The notes under the pieces: model-generated
What the model was told of the DNA's origin: nothing
Database searches by the model: none
What the model saw: only the letters and a program-made list of their open reading frames with translations
Position numbers and translations under genes: made by a program
In this document: piece after piece, positions 1-64,000 of the stretch
Position numbering within the stretch: position 1 is the stretch's first letter
Layout of the letters: each line of letters opens with the position of its first letter
Source: Escherichia coli
GTDB taxonomy: Bacteria > Pseudomonadota > Gammaproteobacteria > Enterobacterales > Enterobacteriaceae
Reading direction: 5' to 3' (one strand)
Length of the DNA: 64,000 nucleotides
Assembly: GCF_024502345.1 (NCBI RefSeq)
Contig: NZ_JALDNN010000001.1

Positions 1-918
1 TTCCACGGCACCGACGTGAGCCGCCTGCACGCGCGCGATCGTAAAGTCGGTTTCGTGTTCCAGCATTACGCGCTGTTCCGCCATATGACGGTATTCGACA
101 ATATCGCTTTTGGCCTGACGGTGCTGCCGCGTCGCGAGCGCCCGAATGCCGCAGCCATCAAAGCGAAAGTGACAAAATTGCTGGAAATGGTCCAGCTTGC
201 GCATCTGGCGGATCGTTATCCGGCACAGCTTTCCGGCGGCCAGAAACAGCGTGTGGCGCTGGCGCGCGCGCTGGCTGTAGAACCGCAAATTCTGCTGCTT
301 GATGAACCGTTTGGCGCGCTGGATGCGCAGGTGCGTAAAGAGCTGCGTCGCTGGCTGCGTCAACTGCATGAAGAGCTGAAATTCACCAGCGTGTTTGTGA
401 CCCACGACCAGGAAGAGGCGACCGAAGTAGCCGATCGTGTAGTGGTGATGAGTCAGGGGAATATTGAACAGGCTGATGCGCCGAATCAGGTATGGCGCGA
501 ACCAGCGACCCGTTTTGTACTCGAATTTATGGGCGAAGTGAACCGCCTGCAGGGAACCATTCGCGGCGGGCAGTTCCATGTTGGCGCGCATCGCTGGCCG
601 CTGGGCTACACACCTGCGTATCAGGGTCCGGTGGATCTCTTCCTGCGCCCGTGGGAAGTGGATATCAGCCGCCGTACCAGTCTCGATTCGCCGCTGCCGG
701 TACAGGTACTGGAAGCCAGCCCGAAAGGTCACTACACCCAATTAGTGGTGCAGCCGCTGGGGTGGTACAACGAACCGCTGACGGTCGTGATGCATGGCGA
801 CGATGCCCCGCAGCGTGGCGAGCGTTTATTCGTTGGTCTGCAACATGCGCGGCTGTATAACGGCGACGAGCGTATTGAAACCCGCGATGAGGAACTTGCT
901 CTCGCACAAAGCGCCTGA
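1..918 (+). CDS. cysA: sulfate/thiosulfate ABC transporter ATP-binding subunit CysA; 5' end lies outside the window
   Basis: Open frame from base 1; ABC signature [15 protein letters not shown] and Walker [12 protein letters not shown] in translation; position upstream of cysM as in the cysPUWAM operon. Confidence 0.93.
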
Positions 919-940
919 TAGGTTGAGTGAATGTTAAACG

Positions 941-972
941 CCCGGAGGCGCTTCCCGCGATCCGGGCTTTTT
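941..972 (+). terminator. GC hairpin plus T-run downstream of cysA
   Basis: cccggaggcgcttcccgcgatccggg followed by cttttt directly after the cysA stop. Confidence 0.45.
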
Positions 973-992
973 AATGGCAAGGTTTGTAACCT

Positions 993-1029
993 GTAGGCCT
1001 GATAAGACGCGCAAGCGTCGCATCAGGCA
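993..1029. repeat. REP (repetitive extragenic palindrome) element
   Basis: gtaggcctgataagacgcgcaagcgtcgcatcaggca, the canonical E. coli REP palindrome, in the cysA-cysM spacer. Confidence 0.8.
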
Positions 1030-1051
1030 ACACCACGTATGGATAGAGATC

Positions 1052-1963
1052 GTGAGTACATTAGAACAAACAATAGGCAATACGCCTCTGGTGAAGTTGC
1101 AGCGAATGGGGCCGGATAACGGCAGTGAAGTGTGGTTAAAACTGGAAGGCAATAACCCGGCAGGTTCGGTGAAAGATCGTGCGGCACTTTCGATGATCGT
1201 CGAGGCGGAAAAGCGCGGGGAAATTAAACCGGGTGATGTCTTAATCGAAGCCACCAGTGGTAACACCGGCATTGCGCTGGCAATGATTGCCGCGCTGAAA
1301 GGCTATCGCATGAAATTGCTGATGCCCGACAACATGAGCCAGGAACGCCGTGCGGCGATGCGTGCTTATGGTGCGGAACTGATTCTTGTCACCAAAGAGC
1401 AGGGCATGGAAGGTGCGCGCGATCTGGCGCTGGAGATGGCGAATCGTGGCGAAGGAAAGCTGCTCGATCAGTTCAATAATCCCGATAACCCTTACGCCCA
1501 TTACACCACTACCGGGCCGGAAATCTGGCAGCAAACCGGCGGGCGCATTACCCATTTTGTCTCCAGCATGGGAACAACCGGCACTATCACCGGCGTTTCA
1601 CGCTTTATGCGCGAACAATCCAAACCAGTAACGATTGTTGGCCTGCAGCCGGAAGAAGGCAGCAGTATTCCCGGCATTCGCCGCTGGCCTGCGGAATATC
1701 TGCCGGGGATTTTCAACGCTTCTCTGGTGGATGAGGTGCTGGATATTCATCAGCGCGATGCAGAAAACACCATGCGCGAACTGGCAGTGCGGGAAGGAAT
1801 ATTCTGTGGCGTCAGCTCCGGCGGCGCGGTTGCCGGAGCACTGCGGGTGGTAAAAGCTAACCCTGGTGCGGTGGTGGTAGCGATCATCTGCGATCGTGGC
1901 GATCGCTACCTTTCCACCGGGGTGTTTGGGGAAGAGCATTTTAGCCAGGGGGCGGGGATTTAA
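1052..1963 (+). CDS. cysM: cysteine synthase B (O-acetylserine sulfhydrylase B)
   Basis: Translation VSTLEQTIGNTPLVKLQRMG... with PLP-enzyme motif SGNTG; GTG start at 1052 gives the expected 303 aa; the ORF-track ATG at 974 lies inside the REP element and is probably not the start. Confidence 0.93.
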   Translation: MSTLEQTIGNTPLVKLQRMGPDNGSEVWLKLEGNNPAGSVKDRAALSMIVEAEKRGEIKPGDVLIEATSGNTGIALAMIAALKGYRMKLLMPDNMSQERRAAMRAYGAELILVTKEQGMEGARDLALEMANRGEGKLLDQFNNPDNPYAHYTTTGPEIWQQTGGRITHFVSSMGTTGTITGVSRFMREQSKPVTIVGLQPEEGSSIPGIRRWPAEYLPGIFNASLVDEVLDIHQRDAENTMRELAVREGIFCGVSSGGAVAGALRVVKANPGAVVVAIICDRGDRYLSTGVFGEEHFSQGAGI

Positions 1964-1965
1964 GA

Positions 1966-2400
<435 letters not shown>

Positions 2401-2438
2401 TAATACGATGAGGATCATCGGCAAGGAGAAAAAATTAA

Positions 2439-3290
2439 ATGAGTAGTTTGTTGTTGTTTAACGATAAGAGCAGGGCACTGCAGGCGGATATCGTCGCCGT
2501 GCAGTCGCAGGTAGTGTACGGCAGCGTAGGCAACAGCATTGCCGTGCCTGCTATCAAACAGAACGGCCTGAATGTCTTTGCCGTGCCGACGGTATTGCTG
2601 AGCAATACGCCGCATTATGACACTTTCTACGGTGGTGCGATTCCGGACGAATGGTTTAGCGGCTATTTGCGTGCGCTTCAGGAGCGTGATGCGCTGCGCC
2701 AACTTCGTGCTGTAACCACGGGCTATATGGGAACGGCATCGCAAATCAAAATCCTTGCCGAGTGGCTGACTGCGCTACGCAAAGACCATCCTGATCTATT
2801 GATCATGGTCGATCCGGTGATTGGCGATATTGATAGCGGAATTTATGTCAAACCTGACCTTCCCGAGGCGTATCGACAATATTTACTGCCGCTGGCGCAG
2901 GGAATTACCCCCAATATCTTTGAGCTGGAAATCCTGACCGGTAAAAATTGCCGCGATCTCGACAGTGCCATTGCTGCCGCAAAAAGTCTGCTTTCAGACA
3001 CACTAAAATGGGTGGTGATTACCAGCGCCTCCGGTAATGAAGAAAATCAGGAGATGCAGGTTGTGGTGGTCACTGCCGACAGCGTGAATGTCATTTCCCA
3101 TTCACGGGTAAAAACCGACCTGAAAGGGACTGGCGACCTGTTTTGTGCTCAGCTCATCAGTGGCTTGCTGAAAGGGAAGGCGTTAACCGATGCGGTGCAC
3201 CGCGCGGGGTTGCGCGTACTGGAAGTGATGCGCTACACCCAGCAGCATGAGAGCGATGAATTGATTTTGCCGCCGCTGGCGGAAGCATAA
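2439..3290 (+). CDS. pdxK: pyridoxal/pyridoxine/pyridoxamine kinase
   Basis: 283-aa ORF, ribokinase-like fold motifs, RBS aaggagaaaaaa upstream; conserved position next to crr. Confidence 0.92.
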
Positions 3291-3320
3291 AAAAATGGCG
3301 CCGATGGGCGCCATTTTTCA
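3291..3320. terminator. bidirectional rho-independent terminator between convergent pdxK and crr
   Basis: aaaaaaatggcgccgatgggcgccattttt: perfect hairpin flanked by A-run and T-run. Confidence 0.75.
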
Positions 3321-3332
3321 CTGCGGCAAGAA

Positions 3333-3842
3333 TTACTTCTTGATGCGGATAACCGGGGTTTCACCCACGGTTACGCTACCGGACAGTTTGATCAGTTCTT
3401 TGATTTCGTCCATGTTGGAGATAACAACCGGAGTCAGGGTAGACTTGGCTTTCTCTTCCAGCAGCGGCAGATCAAATTCAATGACAGTATCGCCAACTTT
3501 CACGCGCTGACCTTCTTCAGCAATACGCTTGAAGCCTTCGCCTTTCAGTTCAACGGTGTCGATACCGAAGTGGACGAACAGTTCAACGCCGCTATCAGAT
3601 TCGATAGAGAATGCGTGGTTGGTTTCAAAGATTTTACCAATGGTACCGTCTACAGGCGCGACCATTTTGTTACCCGTTGGTTTGATAGCAATACCATCAC
3701 CAACGATTTTTTCCGCAAAAACGACATCCGGCACGTCTTCGATATTGACGATCTCGCCAGAGAGCGGAGCAATGATCTCAATAGTTCCGGTATCCTTCTT
3801 GTCGTCGGAAACCAGAGATTTCAGTTTATCGAACAAACCCAT
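3333..3842 (-). CDS. crr: PTS glucose-specific EIIA component (EIIA-Glc)
   Basis: 169-aa translation [16 protein letters not shown]...VIRIKK matches EIIA-Glc. Confidence 0.97.
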
Positions 3843-3882
3843 GATCTTCTCCTAAGCAGTAAATTGGGCCGCATCTCGTGGA

Positions 3883-5610
3883 TTAGCAGATTGTTTTTTC
3901 TTCAATGAACTTGTTAACCAGCGTCATTAACTCGTCCGTTGTCGGTTGAGCAAGAGCCTGCTCTGCTAACACCTTCGCATCTTCGAAGTTCGTGTTACGG
4001 ATAATCTTCTTAATGCGCGGGATAGAAATGGCGCTCATAGAGAATTCGTCCAGACCCATCCCCAGCAACAGAAGTGTAGCACGTTCATCGCCAGCAAGCT
4101 CACCACACATGCCAGTCCATTTGCCTTCAGCATGAGAAGCATCAATAACTTGCTTGATCAAGTTCAGCACGGACGGTGACATTGGCTGGTAAAGGTGTGA
4201 AATCATATCATTACCACGGTCAACTGCCAGAGTGTACTGCGTTAAATCATTGGTGCCGATACTAAAGAAATCAACTTCTTTGGCTAAATGACGTGCAATT
4301 GTTGCGGCAGCCGGTGTTTCCACCATTACGCCGATTTCAATTGACTCGTCAAACGCTTTACCTTCGTCGCGCAGTTCCTGTTTGTAGATTTCGATCTCTT
4401 TGCGCAGTGCACGCACTTCTTCAACAGAGATGATCATCGGGAACATAATGCGCAATTTACCGAAAGCCGAGGCACGCAGGATAGCGCGGAGCTGATCGCG
4501 CAGGATCTCTTTACGATCCATCGCGATACGGATAGCGCGCCAGCCGAGGAACGGGTTCTCTTCTTTCGGGAAGTTCATGTATGGCAGCTCTTTGTCGCCG
4601 CCGATGTCCATGGTACGAACGATAACCGCCTGCGAGCCACACGCTTCAGCCACTGCTTTGTAAGCAGCAAACTGTTCTTCTTCAGTGGGCAGCGCGTCGC
4701 GGTCCATGAACAGGAACTCAGTACGATACAGACCAACGCCTTCAGCGCCGTTACGCTCTGCACCTTCAACGTCACGAACCGTACCAATGTTAGCGCATAC
4801 TTCTACCTGGTGACCGTCCAGCGTAATAGCTGGCAGATCTTTCAGTTTAGCAAGCTCTGCTTTTTCAGAAGCCACTTGCTCCTGAACAGCGCGCATTTTA
4901 TCAATAACTTCGTTGGTTGGATTGACGTAAACCTGATTATTTACGGCATCCAGAATCAGATAGTCGTCATTTTTCACCTGAGAGGTGACGCTACCGGTAC
5001 CCACGATAGCAGGCAGTTCCAGAGAACGCGCCATGATAGAGGTGTGGGAAGTACGGCCACCCGCGTCGGTGATGAAACCCAGCACCTTCTTCAGGTTCAG
5101 CTGTGCGGTTTCGGACGGCGTCAGGTCAGCGGCAACCAGAATGACTTCATCCTGAATGGCGCTCAGGTCGATAATCTTCAGGCCCAGGATGTTGCGCAGC
5201 AGGCGCTTACCGATATCACGTACGTCAGCCGCACGTTCTTTCAGGTATTCATCATCCAGCTCTTCCAGGGCAGAAGCCTGACCTTCGATAACTTCATGAG
5301 CAGCTGCGTCAGCTGTCATGTGCTTATCTTTAATCAGGGCTATGATTTCCTGCTCCAGCTCCTCATCTTCGAGCAGCATAATATGCCCTTCAAAGATGGC
5401 TTCTTTTTCTTCACCGAACGTTTCACCAGCTTTCGTTTTGATCGTTTCCAGCTGGGCTGATGCCTTGGCACGACCGCTCAGAAAACGTTCAACTTCCTGA
5501 TCAACCTGGTCGGCAGAAATTTTTTTCCGGTCAATGACAATTTCGTCTTCTTTCAGAAGCAGAGCTTTACCGAAAGCGATACCCGGGGATGCTAAAATGC
5601 CTGAAATCAT
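3883..5610 (-). CDS. ptsI: PTS enzyme I (phosphoenolpyruvate-protein phosphotransferase)
   Basis: 575-aa translation [19 protein letters not shown]... with PEP-utilising enzyme motifs; immediately downstream of ptsH. Confidence 0.97.
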
Positions 5611-5654
5611 AACCCTACCTTACTTGTGACTGATTTTTAAAAGAACCCGGGAAA

Positions 5655-5912
5655 TTACTCGAGTTCCGCCATCAGTTTAACCAGATGTTCAACCGCTTTC
5701 TGCTCGTCTTCGCCTTCTGCGGAGATAGTCACAACGGTACCTTGAGTCAGGCCCAGAGTCTGCAGTTTAAACAGGCTTTTCGCGCTGGCGCTTTTGCCGT
5801 TGGAAGTCACAGTAATTTCAGAAGTGAAGCCCTTAGCTTCTTTTACAAACTGGGCAGCAGGGCGGGTGTGCAGACCGTTCGGAGCGGTAATGGTAACTTC
5901 TTGCTGGAACAT
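5655..5912 (-). CDS. ptsH: PTS phosphocarrier protein HPr
   Basis: 85-aa translation [23 protein letters not shown]... (active-site His15 context). Confidence 0.97.
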
Positions 5913-6240
5913 TGTATTTCCCCAACTTATAGGTTTAGTGTTGTGGAACTAAAGTCTAGCCTGGCGGTTCGACTTTAGCCTGTATTGTTAGCGCCAGTTT
6001 TTAACAGACGCGACGCACGAAGAGCGCAATACAGTCCATTGCTGGCGGGTGTTGACCGCTGACGTTTCGTACGTCATTAAACATTATGCCGCTAAAGGAA
6101 GAATTGAACCAAATCATAAAATCGATTCAGCTTTGGCTTTTCCTGTAACGATTAATTTCGCGCATCAAAATAATTAGTCTGGTTAAATACCAGTTCCGAC
6201 AGGCTGAATCAATGCCAGGAGGGGCGAAAGTTTGAAGCAG
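5913..6240 (-). promoter_or_regulatory. ptsHI-crr upstream control region (position only)
   Basis: About 330 bp non-coding between the cysK terminator and the ptsH start; in K-12 this interval carries the CRP/Mlc-regulated ptsH promoters. Individual sites were not mapped here. Confidence 0.4.
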
Positions 6241-6244
6241 GCCA

Positions 6245-6276
6245 CAAAAAAGCACCTAAAAAGGTGCTTTTTTACG
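6245..6276 (-). terminator. rho-independent terminator downstream of cysK
   Basis: aaaaaagcacctaaaaaggtgcttttttac hairpin with flanking A/T runs just past the cysK stop. Confidence 0.7.
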
Positions 6277-6295
6277 CATTTTTAACAAGCTGGCA

Positions 6296-7267
6296 TTACT
6301 GTTGCAATTCTTTCTCAGTGAAGAGATCGGCAAACAATGCGGTGCTTAAATAACGCTCACCCGATGATGGTAGAATAACCACAATATTCTTGTTGGTAAA
6401 GCTTTCATCTTCTTGTAGTTTCAACGCCGCGGCAACAGCTGCTCCAGAAGAGATACCTGCAAGAATACCTTCTTCTTCCATTAGACGACGGGCGGTAGAA
6501 ATGGCTTCTTCATTGGTGATGCCAATGACTTTATCGACCAGCTTGAGATCGAGGTTAGCCGGGATAAAACCAGCGCCAATACCCTGAATTTTATGCGGGC
6601 CAGGTTTAATCTCTTCACCTGCCAGCGCCTGGGCGATAACTGGAGAATCGGTTGGCTCAACGGCGACAGAGATAAGATCGGTCTTTCCTTTGGTGCCTTT
6701 AATGTAGCGGCTGACGCCAGTCAGCGTACCGCCAGTCCCAACGCCAGCAATAAATACATCAACCTGACCGTCGGTATCTTCCCAGATCTCCGGACCGGTG
6801 GTCTTTTCGTGAATTTCAGGGTTTGCCGGATTGCTGAATTGTTGCAGCAGCAGGTATTTCTCTGGATTGCTGGCGACAATTTCTTCTGCTTTTTGGATTG
6901 CGCCTTTCATGCCTTTAGCACCTTCGGTCAGCACCAGGTTTGCACCTAACGCTTTCAGCAGCTTGCGGCGTTCAATACTCATGGTTTCTGGCATGGTCAG
7001 GGTGAGTTTGTAACCGCGAGCGGCAGCTACATAGGCCAGTGCAATCCCGGTATTACCGCTGGTCGGTTCAACCAGTTCAACGCCTGGTTTCAGCACGCCG
7101 CGCTTTTCGGCATCCCAAATCATGTTGGCACCGATACGGCACTTAACGCTGAAGCTGGGGTTACGAGATTCCACCTTCGCCAGAATGCGTCCGTTACCGA
7201 TGCGATTCAGGCGAACCAGCGGCGTGTGACCGATAGTCAGCGAGTTATCTTCAAAAATCTTACTCAT
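6296..7267 (-). CDS. cysK: cysteine synthase A (O-acetylserine sulfhydrylase A)
   Basis: 323-aa translation [20 protein letters not shown]... with PLP lysine motif SVKCRIG. Confidence 0.97.
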
Positions 7268-7451
7268 GGCCTGTCCTTAACTGTATGAAATTGGGATACA
7301 ACAGGTAGCATACCCGCTCAGAGAATATGCGGAAGTAAGGATTTAGCATATCTATATACAGAAGGGAAATAATGACATGCAAGATGGAATAAGGGGCGGC
7401 ATAAGCCACCCCTGTTCCACACAAACGGTTTACAAAATAACCGGTAGATTG

Positions 7452-8213
7452 TTACCGCCACATCGCGTGTTTATCGCGATAGCAATCGACCCACATCGCC
7501 GTCGCGCCACAAACGGCAACGGGCATGATGAACAGATTAAGCAGCGGGATCATCGTAAACAGGCTGGTTAAAGCACCAAACTGCATATTGGTGATTTTGC
7601 GTGTGCGCAGGGCGGTGCGCATCTCTTTAAACGGTACTTTGTGGTTATCGAAGGGGTAATCGCAATACTGGATGGCTAACATCCAGGCGCTAAACAGGAA
7701 CCACAGTACCGGCGCGACGGTTTGCCCAATACCAGGGATGAAGTAAAGAATTAGCAATACAATTGCGCGTGGCAGATACCAGGCAAATTTTTGCCATTCG
7801 CGTTTCATGATTCGCGGCACATCTTTCATGATACCGAAAATCCCGGTATCTGGCGGTGTAGCGCCAGTCAATCGTGCTTCCAGTTGTTCAGCCAATAAAC
7901 CGTTAAACGGAGCGGCAATCCAGTTAGCAATCGTGGAGAAGAAATAGCCAAACACTAACAGCACAGAGATGACAGCCAGAGGCCACAACAGATAGCTCAG
8001 CCATTGTAACCAGTCCGGAACATAACTCATGAGAGTCGGGATCCAGACATCGAGTTGCGTAAAGAGCCACCAGAATGCGCCCCCCATCAACAAAATATTG
8101 ACCAGCAGCGGTAAAATAACGAAACGCCGAATCCCAGGTTGCGAGACGAGCTTCCAGCCTTGCGCAAAATAGTAAAAACCGCTGCGTGGGGCAGATGTGA
8201 ATGATGAAACCAT
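7452..8213 (-). CDS. cysZ: sulfate transporter CysZ
   Basis: 253-aa polytopic membrane protein; conserved position between cysK and zipA. Confidence 0.93.
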
Positions 8214-8442
8214 AATCAGGATGAGCTCCTTTTGACCAATCCCAGGAAAATTGTGCGTATTTTACCGGGTAATTGCGCAATGGACAGTTAGGATATGTTC
8301 GAAAAAACAGCAAAAAGCACGATTTCATCTATCTTTGTGCTGTGAAAGTTAATAGTGCACTTGCACTTGAGGTAATCGGCAAATACTCTTAGTGAGTAAA
8401 TGTTTGCCGTGGTGGCAAGGTGTTAGAACAACAGAGAATATA

Positions 8443-9441
8443 ATGATGCAGGATTTGCGTCTGATATTAATCATTGTTGGCGCGATCGCCATAATCGCTT
8501 TACTGGTACATGGTTTCTGGACCAGCCGTAAAGAACGATCTTCTATGTTCCGCGATCGGCCATTAAAACGAATGAAGTCAAAACGTGACGACGATTCTTA
8601 TGACGAGGATGTCGAAGATGATGAGGGCGTTGGTGAGGTTCGTGTTCACCGCGTGAATCATGCCCCGGCTAACGCCCAGGAGCATGAGGCTGCTCGTCCG
8701 TCGCCGCAACACCAGTACCAACCGCCTTATGCGTCTGCGCAGCCGCGTCAACCGGTCCAGCAGCCGCCTGAAGCGCAGGTACCGCCGCAACATGCTCCGC
8801 GTCCAGCGCAGCCGGTGCAGCAACCCGTGCAGCAGCCTGCCTATCAGCCGCAGCCTGAACAGCCGTTGCAGCAGCCAGTTTCGCCACAGGTCGCGCCAGC
8901 GCCGCAGCCAGTGCATTCAGCACCGCAACCGGCACAACAGGCTTTCCAGCCTGCAGAACCCGTAGCGGCACCACAGCCTGAGCCTGTAGCGGAACCGGCT
9001 CCAGTTATGGATAAACCGAAGCGCAAAGAAGCGGTGATTATCATGAACGTCGCGGCGCATCACGGTAGCGAGCTAAACGGTGAACTGCTTCTTAACAGCA
9101 TTCAACAAGCGGGCTTCATTTTTGGCGATATGAATATTTACCATCGTCATCTTAGCCCGGATGGCAGCGGCCCGGCGTTATTCAGCCTGGCGAATATGGT
9201 GAAACCGGGAACCTTTGATCCTGAAATGAAGGATTTCACTACTCCGGGTGTCACTATCTTTATGCAGGTACCGTCTTACGGTGACGAGCTGCAGAACTTC
9301 AAGCTGATGCTGCAATCTGCGCAGCATATTGCCGATGAAGTGGGCGGTGTCGTGCTTGACGATCAGCGCCGTATGATGACTCCGCAGAAATTGCGCGAGT
9401 ACCAGGACATCATCCGCGAAGTTAAAGACGCCAACGCCTGA
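8443..9441 (+). CDS. zipA: cell-division protein ZipA
   Basis: Start [26 protein letters not shown] (N-terminal membrane anchor), long P/Q-rich linker, C-terminal FtsZ-binding domain; the ORF-track start at 8392 is an upstream in-frame ATG. Confidence 0.93.
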
Positions 9442-9502
9442 TACACTTAAGGCAAATTAACTCCTCTTCGAACCCCCGCTTGTCGGGGGTTTTTAGCATT
9501 GA

Positions 9503-11527
<2,025 letters not shown>

Positions 11528-11528
11528 G

Positions 11529-11747
11529 ATGGAAAAAGAGCAGCTGATTGAAATAGCCAATACGATAATGCCGTTTGGCAAATACAAAGGGCGTCGCTTA
11601 ATCGACCTGCCGGAGGAGTATCTGCTGTGGTTTGCCCGCAAAGATGAGTTCCCGGTAGGGAAGCTCGGTGAGCTAATGCAAATCACGCTGCTGATTAAAA
11701 CCGAGGGGCTGACGCAACTGGTCCAGCCCCTGAAGCGTCCGCTTTAA
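11529..11747 (+). CDS. ypeB: small conserved protein YpeB
   Basis: 72-aa ORF starting MEKEQLIEIANTIMPFGKYKG; its ATG overlaps the ligA stop (tgagATGg), indicating translational coupling. Confidence 0.8.
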   Translation: MEKEQLIEIANTIMPFGKYKGRRLIDLPEEYLLWFARKDEFPVGKLGELMQITLLIKTEGLTQLVQPLKRPL

Positions 11748-12742
11748 GCTTTATCGGTGCTGCTTTCCTGCTGCGCCTGTAACTGTTCGGTCTGGCGTTT
11801 GTATCGACGCGCCAGCACCGCACAGACCATCAATTGGATCTGATGGAAAATCATCAGGGGCAGCACCATCATACCGATCACCGATGTGGGGAACAGAATG
11901 TTTGCCATCGGGATGCCATTTGCCAGACTCTTTTTCGAACCACAAAAGACGATAGTAATTTCATCTGCCTTATTGAAGCCCAGTCGGCGTGCCATAAAGA
12001 CGTTAACTACAATCACGATAGCCAGAAGAACGCAGCTGACCACCACGATAAACAGCAATGATCCCCAGCCAACTTTATGCCAGATACCATTAACGACGGC
12101 TTCGCTGAACGCTGTATAAACCACCAACAGAATGGACGTCTGGTCAGTTTTCGCAATCCATTTTTTATTGCGCGACACCCAGTCACCAATCCACGGCCGG
12201 GAAAGATGCCCCAACACAAACGGCAGCAGCAGTTGCAGCATAATTTTACCGACCTGCTCAAGGCTGCCCCCTGCACCGTGAACATTCATCACCAGACCAA
12301 CCAGCAATGGTGAAAGGAAAATCCCCAGCAGGCTGGATGCTGACGCAGAACAAACCGCCGCCGCGACGTTACCGCCCGCCATTGACGTGAAGGCGATTGC
12401 AGACTGCACGGTAGCCGGGAGAATGCACAAGTAGAGAAAACCGGAGTAGAGCATCGGGTCGACATTTACCGGTTTCCACCAGGCAAACAGTACACCCAGA
12501 ATCGGAAACAGCACGAAGGTGCTGCACATTACCCACAAATGCAGTCGCCAGTGACCACCGCCAGCAATAATCGCCTCACGCGACAACTTCGCGCCGTGCA
12601 TAAAGAACAGCAGGGCAATAGCTGCGGTGGTCAGATTTTCAAAGAAGGGGACGAAATCGCCTCTGGCCGGAAAGAAAGAGGCCAGCAACACCACCGTGAT
12701 CAGGGTTAAGGTGAAAGGATCGAGGATACGAAAAAGTTTCAT
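11744..12742 (-). CDS. yfeH: bile-acid/Na+ symporter-family membrane transporter YfeH
   Basis: 332-aa hydrophobic polytopic protein; conserved K-12 neighbour. Confidence 0.88.
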   Translation of the reverse strand: MKLFRILDPFTLTLITVVLLASFFPARGDFVPFFENLTTAAIALLFFMHGAKLSREAIIAGGGHWRLHLWVMCSTFVLFPILGVLFAWWKPVNVDPMLYSGFLYLCILPATVQSAIAFTSMAGGNVAAAVCSASASSLLGIFLSPLLVGLVMNVHGAGGSLEQVGKIMLQLLLPFVLGHLSRPWIGDWVSRNKKWIAKTDQTSILLVVYTAFSEAVVNGIWHKVGWGSLLFIVVVSCVLLAIVIVVNVFMARRLGFNKADEITIVFCGSKKSLANGIPMANILFPTSVIGMMVLPLMIFHQIQLMVCAVLARRYKRQTEQLQAQQESSTDKA

Positions 12743-12831
12743 AAAGACTCCAGATGATCGATGGTTCTATTGTGCTTCTTCCAGTTTGAGAAATAAAATT
12801 GATTTATTGCATCCATTCATGAAGAAAACAG

Positions 12832-13758
12832 ATGAATTATTCTTTAAAACAATTAAAGGTTTTCGTCACAGTAGCGCAGGAGAAAAGTTTTAGTCGTGCA
12901 GGAGAGCGTATCGGCCTGAGCCAGTCGGTAGTAAGTCACAGTGTGAAGGAGCTGGAAAATCATACTGGTGTTCGCCTGCTGGACAGAACCACGCGTGAAG
13001 TGGTGCTTACAGATGCAGGGCAGCAGTTGGCTTTGCGTCTTGAGCGACTGCTGGATGAACTTAACAGCACGTTGCGCGATACCGGGCGTATGGGGCAACA
13101 ACTGAGCGGAAAAGTTCGGGTCGCTGCCAGCCAGACCATTTCCGCGCATCTTATTCCGCAATGCATTGCTGAAAGCCATCGCCGCTATCCAGATATTCAG
13201 TTTGTCCTGCACGATCGTCCGCAGCAGTGGGTGATGGAAAGTATTCGCCAGGGAGATGTCGACTTTGGCATCGTCATCGATCCAGGCCCAGTGGGCGATC
13301 TGCAATGTGAAGCGATTCTTTCCGAGCCTTTCTTTCTGCTTTGCCATCGCGATAGCGCTTTGGCCGTGGAAGATTATGTACCCTGGCAGGCATTACAGGG
13401 AGCGAAATTGGTGTTGCAGGATTACGCGTCAGGCAGCCGACCGCTGATTGACGCAGCGCTGGCGCGCAATGGTATTCAGGCGAATATTGTGCAGGAGATT
13501 GGACATCCGGCGACGCTGTTCCCGATGGTAGCCGCAGGCATCGGCATCAGTATTCTTCCCGCACTGGCGCTACCATTGCCTGAAGGTAGCCCACTGGTGG
13601 TAAAGCGCATTACGCCGGTTGTTGAACGCCAGTTGATGCTGGTGCGCAGGAAGAACCGTTCACTTTCCACCGCCGCTGAAGCGTTATGGGACGTGGTACG
13701 AGACCAGGGCAATGCGCTAATGGCTGGTCGGGAAGGGGATCCGTTGTATCAGATATAG
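12832..13758 (+). CDS. yfeR: LysR-family transcriptional regulator YfeR
   Basis: 308 aa; N-terminal HTH ([23 protein letters not shown]) and LysR substrate-binding domain; divergent from yfeH. Confidence 0.9.
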
Positions 13759-14090
13759 ATATCGATATGAGTCGTATTTTCAACAGGATTTAGAAGGGAT
13801 ACATTCAGAGACAAACGCTGCTCTTTCTCCTGCGCCTTTTCTGCCTGCTGTCTCTGCAACTGCGCCAGTTGTGTTTCCAGTAGGGTGATTTGCTGTTGAA
13901 TCAATTCGGCCTGTTTTTGTTTGTCTTCAGCACTGCCGCCAGTGTCTACAATCTCTTTAATTTGTTGAGTGAGTTTGATGATTTGCTGACTTATCCGCGC
14001 GATTTGTGAAGCAACATCGCTACCTTGTGATGCCCTGTTACTACTCTGTGTTTGTATGGAAGGAATTGAAGTTGAAGAGATAGTGGCCAT
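13749..14090 (-). CDS. hypothetical small Q-rich coiled-coil protein, possibly FlxA-like
   Basis: 113-aa ORF with good RBS (gaggactgaacaATG); S/T-rich N-terminus then heptad-like Q/E/K-rich region. It sits where K-12 has yfeN-xapABR. Confidence 0.45.
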
Positions 14091-14167
14091 TGTTCAGTCC
14101 TCGTCACTGTACGAGGTAATATCGGTAGAAGAACAAGGAACTTGAGAAGAAAAATCAATCTTACAAA

Positions 14168-14227
14168 TCGCAGATAGCAAAAAAGCGCCTTTAGGGCGCT
14201 TTTTTACATTGGTGGGTCGTGCAGGAT
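14168..14227. repeat. direct repeat copy A: lysV 3' end (18 nt) plus downstream terminator
   Basis: 59-60 bp tcgcagatagcaaaaaagcgcctttagggcgcttttttacattggtgggtcgtgcagga recurs at 14324..14383, where it overlaps the authentic tRNA-Lys 3' end. Confidence 0.85.
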
Positions 14228-14333
14228 GACTCGCTTCGCTCGCCCTTCGGGCCGTCGCCGCGAGCGGCTCCGTTGTTTCGCTGCGCTCAACTCGAACCTG
14301 CTGCAGGTTCGAATCTTTGAGTATCGCAGATAG

Positions 14334-14361
14334 CAAAAAAGCGCCTTTAGGGCGCTTTTTT
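14334..14361 (-). terminator. rho-independent terminator downstream of the tRNA cluster
   Basis: aaaaaagcgcctttagggcgctttttt hairpin immediately 3' of tRNA-Lys (minus strand); a second copy lies inside repeat copy A. Confidence 0.75.
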
Positions 14362-14365
14362 ACAT

Positions 14366-14441
14366 TGGTGGGTCGTGCAGGATTCGAACCTGCGACCAAT
14401 TGATTAAAAGTCAACTGCTCTACCAACTGAGCTAACGACCC
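14366..14441 (-). tRNA. lysV: tRNA-Lys (anticodon UUU)
   Basis: Reverse complement reads GGGTCGTTAGCTCAGTTGGTAGAGCAGTTGACTTTTAATCAATTGGTCGCAGGTTCGAATCCTGCACGACCCACCA; cloverleaf with CCA end. Confidence 0.97.
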
Positions 14442-14445
14442 GAAG

Positions 14446-14521
14446 TGGTGGGTGATGACGGGATCGAACCGCCGACCCCCTCCTTGTAAGGGAGGTGCTC
14501 TCCCAGCTGAGCTAATCACCC
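14446..14521 (-). tRNA. valY: tRNA-Val (anticodon UAC), copy 1
   Basis: Reverse complement GGGTGATTAGCTCAGCTGGGAGAGCACCTCCCTTACAAGGAGGGGGTCGGCGGTTCGATCCCGTCATCACCCACCA; copy symbols assigned by position. Confidence 0.95.
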
Positions 14522-14567
14522 ACTTCGGTACTTCACATTTTTACAAGAAATTTAGCTGGTGAGAAAG

Positions 14568-14643
14568 TGGTGGGTGATGACGGGATCGAACCGCCGACCC
14601 CCTCCTTGTAAGGGAGGTGCTCTCCCAGCTGAGCTAATCACCC
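14568..14643 (-). tRNA. valX: tRNA-Val (anticodon UAC), copy 2
   Basis: Identical 76-nt tRNA-Val sequence. Confidence 0.95.
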
Positions 14644-14687
14644 ACTTCTCAATTTCTTGCTACACGGCGGAGACTACATAAAGTAGT

Positions 14688-14763
14688 TGGTGGGTGATGA
14701 CGGGATCGAACCGCCGACCCCCTCCTTGTAAGGGAGGTGCTCTCCCAGCTGAGCTAATCACCC
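14688..14763 (-). tRNA. valU: tRNA-Val (anticodon UAC), copy 3
   Basis: Identical 76-nt tRNA-Val sequence; first of the tandem array in transcription order. Confidence 0.95.
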
Positions 14764-15021
14764 CCGCTGTGTGGAGTCGCATTATAGGGAGAGTTCAAAA
14801 TGAGTCAACGCATTTTCTAAAGAAATTGTTCGTTCGTCGTAAATTTAAGCAAGATGATCGCAAAACAGACCGTGTTGCGCAATTTGTCAACGAAAACAAT
14901 AATGCGTAAGGTTGCAACCCGAACTACATTGAGGAATCAGGCGGGAGTGATAGAATATCACCCACTCATTTTTTCCAGGATTTGCCGGTTGTCGGCATCT
15001 TTCTAAACGTAAGGCCATTTC

Positions 15022-16437
15022 ATGAAAATCAAAACTCGCTTCGCGCCAAGCCCAACAGGCTATCTGCACGTTGGCGGCGCGCGTACTGCTCTTTACTCCT
15101 GGCTTTTTGCACGTAATCACGGCGGTGAGTTCGTGCTGCGTATTGAAGACACCGATCTTGAGCGTTCCACGCCGGAAGCTATCGAAGCCATTATGGATGG
15201 CATGAACTGGCTGAGCCTGGAGTGGGATGAAGGTCCGTACTTCCAGACCAAACGTTTTGATCGCTACAACGCGGTGATCGATCAGATGCTGGAAGAGGGC
15301 ACAGCTTATAAATGCTATTGCTCTAAAGAGCGCCTGGAAGCGCTGCGCGAAGAGCAAATGGCGAAAGGTGAGAAGCCGCGTTATGACGGTCGCTGCCGCC
15401 ACAGTCATGAGCATCACGCTGATGATGAGCCGTGTGTCGTACGTTTTGCTAATCCGCAGGAAGGTTCTGTTGTTTTTGACGATCAGATCCGTGGTCCGAT
15501 CGAGTTCAGCAACCAGGAACTGGACGATCTTATTATCCGCCGTACCGATGGTTCCCCAACCTATAACTTCTGTGTGGTTGTCGATGACTGGGATATGGAA
15601 ATCACCCACGTTATCCGTGGCGAAGACCATATCAACAACACGCCACGCCAGATCAACATTCTTAAAGCCCTGAAAGCGCCGGTACCGGTTTACGCGCACG
15701 TTTCTATGATCAACGGCGATGACGGCAAAAAACTGTCCAAACGTCACGGGGCAGTCAGCGTAATGCAGTATCGTGATGACGGTTATTTGCCAGAAGCACT
15801 GCTGAACTATCTGGTGCGTCTGGGCTGGTCCCACGGCGATCAGGAAATCTTCACTCGTGAAGAGATGATCAAATACTTCACTTTGAATGCCGTCAGCAAA
15901 TCTGCCAGTGCGTTCAACACCGACAAGCTGCTGTGGCTGAACCATCACTACATTAACGCGCTGCCGCCGGAGTATGTAGCTACTCACTTACAGTGGCACA
16001 TTGAGCAGGAAAATATCGATACCCGTAACGGCCCGCAGCTGGCTGATCTGGTGAAACTGCTGGGCGAACGCTGCAAGACGCTGAAAGAGATGGCACAGAG
16101 CTGCCGTTATTTCTACGAAGATTTTGCTGAGTTCGATGCCGACGCCGCGAAAAAACATCTGCGTCCGGTAGCGCGTCAGCCGCTGGAAGTAGTTCGTGAC
16201 AAACTGGCCGCGATTACTGACTGGACAGCTGAAAACGTTCATCACGCTATTCAGGCGACGGCGGATGAGCTGGAAGTGGGTATGGGTAAAGTTGGTATGC
16301 CGCTGCGTGTCGCCGTAACCGGTGCGGGGCAGTCTCCGGCACTGGATGTTACCGTTCACGCGATCGGTAAGACACGTAGCATTGAGCGTATCAACAAAGC
16401 GCTGGCCTTTATTGCTGAACGCGAAAACCAGCAGTAA
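15022..16437 (+). CDS. gltX: glutamyl-tRNA synthetase
   Basis: 471 aa; class I HIGH motif ([15 protein letters not shown]) and KMSKS-type motif (KLSKRHG). Confidence 0.97.
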
Positions 16438-16454
16438 TTAGCGTGTAAAAAGAT

Positions 16455-16487
16455 AAACGGCAGGAGATAATATCCTGCCGTTTTTTA
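16455..16487 (+). terminator. rho-independent terminator after gltX
   Basis: aaacggcaggagataatatcctgccgttttttatt hairpin plus T-run. Confidence 0.75.
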
Positions 16488-16488
16488 T

Positions 16489-16881
16489 TTATGCTGATTC
16501 GTCAATATCGAGACGGGCGAGGAAATTGCGAATTCCTTCACGTGACAAAAATTGCGCGACTTTTTCCTGCTCAATGTCTGTCATATTATCTATCGCGTTG
16601 ATGATTTGTCGATACGCCGGGGCGCGTGCTCCAGGAGCGTATTTAGCAATTCTCTCTTCAGCTTCCATCAACATTGGTGTGTTATGGAACGCAGGCGTGT
16701 TCTGAATAAACTCGCAAACTTGCGTATCGACCAGAATAAGTCTGGCACGACCGCCTTTCACGCCGGGAAATTTTTCCGTTTTCCAGCCTGTTTCTCTGAT
16801 CCAACGGTTAACAGTTTGTTTAGCCACACCGAGGCATTCAGCCAGTTCTTCGGTGGTCATTTTATTGCGTAATCTTTTCAT
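16489..16881 (-). CDS. yfeD: putative HTH DNA-binding protein YfeD
   Basis: 130-aa ORF; N-terminal HTH-like segment (TTEELAECLGVAKQTVNRWIRETGW); paralogous to the adjacent yfeC. Confidence 0.85.
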   Translation of the reverse strand: MKRLRNKMTTEELAECLGVAKQTVNRWIRETGWKTEKFPGVKGGRARLILVDTQVCEFIQNTPAFHNTPMLMEAEERIAKYAPGARAPAYRQIINAIDNMTDIEQEKVAQFLSREGIRNFLARLDIDESA

Positions 16882-16882
16882 A

Positions 16883-17227
16883 TTATTTGCTATCGCGAAT
16901 CCCTAAGCGTTGTAACAATCCGATAATCCCTTCCCGCAGAAGCAAGGATGTAAACTGTTTTTGTTCAACTGGCGTCATCTCTTTCGCCAGTGTCACCAGC
17001 AATACTTCAAGCGGCGCATCACCAGAAAGGGCAGGCGCTTCTCCCTGACCTTCTGGACGTTCAGCATTACGAATATATTCACGAACCTGTTCATTGACGT
17101 GAACCAGTCGGGCTTTGCCACCCTGGACGCCTGGTTTTGGTGACGTCGTCCAGCCTTCCTTGCGTACCCATTTATTAATGGTCTGGCGGCTATAGCCGGT
17201 CAGTCTGGCAAGTTCATCTGGCGTCAT
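16883..17227 (-). CDS. yfeC: putative HTH DNA-binding protein YfeC
   Basis: Start MTPDELARLTGYSRQTINKWVRKEGW; the ORF track begins 5 codons upstream at 17242. Clear paralog of yfeD. Confidence 0.82.
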   Translation of the reverse strand: MTPDELARLTGYSRQTINKWVRKEGWTTSPKPGVQGGKARLVHVNEQVREYIRNAERPEGQGEAPALSGDAPLEVLLVTLAKEMTPVEQKQFTSLLLREGIIGLLQRLGIRDSK

Positions 17228-17462
17228 CCTCTCCTTGAACATAACAATTCCCTGAATGTATGTGGGTCTATTAGTAGTTCATTTTATAGCACCACTTTAC
17301 AGGAAACCGTGACATGAATAACTACTGAATGCGAGCGGTTTTCCAAAATTGTTCATTTGCCTGATTTTTCAGCGATTGAAACTACACGCTGCAATTTGCC
17401 GTTGACACATTCGGGCGGAATTCATATGATGCCGCCCGTCAACTCGACAAGCTTTACGTGAC

Positions 17463-17538
<76 letters not shown>

Positions 17539-17566
17539 AATTTTGCACCCAGCAAATTTGGTACGT

Positions 17567-17642
<76 letters not shown>

Positions 17643-17654
17643 TAGCTCCACCAA

Positions 17655-17682
17655 ATTTCCAACCCTCGCTGCAAAGCGGGGG
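17655..17682 (+). terminator. rho-independent terminator after the tRNA-Ala pair
   Basis: ccctcgctgcaaagcgggggttttttg. Confidence 0.7.
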
Positions 17683-17860
17683 TTTTTTGTCTCTGCTTTT
17701 TGCCGCTTTTGTAATACAGTCTACGTCCGGGTTAGTGCCGCCTGGTGAAAGCATCATTGGATGAAAAATCGGCAACAGGCTGGCCCCTGTTTGCTTCGCG
17801 ATGCGAATAAACTTATTATTTGTGTGCCTGAAAACCCCGATCAGTGAGAGTAGTGTACTC

Positions 17861-20050
17861 ATGTTTGTGGAGCATAACCTGATAAAAAATATCAAGATAT
17901 TCACACTAGCGTTTACGCTCACCGTGGTACTTATTCAGCTATCCCGTTTTATTTCGCCACTTGCCATTATCCATTCCAGTTATATCTTTCTGGCGTGGAT
18001 GCCACTGTGCGTAATGCTGTCAATCTTGTTTATCTTTGGCTGGCGCGGTGTCGTTCCCGTTTTATGCGGGATGTTTTGCACCAATCTGTGGAACTTTCAT
18101 CTCTCTTTTTTACAGACTGCGGTCATGCTCGGCAGCCAGACGTTTGTCGTGTTGTGTGCCTGCGCAATATTACGCTGGCAGCTGGGGACGCGTTGGCGTT
18201 ATGGATTGACCAGCCGATATGTCTGGCAACGTCTGTTCTGGCTTGGTTTGGTGACGCCGATCGGCATCAAATGCAGCATGTATCTTGTGGGGAGCTTCTT
18301 TGATTTCCCGCTAAAGATATCCACCTTTTTCGGCGATGCGGATGCCATTTTCACGGTCGTTGATTTGCTAAGCCTTTTCACCGCTGTGCTGATTTACAAC
18401 ATGCTTTTCTACTATCTCACTCGCATGATTGTAAGTCCCCACTTTGCGCAGATATTGTGGCGCAGGGATATCGCTCCGTCGTTGGGCAAAGAGAAACGCG
18501 CATTTACCTTAAGCTGGCTGGCAGCGTTAAGCGTGCTGCTACTTCTGTTGTGCACACCTTATGAAAACGACTTTATTGCCGGTTACCTGGTACCCGTTTT
18601 CTTCATCATCTTTACCCTCGGGGTCGGTAAGCTTCGCTATCCGTTTTTAAATCTCACTTGGGCTGTTTCAACGCTTTGCCTGCTGAATTACAACCAGAAC
18701 TTTTTGCAAGGGGTGGAAACGGAATATTCGCTGGCATTTATTCTCGCGGTGCTGATTTCCTTTAGCGTTTGCCTGCTCTATATGGTGCGCATTTATCATC
18801 GCAGTGAATGGCTTAATCGCCGCTGGCATTTGCAGGCGCTGACCGATCCGTTAACGCTCCTACCCAACTTTCGTGCGTTGGAACAAGCACCGGAGCAAGA
18901 GGTGGGCAAGAGTTTTTGCTGCCTGCGCATTGATAATCTTGAGTTTATGAGTCGTCATTACGGCTTAATGATGCGCGTTCACTGTATCCGCTCAATTTAC
19001 CGTACGCTGCTGCCGTTGATGCAGGAAAACGAAAAGTTGTATCAATTGCCGGGTAGTGAACTGCTGTTAGTGCTGAGCGGGCCGGAAACGGAAGGGCGAC
19101 TCCAGCATATGGTTAACATCCTGAATAGTCGGCAAATTCACTGGAACAATACCGGGCTGGATATGGGCTATGGTGCTGCCTGGGGGCGTTTTGATGGAAA
19201 TCAGGAAACCCTGCAACCCTTGTTGGGGCAGTTAAGCTGGCTGGCGGAGCAATCCTGCGCACATCATCATGTGCTGGCGCTGGATAGCCGAGAGGAGATG
19301 GTTTCCGGGCAGACCACTAAACAAGTGCTATTGCTGAATACCATTCGCACGGCGTTAGATCAGGGGGATTTGCTGCTCTACGCCCAGCCAATTCGCAACA
19401 AAGAGGGTGAAGGTTATGATGAGATCCTCGCGCGACTGAAATATGACGGCGGCATTATGACCCCGGATAAGTTTCTGCCCCTTATTGCTCAGTTTAACCT
19501 TAGCGCGCGTTTTGATTTGCAAGTGCTGGAGTCCTTGTTGAAGTGGCTGGCAACACACCCTTGCGACAAAAAAGGCCCGCGCTTTTCAGTTAATTTAATG
19601 CCGCTCACGCTGCTGCAAAAGAATATTGCCGGGCGGATTATTCGTCTATTTAAGCGTTATCACATCTCCCCGCAGGCGGTCATTCTTGAGATCACCGAGG
19701 AGCAGGCGTTTTCTAACGCAGAAAGCAGCATGTACAACATCGAGCAGCTGCATAAGTTTGGTTTCCGGATTGCGATTGATGACTTTGGCACCGGCTATGC
19801 CAACTACGAACGGTTAAAGCGTTTGCAGGCTGATATCATCAAAATTGATGGCGTCTTTGTGAAAGATATTGTCACGAATACGCTGGATGCGATGATTGTG
19901 AGATCAATTACCGATCTGGCGAAAGCGAAGTCATTGAGTGTGGTCGCGGAGTTTGTCGAGACGCAACAGCAACAGGCGCTATTGCATAAGCTCGGGGTGC
20001 AATATCTGCAAGGGTATTTGATTGGTCGCCCGCAGCCATTAGCTGATTAA
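17861..20050 (+). CDS. pdeA: c-di-GMP phosphodiesterase with N-terminal membrane sensor domain and C-terminal EAL domain, YfeA/PdeA
   Basis: Multiple N-terminal transmembrane helices and C-terminal EAL-type region (…ILEITEEQAF…, …DDFGTGYANYERLKRL…); start MFVEHNL chosen over the upstream ATG at 17801. Confidence 0.88.
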   Translation: MFVEHNLIKNIKIFTLAFTLTVVLIQLSRFISPLAIIHSSYIFLAWMPLCVMLSILFIFGWRGVVPVLCGMFCTNLWNFHLSFLQTAVMLGSQTFVVLCACAILRWQLGTRWRYGLTSRYVWQRLFWLGLVTPIGIKCSMYLVGSFFDFPLKISTFFGDADAIFTVVDLLSLFTAVLIYNMLFYYLTRMIVSPHFAQILWRRDIAPSLGKEKRAFTLSWLAALSVLLLLLCTPYENDFIAGYLVPVFFIIFTLGVGKLRYPFLNLTWAVSTLCLLNYNQNFLQGVETEYSLAFILAVLISFSVCLLYMVRIYHRSEWLNRRWHLQALTDPLTLLPNFRALEQAPEQEVGKSFCCLRIDNLEFMSRHYGLMMRVHCIRSIYRTLLPLMQENEKLYQLPGSELLLVLSGPETEGRLQHMVNILNSRQIHWNNTGLDMGYGAAWGRFDGNQETLQPLLGQLSWLAEQSCAHHHVLALDSREEMVSGQTTKQVLLLNTIRTALDQGDLLLYAQPIRNKEGEGYDEILARLKYDGGIMTPDKFLPLIAQFNLSARFDLQVLESLLKWLATHPCDKKGPRFSVNLMPLTLLQKNIAGRIIRLFKRYHISPQAVILEITEEQAFSNAESSMYNIEQLHKFGFRIAIDDFGTGYANYERLKRLQADIIKIDGVFVKDIVTNTLDAMIVRSITDLAKAKSLSVVAEFVETQQQQALLHKLGVQYLQGYLIGRPQPLAD

Positions 20051-20058
20051 CAGGCGTA

Positions 20059-20091
20059 AAAAACCGGGGAATTATCCCCGGCTTTTTTATG
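20059..20091. terminator. bidirectional terminator between convergent pdeA and nupC
   Basis: aaaaaccggggaattatccccggctttttt. Confidence 0.75.
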
Positions 20092-20098
20092 TATGGTC

Positions 20099-21301
20099 TT
20101 ACAGCACCAGTGCTGCGATTGACGCAGACAGCACACTCACCAGGGTAGAGCCGTAAACCAGTTTCAGACCGAAGCGAGAAACCACATTACCTTGCTCTTC
20201 ATTCAGGCCTTTAACTGCACCTGCGATAATCCCGATTGAAGAGAAGTTAGCGAAGGAAACCAGGAACACAGAGATGATGCCTTCAGCACGCGGAGAGAGC
20301 GTGGAAGCAATTTTCTGCAGATCCATCATCGCAACGAACTCGTTAGAAACCAGTTTGGTCGCCATGATACTGCCCACTTGCAGTGCTTCGCTGGACGGAA
20401 CACCCATCACCCATGCAATCGGATAGAAGATGTAGCCCAGGATGCCCTGGAAGGAGATGCTGTAGCCAAACCAGCCAGTCACGGTGGCAAACAGTGCGTT
20501 CAGCGCGGCGATCAGGGCGATAAAGCCAATCAGCATTGCGGCAACGATAATGGCAACTTTGAAACCTGCCAGAATGTATTCACCCAGCATTTCGAAGAAG
20601 CTCTGACCTTCGTGCAGGTTGGACATCTGAATGTTTTCTTCACTGGCATCAACACGGTAAGGGTTGATCAGCGACAGCACGATAAAGGTGCTGAACATAT
20701 TCAGTACCAGCGCTGCAACGACATATTTCGGCTCCAGCATGGTCATGTATGCACCAACGATGGACATCGACACGGTGGACATCGCCGTTGCTGCCATGGT
20801 GTACATACGATTACGGGAGATTTTGCCGAGGATATCTTTATAGGCAATAAAGTTTTCAGACTGACCCAGAATCAGGGAGCTGACGGCGTTAAAGGATTCC
20901 AGTTTGCCCATGCCGTTGACTTTGGAGAGCAGGAAACCAATTGCGCGGATAATCACCGGCAACACGCGAATGTGCTGGAGAATACCGATCAGTGCAGAGA
21001 TAAAGACGATTGGGCACAGCACTTTCAGGAAGAAGAATGCCAGGCCTTGATCATTCATGCTACCAAAGACGAAGTTAGTCCCTTCGTTGGCAAATCCGAG
21101 CAGTTTTTCGAACATTTCGGAGAAGCCTTTCACGAAGCCTAAACCAACGTCGGAGTTCAGGAAGAACCACGCCAGTAACACTTCGATAACAAGCAGTTGA
21201 ATAACATAACGGATACGAATTTTTTTGCGGTCGCTGCTTACCAGCAGTGCGAGAATCGCAACAACGGCAAGTGCCAGTACAAAATGAAGGACGCGGTCCA
21301 T
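20099..21301 (-). CDS. nupC: nucleoside:H+ symporter NupC
   Basis: 400-aa product starting [20 protein letters not shown]; concentrative nucleoside transporter family. Confidence 0.95.
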
Positions 21302-21627
21302 ATTTGCTCCAAATATGAGGCAGGTTAAATTTCCGTGCACATTCTATGTAACATGGTTAAGGAAAACGAGATCTGACACACACTATAATGACGTCCTGTG
21401 ACAAGCTTCAAAAATAGTGAGCTGTCATACATTTCTGCTATGTTGTGTATGGAAGCTGAAAGTTATGTAAATGTGCTAACATTAAACATAACCATAACAT
21501 TCAAGTCATCAATCTTTTCGTAGTCATAATCCTGGTCTATCAGAGAAATCACCACAATCCATTTAAATGTATTTGATAATCATTCTCGTTTGACATAGCA
21601 TGAAACATAGCAAAGGCTATGTTTTAG

Positions 21628-22875
<1,248 letters not shown>

Positions 22876-22879
22876 TTGA

Positions 22880-22995
<116 letters not shown>

Positions 22996-23015
22996 TGCTC
23001 CATTGGCGAATGTGT

Positions 23016-23342
23016 TTAATGGCGGTGTCCATGTCCGCGGCCTTTTCCGCGATGATCGTCACGATCGCGCCAGCCTTCACGATAGCCACGCTCATACGCT
23101 TTACGCTTATCCCAGCCACGATGATAGCCATTATCATGACGCCACCAGCGGTTTTTGCGCCACTCATAATTGCGATGCCAGTAATCACGATCTCGCCAGT
23201 GACCACCGTCCCAGTAATTACCGTAATGATCGCGATCGCCAATTTGTAATTTGATTGATGGCAGTAGGGTGATTTCACCTGCGTTTGCTGCAAGCGGGGT
23301 AAATGCCATCAGGGCGGCCGCCAGAAACAGTGACCTGAACAT
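23016..23342 (-). CDS. ypeC: secreted basic His/Arg/Trp-rich protein YpeC
   Basis: 108-aa ORF with signal peptide ([21 protein letters not shown]) and repetitive W/R/D/H-rich mature part. Confidence 0.8.
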
Positions 23343-23456
23343 TGTTATTCTCCTTCACGATCGAAGCCGTCAGCGGCCTGTTAACGCAATATTACGGGGA
23401 GGTAAAGCCCCGTATCATCGCCATAACTCTTAAATCATAAAGGAGAGCATTTTTTG

Positions 23457-24713
23457 CTAAACGTTATCGTGGGGGGGCTGTTGCTTCGGACGATTGACCA
23501 TCATCATCGGCTTACCTGCTAATAACAGCCATGCCGGAAGCATGACGATACAGAGCAGCGGTAGCAATGTGGTATTGGGTACAACGACTGCCGCCATAAA
23601 AAGGCTTAACCAGCCATCGCGTGTTACCACCAGCACGATGCCGAGAATAGCGCAGGAAACGGTTATTGCCGCTGGAACGGCGGGGACGAGCTCATGCAGC
23701 ATCAACCCTAATGCCACGCCGACGAACACTGCCGGGAAAATTCGTCCACCGCGAAAGCCACTGGCGGCAGCAACGACCAGGGCGGTAAGTTTAATCACCG
23801 CCAGCAAAAAGTAATCGCTGGTGCTGAAAGCCTGATTTGCCACCATCTGCTGCATCTCATCCAGTCCTTTAAACAGCGAAACCGGCCCACCAATAACCCC
23901 CAGAATACCGAGAATAAATCCGCCAATACCCAGCACGAGCACCGGATTTTTCATTTGATGCATCATCGCGTGCAACCGTGGTAAGCACCATACGGCGACC
24001 ATCCCTGCTGCGATGGCAATCGCCGCGACAATTGCACCGCTGAGAATATCGGTCATTTCCATCTGTCCGTAATGCGCAATGGGCAGTGAAAAATGGGGAT
24101 GGAAAAATAATCCGGTAGTAAGTGCACCAGCTGCTGCCGCCATTAACGGCGCAAAAAGACGATCCCATAGCGGAACTTCACTACTGCCATTTAAGGTTTG
24201 CGAAAATATCAACGCCGCCGCAACAGGTGTACCAAACAGCGCGCCGATGGTTCCGGCAGAGGCTAAAATAGTCCACTCCATTCGGTTGACGCGCGGTAAC
24301 AGACGAGCGCCAATGGCAACCGCAAGGGCGATATTGACGGTCATGATCGGATGTTCCGGCCCCAGGCTGACGCCGCCAGCAAGACCGAGAATTAATGCTA
24401 CGATAAGTCCAGGTAGCGCAGAGGGCGGAACCGGTGCGCCGATCAGCGGTTCACAGGCGGGGTCTGGTCCGGCATGACCCTGGCTGAAACGGATAACCAA
24501 CCCCACCGCAATACCCGTTAGCGTTAATACACCGATGATCCAGAGGGGTGAATCCTGGGCTATCCCCAGAGTTCCCGGCAGTCGTTGCCAGAGCAAATTC
24601 TGTAATACCGAGGCGATTTTCATCACCACAATCAGAATAAGACTGGACGCAATCCCAATTGCCACGGCGGGGAGCGATAATAACAACATGGTTCTGGCTC
24701 GCGGATGGAGCAT
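23457..24713 (-). CDS. yfeO: ClC-like ion-channel family membrane protein YfeO
   Basis: 418-aa polytopic membrane protein with glycine-rich helix-cap motifs; conserved next to glk. Confidence 0.88.
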
Positions 24714-24916
24714 GTTCTATTCCTTATGCGGGGTCAGATACTTAGTTTGCCCAGCTTGCAAAAAGGCATCGCTGCAATTGGTGCTGAAACGATAAAGTAA
24801 TTGTGTGACCCAGATCGATATTTACAGGGAGCCTGCCTTTCCGGCGTTGTTGTTATGCCCCCAGGTATTTACAGTGTGAGAAAGAATTATTTTGACTTTA
24901 GCGGAGCAGTTGAAGA

Positions 24917-25882
24917 ATGACAAAGTATGCATTAGTCGGTGATGTGGGCGGCACCAACGCACGTCTTGCTCTGTGTGATATTGCCAGTGGTGAAATCTCG
25001 CAGGCTAAGACCTATTCAGGGCTTGATTACCCCAGCCTCGAAGCGGTCATTCGCGTTTATCTTGAAGAACATAAGGTCGAGGTGAAAGACGGCTGTATTG
25101 CCATCGCTTGCCCAATTACCGGTGACTGGGTGGCAATGACCAACCATACCTGGGCGTTCTCAATTGCCGAAATGAAAAAGAATCTCGGTTTTAGCCATCT
25201 GGAAATTATTAACGATTTTACCGCTGTATCGATGGCGATCCCGATGCTGAAAAAAGAGCATCTGATTCAGTTTGGTGGCGCAGAACCGGTAGAAGGTAAG
25301 CCTATTGCGGTTTACGGTGCCGGAACGGGGCTTGGGGTTGCGCATCTGGTCCATGTCGATAAGCGTTGGGTAAGCTTGCCGGGCGAAGGCGGTCACGTTG
25401 ATTTTGCGCCGAATAGTGAAGAAGAGGCCATTATCCTCGAAATATTGCGTGCGGAAATTGGCCATGTTTCGGCGGAACGCGTGCTTTCTGGCCCTGGGCT
25501 GGTGAATTTGTATCGCGCAATTGTGAAAGCTGACAACCGCCTGCCAGAAAATCTCAAGCCAAAAGATATTACCGAACGCGCGCTGGCTGACAGCTGCACC
25601 GATTGCCGCCGTGCGTTGTCGCTGTTTTGCGTCATTATGGGCCGTTTTGGCGGCAATCTGGCGCTCAATCTCGGGACATTTGGCGGCGTGTTTATTGCAG
25701 GCGGTATCGTGCCGCGCTTCCTTGAGTTCTTCAAAGCCTCTGGTTTCCGTGCCGCATTTGAAGATAAAGGGCGCTTTAAAGAATATGTCCATGATATTCC
25801 GGTGTATCTCATCGTCCATGACAATCCGGGTCTTCTCGGTTCCGGTGCACATTTACGCCAGACCTTAGGTCACATTCTGTAA
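24917..25882 (+). CDS. glk: glucokinase
   Basis: 321 aa; N-terminal ATP-binding motif [14 protein letters not shown]. Confidence 0.97.
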
Positions 25883-26100
25883 ATCCTTCCTGTTATATCG
25901 GGAGGTAACTCTCCCGATAATCTTTTAAATCATACAGTTAATTCAATTTTTCTTTGTGTCCCCTCACAAGGCCGACCTGCGTCACACTTCCGTACAGCGG
26001 GATTAATTCTCCAGTAAATGCATTATTTGTCTGGTAACGGCGATTTGTTTTGCACGTTCATAATTTCACTCGTCAACTATCACTGAACGAGGAATTAACG

Positions 26101-26427
26101 ATGAGTAAGAAACTGATTGCCTTATGTGCCTGCCCAATGGGCCTGGCTCACACTTTTATGGCCGCTCAGGCGCTGGAAGAAGCGGCGGTAGAAGCCGGTT
26201 ATGAAGTGAAAATTGAAACCCAGGGCGCGGACGGTATCCAGAATCGCCTGACGGCGCAGGATATCGCCGAAGCGACCATCATCATCCACTCCGTGGCAGT
26301 TACCCCGGAAGATAACGAACGTTTCGAATCACGCGACGTTTATGAAATCACTTTGCAGGACGCAATTAAAAACGCTGCGGGCATCATCAAAGAAATCGAA
26401 GAGATGATTGCCTCTGAACAACAGTAA
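26101..26427 (+). CDS. fryB: PTS fructose-like EIIB component
   Basis: 108-aa product with phosphorylatable Cys motif (LCACPMGLAHTFMAA); the ORF-track start at 26050 is upstream of the RBS-supported ATG. Confidence 0.9.
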   Translation: MSKKLIALCACPMGLAHTFMAAQALEEAAVEAGYEVKIETQGADGIQNRLTAQDIAEATIIIHSVAVTPEDNERFESRDVYEITLQDAIKNAAGIIKEIEEMIASEQQ

Positions 26428-26448
26428 TATTCGACAGGGATAATTGTT

Positions 26449-27696
26449 ATGGCCATTAAAAAACGCAGTGCAACCGTTGTGCCTGGCGCATCCGGTGCGG
26501 CAGCGGCAGTTAAGAATCCGCAGGCCTCTAAAAGCAGCTTCTGGGGTGAACTCCCGCAGCATGTGATGTCAGGGATTTCACGCATGGTGCCGACCTTAAT
26601 TATGGGCGGTGTGATCCTCGCTTTCAGCCAGTTAATTGCTTATAGCTGGCTTAAAATTCCTGCTGAGATCGGCATCATGGATGCTCTTGATAGCGGGAAA
26701 TTCTCCGGTTTCGACCTCTCCTTACTTAAATTTGCCTGGTTGTCGCAGTCCTTCGGCGGCGTGTTGTTTGGTTTTGCCATTCCGATGTTTGCTGCTTTTG
26801 TGGCGAACTCTATCGGTGGCAAACTGGCGTTTCCGGCTGGTTTTATCGGCGGCTTGATGTCTACCCAGCCGACGCAACTGCTGAACTTCGATCCCAGCAC
26901 TATGCAATGGGCGACCTCTTCGCCGGTGCCGTCCACCTTCATTGGTGCGCTGATTATATCTATCGTTGCTGGTTACCTTGTGAAATGGATGAACCAGAAA
27001 ATCCAGTTACCAGATTTCCTGTTAGCGTTCAAAACCACATTTTTGCTACCGATTCTTTCCGCCATTTTTGTCATGCTGGCGATGTACTACGTCATCACCC
27101 CATTTGGTGGCTGGATCAACGGCGGTATCCGTACCGTGCTGACTGCCGCAGGTGAGAAGGGCGCGCTGATGTACGCAATGGGGATCGCCGCGGCGACAGC
27201 AATCGACCTTGGTGGCCCGATCAACAAAGCCGCAGGTTTTGTTGCCTTCAGCTTTACCACTGACCACGTATTACCGGTCACCGCACGTTCTATCGCTATC
27301 GTTATTCCGCCGATTGGTCTGGGTCTGGCGACCATTATTGACCGTCGTTTAACCGGCAAACGCCTGTTCAACGCACAACTTTATCCGCAGGGTAAGACCG
27401 CGATGTTCCTTGCCTTTATGGGGATTAGTGAGGGTGCAATTCCGTTTGCACTGGAAAGCCCCATCACCGCCATTCCGTCGTATATGGTCGGCGCGATTGT
27501 CGGCTCAACCGCAGCTGTCTGGCTGGGCGCAGTGCAATGGTTCCCGGAGTCCGCTATCTGGGCATGGCCACTGGTCACTAACCTCGGCGTCTACATGGCG
27601 GGGATCGCGCTGGGGGCAGTCATTACTGCGCTGATGGTGGTGTTCCTGCGTCTGATGATGTTCCGTAAAGGCAAATTGTTAATCGATAGCCTGTAA
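26449..27696 (+). CDS. fryC: PTS fructose-like EIIC permease
   Basis: 415-aa polytopic membrane protein directly following fryB. Confidence 0.9.
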
Positions 27697-27710
27697 GAAG
27701 GAAAATCCAG

Positions 27711-28796
27711 ATGACATTACTCGCTTCGCTGCGTGACTGGCTTAAGGCGCAACAACTGGATGCGGTGCTTCTCTCCTCACGGCAGAACAAACAGCCGCAT
27801 CTGGGGATCTCCACCGGATCAGGCTATGTGCTGATTAGCCGTGAAAGTGCGCACATTCTGGTGGACTCGCGCTATTACGCGGATGTAGAAGCCCGCACGC
27901 AAGGTTACCAGCTGCATTTGCTTGACGCGACGCACACGCTTACAACCATCGCCAGGCAAATCATTGCCGATGAGCAGTTGCAAACGCTCGGTTTTGAAGG
28001 CCAGCAGGTGAGTTGGGAAACCGCGCACCGCTGGCAGTCTGAACTCAATGCGAAACTGGTTAGCGCCACGCCGGATGTGCTGCGGCAAATCAAAACGCCA
28101 GAGGAGGTGGAGAAAATCCGCCTTGCCTGTGGGATTGCCGATCGCGGTGCAGAGCATATTCGCCGCTTTATTCAGGCGGGGATGAGCGAGCGCGAGATAG
28201 CCGCTGAACTGGAGTGGTTTATGCGCCAGCAGGGCGCAGAAAAAGCCTCTTTTGACACCATTGTTGCCAGTGGCTGGCGTGGGGCGCTGCCGCACGGCAA
28301 AGCCAGCGACAAGATTGTTGCAGCGGGCGAGTTTGTCACTCTCGATTTCGGTGCGCTCTATCAGGGCTACTGCTCTGATATGACGCGCACCTTGCTGGTG
28401 AATGGCGAAGGGGTGAGCGCCGAATCTCATCCGCTGTTTAACGTCTATCAGATTGTTTTGCAGGCACAGCTCGCAGCAATCTCTGCAATTCGCCCCGGCG
28501 TGCGCTGCCAGCAGGTTGACGAAGCCGCGCGTCGGGTGATTACCGAGGCAGGTTTTAGCCACTATTTCAGTCATAACACCGGTCATGCTATCGGCATTGA
28601 AGTTCATGAAGATCCGCGTTTTTCACCGCGGGACACCACGACGCTACAGCCAGGCATGTTACTGACCGTGGAGCCGGGGATTTATTTGCCAGGGCAAGGG
28701 GGCGTGCGCATCGAAGATGTTGTGCTGGTTACCCCGCAAGGCGCAGAAGTGCTCTACGCCATGCCGAAAACAGTGTTGCTCACGGGAGAGGCATAA
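27711..28796 (+). CDS. ypdF: Xaa-Pro aminopeptidase (M24 family)
   Basis: 361 aa; metal-ligand histidine motif [13 protein letters not shown]. Confidence 0.9.
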
Positions 28797-29833
28797 TGGA
28801 TTTATCGCTATTAAAAGCGTTGAGCGAGGCAGATGCGATCGCCTCCTCGGAACAGGAAGTGCGGCAGATCCTGCTGGAAGAAGCGGATCGCCTGCAAAAA
28901 GAAGTGCGATTTGATGGTCTGGGATCGGTGCTGATCCGCCTGAATGAATCGACAGGTCCGAAGGTGATGATCTGTGCGCATATGGACGAAGTGGGATTTA
29001 TGGTGCGCAGCATCTCCCGCGAAGGGGCGATTGATGTGCTGCCGGTTGGCAATGTACGCATGGCTGCCCGCCAGCTGCAGCCGGTGCGCATCACCACCCG
29101 TGAAGAGTGCAAAATTCCAGGCCTGCTTGACGGCGACCGGCAGGGGAATGATGTCAGCGCCATGCGCGTGGATATTGGCGCGCGCTCGTATGACGAAGTG
29201 ATGCAGGCGGGAATTCGTCCAGGCGATCGCGTCACGTTCGATACCACTTTTCAGGTTCTCCCCCACCAGCGGGTGATGGGGAAAGCCTTTGATGACCGCC
29301 TCGGTTGCTATCTGCTGGTGACGTTACTGCGCGAACTACACAGCGCTGAACTGCCTGCGGAAGTGTGGCTGGTGGCCAGTTCCAGCGAAGAGGTGGGGTT
29401 ACGCGGCGGGCAAACTGCCACCCGCGCGGTGTCGCCGGACGTCGCCATTGTCCTTGATACCGCCTGCTGGGCGAAAAACTTTGATTATGGCGCGGCTAAC
29501 CATCGCCAGATTGGTAACGGCCCGATGCTGGTGTTAAGCGACAAGTCACTGATTGCGCCGCCAAAACTCACCGCCTGGATCGAAACCGTGGCGGCAGAAA
29601 TTGGCGTGCCGTTACAGGCGGATATGTTCAGTAACGGCGGCACGGACGGTGGAGCGGTGCACTTAACCGGTACTGGCGTACCCACAGTGGTGATGGGGCC
29701 TGCCACCCGCCACGGACATTGCGCCGCGTCGATTGCCGATTGCCGCGACATTTTGCAGATGGAGCAACTTTTATCTGCACTTATTCAACGTCTTACGCGT
29801 GAGACGGTTGTTCAACTGACGGATTTCAGATGA
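28796..29833 (+). CDS. ypdE: M42-family aminopeptidase
   Basis: 345-aa ORF; start overlaps the ypdF stop (ATAATGG). Confidence 0.88.
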
Positions 29834-29857
29834 TCTCCTGATTAACCCGGAGCGGTT

Positions 29858-32353
29858 ATGTTAACGATTCAATTTCTCTGTCCTTTGCCTAACGGTCTAC
29901 ATGCTCGTCCGGCGTGGGAACTTAAAGAACAGTGCAGCCAGTGGCAAAGCGAAATCACTTTTATTAACCATCGCCAGAACGCAAAGGCCGATGCCAAAAG
30001 CTCGCTGGCGCTGATTGGCACCGGCACCCTATTTAATGACAGTTGCAGCCTGAACATTAGCGGCAGCGATGAAGAGCAGGCGCGGCGCGTGCTGGAAGAG
30101 TACATCCAGGTGCGCTTTATCGACAGCGACAGCGTTCAGCCTACGCAGGCAGAACTGACGGCGCATCCGCTGCCGCGTTCATTAAGCCGCCTTAACCCGG
30201 ATTTACTGTACGGCAATGTGCTGGCAAGCGGCGTCGGCGTGGGTACGCTGACCCTGTTACAAAGCGACAGCCTCGACAGTTATCGGGCAATCCCCGCCAG
30301 TGCGCAAGATTCCACCCGGCTGGAGCACAGCCTGGCAACGCTTGCCGAGCAACTGAACCAGCAATTGCGTGAGCGTGACGGCGAAAGCAAAACTATCCTC
30401 AGCGCCCATTTGTCGCTGATTCAGGATGATGAATTTGCAGGCAATATCCGTCGCCTGATGACAGAACAGCATCAGGGGCTGGGGGCGGCGATCATCAGCA
30501 ATATGGAGCAGGTTTGCGCCAAACTTTCTGCTTCTGCCAGCGATTATCTGCGCGAACGTGTTAGCGACATTCGCGATATTAGCGAACAGTTGCTGCATAT
30601 TACCTGGCCGGAACTGAAGCCGCGCAACAATCTGGTGCTGGAAAAACCGACTATTCTGGTGGCCGAGGATTTAACCCCAAGCCAGTTTTTAAGCCTGGAT
30701 TTAAAAAATCTTGCGGGCATGATTCTGGAGAAAACCGGGCGCACCTCGCATACCCTGATTCTGGCCCGCGCCTCGGCGATCCCGGTACTGAGCGGCCTGC
30801 CGCTGGATGCGATTGCCCGTTATGCCGGGCAACCTGCAGTGCTTGACGCCCAGTGCGGCGTGCTGGCGATTAACCCGAATGACGCGGTGAGCGGTTATTA
30901 TCAGGTCGCGCAGACGCTGGCGGATAAACGCCAAAAACAACAGGCGCAGGCTGCCGCGCAGCTGGCTTATTCCCGTGATAACAAGCGTATTGATATCGCG
31001 GCGAATATTGGCACCGCTCTGGAAGCGCCTGGCGCGTTTGCAAACGGCGCGGAAGGCGTCGGGCTGTTCCGTACCGAAATGCTCTATATGGATCGCGACA
31101 GCGCGCCGGACGAGCAGGAGCAATTTGAAGCCTACCAGCAGGTGCTACTGGCAGCGGGCGACAAGCCGATTATCTTCCGCACAATGGACATCGGAGGCGA
31201 TAAAAGCATTCCTTATCTGAATATTCCCCAGGAAGAGAACCCGTTCCTTGGCTATCGCGCGGTACGTATTTACCCGGAATTTGCTGGTCTGTTCCGCACT
31301 CAACTGCGGGCCATTTTGCGCGCCGCCAGTTTCGGCAACGCCCAGTTGATGATCCCGATGGTTCACAGCCTCGATCAGATCTTATGGGTGAAGGGCGAGA
31401 TCCAAAAAGCGATCGTTGAGCTTAAGCGCGATGGCCTGCGTCATGCAGAGACGATTACGCTGGGTATCATGGTGGAAGTGCCGTCGGTGTGCTACATCAT
31501 CGACCACTTCTGCGATGAGGTCGATTTCTTCAGTATCGGCTCCAACGATATGACCCAGTATCTGTATGCGGTAGATCGTAATAACCCGCGCGTATCGCCG
31601 CTGTATAACCCGATTACGCCATCGTTCCTGCGCATGTTGCAGCAGATAGTTACCACTGCGCATCAGCGAGGCAAATGGGTAGGCATTTGCGGTGAACTGG
31701 GCGGTGAAAGCCGTTATCTGCCGCTACTGCTTGGGCTGGGCCTGGATGAGCTGAGTATGAGTAGCCCGCGCATTCCGGCGGTGAAAAGCCAGCTTCGTCA
31801 ACTGGATAGCGAGGCGTGTCGGGAACTGGCACGTCAGGCGTGTGAATGTCGCAGCGCGCAGGAAATTGAAGCGTTACTCACCGCCTTTACGCCGGAAGAA
31901 GACGTTCGCCCGCTGCTGGCGCTGGAGAATATCTTCGTTGATCAGGCCTTTAGCAATAAAGAGCAGGCGATCCAGTTCCTGTGCGGTAACCTCGGCGTTA
32001 ACGGGCGCACTGAACATCCGTTCGAGCTGGAAGAGGATGTCTGGCAGCGGGCAGAGATTGTCACCACTGGCGTTGGTTTTGGCGTGGCGATCCCGCACAC
32101 CAAATCTCAGTGGATCCGTCATTCCAGTATCAGCATTGCCCGGCTGGCGAAACCGGTTGACTGGCAGTCAGAAATGGGCGAAGTCGAACTGGTGATCATG
32201 CTGACGCTGGGTGCTAACGAAGGGATGAATCATGTGAAAGTCTTCTCGCAGCTGGCGCGTAAACTGGTGAATAAAAACTTCCGCCAGTCGTTGTTTGCCG
32301 CGCAAGATGCACAAAGTATCCTGACGCTGCTGGAAACAGAATTAACCTTCTGA
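29858..32353 (+). CDS. fryA: multiphosphoryl-transfer PTS protein (HPr-like, enzyme I-like and EIIA-like domains fused)
   Basis: 831 aa; N-terminal HPr-like domain (LHARPAWEL), central enzyme I homology (…GRTSHTLILARA…, …RTMDIGGDK…), C-terminal EIIA-Fru-like domain. Confidence 0.93.
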   Translation: MLTIQFLCPLPNGLHARPAWELKEQCSQWQSEITFINHRQNAKADAKSSLALIGTGTLFNDSCSLNISGSDEEQARRVLEEYIQVRFIDSDSVQPTQAELTAHPLPRSLSRLNPDLLYGNVLASGVGVGTLTLLQSDSLDSYRAIPASAQDSTRLEHSLATLAEQLNQQLRERDGESKTILSAHLSLIQDDEFAGNIRRLMTEQHQGLGAAIISNMEQVCAKLSASASDYLRERVSDIRDISEQLLHITWPELKPRNNLVLEKPTILVAEDLTPSQFLSLDLKNLAGMILEKTGRTSHTLILARASAIPVLSGLPLDAIARYAGQPAVLDAQCGVLAINPNDAVSGYYQVAQTLADKRQKQQAQAAAQLAYSRDNKRIDIAANIGTALEAPGAFANGAEGVGLFRTEMLYMDRDSAPDEQEQFEAYQQVLLAAGDKPIIFRTMDIGGDKSIPYLNIPQEENPFLGYRAVRIYPEFAGLFRTQLRAILRAASFGNAQLMIPMVHSLDQILWVKGEIQKAIVELKRDGLRHAETITLGIMVEVPSVCYIIDHFCDEVDFFSIGSNDMTQYLYAVDRNNPRVSPLYNPITPSFLRMLQQIVTTAHQRGKWVGICGELGGESRYLPLLLGLGLDELSMSSPRIPAVKSQLRQLDSEACRELARQACECRSAQEIEALLTAFTPEEDVRPLLALENIFVDQAFSNKEQAIQFLCGNLGVNGRTEHPFELEEDVWQRAEIVTTGVGFGVAIPHTKSQWIRHSSISIARLAKPVDWQSEMGEVELVIMLTLGANEGMNHVKVFSQLARKLVNKNFRQSLFAAQDAQSILTLLETELTF

Positions 32354-32355
32354 CG

Positions 32356-33213
32356 TTAGCCCTGAAAACGGGCGCTGTACTCTCCCGGCGTCAGACCAAA
32401 CTGACGCCGGAAAACGCGACAAAAATAGTCGCTATCCGGAAAACCGCAACGCTGTGCCACTTCATGAATTGACAGATGATATTTCTGCAAAATCATCCTC
32501 GCCTTCGCCATTCGCACCCAACGCACATACTCGATAAAACGCATCGTTCCATGCTGAGCAAACAGTTTTGACAGATGATTGGGCGTGATATTAAAAAACT
32601 GCGCCACGCTCTCGCGGGTGAGCGGCTGGGCATAATTATCCTGAACCCAGTTACAAATGCTGTGATAGAGAAAATCGCCGCGCGGCTGCGAATTGCCCGG
32701 CGGCATATTCACCACGTTACGGCAAAGATGCAGCAAACTTAACACCAGCGGCTGAATGATATTTTGCTCCAGCGGCGAACGGCTAAGATGGGTGAGGGCG
32801 GTAAGCATCGCTTCACCTTCACCGCGTTGCAGGCTGGGAAGCTGGATCTGGCGAGCAGGATGCAACAACGACGTGGTGCGGCTATCGTAAAACGATAACC
32901 CAAGCCAGGTCGGAGCGAACACCAGGCTTAACAGCATCACCGGTTTGTTGTTGACCGGTAAATTAGCCGCGCGCGCCGGAATAAACAGCATTTCTCCTTC
33001 CACCAAACGTTGCTGCTTTGCTTCCAGCAGATTGCCGTATTCGCCGCGCAGCACGATATCCAGACGGGGAAAATCAATACATAAACTGCCCACCGGCAAC
33101 GAGGCAGGCTGGCTGGCAAACCAGACGCGCCCCAGTAGTTGCGGGTTAAGCACCAGGCCGCTGAACAGATCGGCGAAAAATTGTTGATCGGCGGGCAAGC
33201 CTGGTGCTTTCAT
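32356..33213 (-). CDS. ypdC: AraC-family transcriptional regulator YpdC
   Basis: 285 aa with C-terminal AraC-type HTH. Confidence 0.88.
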   Translation of the reverse strand: MKAPGLPADQQFFADLFSGLVLNPQLLGRVWFASQPASLPVGSLCIDFPRLDIVLRGEYGNLLEAKQQRLVEGEMLFIPARAANLPVNNKPVMLLSLVFAPTWLGLSFYDSRTTSLLHPARQIQLPSLQRGEGEAMLTALTHLSRSPLEQNIIQPLVLSLLHLCRNVVNMPPGNSQPRGDFLYHSICNWVQDNYAQPLTRESVAQFFNITPNHLSKLFAQHGTMRFIEYVRWVRMAKARMILQKYHLSIHEVAQRCGFPDSDYFCRVFRRQFGLTPGEYSARFQG

Positions 33214-33225
33214 GAAAGTTCCCGA

Positions 33226-33978
33226 TTAAAGATGCATTAACTGGCGGAATTCTTTAACTTTGCTGCGGCTGACCGGCACTTCAAAATCCAGATCTTTCAG
33301 CCGCAGAATATAGGTGTTATTAAACCACGGTTCGATTTCGCGGATTTTGTTCAGATTGACACAAAATGAGCGATGGCAGCGGAAAAAATGCGACGGCGGC
33401 AGTTTGCTGCAAAATTCGGTAATGTTCATCGGCATTACGTAGGATTCACGCCGCGTATAGACAAAGGTCATTTTCTCGTGCGCTTCGGCGTAATAGATAT
33501 CGTTAATTGGCGTGACGATGATTCGCTCATCTTTCACCAGATTAATGGTGTCATTCTCACGCGTTACCGTCGCGGCAGGCGTGCTGCTGGTCTGCTGTTG
33601 TTGCCAGGCCGCTTCCAGTTTTTGCAGCATCCCGGTAATGCGTGACTCCTGATACGGTTTGAGAATGTATTCAAACGCCTCCAGTTCAAACGCTTCTACC
33701 GCATGTTCTTTCCACGCGGTGATGAACACAATAAACGGTTTATGGGCGAACTGGCTGATGTTTTGCGCCAGCAACACACCATCCAGCGACGGAATATTGA
33801 TATCCAGAAAAATGGCGTCGACGCGGTTATGCTGCAAAAACTTCAACACGTCCAGACCGTCGTCAAAGGTGCCGACAATCTCCATCTGGCTGTGCTCTTT
33901 AATTAGCCAGCTCAGTTCCTGTTGTGCCAGGAATTCGTCTTCAACAATGATGACTTTCACAATATCACTCCGGCTCAA
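33226..33978 (-). CDS. ypdB: LytTR-family response regulator YpdB
   Basis: Receiver domain (…VIIVEDEF…) plus C-terminal LytTR DNA-binding domain; the true start may be an internal GTG about 6 codons into the listed ORF. Confidence 0.9.
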
Positions 33979-35672
33979 AGCAATAACGTAGCCTGTGAGG
34001 CGACTGGGGTGCGTTGGTTAGGAATGTAAAACGCAATTTCCGTTCCTGGTTCCAGGCGGCGGATATGCAGCCCCTCGCCATACAATAACTTCACGCGATG
34101 ATGGACATTCAGCAGGCCAATTTTATTGCCCGGCATTTCATTCGCTTCGACCCGCTCAATCACCTTTGGATCGATGCCGTGCCCGGTATCCCGCACCGCA
34201 ATGCGTACCCGATTGCCGCACTCTGCAACGCTGATGGTGACAACGCCTTTACCTTTGCAAGGCTGGATACCGTGGACAATGGCATTCTCCACCAACGGCT
34301 GGATCAGCAGGCTGGGAATGCAGCAATTCACCTCTTCATCAATATCATAGATAACCGTCAGCTTGTCGCCAAAGCGGGCCTGCTCAATGGCAATATAGTC
34401 TTTAATTTGATACAGCTCTTTTTTGATATCGATTTGCTCATCGTCTTTTAATTCAATGTTATAGCGCAGATAACGCGACAGATTAAAGATTAGCTGGCGA
34501 GCAGTATCCGGATTCAGACGGATTGACGATGAAATAGCGTTCAAAGCGTTAAACAGGAAATGGGGATTAATTTTGCTTTGCAGGGCGCGAAGCTCTGCCT
34601 TATTTGCCATTTCACGTAGCTGCTCGGCGCGTGAAACCTCCAGTTGCGTGGAGATGATTTGCGACAGACCAACCGCCATTTCCTGTAATGACGAGGTTAT
34701 CTGATGCGCGTGGCAGTAGTAAATTTTCAGCGTTCCGGTCACAACGCCTTTCTCCCACAATGGGATCACCAGCATGGAATGAATCTCTGGTGTGCGGTGG
34801 GCTTCATCATTGTTTTTAATGATGATTTTTCCGTAATTCATCGCCTGACGGGTAGTCGGGCTAATGAAGTCATCGCCGTTCTGATAGTTATGTTCACCCA
34901 CGCCAACATAGGCCAGCACATGATCGGTATTAGTAATCGCCACCGCATCGGCGTGAATGTCATCGCGAATAATTTCACAAACTTTGCGTAATGACTCGCT
35001 ATTGACATGGCGAAACAGAGGTAGCGTTTTGTTGGCGATATCCAGCGCCAGCTTGGCCTGCCGCGCGGCGCTGGCCTCTTTTTCGCCCTCAACGCTTTGC
35101 ACCAGAAGCACAATAAAGCCGATACAGACGCTGCCGAGGATCATTGGAATCCCGATTTTAGAGACGATATCGATCCCCAACGCGGTAGTTGGTGCCCAGA
35201 CAATCACCAGAATCATGGTCAACGTTTCACACAACATGCCGCCGAGAATACCGACGCGCCAGCGCTGTGCTTTGGGGATTTTCAGGTTGATCCAGCCCGA
35301 TATACAACCAGCCAGAATGCTGGTGATAAAGCAGGGGATCGCCGTCACGCCGCCGATATCAATTAAATAACGATGAATACCCGCAATCACGCCGGTAATG
35401 ATGCCCACCCACGGGCCAAACAGAATCCCGCCGGACATCACCGCGATAATACGTACGTTCACCAGCGAGCCTTCTACGGGAACGCCGGACCAGGTGCTGA
35501 AGAGGGCGAACAGCGAGAAAATGGCGGTAACGGCGAGCAACTCTTTCGGTGAGTGTGCCGACTTGTGCAACAGTTCGCGAAACAGGCGGATACGGATGAG
35601 AAAGAACAGGCAGATAAGCATTAACGCTGCCCGATCGAAGACCGCCAGCAGCATGTTGAATATTTCGTGCAC
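33975..35672 (-). CDS. ypdA: LytS-type sensor histidine kinase YpdA
   Basis: 565 aa; membrane N-terminus, GAF-like middle region, His-kinase core; stop overlaps ypdB start. Confidence 0.92.
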
Positions 35673-36048
35673 GGGTGACTCTGAATAAGGATTAAACCTC
35701 TATGATAGGTAACCTGAAGGCTGATGACCAGCAGGCCGTTTTTGAGGAAAAACCACAATTTTAAAAGGGGATTGATAGATAAATGGTGTATTAGCAATGC
35801 ATCTCTTGATAATGCACTTCTGGTTAGTAAATTTATTGAAATTATTATGTTAATAAAATGAGTGGTAATTTTCTTGTTAGCGCAGATAAATTTCCTGTTT
35901 TTAAAGCAGAGTTCCTCATTTAACGTCATTAATAAAAATGTTCTAAAACGCTGGACAGACAGAAATTAATCAGGCTATTTTCAAAACAGCCACCATCGTG
36001 GCAGCGTCGCTCGGACGGTCCGGGCGCTAACGTTAATCTGAGGAAATT

Positions 36049-37287
36049 ATGGCTGACACTCGCCCTGAACGTCGCTTTACGCGCATTGATCGTCTCCCGC
36101 CCTATGTTTTTAACATTACCGCTGAACTGAAAATGGCTGCGCGTCGGCGCGGCGAAGATATTATCGATTTCAGTATGGGTAACCCGGACGGTGCGACTCC
36201 GCCGCATATCGTCGAAAAATTATGTACTGTGGCCCAGCGCCCGGACACGCATGGTTACTCCACTTCACGCGGTATTCCGCGGCTACGTCGCGCCATTTCC
36301 CGCTGGTATCAGGATCGCTACGACGTTGAAATCGACCCGGAATCAGAAGCCATCGTCACTATTGGTTCGAAAGAGGGCCTGGCGCATCTGATGCTGGCGA
36401 CACTGGATCACGGTGACACAGTGCTGGTGCCGAATCCAAGTTACCCCATTCATATTTACGGCGCGGTGATTGCCGGGGCTCAGGTACGCTCAGTGCCGCT
36501 GGTGGAAGGTGTCGATTTCTTCAACGAACTGGAGCGCGCCATTCGTGAAAGTTATCCGAAACCGAAGATGATGATCCTCGGCTTCCCGTCGAACCCAACC
36601 GCGCAATGCGTGGAACTGGAGTTCTTCGAAAAGGTTGTGGCACTGGCGAAACGCTACGATGTGCTGGTGGTCCATGACCTGGCCTATGCCGATATCGTCT
36701 ACGATGGCTGGAAAGCGCCGTCAATCATGCAGGTGCCGGGTGCACGCGATGTGGCGGTCGAGTTCTTTACGCTGTCGAAAAGCTACAACATGGCGGGCTG
36801 GCGTATCGGCTTTATGGTTGGCAACAAAACGCTGGTCAGCGCGCTGGCACGTATTAAAAGCTATCACGATTACGGCACCTTTACGCCGTTGCAGGTGGCG
36901 GCGATTGCGGCGCTGGAGGGCGATCAACAGTGCGTGCGCGACATTGCCGAACAGTACAAACGCCGCCGTGATGTATTGGTTAAAGGGCTGCATGAAGCGG
37001 GCTGGATGGTCGAAATGCCGAAGGCTTCGATGTATGTCTGGGCGAAAATACCGGAACCGTATGCTGCCATGGGCTCGCTGGAATTTGCCAAGAAATTGCT
37101 TAACGAAGCGAAGGTCTGTGTCTCTCCGGGGATTGGCTTTGGCGACTATGGTGATACGCATGTGCGCTTTGCACTGATTGAAAACCGCGACCGTATTCGT
37201 CAGGCGATTCGTGGGATTAAAGCGATGTTCCGTGCCGACGGTTTACTACCCGCCAGCAGCAAACATATTCACGAAAACGCGGAATAA
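36049..37287 (+). CDS. alaC: glutamate-pyruvate aminotransferase AlaC
   Basis: 412 aa, class I aminotransferase with PLP-lysine context ([16 protein letters not shown]). Confidence 0.95.
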
Positions 37288-37351
37288 ACACCGACCTCAG
37301 AAATGCAAACAGGAGCCTGATGGCTCCTGTTTTTCATTGCACAGTTTGCTT

Positions 37352-37423
37352 TTAGATCATCAGGGCAAAAGTACCGGCCCAAACGATGACCATAAAAGAA
37401 ATGCCCATAAAGAAATATTTCAC
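37352..37423 (-). CDS. ypdK: small membrane protein YpdK (23 aa)
   Basis: Minus-strand ORF encoding (M/V)KYFFMGISFMVIVWAGTFALMI; here it begins with GTG. Below the ORF-track size cutoff. Confidence 0.6.
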   Translation of the reverse strand: MKYFFMGISFMVIVWAGTFALMI

Positions 37424-37778
37424 TTTACATCTCTCCGCGTAATTGCTGTTACGCCTGAATGACTTCATTACACCTGATACAGTGAGTTGACACCGGGCAA
37501 AACGACCTTAAAAGTCCTGTATTTTACCGTGGGCATCACCCCAGAATTCTGAGCTAAACTGCTCGAGACGGCGCTAATGTACGCCTAAAACTGAAACGAG
37601 ACAAGAGGCATTTTCTTATTTACTTTTAGTAACTTACAGGTGTCTCATATCGGCGACAGTTTAATTTCTGACGGTAATAATTAGATGTTCAGCGAAGGAA
37701 AAAACCTTAAGAAAAAAGCCATAAAAACCATGAGGTTATTATGGCTTATGTGAGGAGGTAAAGAGTCAGAGCAGTTTG

Positions 37779-38699
37779 TTAAATGTATAACGACGATTCT
37801 CCCACCGGGCGCGTTTTAAAGCGACGGTGGATCCAGAGGTACTGCTCCGGTGCACGCATGATCTCTTTCTCGATAATCTTGTTCATATAGGCAGCGGCTT
37901 GATTTTCATCTGTCGGGTAGCCTTCCATCTCTGGGGTGATGAACAAACGATATCCGCTGTAATCCGCTTTTCTTACCATCGTTACGGTCAACATGGCTGC
38001 GCCAGAGAGACGGGAGAGAACATAGGTGCCATTGGTTGTGGCGACATTTTCTACCGCAAAGAACGGCGCGAAGGAGCTGCCTTTACGACCATAATCCTGA
38101 TCGGGAGCAAACCATACCGCTTCACCTTTCTTCAGTGCACTGACAATGCCGCGCAGATTATTTCTGCCGATCATCGCTTTGTTAGAGCGCATGCGACCAC
38201 GGGTCTGCACCCATTCCATCAGCTGATTATTATGTGGACGATAGGTAGCCATCATTGGCTGACAAAGTCCCATCACGCGACCGCCCAGTTCCAGCGACAT
38301 AAAATGGACGCCGACAACCATTACGCCGCGATTTTGCATTTGTGCGCGTTTAAGGTTATCCAGCCCTTCAACATCAAACCATTTACGTACGCGACTGTCG
38401 GGCCAGAACCACGCCATGCCGGTTTCTACCAGCGCCATGCCGAGTGAACGAAAGTTTTCGGCAATCATCTTCTCGCGTTCTTCCGCAGAATGCTGCGGGA
38501 AGCAAAGTTCCAGGTTTTTACGGGCGATAGATTCACGCCGTTTCAGGAATGGTCGCGCCATTGCGCCAATACGCGTGCCGAGAAAGCAGAGAACAGGATA
38601 AGGAAGCTGTACCCAAAGCCAGAGTACACCAAGCCCAAACCATGTGAGCCAGTAGCGAGGATGTAGAAACTCGCGGGAAAATTTGCATTGTGGAAACAT
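37779..38699 (-). CDS. lpxP: cold-induced lipid A palmitoleoyl-ACP acyltransferase
   Basis: 306-aa product starting MFPQCKFSREFLHPRYWLTWFGLG; the ORF-track start at 38765 is an upstream in-frame ATG. Confidence 0.93.
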   Translation of the reverse strand: MFPQCKFSREFLHPRYWLTWFGLGVLWLWVQLPYPVLCFLGTRIGAMARPFLKRRESIARKNLELCFPQHSAEEREKMIAENFRSLGMALVETGMAWFWPDSRVRKWFDVEGLDNLKRAQMQNRGVMVVGVHFMSLELGGRVMGLCQPMMATYRPHNNQLMEWVQTRGRMRSNKAMIGRNNLRGIVSALKKGEAVWFAPDQDYGRKGSSFAPFFAVENVATTNGTYVLSRLSGAAMLTVTMVRKADYSGYRLFITPEMEGYPTDENQAAAYMNKIIEKEIMRAPEQYLWIHRRFKTRPVGESSLYI

Positions 38700-39051
38700 A
38701 GTTACCTTCTGTAGATACGAATTGTTGTATCGCAGAAGATTCCATGTCGACAGCGGTACACTCAATTGGTTGGGCCATCATGTACGACAATGGTTCCTGT
38801 AAAGAGTGTAAAGACTAGTCAGGACATAACCACGAGGAGCATGAATGCGGTGGCTCTACTTTATCACTGGCTGACTGCTTTCAGCTACTGATTATTAATC
38901 GTGCAAAGTAAAAAATTTTCCGCACGCAATAGTGTTGCATTTAACATGCTGTTTTCATTGATGCTTAGCAAAAATTGCCAGAGGTTAAGGATTGTCTTAC
39001 TATTAAAGTGACTGAAGTTACAGGTTTTTTAGCGCGGCAGGAGGTTGAGCT

Positions 39052-39294
39052 ATGATTTATTTATGGATGTTTCTCGCCCTGTGTATTGTCTGCGTAAGCG
39101 GCTACATCGGTCAGGTACTGAATGTGGTATCGGCGGTCTCTTCTTTCTTCGGCATGGTGATCCTCGCTGCACTCATTTATTACTTCACCATGTGGTTAAC
39201 AGGCGGTAATGAACTGGTGACGGGGATATTTATGTTTCTTGCCCCGGCTTGTGGCTTGATGATTCGCTTTATGGTGGGGTATGGCAGGCGGTAG
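39052..39294 (+). CDS. yfdY: small inner-membrane protein YfdY
   Basis: 80-aa hydrophobic ORF with RBS ggaggttgagctATG. Confidence 0.8.
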   Translation: MIYLWMFLALCIVCVSGYIGQVLNVVSAVSSFFGMVILAALIYYFTMWLTGGNELVTGIFMFLAPACGLMIRFMVGYGRR

Positions 39295-39370
39295 TGGGTC
39301 AGGATGGCTCATTTGGGCAGGTGTTCACATCAGCATCAGACATGATTGCTCACCTGCCATGTGACAGACG

Positions 39371-39646
39371 CTATCGCACAGGATGAATAAGATAACTCGC
39401 CTTTGTCGGATAAGTGGGCGTGGTTTCTTCTGTGAGGTTTAATGGTGGCGCATCTTCTCTCATCTTAAACAAAAGCGCCTGTGATGGCTGAAATTTTGTA
39501 GAGTGAGTTGTCGTCATCGCTGATGTTTTTTCAGTCTCTTTATAGCTCCTCTCACTTCCACCACCAGAAATGGAAAATGCAAAAACATTGCATGCCATAA
39601 TAGAGACCAATAAAAATAAGCTAAAAAGTATTAAGTTTACTTTCAT
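39371..39646 (-). CDS. ypdI: small lipoprotein YpdI
   Basis: 91-aa ORF with lipoprotein signal peptide and lipobox (…SIMAC). Confidence 0.78.
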   Translation of the reverse strand: MKVNLILFSLFLLVSIMACNVFAFSISGGGSERSYKETEKTSAMTTTHSTKFQPSQALLFKMREDAPPLNLTEETTPTYPTKASYLIHPVR

Positions 39647-39788
39647 AGAAAGTTATCCTGAAAATGGTTCACTGAGAAAGTACGATGTTATGGCTGTATT
39701 TACATATAATTAATCAATATTTACATCGATATAATAAATGACATCTCTTTGTGGTACATAAGAATAGTTCTCTGTGACAGGAAGCATA

Positions 39789-39806
39789 TTCCTACAATTG
39801 TAAGAC
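39789..39806. promoter_or_regulatory. EvgA-box-like inverted repeat upstream of yfdX
   Basis: ttcctacaattgtaagac fits the EvgA consensus TTCYTACA-N2-TGTARGAA at 17 of 18 positions; about 135 bp upstream of the yfdX start in an AT-rich region. Confidence 0.6.
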
Positions 39807-39941
39807 TAAAATACTTCTTGCGATAATAACTACAACTGTAAGATAACCCTTTCAAAATGACCGTTGCTCTCTGATTTCTCATTTCATGCTCACCCAATAT
39901 GATGGCGGCGTTTTCTAAAACTGTTAAAGAATGAGGAAAGT

Positions 39942-40577
39942 ATGAAACGTTTAATTATGGCCACGATGGTCACAGCAATTCTGGCATCTTCAACTGTATG
40001 GGCTGCTGATAATGCTCCGGTAGCGGCACAACAGCAAACTCAGCAAGTTCAGCAAACCCAGAAAACGGCAGCGGCAGCAGAGCGTATCTCTGAACAAGGT
40101 TTATATGCGATGCGTGACGTGCAGGTAGCGCGTCTGGCTCTGTTTCATGGCGATCCGGAAAAGGCAAAAGAACTGACCAATGAAGCTTCAGCTTTGTTGT
40201 CAGATGACAGTACCGAATGGGCAAAGTTCGCTAAGCCAGGTAAAAAGACCAATGTCAATGATGACCAATATATTGTCATTAATGCATCTGTCGGAATTTC
40301 TGAGAGTTATGTAGCGACACCCGAAAAAGAAGCCGCGATAAAAATTGCCAATGAAAAAATGGCGAAAGGGGATAAAAAGGGCGCAATGGAAGAGCTTCGC
40401 CTGGCCGGTGTTGGTGTAATGGAAAACCAATATCTGATGCCGCTTAAACAGACTCGTAATGCACTTGCTGATGCGCAGGAACTGCTTGATAAAAAGCAAT
40501 ACTACGAGGCAAACCTGGCGCTTAAAGGTGCGGAAGATGGAATCATCGTCGATAGCGAAGCACTGTTTGTGAACTAA
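39942..40577 (+). CDS. yfdX: periplasmic protein YfdX
   Basis: 211-aa ORF with signal peptide (…ILASSTVWA); known EvgA-regulon member in K-12. Confidence 0.9.
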
Positions 40578-40820
40578 TGCTGACAGGCAGTATATTGAGG
40601 TAAAGGATTTAACTCCCCCCAGCCGACAATTTTTTATGACCACAATACGACAGGTTGTGGTCATAAAATTATTTGGCACTCACGGTTCTATAAACTCGCA
40701 TTTTATATTCCTCAAAGTAAACCGCAATAATCCCGTGTCATCACAAATCATTTAATATGATATATTTTATGGTACGCTTTAAAAAGTGTAATCATACCCT
40801 TACTTGTAAATCACCGGCGC

Positions 40821-40838
40821 TTCTTACAGTTGTAAGAA
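40821..40838. promoter_or_regulatory. perfect EvgA-box palindrome upstream of frc
   Basis: ttcttacagttgtaagaa, a perfect 8-2-8 inverted repeat matching the EvgA consensus, about 250 bp upstream of the frc start. Confidence 0.65.
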
Positions 40839-41088
40839 TAACATCACAAATGTCGCGACTCTCTCTGATTACCACGAACCAATATTTATCATATTCTTCT
40901 TTTCGTCCTCACTACTTACCATGCAGAAAGGAATTGGAAGTAGCGATGAAATGATTTTCAGTACTTGATACAGGAATGTAAAAATATCGAGTGCCGCTAC
41001 GATGATATTTTGCGGGTTATTTATAGAGGCGTTATGCCTTAAATAAACGCTAAATTAACACATATTTAATTAACTAATAGGTATTGCT

Positions 41089-42339
41089 ATGTCAACTCCA
41101 CTTCAAGGAATTAAAGTTCTCGATTTCACCGGTGTGCAATCTGGCCCATCTTGTACTCAAATGCTGGCCTGGTTTGGCGCTGACGTCATTAAAATAGAAC
41201 GTCCCGGCGTTGGTGACGTAACGCGTCACCAGCTGCGAGATATTCCTGATATCGATGCGCTTTACTTCACCATGCTTAACAGTAACAAACGTTCTATTGA
41301 ATTAAATACCAAAACAGCGGAAGGCAAAGAGGTAATGGAAAAGCTGATCCGCGAAGCTGATATCTTAGTCGAGAACTTTCATCCAGGGGCCATTGATCAC
41401 ATGGGCTTCACCTGGGAGCATATTCAAGAAATCAATCCACGTCTGATTTTTGGTTCGATCAAAGGGTTTGATGAGTGTTCGCCTTATGTGAATGTAAAAG
41501 CCTATGAAAACGTTGCTCAGGCAGCGGGTGGCGCGGCATCCACTACGGGTTTTTGGGACGGTCCGCCGCTGGTAAGCGCTGCAGCGTTGGGTGACAGCAA
41601 CACCGGAATGCATTTACTGATCGGTTTACTTGCTGCTTTGCTGCATCGCGAAAAAACGGGGCGTGGGCAACGAGTCACCATGTCAATGCAGGATGCCGTA
41701 TTGAACCTTTGCCGCGTGAAATTACGCGACCAGCAGCGTCTCGATAAATTGGGTTATCTGGAAGAATACCCGCAGTATCCGAATGGCACATTTGGTGATG
41801 CAGTTCCCCGCGGAGGTAATGCGGGTGGTGGCGGTCAGCCTGGCTGGATCCTGAAATGTAAAGGTTGGGAAACCGATCCTAACGCCTATATTTATTTCAC
41901 TATTCAGGAGCAAAACTGGGAAAACACCTGTAAAGCCATCGGCAAACCAGATTGGATTACCGATCCGGCATACAGTACAGCCCATGCCCGACAGCCACAT
42001 ATTTTCGATATTTTTGCTGAAATCGAAAAATACACTGTCACTATTGATAAACATGAAGCGGTGGCCTATTTGACTCAATTTGATATTCCTTGTGCACCGG
42101 TTTTAAGTATGAAAGAAATTTCACTTGATCCCTCTTTGCGCCAAAGTGGCAGTGTTGTCGAAGTGGAACAACCGTTGCGTGGAAAATATCTGACAGTTGG
42201 TTGTCCAATGAAATTCTCTGACTTTACGCCGGATATTAAAGCTGCGCCGCTATTAGGTGAACATACCGCTGCTGTATTGCAGGAGCTGGGTTATAGCGAC
42301 GATGAAATTGCTGCAATGAAGCAAAACCACGCCATCTGA
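41089..42339 (+). CDS. frc: formyl-CoA:oxalate CoA-transferase
   Basis: 416-aa family III CoA-transferase. Confidence 0.95.
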
Positions 42340-42392
42340 TATTAACGGGGGCTTCTGGCTCCCAATTTATAAAAATTTCGAGGTTATTAATC

Positions 42393-44087
42393 ATGTCAGA
42401 TCAACTTCAAATGACAGATGGTATGCATATCATCGTTGAAGCATTAAAACAGAATAATATTGACACTATTTATGGTGTTGTAGGTATTCCTGTGACGGAT
42501 ATGGCGCGCCATGCCCAGGCGGAAGGCATTCGTTATATTGGTTTTCGTCATGAGCAGTCGGCAGGCTATGCCGCTGCGGCAAGCGGTTTTCTTACCCAAA
42601 AACCGGGGATCTGCCTGACAGTTTCTGCGCCAGGATTCCTCAATGGTTTGACCGCATTGGCCAACGCAACGGTAAATGGTTTTCCGATGATCATGATTAG
42701 CGGCTCCAGCGACCGCGCGATCGTCGACCTACAGCAAGGTGATTATGAAGAGCTGGACCAAATGAATGCGGCAAAACCGTATGCCAAAGCAGCATTTCGC
42801 GTTAATCAGCCGCAGGATCTTGGCATTGCATTGGCGCGCGCTATCCGGGTCTCCGTATCGGGTCGCCCTGGCGGAGTTTATCTTGATTTGCCAGCAAATG
42901 TCCTGGCCGCGACGATGGAAAAAGACGAAGCGTTAACCACGATTGTAAAAGTTGAAAATCCGTCGCCAGCATTATTGCCATGCCCGAAGTCAGTCGCTAG
43001 CGCAATTTCGCTTTTAGCAAAAGCTGAACGACCATTAGTTATCCTTGGCAAAGGCGCGGCGTATTCACAAGCTGATGAACAGCTTCGTGAATTTATTGAA
43101 AGTGCCCAGATTCCATTCCTGCCAATGTCTATGGCGAAAGGGATCCTCGAAGATACGCATCCACTTTCTGCGGCAGCTGCGCGTTCGTTTGCCCTGGCAA
43201 ATGCTGACGTTGTCATGCTTGTTGGTGCACGACTGAATTGGTTACTGGCACACGGTAAAAAAGGATGGGCGGCAGATACACAGTTTATTCAACTGGATAT
43301 TGAACCGCAGGAAATTGACAGCAACCGCCCTATTGCTGTGCCAGTCGTTGGCGATATTGCATCCAGTATGCAAGGTATGCTGGCAGAGCTGAAACAAAAC
43401 ACATTTACGACTCCACTGGTATGGCGCGATATTTTAAATATCCACAAGCAGCAAAATGCACAAAAAATGCATGAAAAATTAAGTACAGATACCCAACCAT
43501 TAAATTACTTTAATGCATTAAGTGCTGTGCGCGATGTATTGCGTGAGAACCAGGATATTTATTTAGTTAATGAAGGTGCAAATACCCTGGATAATGCACG
43601 AAATATTATTGATATGTATAAACCACGTCGTCGTCTGGATTGTGGTACCTGGGGTGTCATGGGCATCGGTATGGGCTATGCCATCGGTGCTAGCGTGATC
43701 TCTGGTTCTCCGGTTGTCGCCATTGAAGGTGATAGTGCTTTTGGTTTCAGTGGGATGGAGATTGAAACGATTTGTCGATATAACCTGCCGGTGACGATCG
43801 TTATTTTTAATAATGGCGGCATCTACAGAGGAGACGGTGTTGATCTCAGTGGCGCTGGTGCACCATCACCAACAGATCTGTTGCACCATGCAAGGTATGA
43901 CAAATTAATGGATGCGTTTCGTGGCGTTGGCTATAACGTCACCACGACAGATGAACTTCGTCATGCTTTAACCACCGGTATTCAGTCGCGCAAACCGACC
44001 ATTATTAATGTGGTCATCGACCCTGCAGCAGGAACTGAAAGTGGCCATATTACCAAACTTAACCCAAAACAAGTCGCTGGTAATTAA
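42393..44087 (+). CDS. oxc: oxalyl-CoA decarboxylase (thiamine-diphosphate dependent)
   Basis: 564 aa; ThDP-binding motif region (…GDSAFGFSGMEIETICRYNLPVTIVIFNNGG…). Confidence 0.95.
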   Translation: MSDQLQMTDGMHIIVEALKQNNIDTIYGVVGIPVTDMARHAQAEGIRYIGFRHEQSAGYAAAASGFLTQKPGICLTVSAPGFLNGLTALANATVNGFPMIMISGSSDRAIVDLQQGDYEELDQMNAAKPYAKAAFRVNQPQDLGIALARAIRVSVSGRPGGVYLDLPANVLAATMEKDEALTTIVKVENPSPALLPCPKSVASAISLLAKAERPLVILGKGAAYSQADEQLREFIESAQIPFLPMSMAKGILEDTHPLSAAAARSFALANADVVMLVGARLNWLLAHGKKGWAADTQFIQLDIEPQEIDSNRPIAVPVVGDIASSMQGMLAELKQNTFTTPLVWRDILNIHKQQNAQKMHEKLSTDTQPLNYFNALSAVRDVLRENQDIYLVNEGANTLDNARNIIDMYKPRRRLDCGTWGVMGIGMGYAIGASVISGSPVVAIEGDSAFGFSGMEIETICRYNLPVTIVIFNNGGIYRGDGVDLSGAGAPSPTDLLHHARYDKLMDAFRGVGYNVTTTDELRHALTTGIQSRKPTIINVVIDPAAGTESGHITKLNPKQVAGN

Positions 44088-44156
44088 ATACTGACATCGT
44101 CTCCTCTTGCCAACTCATTATGCGATGGTGAGGGGACCCTTATCGGAAATACTATT

Positions 44157-45101
44157 ATGCTAACATTTTTTATTGGCGATTTATTGCCTATTATCGTAAT
44201 CATGCTGTTGGGTTATTTTAGCGGCAGACGAGAAACTTTTTCAGAAGATCAAGCCCGGGCATTTAATAAACTGGTATTAAACTACGCGCTTCCTGCAGCC
44301 CTATTTGTTTCTATTACCCGGGCAAACAGGGAAATGATTTTTGCGGACACTCGTCTGACCCTTGTATCACTCGTGGTTATTGTCGGATGTTTCTTTTTCT
44401 CCTGGTTTGGTTGCTACAAATTTTTTAAACGTACCCATGCAGAAGCAGCTGTATGTGCATTAATTGCAGGTTCACCTACCATTGGATTCCTGGGGTTTGC
44501 AGTTCTCGATCCTATTTATGGTGATTCCGTATCAACAGGTTTAGTGGTAGCAATTATTTCTATTATTGTTAACGCAATTACTATTCCTATTGGTCTGTAT
44601 TTGCTGAATCCTTCCTCAGGAGCGGATGGTAAGAAAAATAGTAATCTGAGCGCATTAATTTCTGCGGCAAAGGAGCCAGTTGTATGGGCACCTGTTCTGG
44701 CAACGATCCTGGTGTTGGTTGGGGTAAAAATTCCGGCAGCATGGGACCCAACCTTTAATCTGATTGCGAAGGCTAACTCAGGGGTAGCGGTATTCGCTGC
44801 GGGGTTGACTCTGGCTGCACATAAATTCGAGTTCAGTGCCGAAATTGCTTATAACACCTTCCTGAAGCTGATTCTGATGCCACTGGCGCTGCTTCTCGTT
44901 GGTATGGCATGTCATTTGAACAGCGAACATTTGCAGATGATGGTACTGGCAGGCGCATTACCGCCGGCATTCTCCGGAATCATTATTGCCAGCCGGTTTA
45001 ATGTCTACACCCGCACTGGTACAGCGTCATTGGCTGTGAGCGTACTGGGTTTTGTCGTCACGGCTCCCTTGTGGATTTATGTCAGTCGACTGGTTTCATA
45101 A
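44157..45101 (+). CDS. yfdV: auxin-efflux-carrier-family membrane transporter YfdV
   Basis: 314-aa polytopic membrane protein. Confidence 0.9.
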
Positions 45102-45174
45102 TTAATCATGTTATTGATTTTACATAAACGCCGAAGTGTCTTTTCACCTTCGGCTTTTTTCAAGGCATAAGCAA

Positions 45175-46320
45175 ATGACAAATAATGAAAGCAAAGGGCC
45201 GTTTGAAGGCTTATTAGTTATCGATATGACACATGTCCTTAATGGACCTTTCGGAACTCAACTTCTTTGTAATATGGGCGCAAGGGTAATTAAAGTTGAG
45301 CCGCCGGGCCATGGTGATGATACCCGCACATTTGGTCCCTATGTGGATGGACAGTCACTCTATTACAGTTTTATTAATCATGGCAAAGAGAGTGTGGTTC
45401 TTGATTTAAAGAATGATCACGATAAAAGTATATTTATAAATATGCTTAAACAAGCTGATGTATTAGCTGAGAATTTTCGCCCAGGTACAATGGAAAAACT
45501 AGGGTTTTCATGGGAAAGGTTACAAGAAATCAACCCGCGCCTCATATATGCTTCATCGTCAGGTTTCGGACATACCGGTCCGCTAAAAGATGCTCCTGCC
45601 TACGATACCATCATTCAGGCAATGAGCGGGATAATGATGGAAACAGGGTACCCTGATGCTCCGCCAGTGCGTGTTGGTACCTCTCTTGCGGATCTATGCG
45701 GCGGTGTCTATTTATTCAGCGGAATAGTGAGTGCACTTTATGGCCGCGAAAAGAGCCAGAGAGGGGCGCATGTCGATATAGCGATGTTTGATGCCACGCT
45801 GAGTTTTCTGGAGCATGGTCTGATGGCATATATTGCGACAGGGAAGTCACCACAACGCCTGGGAAATCGCCATCCCTACATGGCACCTTTTGATGTTTTC
45901 GATACTCAGGATAAGCCGATTACGATTTGTTGTGGTAATGACAAGCTTTTTTCTGCGTTATGCCAGGCACTGGAGCTTACGGAACTGGTTAATGATCCCA
46001 GATTTAGCAGCAATATTTTACGCGTACAAAACCAGGCTATTCTTAAACAATATATTGAGCGGACGTTAAAAACGCAGGCAGCTGAAGTTTGGTTAGCCAG
46101 AATACATGAAGTTGGTGTACCCGTCGCGCCGTTATTAAGTGTGGCTGAGGCCATTAATTTGCCACAAACTCAGGCGAGAAATATGTTGATTGAAGCCGGG
46201 GGAATAATGATGCCGGGTAATCCGATAAAAATCAGTGGCTGCGCGGACCCGCATGTTATGCCGGGAGCGGCAACGCTCGACCAGCATGGGGAGCAAATTC
46301 GCCAGGAGTTCTCATCATAA
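45175..46320 (+). CDS. yfdE: acetyl-CoA:oxalate CoA-transferase YfdE
   Basis: 381-aa family III CoA-transferase paralogous to Frc; start MTNNESKGPFEGLLVIDMTHV. Confidence 0.92.
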   Translation: MTNNESKGPFEGLLVIDMTHVLNGPFGTQLLCNMGARVIKVEPPGHGDDTRTFGPYVDGQSLYYSFINHGKESVVLDLKNDHDKSIFINMLKQADVLAENFRPGTMEKLGFSWERLQEINPRLIYASSSGFGHTGPLKDAPAYDTIIQAMSGIMMETGYPDAPPVRVGTSLADLCGGVYLFSGIVSALYGREKSQRGAHVDIAMFDATLSFLEHGLMAYIATGKSPQRLGNRHPYMAPFDVFDTQDKPITICCGNDKLFSALCQALELTELVNDPRFSSNILRVQNQAILKQYIERTLKTQAAEVWLARIHEVGVPVAPLLSVAEAINLPQTQARNMLIEAGGIMMPGNPIKISGCADPHVMPGAATLDQHGEQIRQEFSS

Positions 46321-46375
46321 ATGTAAGATGTGCTGGTAAATAGCTCCCACATTTGAACATTGTGGGAGCCGCTAT

Positions 46376-49300
46376 TTAGTCATTTTGCTGACAGAAAACA
46401 GCAATCTCCTGGTCCAGCTCTGCAATGTGTTCTTTTACAGAGTTCAGCAGCTGAAGAATTTCAGGCTTACTGTCATCTGAAACAGGTGTTATTTCTAACT
46501 GATGGCTAATATTAATCAACTTTTGCAAATTCAGGATGTTAGCCGCACCGTGGATGCGATGAATACACTGATGGAAAGTTCTATTATCGCCAGCTTCTAG
46601 TGCATGAAACGCAGCGGGTAAATCTTTATGTGTTTCATGCTGGAAAGTCATGAGAATCTCCTGCATCAGTTGTAGATCGTTCGCCGTATTATTTTTCAGG
46701 GCTTCGATATCAAGGTGGCGATACTGAGGTGCAATATGCGCAACCTGGTGTAACTGACTTAAATGTGTTTTCAGTACATCCAGGGTCAACGGTTTGAACA
46801 AACATAAGTTCATGCCGCAATTTAACCCTTTTTCACGTTCGTTAGCCTGTGCGTTGGCTGTAAGCCCCCAGATGGGTAAGGAAGAATTTTGCTCACGGAG
46901 TTTGCGAGTCAACTCAAAACCATCCATATTCGGCATATTAACGTCAGTAATAAGCAGATCATAATGTTGCATACTGACTTTGTGTAGCGCTTGCACACCA
47001 TCAGTGGCTTCGTCAACATCATATCCTAATAGATTTAGCTGGCGTTTGAGTAATAGCCTGTTGGTCGGATGATCATCCGCGATTAATATGCTCAACTTTT
47101 CAGGTAGTGTGATAGGTTGTTCTGCTTTTGCCTCGACAGCCGCCACTTGTTGGGTAATTTCTACCGGGATTGTGATCGTAAATGTTGTTCCTATGCCTGG
47201 ATGACTTTCTAATGACAAATCACCCTGCATGTTTTTAATTAATTCTTTGCAGATCATTAAGCCTAAACCAGAACCTGTTTGCTGACGACCTGCACTTGTT
47301 TGGCTATAACGTTTAAACAGTTGTTGTTGTTCTTCCTGTGATAATCCACTTCCAGAATCCATAATCGTTATTTTGATTACAGCGTGGTTGTCATCAATGT
47401 GACCCAGGGAGGTCGTAATTTTTACTGCCCCCTCGGTGGTAAATTTGAGAGCATTACTCAGTAAATTTGATAAGACCTGCTTAAACGCCTGAGGGTCGAT
47501 CTTAACCAGGTAATGTTCAGGAAACGTACTGCTGCAACTTAATGCGATCGATTTGCTTGCAGCAATCGCACCGAAAGAGTGACAAGTGTTCTGGACTAAA
47601 GTAGGAATATCGACCCATTGTGGTTGAAGTTGATAGTTACCCGATTCAATTTTGTCGACATCAAGGATTTCACCAATTAAGCCGAGGAGTGATTGTCCGG
47701 TGGCGTAGGCAAGTGAAATCGCCTCCACCCGTTGTTCCTTGCTAAGACCAGAACCCGACAGAAGTTCCAGGAAGCCCATAATGGAGCTTATTGGTGTTCT
47801 TATTTCGTGACTCATTGTTGCCAGAAACTGACTTTTTGCGACAGTTGCATTGATCGCTTTATTTCTCTCTACTTCGAGTGCATGAATTAAATCACGCGTC
47901 TCGGTAATATCTTGCCAACCACAAATATAAACAGCATGTTCGCTGGCTGGCAGATTACATAATGTATGCCAGTGATTAATGCATCTTTTCTCGATGCCAT
48001 TATCAATTTCAAATACCTGTGTGTATATTGTTCGGTTTTCTTTCGTCTCTGCTGTGACTTCATGCGTATTAGAAAAAACATCTTTAAAGGGTGATTCACT
48101 GTTTTCTAATGGCAACATTGCATTTTTGTAGTAATCAGCAGTGAAATAATGTTCAAATGCACTATTGTGACTAATGACATTACCTTGCCAGTTTACAACA
48201 TAAGTTGGATTCGGTAAGGAGTCCGAGAGCGCTTTCCGGAATGATATTTGGTTTTCTAAATCACCCTGAATGACTTTACGACGACGAACTGAGCGTAACA
48301 GGTAGAATCCCCATAAAAGGCTACTGCCAACTAATAAAACGGATAATGTCGTAACAATATAAAATTGCTCGCTATAGAGGTCCCATGTGTCAATGGTCAC
48401 ATTGGGCATTTTAATCCATTTTTCGGTCAGGCGCAGAACTTCGCTTGGGGGGATTGCATTCAGTGCTTTATTAATAATATCCTTAAGTTCCGGTTCTCCG
48501 CGAGGAAAAGCGAACGAAAGCGATGCATTCGGAACGCCGGGAATAAGAAAATGATAAAGTTCATTAGGATAGTAATGGTCGATCATGTAACGCGAATTTA
48601 ACTGTGTCGCGACCAGAGCATCAAGTTCACCTTCCTTGACCTTGTGAAATGCAGCGCTGGCGTTATCGACTTTTATCCACTCTACCTCCGGATACATCTC
48701 TTTTAATTGCGAATGAAGCTCATAATAATATGGAATGGCAACTTTCATTCCTTTTTTTAATGTTTGTTCACTGTCAGGCGCTTTTTGCATGACAAAAACG
48801 TAAGGCGTTGTTATGAAGGCTTCAGCAAATAAAACATTATTTTCTCTATCTTCACTATAAATAGCACCGGGTAATATATCCCATCCGCCGGGATTCAGCT
48901 GTGTTCCAGCATGGATATTGTGTGAAACGGTGATCGGAGAAAAATTTAAACCTGTTTGCAAGGTAATAATATTAAGAATATCCCCCATAACGCCCCGAAC
49001 CGAGCCATTTTCATCCGTCATAGAATAGGGAGGAGAGTAAGGATTTTCCAGCACCTTTAAATCGGGATGCTGCTTAATCCACTGTTTTTCATGTTCAGTG
49101 AGTTCTAATGGTTTGTTCAGAAAGGCCAGGTTTCCTGTATCAAGCCAATTTTGTGATACTTCATAGCGAACTTCATTTGTTAAAGCATCAACAAATCGAT
49201 TGAGTACTTCATTAAGAACGACAGATTCTTTTCTGGTCAAGAAAAAATTATATTGACGCGGTGAGTTATAATATTTCACTACATTTAAGGAGTGAGTGAA

Positions 49301-49849
49301 ATAGCGGGAAATCATACTGCTGGTAATGATGTTACTACCAATAAAGTAATCATTCTGTCCGGCTGAGACGGATGCTAATGCCTGATATAAATTTGTAAAA
49401 GAGATAATTGTTGCTTTTGGAAATGATTGATGAATTACCTCGTCAGGGGGATAATTTGCTACTCGAGCAATATTTACTGGTTTTGATGAGGTAAGCGGTC
49501 GCATTGAATCGTGAAGGGTGGTGACCAGCGCCGGAAAGGTAATTATCAGTGGTTTGGTTGCAGCAATGTCATCATTAAGAGGCGGCGAAGCAACTAAATG
49601 TGATAACACTATATCGACTTCACCTTCTTCCAGCGCGTCCATTGCTTTTTGATGATCGGCGTATTCCCGGAGTGTTAATTTGATATTTAACGCTCTTTTT
49701 AAAAGATTTAAATAGTCAGCATTAATACCACGAACCCGTTGCTGCGAATCGGTATGCAACAACGTAGCCGTTTGGGACTTATGTACTGCAATCACAAGAT
49801 TTTTTTTGCTCGCTAACCAACGTAATTCCTTGTTGCTCAGACGTAGTGG
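46376..49849 (-). pseudogene. evgS: evgS hybrid sensor kinase missing its first ~40 codons, start codon, signal peptide and promoter
   Basis: Frame matches EvgS from …PLRLSNKELRWLASKKNLVIAVHK… to the native stop at 46376 (periplasmic domains, HisKA/HATPase, receiver, HPt). Homology stops exactly at the IS inverted repeat at 49850; upstream in-frame codons are IS-derived and hit a stop. The ORF-track start is an internal GTG. Confidence 0.85.
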
Positions 49850-50906
49850 GGCTTTGTTGAATAAATCAGATTTCGGGTAAGTCTCCCCCGTAGCGGGTTG
49901 TGTTTTCAGGCAATACGCACGCTTTCAGGCATACCTGCTTTCGTCATTTTGTTCAGCGCTCGTACCAGGGCCATAGCCTCTGCAACCTGACCATCGTAGT
50001 CACGCAGTGTCAGTGAACCCCCGAACAGCTGTTTTACCCGGTACATCGCCGTTTCCGCTATCGAGCGACGGTTGTAATCTGTTGTCCATTTCCACCGCGC
50101 ATTACTCCCGGTCATTCGCTGATTAGCCACTGCACGGTTACGGTCTGCATATTCACCGGGCCAGTAACCCGCACCTTTTCGGGGAGGGATAAGCGCGCTG
50201 ATTTTCTTACGCCGCAGTTCATCGTGACATAGCCGGGTATCGTAAGCGCCATCGGCGGCGGCTGACCTGATTTTCCGGTGGGTTTGCCGGATTAACCCGG
50301 GGAAGGCCTCTGAGTCCGTAACGTTGTTCAGCGACAGGTCAGCGCAGATGATTTCATGTGTTTTACTGTCAACGGCGAGATGCAGCTTACGCCAGATACG
50401 GCGGCGTTCCTGGCCATGCTTTTTGACTTTCCACTCGCCTTCACCGAAGACCTTCAGCCCGGTGGAATCAATTACCAGGTGTGCGATTTCACCCCGGGTG
50501 GGCGTTTTGAAACTGACATTAACCGACTTTGCCCGCCTGCTGACACAGCTGTAATCCGGGCAGCGTAGCGGAACGTTCATCAGAGAAAAAATGGAATCAA
50601 TAAAGCCCTGCGCAGCGCGCAGGGTCAGCCTGAATACGCGTTTAATGACCAGCACAGTCGTGATGGCAAGGTCAGAATAGCGCTGAGGTCTGCCTCGTGA
50701 AGAAGGTGTTGCTGACTCATACCAGGCCTGAATAGCTTCATCATCCAGCCAGAAAGTTATGGAGCCACGGTTGATGAGGGCTTTATTGTAGGTGGGCCAG
50801 TTGGTGATTTTGAACTTTTGCTTTGCCACGGAACGGTCTGCGTTGTCGGGAAGATACGTGATCTGATCCTTCAACTCAGCAAAAGTTCGATTTATTCAAC
50901 AAAGCC
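49850..50906 (-). mobile_element. IS903-like insertion sequence (IS5 family), 1057 bp
   Basis: 18-bp perfect terminal inverted repeats ggctttgttgaataaatc (left) and gatttattcaacaaagcc (right) bracket a single transposase ORF. The 9 bp on either side are unrelated (acgtagtgg vs cggtcaaaa), so there is no target-site duplication. Confidence 0.88.
49906..50874 (-). CDS. IS903-type DDE transposase
   Basis: 322-aa ORF (MKDQITYLPDNADRSVAKQKFKITNW…) with IS5-family catalytic region (…DGAYD…, …YNRRSIAETAMYRVK…); the true start may be internal. Confidence 0.85.
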   Translation of the reverse strand: MKDQITYLPDNADRSVAKQKFKITNWPTYNKALINRGSITFWLDDEAIQAWYESATPSSRGRPQRYSDLAITTVLVIKRVFRLTLRAAQGFIDSIFSLMNVPLRCPDYSCVSRRAKSVNVSFKTPTRGEIAHLVIDSTGLKVFGEGEWKVKKHGQERRRIWRKLHLAVDSKTHEIICADLSLNNVTDSEAFPGLIRQTHRKIRSAAADGAYDTRLCHDELRRKKISALIPPRKGAGYWPGEYADRNRAVANQRMTGSNARWKWTTDYNRRSIAETAMYRVKQLFGGSLTLRDYDGQVAEAMALVRALNKMTKAGMPESVRIA

Positions 50907-61045: not shown

Positions 61046-61387
61046 TTAACCTGACATCCACTCACGCACCCATCTCGATACTTGCACTGCAAATTTTGGA
61101 GATAGCCACTGAGCTAAATTAATTGCGATGTCTGGATGAACCCAAGTCCCTTGATTCTCTGCTCTTCCGCCTTTAAATGATTGAATTAACTCCGATATGG
61201 GAATCCCCATATCGCGTGATAATTCATCAAAAAAATCTTGTGTTGTTTTTAGTCGTGTATAGTCAGCAAGTAGCTTCCCCGCAGACTTGCACATCGCGGT
61301 GGCATTGATGTATCCGTCTTTGGTGCGAAGATGGATGACTTCTCCATCAACTTCTCTAGCGATTAATGCAAGTTGAAATTGTGTCAT
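61046..61387 (-). CDS. KilA-N-domain protein in the rexA position, immediately downstream of cI
   Basis: 113-aa ORF with KilA-N hallmark segments (…DGYINATAMCKSAGKLLADY… and …GTWVHPDIAINLAQWLSPKFAVQVSRWV…); 31 bp from the cI stop, same strand. Confidence 0.65.
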   Translation of the reverse strand: MTQFQLALIAREVDGEVIHLRTKDGYINATAMCKSAGKLLADYTRLKTTQDFFDELSRDMGIPISELIQSFKGGRAENQGTWVHPDIAINLAQWLSPKFAVQVSRWVREWMSG

Positions 61388-61418
61388 AAATCATCCTATT
61401 ACGTGAAAAATAAAACAA

Positions 61419-62135
<717 letters not shown>

Positions 62136-62142
62136 TTAAATC

Positions 62143-62206
62143 TATCACCGCAAGGGATAAACTTCTAACACCGTGCGTGTTGACTATTTTACCTCTAGCG
62201 GTGATA
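62143..62206. promoter_or_regulatory. lambda-type right operator oR3-oR2-oR1 with pRM/pR
   Basis: tatcaccgcaagggata (OR3), taacaccgtgcgtgttg (OR2), tacctctagcggtgata (OR1, one change from lambda) between divergent cI and cro. Confidence 0.88.
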
Positions 62207-62232
62207 ATGGTTGCCTGTACTAAGGAGGTTGT

Positions 62233-62433
62233 ATGGAACAACGCATAACCCTGAAAGATTATGCAATACGCTTTGGGCAAACCAAGACGGCTAAAGATCT
62301 CGGCGTATATCAAAGCGCGATTAACAAGGCCATTCATGCAGGCCGAAAGATTTTTTTAACTATAAACGCTGATGGAAGCGTTTATGCGGAAGAAATAAAG
62401 CCCTTCCCAAGTAACAAAAAAACAACTGCATAA
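62233..62433 (+). CDS. cro: lambda-type Cro repressor
   Basis: 66-aa translation [66 protein letters not shown], two substitutions from recalled lambda Cro; RBS taaggaggttgtATG. Confidence 0.93.
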
Positions 62434-62440
62434 GTAACAC

Positions 62441-62486
62441 CGCTCTTTTCACAATGGACATTCGTCCTACGTCGCTGACAAAGCGA
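62441..62486 (+). promoter_or_regulatory. nutR-like site: boxA-like cgctcttt plus P22-type boxB hairpin
   Basis: cgctcttttcac… then tcgctgacaaagcga (5-bp stem, GACAA loop), unlike the lambda boxB gccctgaaaaagggc. Confidence 0.5.
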
Positions 62487-62570
62487 GCCCCAAGATATCT
62501 GACCAACTAAGGCCATATGCGTTTCCACGCATACCTTTCAACTAACTATTCACTATTGGAAAATTAACAA

Positions 62571-62867
62571 ATGACACAAGCAAGTTATAGCAAGCCAACA
62601 CAGCGAGAAATTGATCGCGCTGAAACTGATTTACTCATCAACCTGTCAACGCTTACCCAGCGCGGTCTGGCAAAGATGATTGGCTGTCATGAATCGAAGA
62701 TAAGCAGAACGGACTGGAGATTTATTGCTTCGGTCTTGTGTGCTTTCGGAATGGCATCAGACATCAGTCCGATTAGCAGGGCTTTTAAGTATGCATTGGA
62801 TGGAATCACAAAGAAAAAATCCCCGGCTGCCACCGAGGATTCTGAGCAAATTGATATGCAATTCTGA
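62571..62867 (+). CDS. cII: CII-like transcriptional activator (divergent from lambda CII)
   Basis: 98-aa ORF in the cII position; C-terminus KKSPAATEDSEQIDMQF parallels lambda CII KKRPAATERSEQIQMEF, the rest is divergent. Confidence 0.6.
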   Translation: MTQASYSKPTQREIDRAETDLLINLSTLTQRGLAKMIGCHESKISRTDWRFIASVLCAFGMASDISPISRAFKYALDGITKKKSPAATEDSEQIDMQF

Positions 62868-62888
62868 GGGAATTACTGGATCAATCCA

Positions 62889-63062
62889 CAGGAGTAATTA
62901 TGACAAAACGTCGTAAGAAATACCAGGAAAAAGAAGAGATTCGACACCCTGATTCACCTGAGGGATTAGTGGTAGCCGCAGCAAATAACAGGGCGTTCGC
63001 AGAGCGCCTTGTTGGTGTTTACAGACTAGCCAAAGCAGGAGTGAAACATGGGCGTCGTTAAG
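62889..63062 (+). CDS. hypothetical small basic protein (58 aa)
   Basis: ORF MTKRRKKYQEKEEIRHPDSPEGL… with RBS acaggagtaattATG; stop overlaps the start of the next ORF. Below the ORF-track cutoff. Confidence 0.35.
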
Positions 63063-64000
63063 TTAGCTGATTACAGGCCTCAACTGGAGGTCGTGGAGCA
63101 TCGCGTGGCAGATACCGAAGATGGTTTCATGCGCGTTGCTAACGAGATTACTCAATATCCAGACCAGATTGAATCCGTTCGTAAAGGCATGGGATTCATT
63201 GATGAAGACCAGCGTAATTCTATCGGCACCTTAGCGGCTGGCGCACGCCTTGCGTCATCGTCTCCAGAAGCAATGCAATCATGGCTGCAAAACAACGCCG
63301 GTGAGTTAGCTCGTGTTGGCGTTAATCCTCATGACGTCGCTCAGATGTACCAACAGAACCCGCGGCAGTTCGTCGAATTTGTCGATCACCTGGGGATGAA
63401 CAGTCTCGGGCCCGAAAAATACTTTGACCTACAGGATAAAATGCAGGGTCGCCAGGTTACCATGCGCGGTCAGGATCTGGATTCGCAAACCGCCGCTCGG
63501 AATCAGGCAATCACAATGCGCGGACAAGATATCCAGGCGAATTTAGGTCAGCAGCGCATTAATCTGGACGCAGAAACAAACCGCATTAACAACGAAAATA
63601 AGCGCCTTGACCGGATGCTATCAGCAGAAACTAACGACCTGAAGCGCCAGGAAATACAGAGCCGCATAGCAGCCAACAACCAGCAGTTGCAGCAGAAGCA
63701 GCAAGCGCTAAATGATGGCTACAAAGACGGCATCAACACCCTCACAACCAGCATGTTCACTCTGAACGATATCGTTAGTTCTCCTTCACTTAAGAGCATT
63801 ACAGGCTTACGTGGAGTAATCCCCAACGTTCCAGGCTCACAGGCTGCAGACACTCAGGCACGACTTGATACCTTTAAATCACAAGCATACCTGACAGCGG
63901 TTCAGGCCATGCGAGGCATGGGCGCACTTTCTGATGCCGAGGGCAAAAAGCTCGACCAGGCTGTTGGTTCGCTGCAGAACTCGCAGAGCGAGGAGTCCTT
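63048..64000 (+). CDS. hypothetical phage protein, 3' end outside window; Q-rich with internal tandem repeat
   Basis: Frame open from ATG at 63048 (RBS aggagtgaaacATG) to the window end (over 317 codons); contains repeats TMRGQDLDSQ / TMRGQDIQAN; no similarity to lambda O. Confidence 0.5.
   Translation, partial: MGVVKLADYRPQLEVVEHRVADTEDGFMRVANEITQYPDQIESVRKGMGFIDEDQRNSIGTLAAGARLASSSPEAMQSWLQNNAGELARVGVNPHDVAQMYQQNPRQFVEFVDHLGMNSLGPEKYFDLQDKMQGRQVTMRGQDLDSQTAARNQAITMRGQDIQANLGQQRINLDAETNRINNENKRLDRMLSAETNDLKRQEIQSRIAANNQQLQQKQQALNDGYKDGINTLTTSMFTLNDIVSSPSLKSITGLRGVIPNVPGSQAADTQARLDTFKSQAYLTAVQAMRGMGALSDAEGKKLDQAVGSLQNSQSEES

Follow-up and report, generated by a model that had tools for sequence, protein, structure and literature searches.

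The 48-bp spacer between the convergent genes pdeA and nupC in the stretch of Escherichia coli DNA analysed here (64,000 nucleotides, contig NZ_JALDNN010000001.1; hereafter the window) is, with a probability of roughly 0.9, an intact and most likely never interrupted intergenic region that carries a predicted shared terminator, the core of which is a target of the insertion sequence IS186, and the strain simply lacks the insertion. This reading builds on direct observation of the anatomy of the spacer, of where precisely the element entered in K-12 and which bases it duplicated there, of the match to the target motif and of the frequencies of the site states among complete genomes. We infer that the empty state of the window is probably ancestral and not the product of precise excision, and that at the pdeA/nupC locus the K-12 reference, not the window, would represent the derived state.

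The pdeA (yfeA) coding sequence occupies positions 17861-20050 on the + strand (729 aa plus stop; ORF list, Pfam and RefSeq annotation), and nupC occupies positions 20099-21301 on the - strand (400 aa plus stop; ORF list, TIGR00804 and Pfam). Pfam analysis of the pdeA product returned MASE1 (227 bits), EAL (201 bits) and a weak GGDEF match, and the protein is a predicted MASE1/degenerate GGDEF/EAL c-di-GMP phosphodiesterase. The nupC product, a nucleoside:H+ symporter, scored 487 bits against the TIGR00804 nupC model (cut-off 442) and carries the Nucleos_tra2_N, Gate and Nucleos_tra2_C domains. RefSeq uses both gene names as well for a genome with 100% identity across 1.2 kb, and nupC corresponds to the RefSeq protein WP_000376337.1 in a near-identical genome. 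The stop codon of pdeA ends at 20050 (+) and that of nupC is 20099-20101 (-), and the sequence between these ORF ends is the spacer at 20051-20098, exactly the convergent arrangement with only 48 bp between the genes that the original prediction had described. Its further statement that no IS186 copy separates the two genes holds as well: an element with a transposase gene is absent from the 48-bp spacer, and a search of the whole 64-kb window for the IS186 terminal inverted repeats (22-23 bp, (C)ATAAGCGCTAACTTAAGGGTTG) found none with up to 3 mismatches allowed.

The spacer is built around one hairpin. An A6 tract at 20058-20063, the complement of which is the predicted U-tract of the nupC terminator on the - strand, is followed by the hairpin at 20064-20081, with CCGGGGA as one stem arm, ATTA as the loop and TCCCCGG as the other arm, and by a T6 tract at 20083-20088, the predicted U-tract of the pdeA terminator on the + strand. 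Consensus scanning called a terminator at 20064-20081 on each strand (7 pairs, 6 of them G-C, with a loop of 4), 13 nt from the pdeA stop and about 10-17 nt from the nupC stop. Folding of the 48-nt spacer gave -23.7 kcal/mol (z = -5.0) for the + strand and -20.8 kcal/mol (z = -5.7) for the - strand, and 0 of 200 shuffles folded as well in either case. Scan calls and strong folds on both strands uphold the bidirectional terminator proposed for this interval, and the spacer would be a textbook intrinsic terminator of this kind, with termination in vivo likely for both genes. An Rfam scan of positions 17000-22000 returned two tRNA-Ala genes only and no match in the spacer, a result that is expected if the spacer is a terminator but lends it no support.

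Comparison with K-12 located the insertion precisely. The annotation of NC_000913.3 places "insertion sequence:IS186C" at 2514273-2515617, including insL3 (b2394), with nupC (b2393) on one side and pdeA (b2395) on the other, so the IS186 copy that the original prediction placed in this interval of MG1655 is indeed present. The two stop codons lie 1398 bp apart in K-12 rather than equally close, vs 48 bp in the window. Removal of the 1337-bp IS186 and of one copy of GGGAATTATCCC from the K-12 interval restores the spacer of the window except for the A tract, which is A7 in K-12-type alleles and A6 in the window. Junction analysis placed the K-12 element inside the hairpin and not elsewhere, in agreement with the target-site reading. 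The 12-bp GGGAATTATCCC is present once in the window, at 20067-20078, and twice, flanking IS186, in K-12 and all other occupied genomes examined (junctions of K-12, 510016, FAM21845, LB858871 and 100248); since the termini of the element (C...G) match the target, a duplication length anywhere from 10 to 12 bp fits the data. At the K-12 IS186C junctions no terminator-like site was detected, and the folds there were not significant (z = -0.05 and -0.6).

The hairpin core of the window, GGGG-AATTAT-CCCC (GGGGAATTATCCCC, 20066-20079), is an unoccupied and perfect N6 match to the IS186 target motif 5'-GGGG(N6/N7)CCCC-3' defined by Lee et al. (2016, Nucleic Acids Res 44:7109; PMC5009759), who counted only 54 such sites in K-12 and found that IS186 inserts in either orientation and hits the same site repeatedly. 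It is the single match to GGGG(N6)CCCC or GGGG(N7)CCCC in the 64-kb window. The flanking sequences of IS186A and IS186B in K-12 place these copies likewise within GGGG-N6-CCCC sites. We thus propose that one G+C-rich hairpin between an A-tract and a T-tract would serve as the Rho-independent terminator of both pdeA and nupC, and that the IS186 transposase recognises its core as a canonical target. IS186 has inserted in the middle of this hairpin, with duplication of GGGAATTATCCC, in K-12 and in about 17% of sequenced E. coli; the insertion parts each gene from its predicted U-tract and breaks up the hairpin on either side of the element.

In a survey of site states that covered 5,426 complete E. 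coli genomes, the site is empty, as in the window, in about 4,430 (82%). IS186 occupies it in the K-12 orientation in 476 genomes and, at the same base pair and with the same GGGAATTATCCC duplication, in the opposite orientation in 465. IS4 lies within the same hairpin in two genomes, those of strains 23CRST047 and 23CRST049, with a 13-bp duplication (GGGAATTATCCCC). In strain 100248 IS186 is inserted in a different spacer allele, and this insertion, as judged from the sequence, is beyond doubt an independent event. IS186 is present anywhere in the genome in 2209 of the 5426. At least 40 natural isolates, among them NCTC86, UMNF18 and G3/10, combine an empty site with flanks that match K-12 at 100% across 1600 bp, a count obtained with a reconstructed query of 1600 bp that is too short for bridging across an IS. 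Empty versus IS186-occupied is an ordinary strain polymorphism of this site, and one that is already documented. A search of the available literature returned no paper with both IS186 and nupC, and searches on IS186 with terminators or hotspots and on IS4/IS186 target sites led no further than Lee et al. (2016).

Two other explanations of the empty site were weighed. IS elements are a classic source of short-read assembly errors, and the adjacency of pdeA and nupC could in principle be an artefact in which a repeated IS186 copy collapsed out of the assembly. A collapsed repeat, however, normally breaks the contig, whereas the site here is seamless and retains the duplicated bases exactly once; the independently finished, complete genome NZ_CP109924.1, which is 99.975% identical to positions 1-40701 of the window, shows the same 48-bp spacer, and the empty state is common to more than 4400 complete genomes. 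Collapse was rejected on these three grounds and has a next to negligible chance of being correct. The other explanation, that the site was formerly occupied as in K-12 and was emptied secondarily by precise excision of the element together with one duplication copy, predicts exactly the sequence observed in the window, and the empty sites on 1600-bp flanks identical to those of K-12 imply recent gain or loss on that haplotype, on which both IS186 orientations are also present. We nevertheless consider it very improbable. Lee et al. (2016; PMC5009759) recorded 1 excision vs 758 insertions among 857 IS events, the empty state is found in 82% of genomes, and IS186 occurs at all in only 2209 of 5426. 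The haplotype of the window is, moreover, unlike all IS-bearing haplotypes examined, with A6 instead of A7 and a divergence of 0.9-1.7% from K-12. A spacer that IS186 probably never entered is accordingly preferred. An exact-match search for outgroups with the hairpin 25-mer AACCGGGGAATTATCCCCGGCTTTT found it in no other Escherichia species representative and adds nothing on the ancestral state; its sole match, on a low-coverage contig of 289 bp from an assembly of Alkalicoccobacillus porphyridii, presumably stems from E. coli contamination.

The nearly equal numbers of the two orientation classes (476 vs 465 genomes) could also suggest that a single ancestral insertion gave rise to both when it was inverted in place by recombination between its 23-bp terminal inverted repeats, the empty state being the only "unhit" one. 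The classes share the base pair, the 12-bp duplication and, after reverse-complementing, the IS sequence (1337/1337), and their flanks are identical, with 0 differences in 1500 + 1100 bp between K-12 and LB858871, which carry IS186 in opposite orientations; this position-by-position count covers K-12-type loci only, as indels shift the window out of register with them. The shared IS sequence is nevertheless uninformative on inversion versus independent insertion, because all IS186 copies compared (IS186A, B and C of K-12 and those of FAM21845, LB858871 and 100248) are identical over 1337 nt. Against inversion, independent insertions in both orientations at a single GGGG(N6)CCCC site were observed directly in mutation-accumulation lines (PMC5009759), many empty sites lie on the same haplotype as occupied ones, the insertion of strain 100248 in a different allele means that the site was hit more than once, and homologous recombination works poorly on a repeat of 23-25 bp; inversion is thus unlikely. 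More doubtful still is a further idea, in which the pdeA/nupC terminator is a recurrent landing pad for the two IS4-family elements IS186 and IS4, with flipping or re-insertion frequent enough to make it a natural three-state switch. If this were true, empty, forward and reverse states would coexist on one identical local haplotype, the 3'-end context of nupC and pdeA would alternate between an undisturbed terminator, transcription that runs on into the transposase gene, and antisense transcription, and the switch would affect nucleoside uptake or c-di-GMP signalling.

The wider comparison bears on the lineage of the window, which the original prediction had called non-K-12 from the missing IS186, the absence of xapABR and the presence of a csc island. 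Identity to K-12 is 99.08% over 2163 bp on the pdeA side and 98.26% over 4132 bp on the nupC-yfeO side. The closest genome found is that of the O125ac:H10 strain C 236-04A, with 99.96-99.98% identity in the longer collinear blocks and 99.5% in the last block (1.9 kb). The K-12 genes xapR-xapB-xapA-yfeN, between the lysV tRNA cluster and yfeR, have no counterpart in the window, in which 396 bp (13760-14155) stand in place of the 4.39-kb K-12 block xapR-DUF1427-xapB-xapA-yfeN (3948-8337 of the K-12 locus compared). An intact cscR-cscA-cscK-cscB cluster lies at 53744-58629 (cscA 481, cscK 506 and cscB 594 bits); K-12 is not known to carry csc sucrose genes next to dsdA. Flank divergence together with xap and csc content confirms, at the level of sequence, that the window derives from a non-K-12 E. 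coli, and it is these features, not IS status, that carry the argument. The part of the prediction that drew on the missing IS186 needs a qualification: absence of the element does rule out K-12 itself, yet taken alone it says little about lineage, because 82% of genomes are empty, non-K-12 isolates are occupied in both orientations, and at least 40 isolates with K-12-identical flanks are empty too. The feature is K-12-specific in neither direction.

Beyond strain typing the significance of the site is slight, and even there IS186 occupancy, which varies in presence and in orientation among strains with K-12-identical flanks, is unfit as a sole lineage marker. K-12 would lack the predicted shared pdeA/nupC terminator that is common to most E. 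coli, and caution is advisable when regulation at the 3' ends of these genes is extrapolated from K-12.

The arrangement has its closest counterpart in the IS186C locus of K-12, which is the same locus with the same hairpin base pairs, and the empty-form sequences are equal bar A7/A6; the difference is that the window holds the unoccupied allele, with an interval of 48 bp vs 1398 bp. It resembles the bidirectional Rho-independent terminators of convergent bacterial genes in its G+C-rich hairpin, its A-tract and T-tract and its closeness to both stop codons, and beside the usual examples the predicted pdeA/nupC hairpin shows nothing unusual. Site-specific insertion of IS4 offers a further parallel. 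IS4 has been reported to prefer AAA-N20-TTT targets such as terminators, a pattern that the A-tract, hairpin and T-tract would fit, and IS4 proper occupies the same hairpin in 23CRST047 and 23CRST049; it is, however, a different element with a different transposase, rare at this site (2 genomes) and absent from the window. Finally, GGGGAATTATCCCC in the window is the perfect N6 form of the motif of Lee et al. (PMC5009759), and insertion in both orientations is met in natural genomes as in their lines. Whereas those authors followed new insertions in a K-12 derivative, in which the nupC-pdeA site was already filled, the present survey covers the site in natural isolates.

The convergent genes pdeA (17861-20050, + strand) and nupC (20099-21301, - strand, stop codon at 20099-20101) adjoin across a spacer of 48 bp (20051-20098), as measured from the ORF ends, with no IS186 copy between them. 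pdeA encodes 729 aa from the RefSeq start at 17861, with MASE1, weak GGDEF and EAL domains, and nupC encodes a 400-aa protein matching the NupC nucleoside transporter family above the curated cut-off; both gene names follow the annotation of a complete genome 100% identical over 1.2 kb. The spacer reads 5'-CAGGCGT-A6-CCGGGGA-ATTA-TCCCCGG-C-T6-ATGTATGGTC-3', and scanning it with a terminator consensus predicted a terminator on both strands. Folding of the 48 nt gave -23.7 kcal/mol for the + strand (z = -5.0) and -20.8 kcal/mol for the - strand (z = -5.7), with 0 of 200 shuffles as good in either case, while an Rfam scan of the spacer returned no family. Both the direct adjacency and the predicted bidirectional terminator of the original prediction were thus borne out.

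Window positions 19500-20700 were compared by megablast with the complete genomes of 5,426 E. coli strains. The match was unbroken in 4,460 of them; in the remainder, K-12 MG1655 included, it splits at the hairpin. The curated annotation of NC_000913.3 places IS186C (2514273-2515617), with insL3 (b2394), between nupC (b2393) and pdeA (b2395), and one K-12 MG1655 assembly carries an "IS4-like element IS421 family transposase" in the interval. The K-12 junctions read ...A7-CCGGGGAATTATCCC/ATAAGCGCTAACTTAAGGGTTG... and ...CAACCCTTAAGTTAGCGCTTAT/GGGAATTATCCCCGGC-T6..., giving an element of 1337 bp bracketed by two copies of GGGAATTATCCC. Anything from 10 to 12 bp can be counted as target duplication, since the C/G at the ends of the element coincide with target bases. 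Removal of the element and one repeat copy restores the spacer of the window, save for A7 in place of A6. The IS186 copy that the original prediction placed in K-12 is therefore real, and the K-12 interval is not equally short.

The target of IS186 is 5'-GGGG(N6/N7)CCCC-3', which K-12 contains only 54 times (Lee et al. 2016, PMC5009759). In that study some of these sites took repeated insertions, and the palindromic motif allowed both orientations. With GGGG-AATTAT-CCCC (20066-20079), the terminator stem matches the N6 form perfectly and provides the only GGGG(N6/N7)CCCC in the 64-kb window, so that the spacer is an unoccupied IS186 target and a predicted terminator at once. IS186A and IS186B of K-12 likewise lie inside GGGG-N6-CCCC sites, judging from their flanks. 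The K-12 insertion leaves each gene with only part of the stem and with its U-tract 1.3 kb away; the same consensus scan found no terminator at either K-12 junction, and folding of RNA across the two junctions did not surpass that of shuffled sequences (z = -0.05 and -0.6). Since insL3 has the orientation of nupC, read-through of nupC transcription into this transposase gene is plausible.

Queries of 140 bp spanning the junctions assigned 4,430 of the 5,426 genomes to the empty state, 476 to IS186 in the K-12 orientation and 465 to IS186 in the opposite orientation at the same base pair and with the same duplication (HS, ATCC 8739, C, H10407 and UMNK88 among them), which leaves about 50 genomes in other states. 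IS186 occurs somewhere in 2,209 genomes, so roughly 4 in 10 of its carriers have a copy at this site. K-12 and LB858871, which carry opposite orientations, show 0 flank differences in 1500 + 1100 bp, and the IS186 copies compared (K-12 IS186A, B and C and those of FAM21845, LB858871 and 100248) are all identical over 1337 nt; the data therefore fit independent insertion and in-place inversion alike. Strain 510016 has IS186 in the K-12 orientation (2571-3907 of its locus L005), with a one-nucleotide difference, and an internal stop makes this copy a pseudogene in the annotation; the flanks in this strain differ from K-12 at 15/1100 positions on the nupC side and 1/1500 on the pdeA side, suggesting a recombination breakpoint near the site.

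The hairpin has been hit more than once, as the allele of strain 100248 and the IS4 cases show. An alternative spacer allele, in 100248 (locus L008, 1500-1670) and EC42405 (locus L009, 1040-1200), contains an 88-bp insert with a REP-like palindrome, GCCTGATGCGCTACGCTTATCAGGCCTAC, bracketed by two hairpin copies, the first degenerate and the second perfect; it is empty in EC42405, and in 100248 the second, perfect hairpin holds IS186. IS4 proper (ends TAATGCC...GGCATTA) occupies the same hairpin in two genomes, 23CRST047/049 (locus L011, 1180-1215 and 2620-2650), with a 13-bp duplication, GGGAATTATCCCC, and flanks otherwise as in K-12. In the blood isolate XH2172 (locus L010, ~550-620), ~195 extra bp break pdeA into two pseudogene fragments.

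The window had also been assigned to a non-K-12 lineage, which its flanks (99.08% and 98.26% identity to K-12), the absence of the xap block and the presence of the csc cluster confirm. A 396-bp segment (13760-14155), holding most of a 113-aa FlxA-like ORF (13749-14090, - strand), replaces the 4.39-kb xapR-DUF1427-xapB-xapA-yfeN block that in K-12 lies between the lysV tRNA/RtT region and yfeR. The csc cluster (53744-58629; cscR +, cscA -, cscK +, cscB +) is intact and adjoins dsdA and a dsdX remnant. The closest genome found, O125ac:K+:H10 strain C 236-04A, shows a few structural differences, with 99.96-99.98% identity in the longer collinear blocks and 99.5% in the last one, of 1.9 kb; its cscB is split by ISKpn26, whereas the window lacks that element. 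The missing IS186 fits this non-K-12 assignment but by itself marks lineage only weakly, given the population data: at least 40 natural isolates, e.g. NCTC86, UMNF18 and G3/10, combine an empty site with 1600 bp of flanking sequence that is 100% identical to K-12.

An empty site could in principle also result from excision of IS186. Most genomes (4,430) are empty here, excision is rare (1/857 events; Lee et al. 2016, PMC5009759), and the window haplotype, with A6 and about 1-1.7% from K-12, is unlike every occupied haplotype inspected; on these grounds excision is very improbable, and the more parsimonious reading is that IS186 never occupied the site. As an outgroup test, the exact hairpin 25-mer was sought by exact match in representatives of other species and was absent, save for a 289-bp contig (NZ_VLXZ01000152.1, 1.4x coverage) of an Alkalicoccobacillus porphyridii assembly. 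This contig matches the pdeA/nupC hairpin of E. coli exactly and most likely reflects contamination with E. coli DNA.

Two further differences lie elsewhere in the window. An IS903-type IS5-family element (49850-50906; 34-nt imperfect terminal inverted repeats; transposase ORF 49906-50874, - strand, NF033579 match, 357 bits) stands where the near-identical complete genome NZ_CP109924.1 has 2.9 kb comprising the evgS 5' end, evgA, emrK and the emrY 5' end, which looks like an IS-associated deletion with loss of the EvgA response regulator and truncation of EvgS and EmrY. Past ~59413 (59413-64000), collinearity with NZ_CP109924.1 degrades to short 95-97% matches opposite torI and prophage-like genes, suggesting prophage or island content unlike that of NZ_CP109924.1.

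The searchable literature yielded no survey of the pdeA/nupC terminator that covers three or more allelic states. All of the elements are already described, namely the K-12 IS186C annotation, the IS186 target motif and bidirectional intrinsic terminators, and multiple states at this terminator are what one would expect from a site-specific IS.

Follow-up and report, generated by a model that had tools for sequence, protein, structure and literature searches.

A conserved PTS and peptidase module of Escherichia coli with a possible role in the uptake of sugar-amino-acid conjugates

The fryB-fryC-ypdF-ypdE-fryA genes of Escherichia coli and the convergent ypdC appear to form a six-gene catabolic module, which may import a conjugate of a hexose (probably α-mannose) with an amino acid or peptide, the peptidases then trimming it. 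We put the probability of this function at about 0.45, on the strength of gene order and homology.

The window is the whole stretch of E. coli DNA that was analysed, 64 kb in length. ORF listing and translation of positions 26101-35672 gave intact genes at exactly the limits proposed in an earlier reading made from the sequence alone (the sequence-only reading). On the + strand lie fryB (26101-26427; 108 residues; PTS enzyme IIB, fructose family; PF02302), fryC (26449-27696; 415 residues; PTS enzyme IIC permease; PF02378), ypdF (27711-28796; 361 residues; M24B Xaa-Pro/Met aminopeptidase; PF00557 and PF01321), ypdE (28796-29833; 345 residues; M42 aminopeptidase; PF05343) and fryA (29858-32353; 831 residues; fused HPr-EI-EIIA(Fru) phosphoryl-transfer protein). 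They converge with three genes on the - strand, ypdC (32356-33213; 285 residues; AraC-family regulator; PF12833 and PF00165), ypdB (33226-33960; 244 residues; response regulator with Pfam receiver and LytTR domains) and ypdA (33975-35672; 565 residues; LytS-type histidine kinase with Pfam 5TMR-LYT, GAF, His_kinase and HATPase domains). The tight or overlapping spacing of the fry genes was borne out, with gaps of 21 bp (fryB/fryC), 14 bp (fryC/ypdF), -1 bp (ypdF/ypdE, a TAATG overlap) and 24 bp (ypdE/fryA). The stop codons of fryA and ypdC are 2 bp apart, and ypdC-ypdB and ypdB-ypdA are spaced by 12 and 14 bp. Pfam backed every gene identity first assigned, including the flanking AraC gene and LytS/LytTR pair, and the domain order claimed for FryA.

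All catalytic motifs of the operon proteins are intact. FryB matches PTS_IIB (1e-19) and TIGR00829 (92 bits, cutoff 77) and carries Cys11 within a CPMGLAHT motif. FryC matches PTS_EIIC (7e-14) and TIGR01427 (158.1 bits, cutoff 157.55), and only 54 representatives were found at E<=1e-30 among 1.84 billion proteins. The five Pfam domains of FryA run in the order HPr (residues 6-84), EI (119-650) and EIIA_2 (687-826), with His15, His298, Cys611 and His747 in canonical motifs; the fryA frame is intact here and carries a 1-bp deletion, hence a frameshift, in the most similar complete genome. YpdF contains Creatinase_N and Peptidase_M24 domains (the latter at 1e-72), scores 813 bits on NF007310 (cutoff 393) and has all its metal ligands (D212, D223, H292, E321 and E335); its structure has been solved (PDB 5CNX). 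YpdE matches Peptidase_M42 (5e-85) and scores 680 bits on NF007421 (cutoff 412) against 193 on the other E. coli M42 model, with H62/D64, D166-167, E198-199 and D221 all present; the structure of the Shigella orthologue is available (PDB 1YLO).

The 9.6 kb are found at 95-100% identity, with the same gene names, in 5424 of 5426 complete E. coli genomes. The fry locus is thus core E. coli DNA, as expected from the sequence-only reading, which had called it an E. coli-wide functional puzzle and not a novelty of this strain. The gene order also recurs in 36 enterobacterial species, and together these two observations place the arrangement far beyond chance. The same reading held that the substrate is not established, and indeed none is named for the fry operon in the literature searched, where the system is described without an assigned function (PMC5364489). 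Cells with an in-frame deletion in fryA grow better on LB, though not on minimal medium with glucose (PMC5364489), and a ypdE deletion in uropathogenic E. coli gives a competitive index of 0.30 in the mouse bladder (PMC8767336). Both phenotypes are consistent with a real physiological role.

Co-inheritance was followed in 80 other species, comprising the 36 enterobacterial ones and 44 further ones, with neighbours called by a simple ORF picker. Among the enterobacterial loci with a long enough contig, FryC is followed downstream by YpdF (34/34), YpdE (33/33), FryA (32/32) and YpdC (29/32), whereas ypdA is adjacent in 10/31 and glk in 17/36. The fry module occurs in several unrelated neighbourhoods. 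The horizontally mobile unit, judged by gene order, is the six genes from fryB to fryA plus ypdC.

The two flanking regulators are not equivalent. ypdC adjoins fryA with or without ypdAB and is inherited with the PTS-peptidase operon across many chromosomal contexts, and is part of the module. ypdAB lies beside it in just 10 of 31 species, all of them Escherichia, Citrobacter or Pseudocitrobacter, and the LytS/LytTR pair is therefore an unrelated bystander. YpdA is pyruvate-responsive and the target of ypdAB is yhjX (PMC5552118). The AlphaFold model of YpdC (pLDDT 84.5) combines a beta-rich N-terminal domain with two HTH motifs; its structure is similar to those of CsvR, Rns and ToxT, which are full-length AraC regulators.

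A terminator-like hairpin after glk (25896..25919, + strand; 10-bp stem and T-rich tail) bounds the unit on its upstream side, and the conserved promoter blocks begin 3' of it. Comparison of 39 distinct upstream sequences of Enterobacteriaceae, which represent several upstream contexts, shows three conserved blocks, all read here on the + strand. The first (25971..25991; columns 92-100% conserved) contains the CRP-like half-site TCACA (25982-25986) with a weak left half (..CGA) and is a putative CRP site, its predicted centre at about -92.5. The second is a direct repeat of TCyrGTAA (26010..26037; copies at 26010 and 26030, 20 bp apart; mean column conservation 0.83-0.85), which overlaps the -35 position; this paired motif occurs once in the whole 64-kb window and is a candidate operator for YpdC. 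The third is the predicted fryB -10 box, CATAAT (26059..26064; 97-100% conserved), which would place the transcription start near 26071. No good -35 hexamer was found at the fryB promoter, which would fit an activator-dependent promoter served by YpdC; the CRP-like site would then lie some 92 bp 5' of the start. Generic scans for promoters and terminators in this region gave background level only. The fry genes are probably transcribed as an operon, under putative control by YpdC and CRP.

Beyond the Enterobacteriaceae, FryB/FryC relatives at 50-67% identity were found in the 44 further species, which belong to the Clostridia (including C. difficile), Negativicutes, Fusobacteria and Rahnella. 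A YpdF-type M24 peptidase lies directly downstream in 29 of these loci, accompanied by an M42 peptidase in 16 or a PepV-like M20 peptidase in 12. With the YpdF model the M24 relatives reach 352 and 333 bits, compared with 269 and 256 for PepQ, and the clostridial M42 reaches 393 bits with the YpdE model but 176 with the model of the other E. coli M42; by these scores the peptidases are specifically YpdF- and YpdE-like. The order PTS-YpdF(-YpdE) is common to the Enterobacteriaceae, Clostridia, Negativicutes and Erysipelotrichia, with protein identity down to about 40%, and the pairing of PTS and peptidases thus appears to be ancient and conserved across phyla, not an oddity of E. coli.

YpdE and YpdF are reported by Zheng et al. 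(2005) to cut ordinary peptides in vitro, as would be expected of general housekeeping aminopeptidases that ride in a sugar PTS operon and share no substrate with it. E. coli also has many redundant peptidases (PMC3511314). This explanation is nevertheless improbable given the depth to which the gene order is kept, gene junctions that overlap or span 14 bp, and the mutual exclusion of these peptidases and a GH38 α-mannosidase.

This exclusion is seen in the partner genes of the 44 loci, of which 29 have M24, 14 have GH38 and one has only a PatB-family lyase; GH38 and M24 never occur together and no locus is without a partner set. With the model for mannosylglycerate hydrolase, the GH38 protein reaches 616 bits. 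In a tree built by neighbour-joining only, the IIC proteins of GH38-linked Hungatella loci cluster with the peptidase-type sequences of Clostridia (bootstrap 81/100), and the node that unites them with the enterobacterial FryC clade has a value of 93/100. The PatB-family (PatB/MalY) lyase, at 340-357 bits on TIGR04350 (cutoff 340), occurs in 23 of the non-enterobacterial loci. In Streptobacillus it alone follows the IIC gene, in the place held by GH38 in other Fusobacteria, and murC and murB come next. ManA (class I) comes straight after PatB in loci L058 and L071, and in L078, L081 and L054 it is a neighbour of the operon; the automated count puts ManA near 4/29 peptidase-type loci, and the gene maps near 5/29. 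An Enterobacterales metagenome-assembled genome (L043) has a malY homologue directly 3' of fryA; in E. coli malY is unlinked to fry and is kept in 5422 of 5426 genomes.

Under the preferred conjugate-uptake reading, FryA, with its own EI, HPr and IIA, would draw phosphate from PEP and pass it through Cys11 of FryB to the substrate entering via FryC. The leading candidate substrate is an O-mannosyl-Ser/Thr glycopeptide, similar in shape to mannosylglycerate, whose peptide part YpdE (M42) and YpdF (M24B, Xaa-Pro) would trim in the cytoplasm. In the relatives a PLP lyase of the PatB/MalY family, or GH38 in the sister operons, would free the sugar phosphate, which ManA would turn into fructose-6-phosphate. 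PatB/MalY enzymes are known as C-S lyases (PMC7385124, among other sources), and cleavage of the C-O bond of glycosyl-serine is our supposition. Since the E. coli operon has neither PatB nor GH38, the sugar-release step is missing locally, and unlinked malY, mngB and manA would be needed. Which sugar it is and what kind of conjugate it forms are what we infer; as FryC matches the MngA model weakly (102 bits, cutoff 763, no better than FruA), the argument for mannose is built on ManA and on the sister operons of Clostridia and Fusobacteria.

No release step would be missing if the substrate were an amino sugar whose amine carries an aminoacyl or peptidyl group in amide linkage (e.g. Xaa-GlcN-type), because the aminopeptidases themselves would then free a common sugar phosphate and the operon of E. 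coli would need no further enzyme. The E. coli and Rahnella operons, with PTS parts and peptidases and neither lyase (PatB is absent from the Rahnella loci too) nor glycosidase, agree with this, as does the recurrence of three aminopeptidase or dipeptidase families (M24, M42 and M20) beside FryBC-type PTSs; aminoacyl-amides are readily cleaved by aminopeptidases. We consider it unlikely, however, as it gives no role to PatB and leaves unexplained the peptidase-free Streptobacillus operon with its PatB, the clean alternation of GH38 and peptidases, and the ManA linkage.

FryB, FryC and the IIA domain of FryA all belong to the fructose PTS family, and the gut, like heated media such as LB, commonly contains glycated peptides; a substrate of the Amadori type, either a fructosyl-amino acid or a glycated peptide, trimmed by the peptidases, would suit both. 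None of the 80 loci has a linked deglycase, SIS-domain enzyme or Amadori-type kinase, and GH38 and ManA indicate mannose instead of fructose, making such a substrate improbable. Locus L006 has a linked RpiR regulator, the sole exception to the absence of Amadori-pathway-type genes.

FryA-FryB-FryC might also be mainly a regulatory phosphorelay (compare PTS-Ntr and DhaM) that senses a compound instead of importing it and controls YpdC or the peptidases. The private EI and HPr of FryA would insulate it from the general PTS, and E. coli has several paralogous PTS relays. The full IIC permease kept in all 80 loci, and the plain IIA, general PTS and PRD regulator of the non-enterobacterial versions, a standard catabolic PTS layout, make this the most improbable of the alternatives.

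The locus as such is already known: genes, order, spacing and products are identical to E. coli K-12 fryBC-ypdFE-fryA and ypdABC (b2383-b2387 and b2380-b2382), the former written in this form in PMC2731931, and the RefSeq annotation agrees gene for gene, with only strain-level substitutions. Among the closest systems elsewhere are the uncharacterised PTS-peptidase-PatB operons of Clostridia, Negativicutes and Erysipelotrichia (e.g. C. difficile L078, [Clostridium] asparagiforme L050 and Caproiciproducens L058), with FryB at 63-80% and FryC at 50-67% identity. They share the YpdF-type M24, the YpdE-type M42 and the gene order, but have a separate IIA and a PRD/Mga-like regulator in place of FryA and YpdC, and usually add PatB, sometimes a PepV-like M20 dipeptidase or ManA. 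In Clostridia this regulator also has a match to the 'frv operon regulatory protein' model. The other two E. coli M42 paralogues, FrvX and SgcX, presumably likewise lie inside substrate-orphan PTS operons (frvABXR and sgc), which differ from fry in having other PTS components and no M24 partner.

In Lactobacillus sakei, genes for a PRD protein, PTS(Lac), two aminopeptidases and MalY form a cluster (PMC5845896) that resembles fry in joining a PTS to two aminopeptidases, but its PTS is of a different family; E. coli malXY links a PatB/MalY-type PLP lyase to a permease of the Glc family. Unlike both, the fry locus in the window has no linked lyase. The Cys-Gly-3M3SH pathway of Staphylococcus hominis, an M20 dipeptidase followed by a PatB C-S lyase (PMC7385124), pairs PepV-like M20 and PatB on a conjugated amino acid as in the relatives; it differs in that the conjugate is a thioether and neither a sugar nor a PTS is involved, and the C. 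difficile M20 scores 217 bits on its dipeptidase model, far under the cutoff of 1025. MngA/MngB, the 2-O-alpha-mannosyl-D-glycerate PTS and GH38 hydrolase, belongs to the same PTS family as FryC. FryC stands alone where MngA is an IIABC fusion, and peptidases take the place of GH38 in E. coli fry, yet an MngB-like GH38 lies 3' of a FryC-like IIC (50-62% identical) in the sister operons. MngA/MngB thus offers a model of how a mannoside of a three-carbon acid can be imported and its mannose-6-phosphate set free.

Eight intact genes fill positions 26101-35672 of the window exactly. Each was identified from the ORF list, its translation and Pfam: fryB (26101-26427), fryC (26449-27696), ypdF (27711-28796), ypdE (28796-29833) and fryA (29858-32353) on the plus strand, and ypdC (32356-33213), ypdB (33226-33960) and ypdA (33975-35672) on the minus strand, with glk ending at 25882 and alaC starting at 36049. 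The gaps from fryB to fryA are 21, 14, -1 and 24 bp, which agrees with the sequence-only reading that the fry genes overlap or are tightly spaced, and Pfam backs every assignment in its description of a PTS operon containing M24 and M42 peptidases and an HPr/EI/EIIA fusion. The operon has been listed as ‘fryBC ypdF ypdE fryA’ (PMC2731931). The ypdC-ypdB and ypdB-ypdA gaps are 12 and 14 bp, and the stop codons of fryA and ypdC are 2 bp apart (32351-32358).

Of the 5426 complete E. coli genomes, 5424 match the 9.6 kb with 95-100% identity and identical gene names; this is the standard, already known E. coli locus and not a new one. No paper naming a fry substrate was found in the literature searched, and the view of the locus as a functional puzzle, not a novelty of this strain, is upheld on both counts. 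It is one of the operons of the best-studied bacterium that persistently lack an assigned function (PMC5364489), and its phenotypes are scattered: an in-frame fryA deletion gives better growth on LB, not on glucose minimal plates (PMC5364489), and a uropathogenic E. coli ypdE deletion mutant loses in competition in the mouse bladder (competitive index 0.30; PMC8767336). No decay is apparent in the fry locus of the window, where the catalytic residues are all in place. At 31356, inside fryA, the window has CCC and the most similar complete genome (NZ_CP109924) has CC; fryA is annotated as ‘frameshifted’ in the latter and is intact in the window (831 aa). Either the strains truly differ here, or the NZ_CP109924 assembly has a sequencing error in the homopolymer.

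FryB matches PF02302 (1e-19) and TIGR00829 (92 bits, cutoff 77), and its Cys11 lies inside CPMGLAHT. A CPxGxAHT-type motif is the signature around the phosphorylatable Cys of Fru-family IIB proteins. FryC has a Fru-type IIC domain (PF02378, 52 bits, cutoff 30.7) and only barely passes TIGR01427 (158.1 bits, cutoff 157.55); its family is small, with 54 representatives at E<=1e-30 in an exhaustive profile search of 1.84 billion proteins. FryA matches PF00359, PF00381 and three EI domains, in the order HPr (6-84), EI (119-650) and EIIA (687-826), scores 506 bits on TIGR01417 (cutoff 342) and carries the HPr, EI and EIIA histidines (His15, His298 and His747) in canonical motifs, together with Cys611. 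With domains and active-site residues intact, PEP-dependent transport and phosphorylation of a sugar by FryA, FryB and FryC is predicted. That the three proteins form a regulatory phosphorelay instead we consider very improbable.

YpdF (PF00557, 1e-72; PF01321, Creatinase_N, 1e-19) scores 813 bits on NF007310 (cutoff 393) and retains all five metal ligands (D212, D223, H292, E321 and E335) of the pita-bread domain of an M24B Xaa-Pro peptidase (YpdF equivalog); its structure has been solved (PDB 5CNX). YpdE (PF05343, 5e-85) scores 680 bits on NF007421 (cutoff 412), its metal-binding motifs were located, as in an M42 YpdE equivalog, and the structure of the Shigella orthologue has been solved (PDB 1YLO). 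A dodecameric TET assembly of YpdE is mentioned as an unpublished remark (PMC3511314).

A scan of one genome per species yielded 80 loci (given here as L-numbers), which were compared with the E. coli proteins by tblastn. Co-inheritance was counted in the 36 enterobacterial species, using only contigs long enough for each gene. FryC is adjacent to YpdF in 34/34, to YpdE in 33/33 and to FryA in 32/32 species; YpdC is adjacent in 29 of 32 and glk in 17 of 36. The explanation that the peptidases are passengers sharing no substrate with the PTS is improbable. Adjacency of ypdA to the module is confined to Escherichia, Citrobacter and Pseudocitrobacter. In Salmonella arizonae and diarizonae the order is glk-fry-ypdC-alaC without ypdAB, and Pseudenterobacter and JGI isolates always have fryB-fryC-M24-M42-fryA and a convergent AraC gene in unrelated neighbourhoods, again without ypdAB. 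This distribution indicates that the real unit is six genes, the fry operon and ypdC, and that the two-component system is a bystander. Of the flanking AraC and LytS/LytTR regulators pointed out earlier, both are present; the implied association with LytS/LytTR is corrected, as ypdA is adjacent in only 10/31 species. YpdAB was ruled out as the fry regulator by that distribution (10/31, and 0/44 non-enterobacterial loci) and by its known target: it is a pyruvate-responsive system acting on yhjX, and in Serratia a ypdAB-type pair adjoins a yhjX-like gene (PMC5552118). alaC was considered as part of the system, since it is found just past ypdA and an ‘aminotransferase’ closes the clostridial operons, and was rejected: the clostridial protein belongs to the PatB-family lyases and shares only 20-24% identity with AlaC, and adjacency of alaC tracks the glk-side chromosomal context and not the module.

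Signs of decay occur in other species (L012, L020, L021 and L027): Escherichia sp. MOD1-EC7003 has lost part of ypdE, Citrobacter amalonaticus has a truncated fryA and no ypdC, and ypdC is also missing from Kluyvera ascorbata and Citrobacter sp. MGH106. The whole fry module in its Enterobacteriaceae form (FryC 74% and YpdC 68% identical) is found on a contig titled Chryseobacterium sp. 18061 (L033), which is probably a contaminant of that assembly and not a transfer into the Bacteroidota.

YpdC has the double helix-turn-helix (PF12833, PF00165) and N-terminal domain of AraC/XylS regulators. Its AlphaFold model (pLDDT 84.5) shows two HTH motifs and an N-terminal domain rich in beta structure, and among full-length AraC regulators Foldseek matched it to CsvR, Rns and ToxT (E around 1e-8). 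In E. coli, ypdC starts 12 bp downstream of ypdB (33213-33226). It lacks a separate intergenic region there and presumably shares a transcript with the pyruvate-sensing pair; most other species give ypdC an upstream region to itself. In 20 of 31 enterobacterial species fryA and ypdC meet tail to tail with a gap of -4 to +6 bp, leaving no space for terminators, which suggests overlapping 3′ ends. The two transcripts probably each run antisense into the other gene, and this overlap could act as feedback between operon and regulator. Two Citrobacter spp. have a 1134-bp insert between fryA and ypdC (L014, 14042-15175; L015, 15908-17041) carrying a 351-aa ORF on the minus strand; other Citrobacter species have 280-370 bp there.

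An alignment of 39 distinct fryB upstream regions from different contexts confines conservation to the last ~130 bp. The conserved blocks are cGA..c.TCACA.TTC at 25973-25991 (columns 92-100% conserved), TCCAG.AAA.GCAT.ATTT.TC.GGTAAC at 26010-26038 (mean conservation 0.83-0.85) and CATAAT at 26059-26064 (97-100%). The second block holds the direct repeat TCyrGTAA twice, 20 bp apart (26010-26037), and this pair occurs once within the 64-kb window. With a predicted start near 26071, the repeats lie at about -61 to -33 and the TCACA half-site is centred near -92.5. The same layout is found at the araBAD and rhaBAD promoters, where an AraC-family activator and CRP are both required, and AraC/XylS activators bind direct repeats that extend into the -35 region. 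We infer that the fryB promoter is controlled by YpdC and CRP, with 26010-26037 as the candidate YpdC operator. Generic promoter and terminator scans gave counts equal to shuffled expectation (10 vs 8.5 and 12 vs 11.8), the only useful element being a terminator-like hairpin 3′ of glk (25896-25919, hairpin scan), and an Rfam scan of 24800-37500 found no RNA families.

Beyond the Enterobacteriaceae, 44 loci encode homologues of FryC (50-67% identity) and FryB (58-80%), in Clostridia (including C. difficile), Erysipelotrichia, Negativicutes, Fusobacteria, Tissierellia and Rahnella. Neighbouring ORFs were clustered and representatives annotated; genes were called with a simple ORF picker, with some errors in high-GC loci. 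On these calls, the downstream partner of the IIC gene is a YpdF-type M24 peptidase in 29 loci, a GH38 alpha-mannosidase in 14 and PatB only in one; M24 and GH38 never occur together, and no locus is without one of these partners. The second peptidase of the M24 loci is an M42 enzyme in 16 and a PepV/Sapep-like M20 dipeptidase in 12. By model score the clostridial peptidases are specifically of the YpdE/YpdF kind: the M42 enzyme reaches 393 bits with the YpdE model but 176 with the other M42 model of E. coli, and the M24 enzymes 352 and 333 bits with the YpdF model but 269 and 256 with PepQ. The link between PTS and peptidases is ancient. A separate IIA is also present in most of the 44 loci, as is a PRD/Mga-like regulator that ends in a IIA domain, and 23 encode a PatB/MalY-family PLP lyase (TIGR04350, 340-357 bits, cutoff 340). 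A cluster of L. sakei with a PRD regulator, a PTS of the Lac family, two aminopeptidases and MalY (PMC5845896) shows the same theme on another PTS family.

The bootstrapped neighbour-joining (distance-based only) IIC tree recovers the enterobacterial clade in 100/100 resamplings, enterobacteria with the M24/M42/PatB Clostridia and a GH38-linked Hungatella trio in 93/100, and GH38-linked Hungatella with peptidase-type Clostridia sequences in 81/100. These groupings indicate that the partner set switched at least once while the permease changed little. Hungatella has both operon types in different species bins (GH38-linked L045, L046 and L048; peptidase/PatB-linked L057). In both types the IIC shares about 60% identity with E. 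coli FryC, suggesting that the two substrates are related but not the same. In Streptobacillus the order is regulator-IIA-IIB-IIC-PatB, followed by murC and murB, so that PatB occupies the position of GH38 in other Fusobacteria loci; the fusobacterial clade enclosing it has a bootstrap of only 20-47%, and gene position was relied on instead. Class I ManA lies directly after PatB in Caproiciproducens (L058) and Geosporobacter (L071) and beside the operon in C. difficile (L078), L081 and L054, a linkage limited to few loci, four when counted automatically and five from the gene maps. In one locus (L074, 7622-11230), tandem FryBC-like sets (IIA-IIC-IIB and IIA-IIB-IIC) lie upstream of a single GH38 gene.

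The sole enterobacterial locus that keeps a lyase is the variant module of L043 (8576-17205; Enterobacterales MAG bin_27), where fryA is immediately followed by a homologue of malY (67.5% nucleotide identity with the E. coli gene), and ypdC stands upstream of fryB and shares its strand. In E. coli, malY is kept apart from fry (5422 of 5426 genomes). Another locus (L006, 313-7936; Logan SRR30067240) encodes RidA, an alanine-dehydrogenase-like protein, RpiR, an EIIABC with a IIC 54% identical to FryC, M24 and M20 peptidases and a PatB-type lyase; with an M24 only 28% identical to YpdF and an M20 as second peptidase it looks like a parallel assembly of the theme and was not treated as an orthologous peptidase link. 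Linkage to RidA was not taken to favour beta-elimination: its neighbours in L049 and L056 are the housekeeping genes proS and that of the CCA-adding enzyme, and only L006 might be relevant.

GH38 on one side, and peptidases with PatB on the other, appear to be alternative means of parting sugar and aglycone once the PTS has imported and phosphorylated the compound. Alpha-mannose is the sugar indicated by GH38 and ManA; two or three peptidases keep recurring together, which indicates that the aglycone is a peptide or an amino acid. As a PLP enzyme that carries out beta-elimination, PatB would suit a sugar borne at the beta-position of Ser, Thr or Cys. Our main reading, held at a probability of roughly 45%, is that a sugar-amino-acid or sugar-peptide conjugate is imported by the PTS and trimmed by YpdE and YpdF under the control of YpdC. 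Aminoacyl-amino-sugars cleaved directly by the peptidases would also account for the recurrent peptidases; beside the GH38, PatB and ManA linkages this is doubtful, and Amadori peptides are a poorer candidate still.

Within the conjugate reading, the best guess at the substrate is O-mannosyl-Ser/Thr glycopeptides, shaped like mannosylglycerate; the phenotype of the fryA allele on LB, which contains yeast extract, could be in keeping with them too. Such glycopeptides, derived for instance from glycoproteins of yeast or the host, would be taken up with phosphorylation of mannose and trimmed by YpdF-type and YpdE- or PepV-type peptidases; a PatB/MalY lyase would then release mannose-6-P from the leftover glyco-serine or glyco-threonine by beta-elimination, and ManA would convert it. 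The C-O lyase activity of PatB enzymes is our supposition. In enterobacteria, FryA, with its private EI and HPr, took the place of IIA, and YpdC that of the PRD regulator; PatB was lost from the operon and E. coli would rely on unlinked malY, metC, mngB and manA, which is the weakest point of the model. That fry/ypdEF is the enterobacterial form of a widespread gut-bacterial salvage pathway for such glycopeptides is, as a whole, a tentative and rather unlikely proposal.

The comparison turns a vague puzzle into a specific, testable hypothesis. A likely regulator, YpdC, is named together with a candidate operator, the pyruvate two-component system is dropped from the picture, and the choice of substrates is narrowed to conjugates of a mannose-type sugar with an amino acid or peptide. 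The same pathway would operate in C. difficile and many gut Clostridia. If glycopeptide salvage is true, it would be a new glycoprotein-scavenging route, and the MalY-family ‘C-S lyases’ of PTS operons, including E. coli malXY, would physiologically be sugar-amino-acid lyases.

Among known systems, the mannosylglycerate system (MngA/MngB) differs from fry in several respects. MngA is one fused IIABC protein whereas the fry components are separate, and the scores of FryC (102 bits), FryB (85) and the FryA IIA domain (72) fall far below the cutoff of the MngA equivalog model NF007293 (763); by HMM score FryC is no closer to E. coli MngA than to FruA. The mannosylglycerate system has a linked GH38 hydrolase, whereas neither the window nor the 36 enterobacterial fry loci contain a GH38 gene, which is limited to the 14 sister loci. 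The cross-phylum PTS-YpdF/YpdE-PatB operon type usually has a linked PatB/MalY lyase (23 non-enterobacterial loci and L043), which the window operon lacks, but the order FryB/FryC-M24-second metallopeptidase in the window matches that of 29 non-enterobacterial species.

Follow-up and report, generated by a model that had tools for sequence, protein, structure and literature searches.

The yfdX and frc loci

The 64,000-nucleotide stretch of DNA analysed here (the window) is a segment of the E. coli chromosome that includes cysA, ptsHI-crr, glk, the fry genes, ypdABC, alaC, lpxP, yfdX, frc-oxc-yfdV-yfdE, evgS, emrY, dsdA and the csc sucrose locus, gene identities being taken from the RefSeq annotation of near-identical genomes. 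The yfdX coding sequence (39942–40577, plus strand) specifies a protein of 211 amino acids. Downstream and on the same strand is the frc-oxc-yfdV-yfdE oxalate/acid-tolerance operon (41089–46320), in which frc occupies positions 41089–42339, oxc 42393–44087, yfdV 44157–45101 and yfdE 45175–46320. A terminator-like hairpin found 3' of yfdX (40632–40668, plus strand) appears to separate the yfdX and frc transcription units, so that each has an EvgA site of its own. Scanning for promoter consensus sequences returned only weak 9/12 matches (nine found, against 5.0 expected) that do not fix the transcription starts, and the distance of each EvgA box from its promoter is an inferred one. No RNA families were detected in an Rfam scan of positions 39300–41200 at E ≤ 1.

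EvgA boxes upstream of yfdX and frc

As a search pattern we used the 18-bp inverted repeat TTCYTACANNTGTARGAA (TTCYTACA-N2-TGTARGAA), which we take, after Masuda and Church (2003), to be the EvgA consensus. Two sites match this consensus: TTCCTACAATTGTAAGAC at 39789–39806 in the yfdX upstream region, with a single mismatch, and TTCTTACAGTTGTAAGAA at 40821–40838 in the frc upstream region, with none. They are the sole matches at two or fewer mismatches in the 64-kb window. In dinucleotide-preserving shuffles the mean was 0.03 matches per window and 0/100 shuffles reached two. The original prediction had placed EvgA boxes at precisely these coordinates, in AT-rich regions preceding yfdX and frc-oxc-yfdV-yfdE, and this is borne out: local GC content around both boxes is 28–37%, with 136 bp separating the yfdX box from the yfdX ATG (39942) and 251 bp separating the frc box from the frc ATG (41089). 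Its description of the frc box as a perfect palindrome is right for the two 8-bp arms, which are perfectly complementary, and wrong for the central GT spacer, which is not self-complementary. In the yfdX box, 6/8 arm positions pair.

Both boxes are base-for-base identical to the sites in K-12 MG1655 and in strain C 236-04A, and they occupy the K-12-orthologous positions upstream of yfdX and frc, genes that are directly activated by EvgA. The likeness to the K-12 operators (yfdX and frc/yfdW) takes in the 18-mers, their flanks, their spacing from the genes and the gene order; the sole difference is that in the window the gene encoding the cognate regulator is missing nearby. When the same pattern is applied to the 20-kb locus in K-12, four sites are found where 0.28 would be expected: one in the emrK/evgA intergenic region, one upstream of frc, one upstream of yfdX and a weaker second yfdX site.

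A text search of the literature for the motif string gave no relevant match. The legend to Fig. 2 of Mullins (2013; PMC3720670), which cites Masuda and Church (2003), marks EvgA-binding inverted repeats at exactly these yfdX and frc positions, and the yfdX promoter (PyfdX) has been used as a reporter ‘directly activated by phosphorylated EvgA’ (Roggiani, Yadavalli and Goulian 2017; PMC5706723). Johnson et al. (2014; PMC4283999) found that, when EvgS was made constitutive by mutation, frc was induced more than any other gene, and they detected EvgA sites at no genes beyond those previously recognised as being under EvgA control. The two 18-mers are previously described EvgA operators and, as such, already known. 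Going by their sequence, binding of phosphorylated EvgA (EvgA~P) and EvgA-dependent activation would be expected at both boxes in this strain if evgAS were supplied.

Alignment of five Escherichia sequences, a small sample of which one member is divergent (91% EvgS identity), shows that the box arms are invariant, with variation limited to the 2-nt spacer and the last base of the yfdX box. Within these five sequences, the half-site arms are conserved and the spacer is free to vary. Allowing three mismatches to the consensus brings a third site into view in the window, a weaker EvgA-like inverted repeat TAACTACAACTGTAAGAT at 39827–39844, 38 bp downstream of the yfdX box. The arms of this repeat, CTACA and TGTAAGAT, are constant in the five Escherichia sequences whilst its spacer is found in three states (AC, AG and GT). 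This pattern points to a real site, and we take it to suggest that the repeat is a second putative EvgA site at yfdX.

An IS903B element in place of evgA

A 1057-bp IS903B element (IS5 family) lies on the minus strand at 49850–50906, where it replaces 2920 bp corresponding to K-12 positions 2,481,574–2,484,493 (from alignments with K-12 and C 236-04A). The element has 18-bp terminal inverted repeats (GGCTTTGTTGAATAAATC and its reverse complement) and a transposase ORF, and it matches the IS903B annotated by RefSeq in strain L26 with 0 mismatches. Lost from the chromosome at this point are evgS codons 1–40, evgA, evgL, the evgA-emrK control region with its EvgA box, the whole of emrK, and emrY codons 1–201. 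To the left of the element there remains an evgS remnant that lacks its first 40 codons and its promoter, as well as the neighbouring evgA (46376–49849, minus strand; the remaining frame is open), and to the right an emrY remnant that lacks its first 201 codons (50907–51841, plus strand).

The original prediction held that evgA had been deleted some 9 kb downstream of the boxes. This is correct: the frc box and the deletion junction are 9.0 kb apart, and a tblastn search of the window with K-12 EvgA found no relatives (best E = 6.9). The lack of a cognate evgA within the 64-kb window bears on whether the regulatory circuit is complete and not on the identity of the sites. The evgS remnant shares its orientation with the IS903B transposase gene, downstream of which it is situated, and could thus be transcribed by read-through; its output is expected to be nil, since its product would have neither an N-terminus nor a partner.

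No 9-bp target duplication is present at the IS903B element (the left flank is ACGTAGTGG and the right flank CGGTCAAAA), which argues for an IS-mediated deletion or recombination between copies and not for simple insertion. Adjacent deletion is one possible mechanism, and recombination of one IS903B copy with another is the alternative. The missing duplication would fit equally well with an artefact of assembly in which an IS903B copy in evgS and another in emrY had been collapsed into one and the 2.9 kb between them dropped, so that evgA would be present and evgS still disrupted. Independent insertions of IS903B into evgS, evgA, emrK and emrY in several genomes lend this some plausibility. 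However, the window is contiguous across the element, suggesting long-read resolution, and a real recombination event between two IS903B copies would yield an identical sequence. We consider such an artefact very unlikely, and a genuine deletion associated with IS903B is the reading that we prefer.

IS903B has entered this region on other occasions. In strain MB51, an independent copy is inserted in evgS (L004 3900–4956) in the same orientation as that in the window and 1 bp from the window’s left junction (49841–49850). The MB51 insertion has a 9-bp duplication, CGTAGTGGA, and is found in a different genetic background, the two IS copies differing by 4 bases. Given the near-identity of the two sites, it may be that IS903 favours this target. 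About 10 genomes have further independent insertions of IS903B, in evgS, evgA, emrK, emrY or frc. Enrichment of IS903B at the locus was considered, and no clear excess emerged: around 11 independent insertions are seen where around 15 would be expected in 16 kb, from a rough count of some 4,600 copies on the chromosomes of 5,426 genomes.

Age of the deletion and the meaning of box retention

Strain C 236-04A (O125ac:H10, NZ_CP109924.1) has an intact evgS-evgA-emrK-emrY region. Over 24,131 aligned flank bases, it is separated from the window by 8 substitutions and 1 indel. Of these, 6 substitutions and the indel fall in the 19,051 bases on one side of the deletion, the remaining 2 substitutions fall in the 5,080 bases on the other side, and the boxes contain none. 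The evgS-IS903B-emrY junction itself was found in 0/5,426 complete E. coli genomes. In the same set, evgA was found in 5,399 genomes and was absent from 27 (0.5%). Judging from these comparisons, and from the frame of the evgS remnant not yet having closed, the deletion is very recent and specific to this strain.

That the boxes are ‘retained although evgA is deleted’ was the feature to which the original prediction drew attention. Even if all 8 substitutions post-date the deletion, the neutral expectation for the 36 box bases is 36 × 8 / 24,131 = 0.012 changes. Box retention after a recent, strain-specific event is therefore the null expectation, and is silent on selection, on silencing and on the existence of a replacement regulator, so that the significance attached to it is unsupported.

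The original prediction also raised the possibility that the boxes had been taken over by another regulator, such as a response regulator of the NarL/FixJ family, that would drive yfdX and frc without EvgA. Nothing in the sequence speaks for a takeover, the idea having its source in that prediction alone. Against it, neither the boxes nor the sequence around them differ from K-12 or from the evgA-intact relative, with no adaptive change; the deletion is too recent for rewiring; and in natural isolates the activity of PyfdX follows that of EvgS/EvgA (Roggiani et al. 2017). We regard takeover as extremely improbable.

Predicted consequences for the EvgA regulon

The explanation that we favour, and to which we attach high confidence, is that these are known EvgA sites orphaned by a recent IS903B deletion, with induction of yfdX and frc being lost unless evgAS is supplied from elsewhere. 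Under this explanation, the boxes are the operators at which phosphorylated EvgA activates the yfdX promoter and the promoter of frc-oxc-yfdV-yfdE. The IS903B event has taken out a 2.9-kb block including evgA, and the target sites are unchanged for want of time since that event. Deprived of EvgA~P, yfdX and the oxalate operon would be expected to stay at basal expression and to be unresponsive to mild acid, and the remainder of the EvgA regulon, elsewhere in the genome, would likewise fail, with poor exponential-phase acid resistance as the predicted outcome. On this reasoning, yfdX and frc-oxc-yfdV-yfdE have likely lost their EvgA-dependent induction by acid, and to that extent the silencing put forward in the original prediction seems sound.

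Natural isolates in which the EvgS/EvgA pathway is silent provide a parallel. Where EvgS is unresponsive to low pH, PyfdX is not induced by acid, and pathway-silent isolates display poor exponential-phase acid resistance (PMC5706723). The likeness is that the EvgA target promoters are kept whilst the pathway gives no acid response, as would be expected for the window. The difference is one of cause: in the natural isolates silence arises from EvgS sequence variation, mostly in phylogroup B2 and with evgA intact, whereas in the window evgA is deleted and evgS is truncated by IS903B.

A second parallel is provided by strain MIN6 (L090 11001–12424), in which evgS is missing altogether, along with the 3' part of evgA and most of yfdE, and an ISKpn26 element stands in their place, an adjacent deletion by an IS5-family element. 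As in the window, a single IS takes the place of contiguous genes and the yfdX and frc boxes are kept. The two cases differ in the IS concerned, in the end points and in the genes lost, with MIN6 retaining emrKY and the evgA promoter box; all three boxes (yfdX, frc and emrK/evgA) are present in it. MIN6 is an independent natural evgAS-null strain.

The isolate from which the window derives is probably a natural evgAS-null and emrKY-null strain. As such, it offers a handy natural control strain rather than a new mechanism. The wider significance is small, the boxes being textbook EvgA operators whose retention is as neutrality predicts.

Plasmid-borne evgAS

Supply of EvgA from elsewhere deserves separate consideration, as the boxes could still be served by a second copy of evgAS located beyond the window, on an IncF plasmid for instance, in which case the chromosomal loss would be without regulatory effect. 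Such plasmids exist. A search of PLSDB returned 22 records matching evgA, around 17 of them genuine plasmids of 57–200 kb, and 14/22 are typed as conjugative. The plasmid module, which is bounded by IS1, carries evgA, evgS, the promoter and the autoregulatory EvgA box. In strain MB51, moreover, the evgAS plasmid pYLMB51b coexists with the chromosomal evgS::IS903B insertion that lies 1 bp from the window’s junction. On the other side, plasmid-borne evgA is rare, with 20 plasmid places counted across the 5,426 complete genomes, and nothing within the window points to plasmid-borne evgAS. The chance that a second evgAS serves the boxes in this isolate appears to us very small.

A stronger version of the same idea would have the IncF evgAS module compensating for, or having permitted, the loss of chromosomal evgAS in the lineage and driving the chromosomal boxes in trans. 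MB51 shows that the combination of a chromosomal disruption and an evgAS plasmid does occur. Were this version true, an acid-sensing two-component system would have become a transferable accessory regulator of a core regulon. We hold it to be highly improbable, and the loss of EvgA-dependent induction continues to be the reading that we prefer.

Complete evgA-evgS modules are carried by the IncF plasmids pYLMB51b (L088 8668–13997) and pMRSN346647_113.1 (L089 8668–13273). The IS1 boundary of the plasmid module has a constant position within the emrK-evgA intergenic region, and this IS1-evgA junction recurs in 49/5,426 genomes; among the 30 records listed, 16 are plasmids and the remainder chromosomes.

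Comparison with other Enterobacterales

In a search of genome contigs with Frc, the Enterobacterales among the matches listed were E. coli, Moellerella and Providencia. In both Moellerella wisconsensis (L009 10001–15628) and Providencia rettgeri (L011 7408–12793), frc-oxc-yfdV is followed by a second frc paralogue, 77–80% identical to Frc, in the place occupied by yfdE in E. coli. Neither yfdX, nor evgAS, nor an EvgA box was found at the frc loci of these two species. This distribution would fit with box and regulator being an Escherichia-specific pairing that travels together, three points being too few to carry more weight.

Other features of the window

On the yfdX-evgS side of the IS903B element (36344–49849), the window is 97.8% identical to K-12; on the emrY-dsdA side (50906–53512), the figure is 99.4%. 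From these values, the ancestry of the locus is a mosaic, consistent with the high level of natural evgS variation reported by Roggiani et al. (2017).

Several further observations concern the relationship between the window and C 236-04A. The fryA-like PTS gene at 29858–32353 (annotated ptsP) is an intact ORF of 831 amino acids in the window, and its counterpart in C 236-04A carries a frameshift in the annotation, attributable to a 1-bp indel (window site 31354). At 53295–57507, dsdX is cut down to a C-terminal remnant of 72 amino acids that is followed by the csc sucrose locus, an arrangement shared with C 236-04A. The csc transporter gene of C 236-04A contains an ISKpn26 element (L007 4751–5944); in the window this insertion is missing and the flanks are joined directly. 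Collinearity with C 236-04A stops at around 59413, near torI and prophage-type genes, and the content of 59413–64000 differs between the two.

Follow-up and report, generated by a model that had tools for sequence, protein, structure and literature searches.

An apparent HK97/H-19B-type nutR-cII module joined to a lambda-type immunity cassette in a probable prophage remnant of Escherichia coli

Introduction

The closest described relatives of the locus studied here are HK97, mEp234 and HK106, a class of phages in which lambda-type cI, cro, OL and OR are joined, at the cro stop and boxA, to non-lambda nutL, nutR and cII. HK97 (NC_002167; cI gp50, cro gp51, cII gp52, gp53 and O gp54) has kept N (gp47), and both its O/P region and its set of virion genes are complete. 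The mEp234 and HK106 records annotate lambda-type operators, the boxA and boxB elements of nutL and nutR, pRE and a CII site, at positions equivalent to those found in the present locus (EF120460 and EF120461; Degnan et al. 2007, Mol Microbiol 64:232, pmid 17376085). The junction between the two kinds of DNA has thus already been described, and it is widespread in prophages of E. coli.

H-19B shares the non-lambda part of this arrangement and has its own cI and cro, which confer a different immunity, together with an intact N. Two hairpins have been reported in H-19B nutR, the arginine-rich motif of its N (12-RSRRRER-18) and its Rho-dependent tR1 terminator have been documented experimentally, and N-dependent read-through has been demonstrated for its nutR/tR1, which is 96% identical to the corresponding DNA of the present locus (Muteeb et al. 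2012, PMC3526286). The N protein cognate to the module is 127 aa long, near-identical in HK97, H-19B and mEp234, and contains the arginine-rich motif RSRRRER; its last 33 aa are 67% identical to P22 gp24. Neely and Friedman (2000), whom that study cites, reportedly described the dyad symmetry in the H-19B spacer as a 'reducer' stem, and are said to have found BOXA, NusB and S10 to be dispensable for H-19B N.

Here, we describe a locus of this kind in a 64,000-nucleotide stretch of E. coli DNA, hereafter referred to as the window. An initial annotation had drawn attention to the segment from 62434, the base right after the cro stop, to 62867, the final base of the cII stop.

Results

Similarity to lambda is lost abruptly at the end of cro

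The window was compared with lambda by pairwise alignment and by a sensitive blastn search (word size 9), which gave three HSPs (Table 1). Across 62448-62805, neither procedure detected any DNA similarity to lambda, and the identity falls from 96% to undetectable within one nucleotide. Since no lambda similarity was found in this interval, homology to lambda is not continuous through nutR and cII. The initial annotation had proposed a mosaic junction just past a lambda-type cro, followed by a non-lambda nutR and a divergent cII, and had named alignment with lambda as the check; the ends of the HSPs, at 62447 and 62806, bear this out. Its heading called cro lambda-identical; at the nucleotide level, the gene is 96.5% identical to that of lambda.

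Table 1. Features of the locus, in order of position in the window
Feature	Position	Strand	Basis or remarks
N deletion junction	60221-60223	-	H-19B-type N leader ends ~55 nt short of N start; joined to DUF551 ORF
nutL boxB, GCGCU-GACAA-AGCGC (GCGCUGACAAAGCGC)	60296-60310	-	exact pattern match; identical to nutL boxB of HK97, H-19B and P22
nutL spacer hairpin, GAUUC-AAAUAU-GAAUC	60315-60330	-	predicted by folding
Lambda HSP 1: OL/pL/Timm	60340-60619		91% identity
OL1-OL3 and pL, lambda-type	60379-60441	-	operator and promoter scans; within lambda HSP 1
Lambda HSP 2: cI through cro and boxA	61418-62447		96.3% identity
cI repressor gene, lambda-type, 237 aa	61419-62132	-	agrees with lambda cI at 233/237 aa and 691/714 nt
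OR operators (OR3 62143-62159; OR1 62190-62206)	62143-62208		operator patterns, 0-1 mismatch
pR promoter	62180-62208	+	promoter scan, 10/12; inside lambda HSP 2
cro, lambda-type, 66 aa	62233-62433	+	agrees with lambda cro at 64/66 aa and 194/201 nt; Pfam Cro, E 8e-34
Boundary stretch common to both modules (final cro codons with stop; boxA nt 1-7)	62426-62447	+	lambda and heteroimmune-phage HSPs overlap
nutR boxA, CGCTCTTTT	62441-62449	+	read from sequence; 8 nt past cro stop; nutR boxA of EF120460 at equivalent place
nutR spacer hairpin, GGAC-AUUC-GUCC, between boxA and boxB	62456-62467	+	predicted in 137-nt fold
nutR boxB, UCGCU-GACAA-AGCGA	62472-62486	+	fold; annotated nutR boxB in EF120460; identical in HK97, H-19B and mEp506
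tR1-region hairpin, AUGCGU-UUCC-ACGCAU	62517-62532	+	folds of window, lambda and P22 leaders
cII, HK97/H-19B type, 98 aa	62571-62867	+	Pfam Phage_CII; within 97.7% HK97 HSP (61423-63151)
CII-binding repeat of pRE, TTGC-N6-TTGC, inside cII 5' end	62580-62593	-	read from sequence
Lambda HSP 3: cII 3' end, oop-like terminator, cII-O linker	62806-62907		81% identity
oop-like intrinsic terminator overlapping cII 3' end	62816-62843	-	terminator scan
HK97 gp53-like small ORF, 53 aa	62900-63061	+	uses conserved start context that lambda uses for O
Chimeric ORF: ~34 codons of P22 gp18/HK97 O-like replication gene, then P22-like gp20 injection protein	63048-64000	+	in-frame; junction near 63150

Within the lambda-type cassette, the space between cI and the Timm terminator (60602-60619) is taken up by a 113-aa KilA-N gene and an ORF of 101 aa that has no Pfam match (60701-61387, minus strand). 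The corresponding place holds rexAB in lambda, gp48/gp49 in HK97 and hicAB-type accessory genes in mEp234/HK106, which also differ from the window in having an intact N. By appearance, this is a slot for accessory genes, which would be expressed as part of the repressor transcript.

The segment downstream of cro groups with HK97, H-19B and 933W

Over the 1 kb from 62100 to 63100, the window is 98% identical to HK97 and 95.8% identical to mEp234/HK106, all three of them lambda-immunity phages; identity to HK97 is 97.7% over 61423-63151. A 121-nt probe spanning the junction is present as a whole in HK97, mEp234, HK106 and PhiR5_2, with 95.9% identity in the case of mEp234/HK106. The window therefore shows both marks of the HK97 class, namely the lambda-type cI, cro, OL and OR and the non-lambda nutL, nutR and cII joined to them at the cro stop and boxA. 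Similarity to the non-lambda part extends beyond the lambda-immunity phages: the DNA at 62426-62505 is 96.3% identical to H-19B, 933W and numerous further Stx phages whose cro is unrelated, and that at 60223-60376, which covers the nutL region and the N leader, is 98.7% identical to H-19B. On these identities, we assign the nutR-tR1-cII segment to the HK97/H-19B/933W type.

The order of elements downstream of cro is that of lambda (cro stop, boxA, boxB, tR1 hairpin, pRE in the 5' end of cII and oop terminator in its 3' end), but the elements themselves differ. The boxA sequences have 7 of 8 nt in common (lambda CGCTCTTA), and that of H-19B reads CGCTATTTT as against CGCTCTTTT in the window. 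As the initial annotation noted, the boxB loop is GACAA, instead of the GAAAA of lambda boxB (GCCCU-GAAAA-AGGGC). The spacer between boxA and boxB is short and unstructured in lambda (8-9 nt), whereas in the window it has 22 nt and is predicted to form a hairpin. Both the boxB and the spacer hairpin are the same in H-19B and 933W, and the nutL boxB is also that of HK97. A hairpin occurs upstream of cII at the equivalent position in the folds of the window, lambda and P22 leaders, with a different sequence in each.

For nutR boxB, folding predicts a stem of 5 bp closed by a loop of 5 nt (-6.4 kcal/mol, z -2.4), and nutL boxB likewise has a 5-bp stem and a GACAA loop (-8.5 kcal/mol, z -3.5). The 11-mer GCTGACAAAGC occurs exactly twice in the 64 kb, at 62474 on the plus strand, past pR and cro, and at 60308 on the minus strand, past pL. 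Because both copies have the position and orientation expected for nutR and nutL, they are not due to chance. The locus thus has what defines lambdoid nut sites, that is, a boxA-like CGCUCUU(U)A element after the cro stop, a boxB pentaloop hairpin 3' of boxA and a sense-oriented copy on each early transcript, as well as what distinguishes the H-19B/HK97/933W type, high identity to H-19B nutR and nutL and a hairpin in the boxA-boxB spacer. An Rfam search of 59000-64000 in E-value mode returned only a chance match to Leu_leader and nothing for nut or oop.

In the Stx2 phage 1717, both boxB elements have a 4-nt GAAA loop (CGCU-GAAA-AGCG and GGCU-GAAA-AGCC; nutR near locus position 3036 and nutL near 364), whereas the module of the window, elsewhere 96% identical, has GACAA loops that are longer by one base. 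The nutL and nutR copies have changed in a coordinated manner, presumably to fit another N.

cII encodes a complete CII homologue

The initial annotation considered cII to be recognizable only at its C-terminus. This applies to the DNA, in which only the 3' end resembles lambda, but not to the protein: residues 1-92 match positions 1-91 of the 91-position Pfam profile Phage_CII (PF05269; E 5e-34, 116.8 bits against a cut-off of 21.3), and identity to lambda CII is 38% over 88 aa (E 3e-12). The predicted product is a normal full-length CII homologue. The TTGC-N6-TTGC repeat, the CII target around the -35 of pRE, is as far from the start of cII as its lambda counterpart and as the feature that EF120460 labels 'CII binding site at pRE'. 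The 3' end of cII is still lambda-like in DNA, probably in part because it overlaps the putative terminator of the oop antisense RNA. The fold of this oop-like terminator parallels that of the lambda oop terminator, with two stem pairs changed on both sides and the pairing kept. It accounts for much of lambda HSP 3, and after it comes the conserved linker to the start of the next gene.

A second exchange boundary upstream of cII

No record of phage 21 itself turned up in the phage collection searched. HK629 was used as its proxy, chosen because its N is of the phi21 type (identical over a 44-aa N-terminal query). HK629 combines P22-type c2 and cro with phi21-type N and boxB and an HK97-type cII module. 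Like the window, it has a boxA-like element past the cro stop (TGCTCTTTA), but its boxB (CACCUCUAACAGGGUGAG) is unrelated. Homology to the window begins at 62540 (HK629 locus 1850-1995), a position that marks another boundary of exchange, downstream of tR1 and ahead of the cII ribosome-binding site. Since HK629 has a phi21-type N and boxB yet an HK97-type cII, the nutR-tR1 block (about 62426-62540) has been exchanged separately from cII.

The element lacks N and is fused from O to gp20

HK97, H-19B and mEp234 possess N, but a tblastn search of the 64-kb window with the N proteins of HK97, P22, lambda and mEp234 gave nothing with E < 0.1. Because N is absent from the window, both nut sites are orphans, without a cognate N in cis. 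The DUF551 ORF at the deletion junction borrows its ATG from the N leader. Leftward past DUF551 follow a 114-aa ORF without a Pfam match, TorI (minus-strand ORFs 59939-60232, 59494-59838 and 59158-59358 from DUF551 onward) and then the csc sucrose operon (about 53558-58629). This TorI-bearing remnant beside csc presumably resembles the KplE1/CPS-53 prophage of K-12, which lies at argW; argW was not seen in the 64-kb window. By the layout of KplE1, gp20 would be expected to be followed, past 64000, by gp16, tailspike, gtr, intS and argW.

On the right, the window differs from HK97 in lacking most of O in addition to N. Homology to HK97 stops at 63151, and from 63149 the window is 99.5% identical to the gp20 genes of APC_JM3.2 and IME10; residues 34-163 of the chimeric ORF match positions 87-217 of the Pfam profile Inj_translocase. 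The O'-gp20 chimera implies one large deletion spanning the replication, nin, Q, lysis and head genes. The element is thus a prophage remnant that has lost N and its replication, late-regulation, lysis and head genes.

Occurrence in E. coli genomes

Among 5,426 complete E. coli genomes, the junction of the window is present in 110, some of them 100% identical over 121 nt, and the lambda-type junction in 474. The junction is therefore real but ordinary, being both described and common. When the whole 5.1-kb stretch 58900-64000 was compared with the complete E. coli genomes, no record covered 80% or more of it; thus, this pair of deletions is not represented among them. The closest complete-genome match is E. 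coli 1008S19 (NZ_CP147050), with 99.7% identity over 60221-62938. Its N is damaged too, being annotated as a partial antitermination protein (locus 5564-5632), and an IS1 follows right after cII. Independent decay of N beside this immunity cassette may be recurrent.

Discussion

Our comparisons make it very probable that a lambda-type immunity cassette has been joined here to a nutR-tR1-pRE-cII module (62434-62867) as found in the HK97/H-19B/933W group of lambdoid phages, in a relic that lacks N and has O fused to gp20. The lambda-type cassette sits between an H-19B-type nutL and an H-19B-type nutR, and its borders are short sequences common to many lambdoid phages. On the right, the shared stretch of about 20 nt is GCATAAGTAACACCGCTCTT (by parts, GCATAA-G-TAAC-A-CCGCTCTT), common to both lineages; the left border is analogous, with the lambda and H-19B homologies overlapping at the start of the pL transcript, over its initial ~35 nt (60340-60376). 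By recombining at stretches of this kind, phages would swap immunity cassettes, and the N-specific nut sites would stay matched to the resident N. Either a lambda cassette entered an H-19B-type backbone or an H-19B-type nut/cII module entered a lambda-type phage.

Two other origins of the segment were considered. It is hardly conceivable that no recombination took place at all and that nutR and cII, starting from a lambda-like ancestor, merely evolved more rapidly than cro. The retained 38% identity between the CII proteins and the common layout of boxA, boxB, tR1 hairpin, pRE and cII would fit such descent, but the loss of similarity to lambda is step-like, and phages with cI and cro unrelated to the lambda genes have the divergent segment in near-identical form, a pattern that only horizontal exchange explains; gradual divergence was rejected on these grounds. 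Direct acquisition from P22 or a close Salmonella relative is very improbable. The initial annotation had called the boxB 'P22-type', and for the hairpin this is correct: the GACAA pentaloop is closed by a U-A pair in both copies of the window (CU-GACAA-AG), nutL boxB equals that of P22 at 15 of 15 positions, P22 shares a boxA of the CGCTCTTT form, and the cognate N of the relatives has the P22 gp24-like C-terminus already mentioned. However, the nutR boxB of P22 is CCGCCGACAACGCGG, the DNA flanking the P22 nut sites is unrelated, and gp24 (100 aa) resembles the HK97/H-19B N only in the arginine-rich motif and those C-terminal 33 aa. P22 c1 aligns poorly to the window, and blastn (word size 9) found no P22 homology in 62434-62874, the sole P22 matches being a 35-nt cII/O linker and a piece of O. 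A direct P22 origin was rejected on the absence of such an HSP, and the segment is 96-100% identical to the coliphages HK97, H-19B and mEp506. 'P22-type' thus holds for boxB only, and the segment is, as judged by alignment, not P22 DNA.

The initial annotation confined the breakpoint to the interval between the cro stop and nutR, which is close but too narrow, because the ambiguity extends into nutR, whose first element, boxA, belongs to the stretch. A crossover strictly within 62434-62440, the 7 nt that separate the cro stop from boxA, is rather unlikely. The differences from lambda at 62434 and 62439, which match H-19B and mEp506, fit a junction at or just before 62434, but 62427, inside cro, also has the H-19B allele, homology to the heteroimmune phages starts at 62426 (H-19B and 933W), 62428 (mEp506) or 62440 (Stx2-1717), and lambda identity runs through boxA to 62447. 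All three mismatches to lambda in 62427-62447 thus have the H-19B/mEp506 allele; against a background of 35 differences in 1,009 nt, 3 in 21 nt gives P = 0.035, a weakly significant indication in favor of a crossover at or before the last cro codons. The exchange probably took place at or before the end of cro, and because the clustering is marginal, we leave the interval at about 62410-62447, any point of which the data permit.

In an intact relative, the 127-aa HK97/H-19B N would bind the GACAA boxB hairpins through RSRRRER. Together with NusA, it would enable RNA polymerase to pass the Rho-dependent tR1 and to transcribe cII and the replication genes, as has been shown by experiment for H-19B and as the 96% identity of the site suggests here, and CII would then act at the co-inherited TTGC-N6-TTGC of pRE. 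In the window, the nut sites would be able to respond only to N supplied in trans. It is conceivable, though improbable, that such use is the reason why the N-less remnant has kept an intact lambda-type cI/cro switch along with its two H-19B-type nut sites: once cI has been cleaved in the SOS response, an H-19B/933W-type (Stx) phage, either co-resident or superinfecting, would provide the N for antitermination at the orphan nutL and nutR. If so, DUF551, the 114-aa ORF and TorI (an excisionase and TorR inhibitor) would be switched on leftward, and the O'-gp20 fusion and whatever follows it rightward, and the remnant would in effect be a sensor for helper phages of one particular class.

The lambda-type cassette between H-19B-type nut sites is otherwise a case of the textbook modular mosaicism of lambdoid phages, in which the immunity cassette is exchanged between short conserved boundaries and the nut sites on either side continue to fit one another as well as the type of N in the backbone. 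The practical outcome is one of annotation: nutR would be labeled as HK97/H-19B-type and not as P22-derived, and the locus as a lambda-immune, N-less prophage remnant from which the replication and head genes have been deleted.

Follow-up and report, generated by a model that had tools for sequence, protein, structure and literature searches.

The gene that follows cII near the end of the window (the whole 64,000-nt stretch of E. coli DNA analysed here) is very probably a deletion scar produced by ordinary prophage decay, in which the start of the early replication gene O has been joined to the late gene 20. The best explanation of the locus as a whole, in which we place high confidence, is an internal deletion of ~19 kb in a P22-like prophage (Lederbergvirus, of the HK620/Sf101/IME10 type) at the tRNA-Arg gene argW; the window ends inside this defective element, and the deletion would have left a functionless fusion ORF. 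The appropriate annotation for the ORF is a fusion pseudogene (O'-'gene 20) in a defective argW prophage; labels such as replication protein, moron or new repeat protein would be wrong. The protein family itself is nothing new.

An in-frame fusion of O and gene 20 follows cII

The early region reads cI (on the minus strand), cro, cII, a small basic ORF and the long ORF (Table 1), and window 61423-63151 is 97.7% identical to phage HK97. An earlier note on this DNA had recorded a basic ORF of 58 aa after cII, translationally coupled to a long, Q-rich ORF that runs off the window. The small ORF is indeed basic (14 K+R vs 6 D+E) and its 3' end overlaps the start of the long ORF by 14 nt, but it is 53 aa long and corresponds to HK97 gp53. 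The long ORF is Q-rich and open-ended as described: it opens at the ATG at 63048, with a GGAG 8 nt upstream, meets no stop before the window ends, and closes 193 nt beyond it, at the equivalent of 64193, in two sequences that carry the locus further (L004 and L006). The complete product is 381 aa long, and 10.8% of it is Q.

We searched window 62500-64000 (1501 nt) by megablast against phage records and 5,426 complete RefSeq E. coli genomes. Window 62500-63151 matched the cII-gp53-O region of HK97 at 99.1% identity, and window 63149-64000 matched gene 20 of phages IME10, APC_JM3.2 and Sf101 at ~99.5%, along with many E. coli prophages. The gene 20 matches, which included phages Dewey and Huey, were 98-99.5% identical and were annotated either "DNA ejection protein" or "released from the phage upon host infection". 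No record covered both halves of the query. The halves part at query positions 650-652, and at positions 90-92 of a 181-nt query centred on the breakpoint, whose halves were each 100% identical to either a "replication protein" or a "phage DNA ejection protein" gene. A three-way alignment shows an abrupt switch at the trinucleotide common to both sides, TAC, which in annotation coordinates is nt 102-104 in O and nt 288-290 in gene 20; the codon phase agrees at the two positions, and the reading frame therefore carries through the fusion. In the product, O residues 1-34 are followed by a shared threonine and then by gp20 residues 98-443, that is, O(1-34)::gp20(97-443), where the full-length parents measure 273 aa (HK97 O) and 443 aa (IME10 gp20).

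Profile searches of the complete product agreed with this layout. Three "replication initiation O-like" PHROGs matched residues 1-35, phrog_2534 matched residues 34-375 (profile positions 98-435 of 435, E = 1.3e-140), and Pfam Inj_translocase (PF16928) matched at model positions 87-217 of 218 (E = 4.2e-30). A protein database search with the partial ORF returned best matches that span the gp20 part only (89% of the query), and the fusion protein itself was retrieved only by exact look-up, its full sequence being known from IMG/VR. A PDB sequence search with an IME10-type gp20 gave no match.

The two genes stand far apart in an intact P22-like prophage that occupies the same argW/csc site in E. 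coli S56 (NZ_CP010242.1, 4452712-4489494). Its gene order is argW-intS-gtrABC-tailspike-arc-gp16-gp20-gp7-gp14-needle-gp10-gp4-coat-scaffold-portal-terminase-lysis-Q-nin-helicase-O-gp53-cII-cro-cI-...-torI-cscB, and in a BLAST alignment with the remnant a stretch of 19.1 kb, exactly between O and gp20, stays unmatched. The O gene of S56 departs from the HK97 type after ~30 nt, and S56 is not the exact ancestor.

These results bear on what the earlier note had made of the gene. Its statement that the ORF has no resemblance to lambda O fails for the first 34 codons, which are the N-terminus of an HK97-type O, and is right for the rest, which is gp20. Among the origins it had considered, a deletion that brought a late-region gene up against the early region is borne out by the breakpoint and by S56, where ~19 kb separates the two genes and both keep this order and orientation. 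Neither of its other suggestions, a moron or a different replication function, is supported: the product matches Inj_translocase and phrog_2534 from residue 34, and iterons are lacking. Nor did either of the outcomes that the note had named as contrary to its proposals turn up: the extended 381-aa product is not a replication initiator, matching the O-like PHROGs at residues 1-35 only, and it is not a structural protein in an intact late operon, as the late operon is not intact.

Table 1. Features of the prophage remnant within the window (window coordinates).
Feature	Position	Strand	Evidence or remark
att core-like sequence CTGCAGGGGACACCAG, prophage end	59069..59084	-	One mismatch to the KplE1 core CTGCAGGGGACACCAT
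torI-type excisionase (recombination directionality factor), 66 aa	59158..59358	-	E. coli counterparts annotated torI
114-aa phrog_1229 protein gene	59494-59838	-	Early-left gene
97-aa DUF551 protein gene	59939-60232	-	Early-left gene
Lambda-type OL operators at putative pL	60381..60421		Operator matches, e.g. TATCACCGCCAGTGGTA
bstA-like abortive-infection pseudogene, three ORFs of 113, 101 and 103 aa	60628..61387	-	Just beyond cI
Lambda/HK97-type cI repressor, 237 aa, apparently intact	61419..62132	-	Pfam HTH_3 and Peptidase_S24 (identical gene of L006)
OR operators and putative pR promoter	62143..62206		Operator matches; HK97 annotates OR at the same place
cro, 66 aa	62233..62433	+	Pfam Cro
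cII, 98 aa	62571..62867	+	Pfam Phage_CII
gp53-type basic ORF, 53 aa, of unknown function, native partner of O	62900..63061	+	phrog_1331, E = 1.4e-37
O' (RBS, start codon and first 34 codons of an HK97-type replication initiator)	63048..63151	+	Identical to HK97 O here
Deletion junction, TAC microhomology	63149..63151	+	Three-way alignment; common to O and gene 20
'gp20, P22-type ejection protein gene from codon 97	63149..64000	+	ORF runs on past the window

The junction recurs in independent assemblies

Megablast with the 1501-nt and the 181-nt query found no junction-spanning record among the 5,426 complete E. coli genomes. An exact search with a 41-mer spanning the breakpoint, GCGCGTTGCTAACGAGATTACTCAATATCCAGACCAGATTG, found the junction on one IMG/VR contig (UViG 2671181030_000005). 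Over the 6,619 bases that contig and window share there are 2 differences, at 59071 and 60403, one of them within the att core-like sequence, and the contig continues for another 6,211 bases. By exact-sequence look-up, the identical 381-aa protein was found on 10 metagenome contigs from 9 samples (ENA and Logan). The neighbours are constant in all copies (cI-cro-cII-gp53-fusion-gp16 fragment), copies of the fusion gene differ by one synonymous SNP, found in two contigs, and the ORF is free of stops and frameshifts in every near-identical copy. The junction is therefore clonal and marks a single recent lineage.

Its absence from all of the complete RefSeq genomes would fit an assembly or chimera artefact. 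Against this, different pipelines assembled the same junction independently (an isolate-derived contig from IMG and ten ENA/Logan contigs), and these contigs have identical flanks and reach kilobases to either side of it. Because independent assemblies share the junction, we give the artefact explanation practically no weight. The junction sequence can be taken as a specific marker of one E. coli lineage, one that recurs in metagenomes and is absent from 5,426 complete genomes.

The locus has neither an initiator nor an origin

The earlier note had drawn attention to a tandem TMRGQD repeat in the long ORF and had proposed looking for iterons within the gene. The motif is present, but it is not tandem: its two copies, at 63459-63476 and 63513-63530, lie 54 nt (18 aa) apart and share 83% nucleotide identity. 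A second repeat pair has the same 54-nt spacing, at 63570 and 63624. The gp20 region 63459-63674 can be read as four consecutive 18-aa units (TMRGQDLDSQTAARNQAI, TMRGQDIQANLGQQRINL, DAETNRINNENKRLDRML and SAETNDLKRQEIQSRIAA), the first resembling the second and the third resembling the fourth. Such units are also found in intact gp20 proteins and represent an old internal duplication.

The 54-nt-spaced repeats are native to intact gp20 (protein P0003) and are not iterons. Tandem Repeats Finder reported only a trivial CAG-rich CAGCAGAAG run, and tandem and direct-repeat scans of 62800-64000 found no iteron-like repeats, so the iterons looked for inside the ORF are not there. HK97 O carries four ~18-nt iterons at nt 340-424 of the gene, only 104 nt of which are retained here, and a search of the window for the HK97 iteron consensus, allowing up to 3 mismatches, gave 0 matches. 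Since the HK97 O iterons fall in the deleted part of the gene and have no match in the window, the origin is gone. The idea of the ORF as an iteron-bearing gene or origin was ruled out, the native gp20 repeats and the CAG-rich run being all that was found.

An O-type initiator would be a full-length protein of ~270-300 aa with an N-terminal DNA-binding domain, of which residues 1-35 are the only trace, and would be followed by a helicase or helicase-loader gene (P/DnaB-like). The gene next to the fusion encodes a fragment of gp16 that carries an SLT domain. The locus contains neither an initiator nor an origin.

The fusion lies in a decaying prophage between cscB and argW

The remnant measures ~10.1 kb and lies between cscB and argW in the E. 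coli chromosome, adjoining the csc sucrose genes, which are absent from K-12. Its ends are those of a KplE1-type element, for which the att core sequence has been published (PMC2951348). The 16-nt core is duplicated in argW fashion, one copy carrying the mismatch noted in Table 1 and the other, a perfect copy at the opposite end, overlapping the 3' end of a tRNA-Arg(CCT) gene (L006 14297-14372). The integrase gene intS (385-397 aa) adjoins argW, and the torI-type excisionase gene stands at the opposite, csc end. An inventory of L006 against S56 shows that the replication, lysis and particle genes are missing. A satellite of the PICI or P4-like kind was considered and rejected, as no replication or packaging-redirection gene lies between the att core and argW.

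Several parts of the remnant appear intact, namely cI, cro and cII with their operators, torI, intS, a gene for an Arc/Mnt-type repressor, the gene for a 696-aa tailspike and that for a 161-aa lipoprotein. Others are broken. The three bstA pieces match phrog_6287 (BstA) at positions 6-121, 164-253 and 245-301 of 304, and the PADLOC BstA model also matches; ~40 BstA profile positions are missing between the first and the second piece. Gp16 is cut to 151 aa and matches profile positions 1-145 of 576. This second deletion scar, at L006 9363-9818 (~1.2-1.6 kb past the window), cuts the gp16 transglycosylase ejection protein at about codon 146 and joins it to sequence found just downstream of intact gene 16 in phage Gally (intergenic). 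The join lies at an imperfect 12-nt homology, CCTCTGCAAAGG vs CCTCTGCATAGG, and creates a perfect 16-nt palindrome, GCAAAGGTACCTTTGC.

P22-like prophages carry sieA-type exclusion genes between genes 16 and 9. The gene found between genes 16 and 9 here is that of the 161-aa predicted lipoprotein (L006 9811-10296, minus strand; phrog_6067, of unknown function). By its description the lipoprotein is not SieA-like, and PADLOC gives no match for it; it may be a moron expressed from the prophage.

We assigned promoters and nut sites by analogy with lambda, and these assignments are to be read as putative. A promoter-like site, TTGACT-17-GATAAT, lies at L006 7349-7377 (window 62180-62208). On the left, a boxB-like GCGCTGACAAAGCGC at ~60296-60310 is followed directly by the DUF551 start codon, and the same boxB core, GCTGACAAAGC, is found downstream of cro at 62474-62484. 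There is no N gene between pL/OL and the DUF551 gene, and other pL-operon genes are missing as well: S56 carries cIII, kil and recombination genes in its pL operon, and the remnant is without them. With no N gene, pL would drive the DUF551 gene, the 114-aa ORF and torI without antitermination, and this set could be a putative compact SOS-inducible excision cassette. The truncated gp16, the broken bstA and the missing N all represent further decay, which supports reading the fusion as a scar without function.

A single deletion would account for the locus

From the comparison with S56 we infer that the ancestor was a complete P22-like prophage at argW and that the change was a deletion. Illegitimate recombination at the 3-nt TAC microhomology would have removed ~19 kb in one event, from codon 35 of an HK97-type O to codon 96 of gene 20. 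Lost in this event would be the remainder of O with the origin iterons, the helicase/loader gene, nin, Q, the lysis genes, terminase, portal, scaffold and coat, as well as the head-completion and needle genes, gene 7 and the N-terminus of gp20. The fusion would have kept the RBS, the start codon and the gp53 overlap of O, and because the frames of O and gene 20 would coincide by chance, the scar reads as one 381-aa ORF. With replication, lysis and particle formation lost, the element would be locked in the chromosome.

The promoter pR lies ~840 nt upstream of the fusion ORF, which stands behind an intact cI of the LexA family. The ORF should be silent in the lysogen; any expression would come only after SOS derepression, and transcription would then be weak at most, because no N gene remains. 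Its product probably has no function of its own, because 34 residues of O cannot form a DNA-binding initiator and because gp20 works only when packaged and ejected, while the particle genes are gone. In the phage, gp20 is a packaged virion protein that is ejected and becomes part of a trans-periplasmic conduit (PMC10461980).

The biologically meaningful consequence falls on the prophage and not on the protein. The locus offers a clean, datable case in which a microhomology-mediated deletion would have immobilised a P22-like prophage at a stroke, with immunity, the int/xis module and the tailspike left in place. Beyond annotation, the finding matters little.

The protein would have a role if truncated gp20 had been co-opted as a defence or exclusion factor that blocks the ejection-protein conduit of superinfecting P22-like phages. 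The frame is intact, the native translation signals of O are retained, and the allele persists in a lineage represented by at least 9 samples; the retained frame, for which a random deletion has a one-in-three chance, could reflect selection. Persistence does not imply selection, because the copies are clonal. It has been proposed that gp20 forms parallel extended subunits with an essential C-terminal region, which is retained here (PMC10461980), and the remnant has other potential for defence or exclusion in its cI immunity, its bstA relic and the lipoprotein gene at the sieA position. However, the ORF sits behind pR under an intact cI, with no internal promoter-like site found in the ORF, and the N antiterminator is missing. 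The site of action of incoming gp20 is the periplasm (PMC10461980), yet the product has no signal sequence, and the neighbours gp16 and bstA are plainly decaying. The PADLOC defence models returned nothing convincing for the fusion and the lipoprotein gene, the fusion giving only a marginal HamA match (E = 0.0036). We regard such co-option as very unlikely. It is extremely improbable that O'::'gp20, alone or together with the N-terminal transglycosylase fragment of gp16, acts after SOS induction as a dominant-negative decoy against the P22-like DNA-delivery conduit; if it did, the decoy would be a domesticated virion-protein fragment serving as a defence factor.

The composition of the fusion also lends itself to a history of two co-resident prophages, an HK97-like siphovirus and a P22-like podovirus, whose recombination removed the stretch of chromosome that separated them. 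The siphovirus HK97 is closest to the O' part (99.1%) and Lederbergvirus phages to the gp20 part, and many E. coli genomes hold both kinds of sequence at separate places. Yet P22-like prophages at argW naturally carry a cII-gp53-O early region, S56 being collinear on both sides of the breakpoint, and the remnant is bounded by a single matched att/argW pair, torI and intS standing at opposite ends. The host genes csc, yfdC and mlaA are normally arranged and no chromosomal segment is missing. We therefore consider recombination between two prophages to be highly doubtful; an internal deletion is more parsimonious, and one such event gives the simplest history.

Comparison with known systems

Measured against its two parents, the fusion is an incomplete member of each family. 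Like the gp20 family (PF16928; IME10, Sf101, HK620), it matches the family profile, and its residues 35-381 are ~99% identical to residues 97-443 of the IME10 type, including the C-terminal region reported to be essential in P22 (PMC10461980). Unlike gp20, it has 34 residues of O in place of the first 96, and it lies in the early pR operon, not in a late operon between gene 7 and a complete gene 16 in the company of head genes; the particle genes that gp20 needs (coat, portal, gp7 and intact gp16) are gone from the remnant. With HK97 gp54, P22 gp18 and lambda O it shares its place after cII and gp53, the RBS, the start codon and the first 34 codons. It differs from HK97 O in that only 34 of the 273 codons are kept and in that the iterons and the partner helicase gene have been deleted.

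Two other chimeric gp20 proteins came to light. P0001 (542 aa) has an apparent gp7-type N-terminus joined to gp20, and P0023 (375 aa) has an N-terminus with a needle-knob domain (PF16532) joined further into gp20. Both look like deletion scars that arose separately, in further P22-like prophages, and they underline that deletion scars in gp20 are common.

The S56 prophage resembles the remnant in site, order and orientation, the gp20/gp16 segment being 99.7% and the cII-gp53-O' segment 96.6% identical. It differs in keeping the ~19 kb between O and gp20, a full 797-aa gp16, gtrABC and the full pL operon. A wholly different prophage, with myovirus-type baseplate genes, occupies the same torI/csc site at 1503000-1552000 of NZ_CP109924.1, the complete genome closest to the window backbone (100% over window 30000-36000), in which cscB is interrupted by ISKpn26. 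This genome illustrates rapid prophage turnover at argW.

The closest known counterpart in kind is KplE1/CPS-53 of E. coli K-12, with which the remnant shares the argW site, the att core, the intS/torI arrangement and a size of ~10 kb (PMC2951348); a recombination module of this type has been described for KplE1, HK620, Sf6 and CUS-3 (PMC2951348). The cI module is missing from KplE1, and SOS does not induce that prophage (PMC2951348); the remnant keeps cI, cro, cII, OL and OR, and it differs in its other retained genes and in its breakpoints. Both are deletion remnants of P22/HK620-like phages, and the element described here is a further defective argW prophage of the well-known KplE1/CPS-53 kind.
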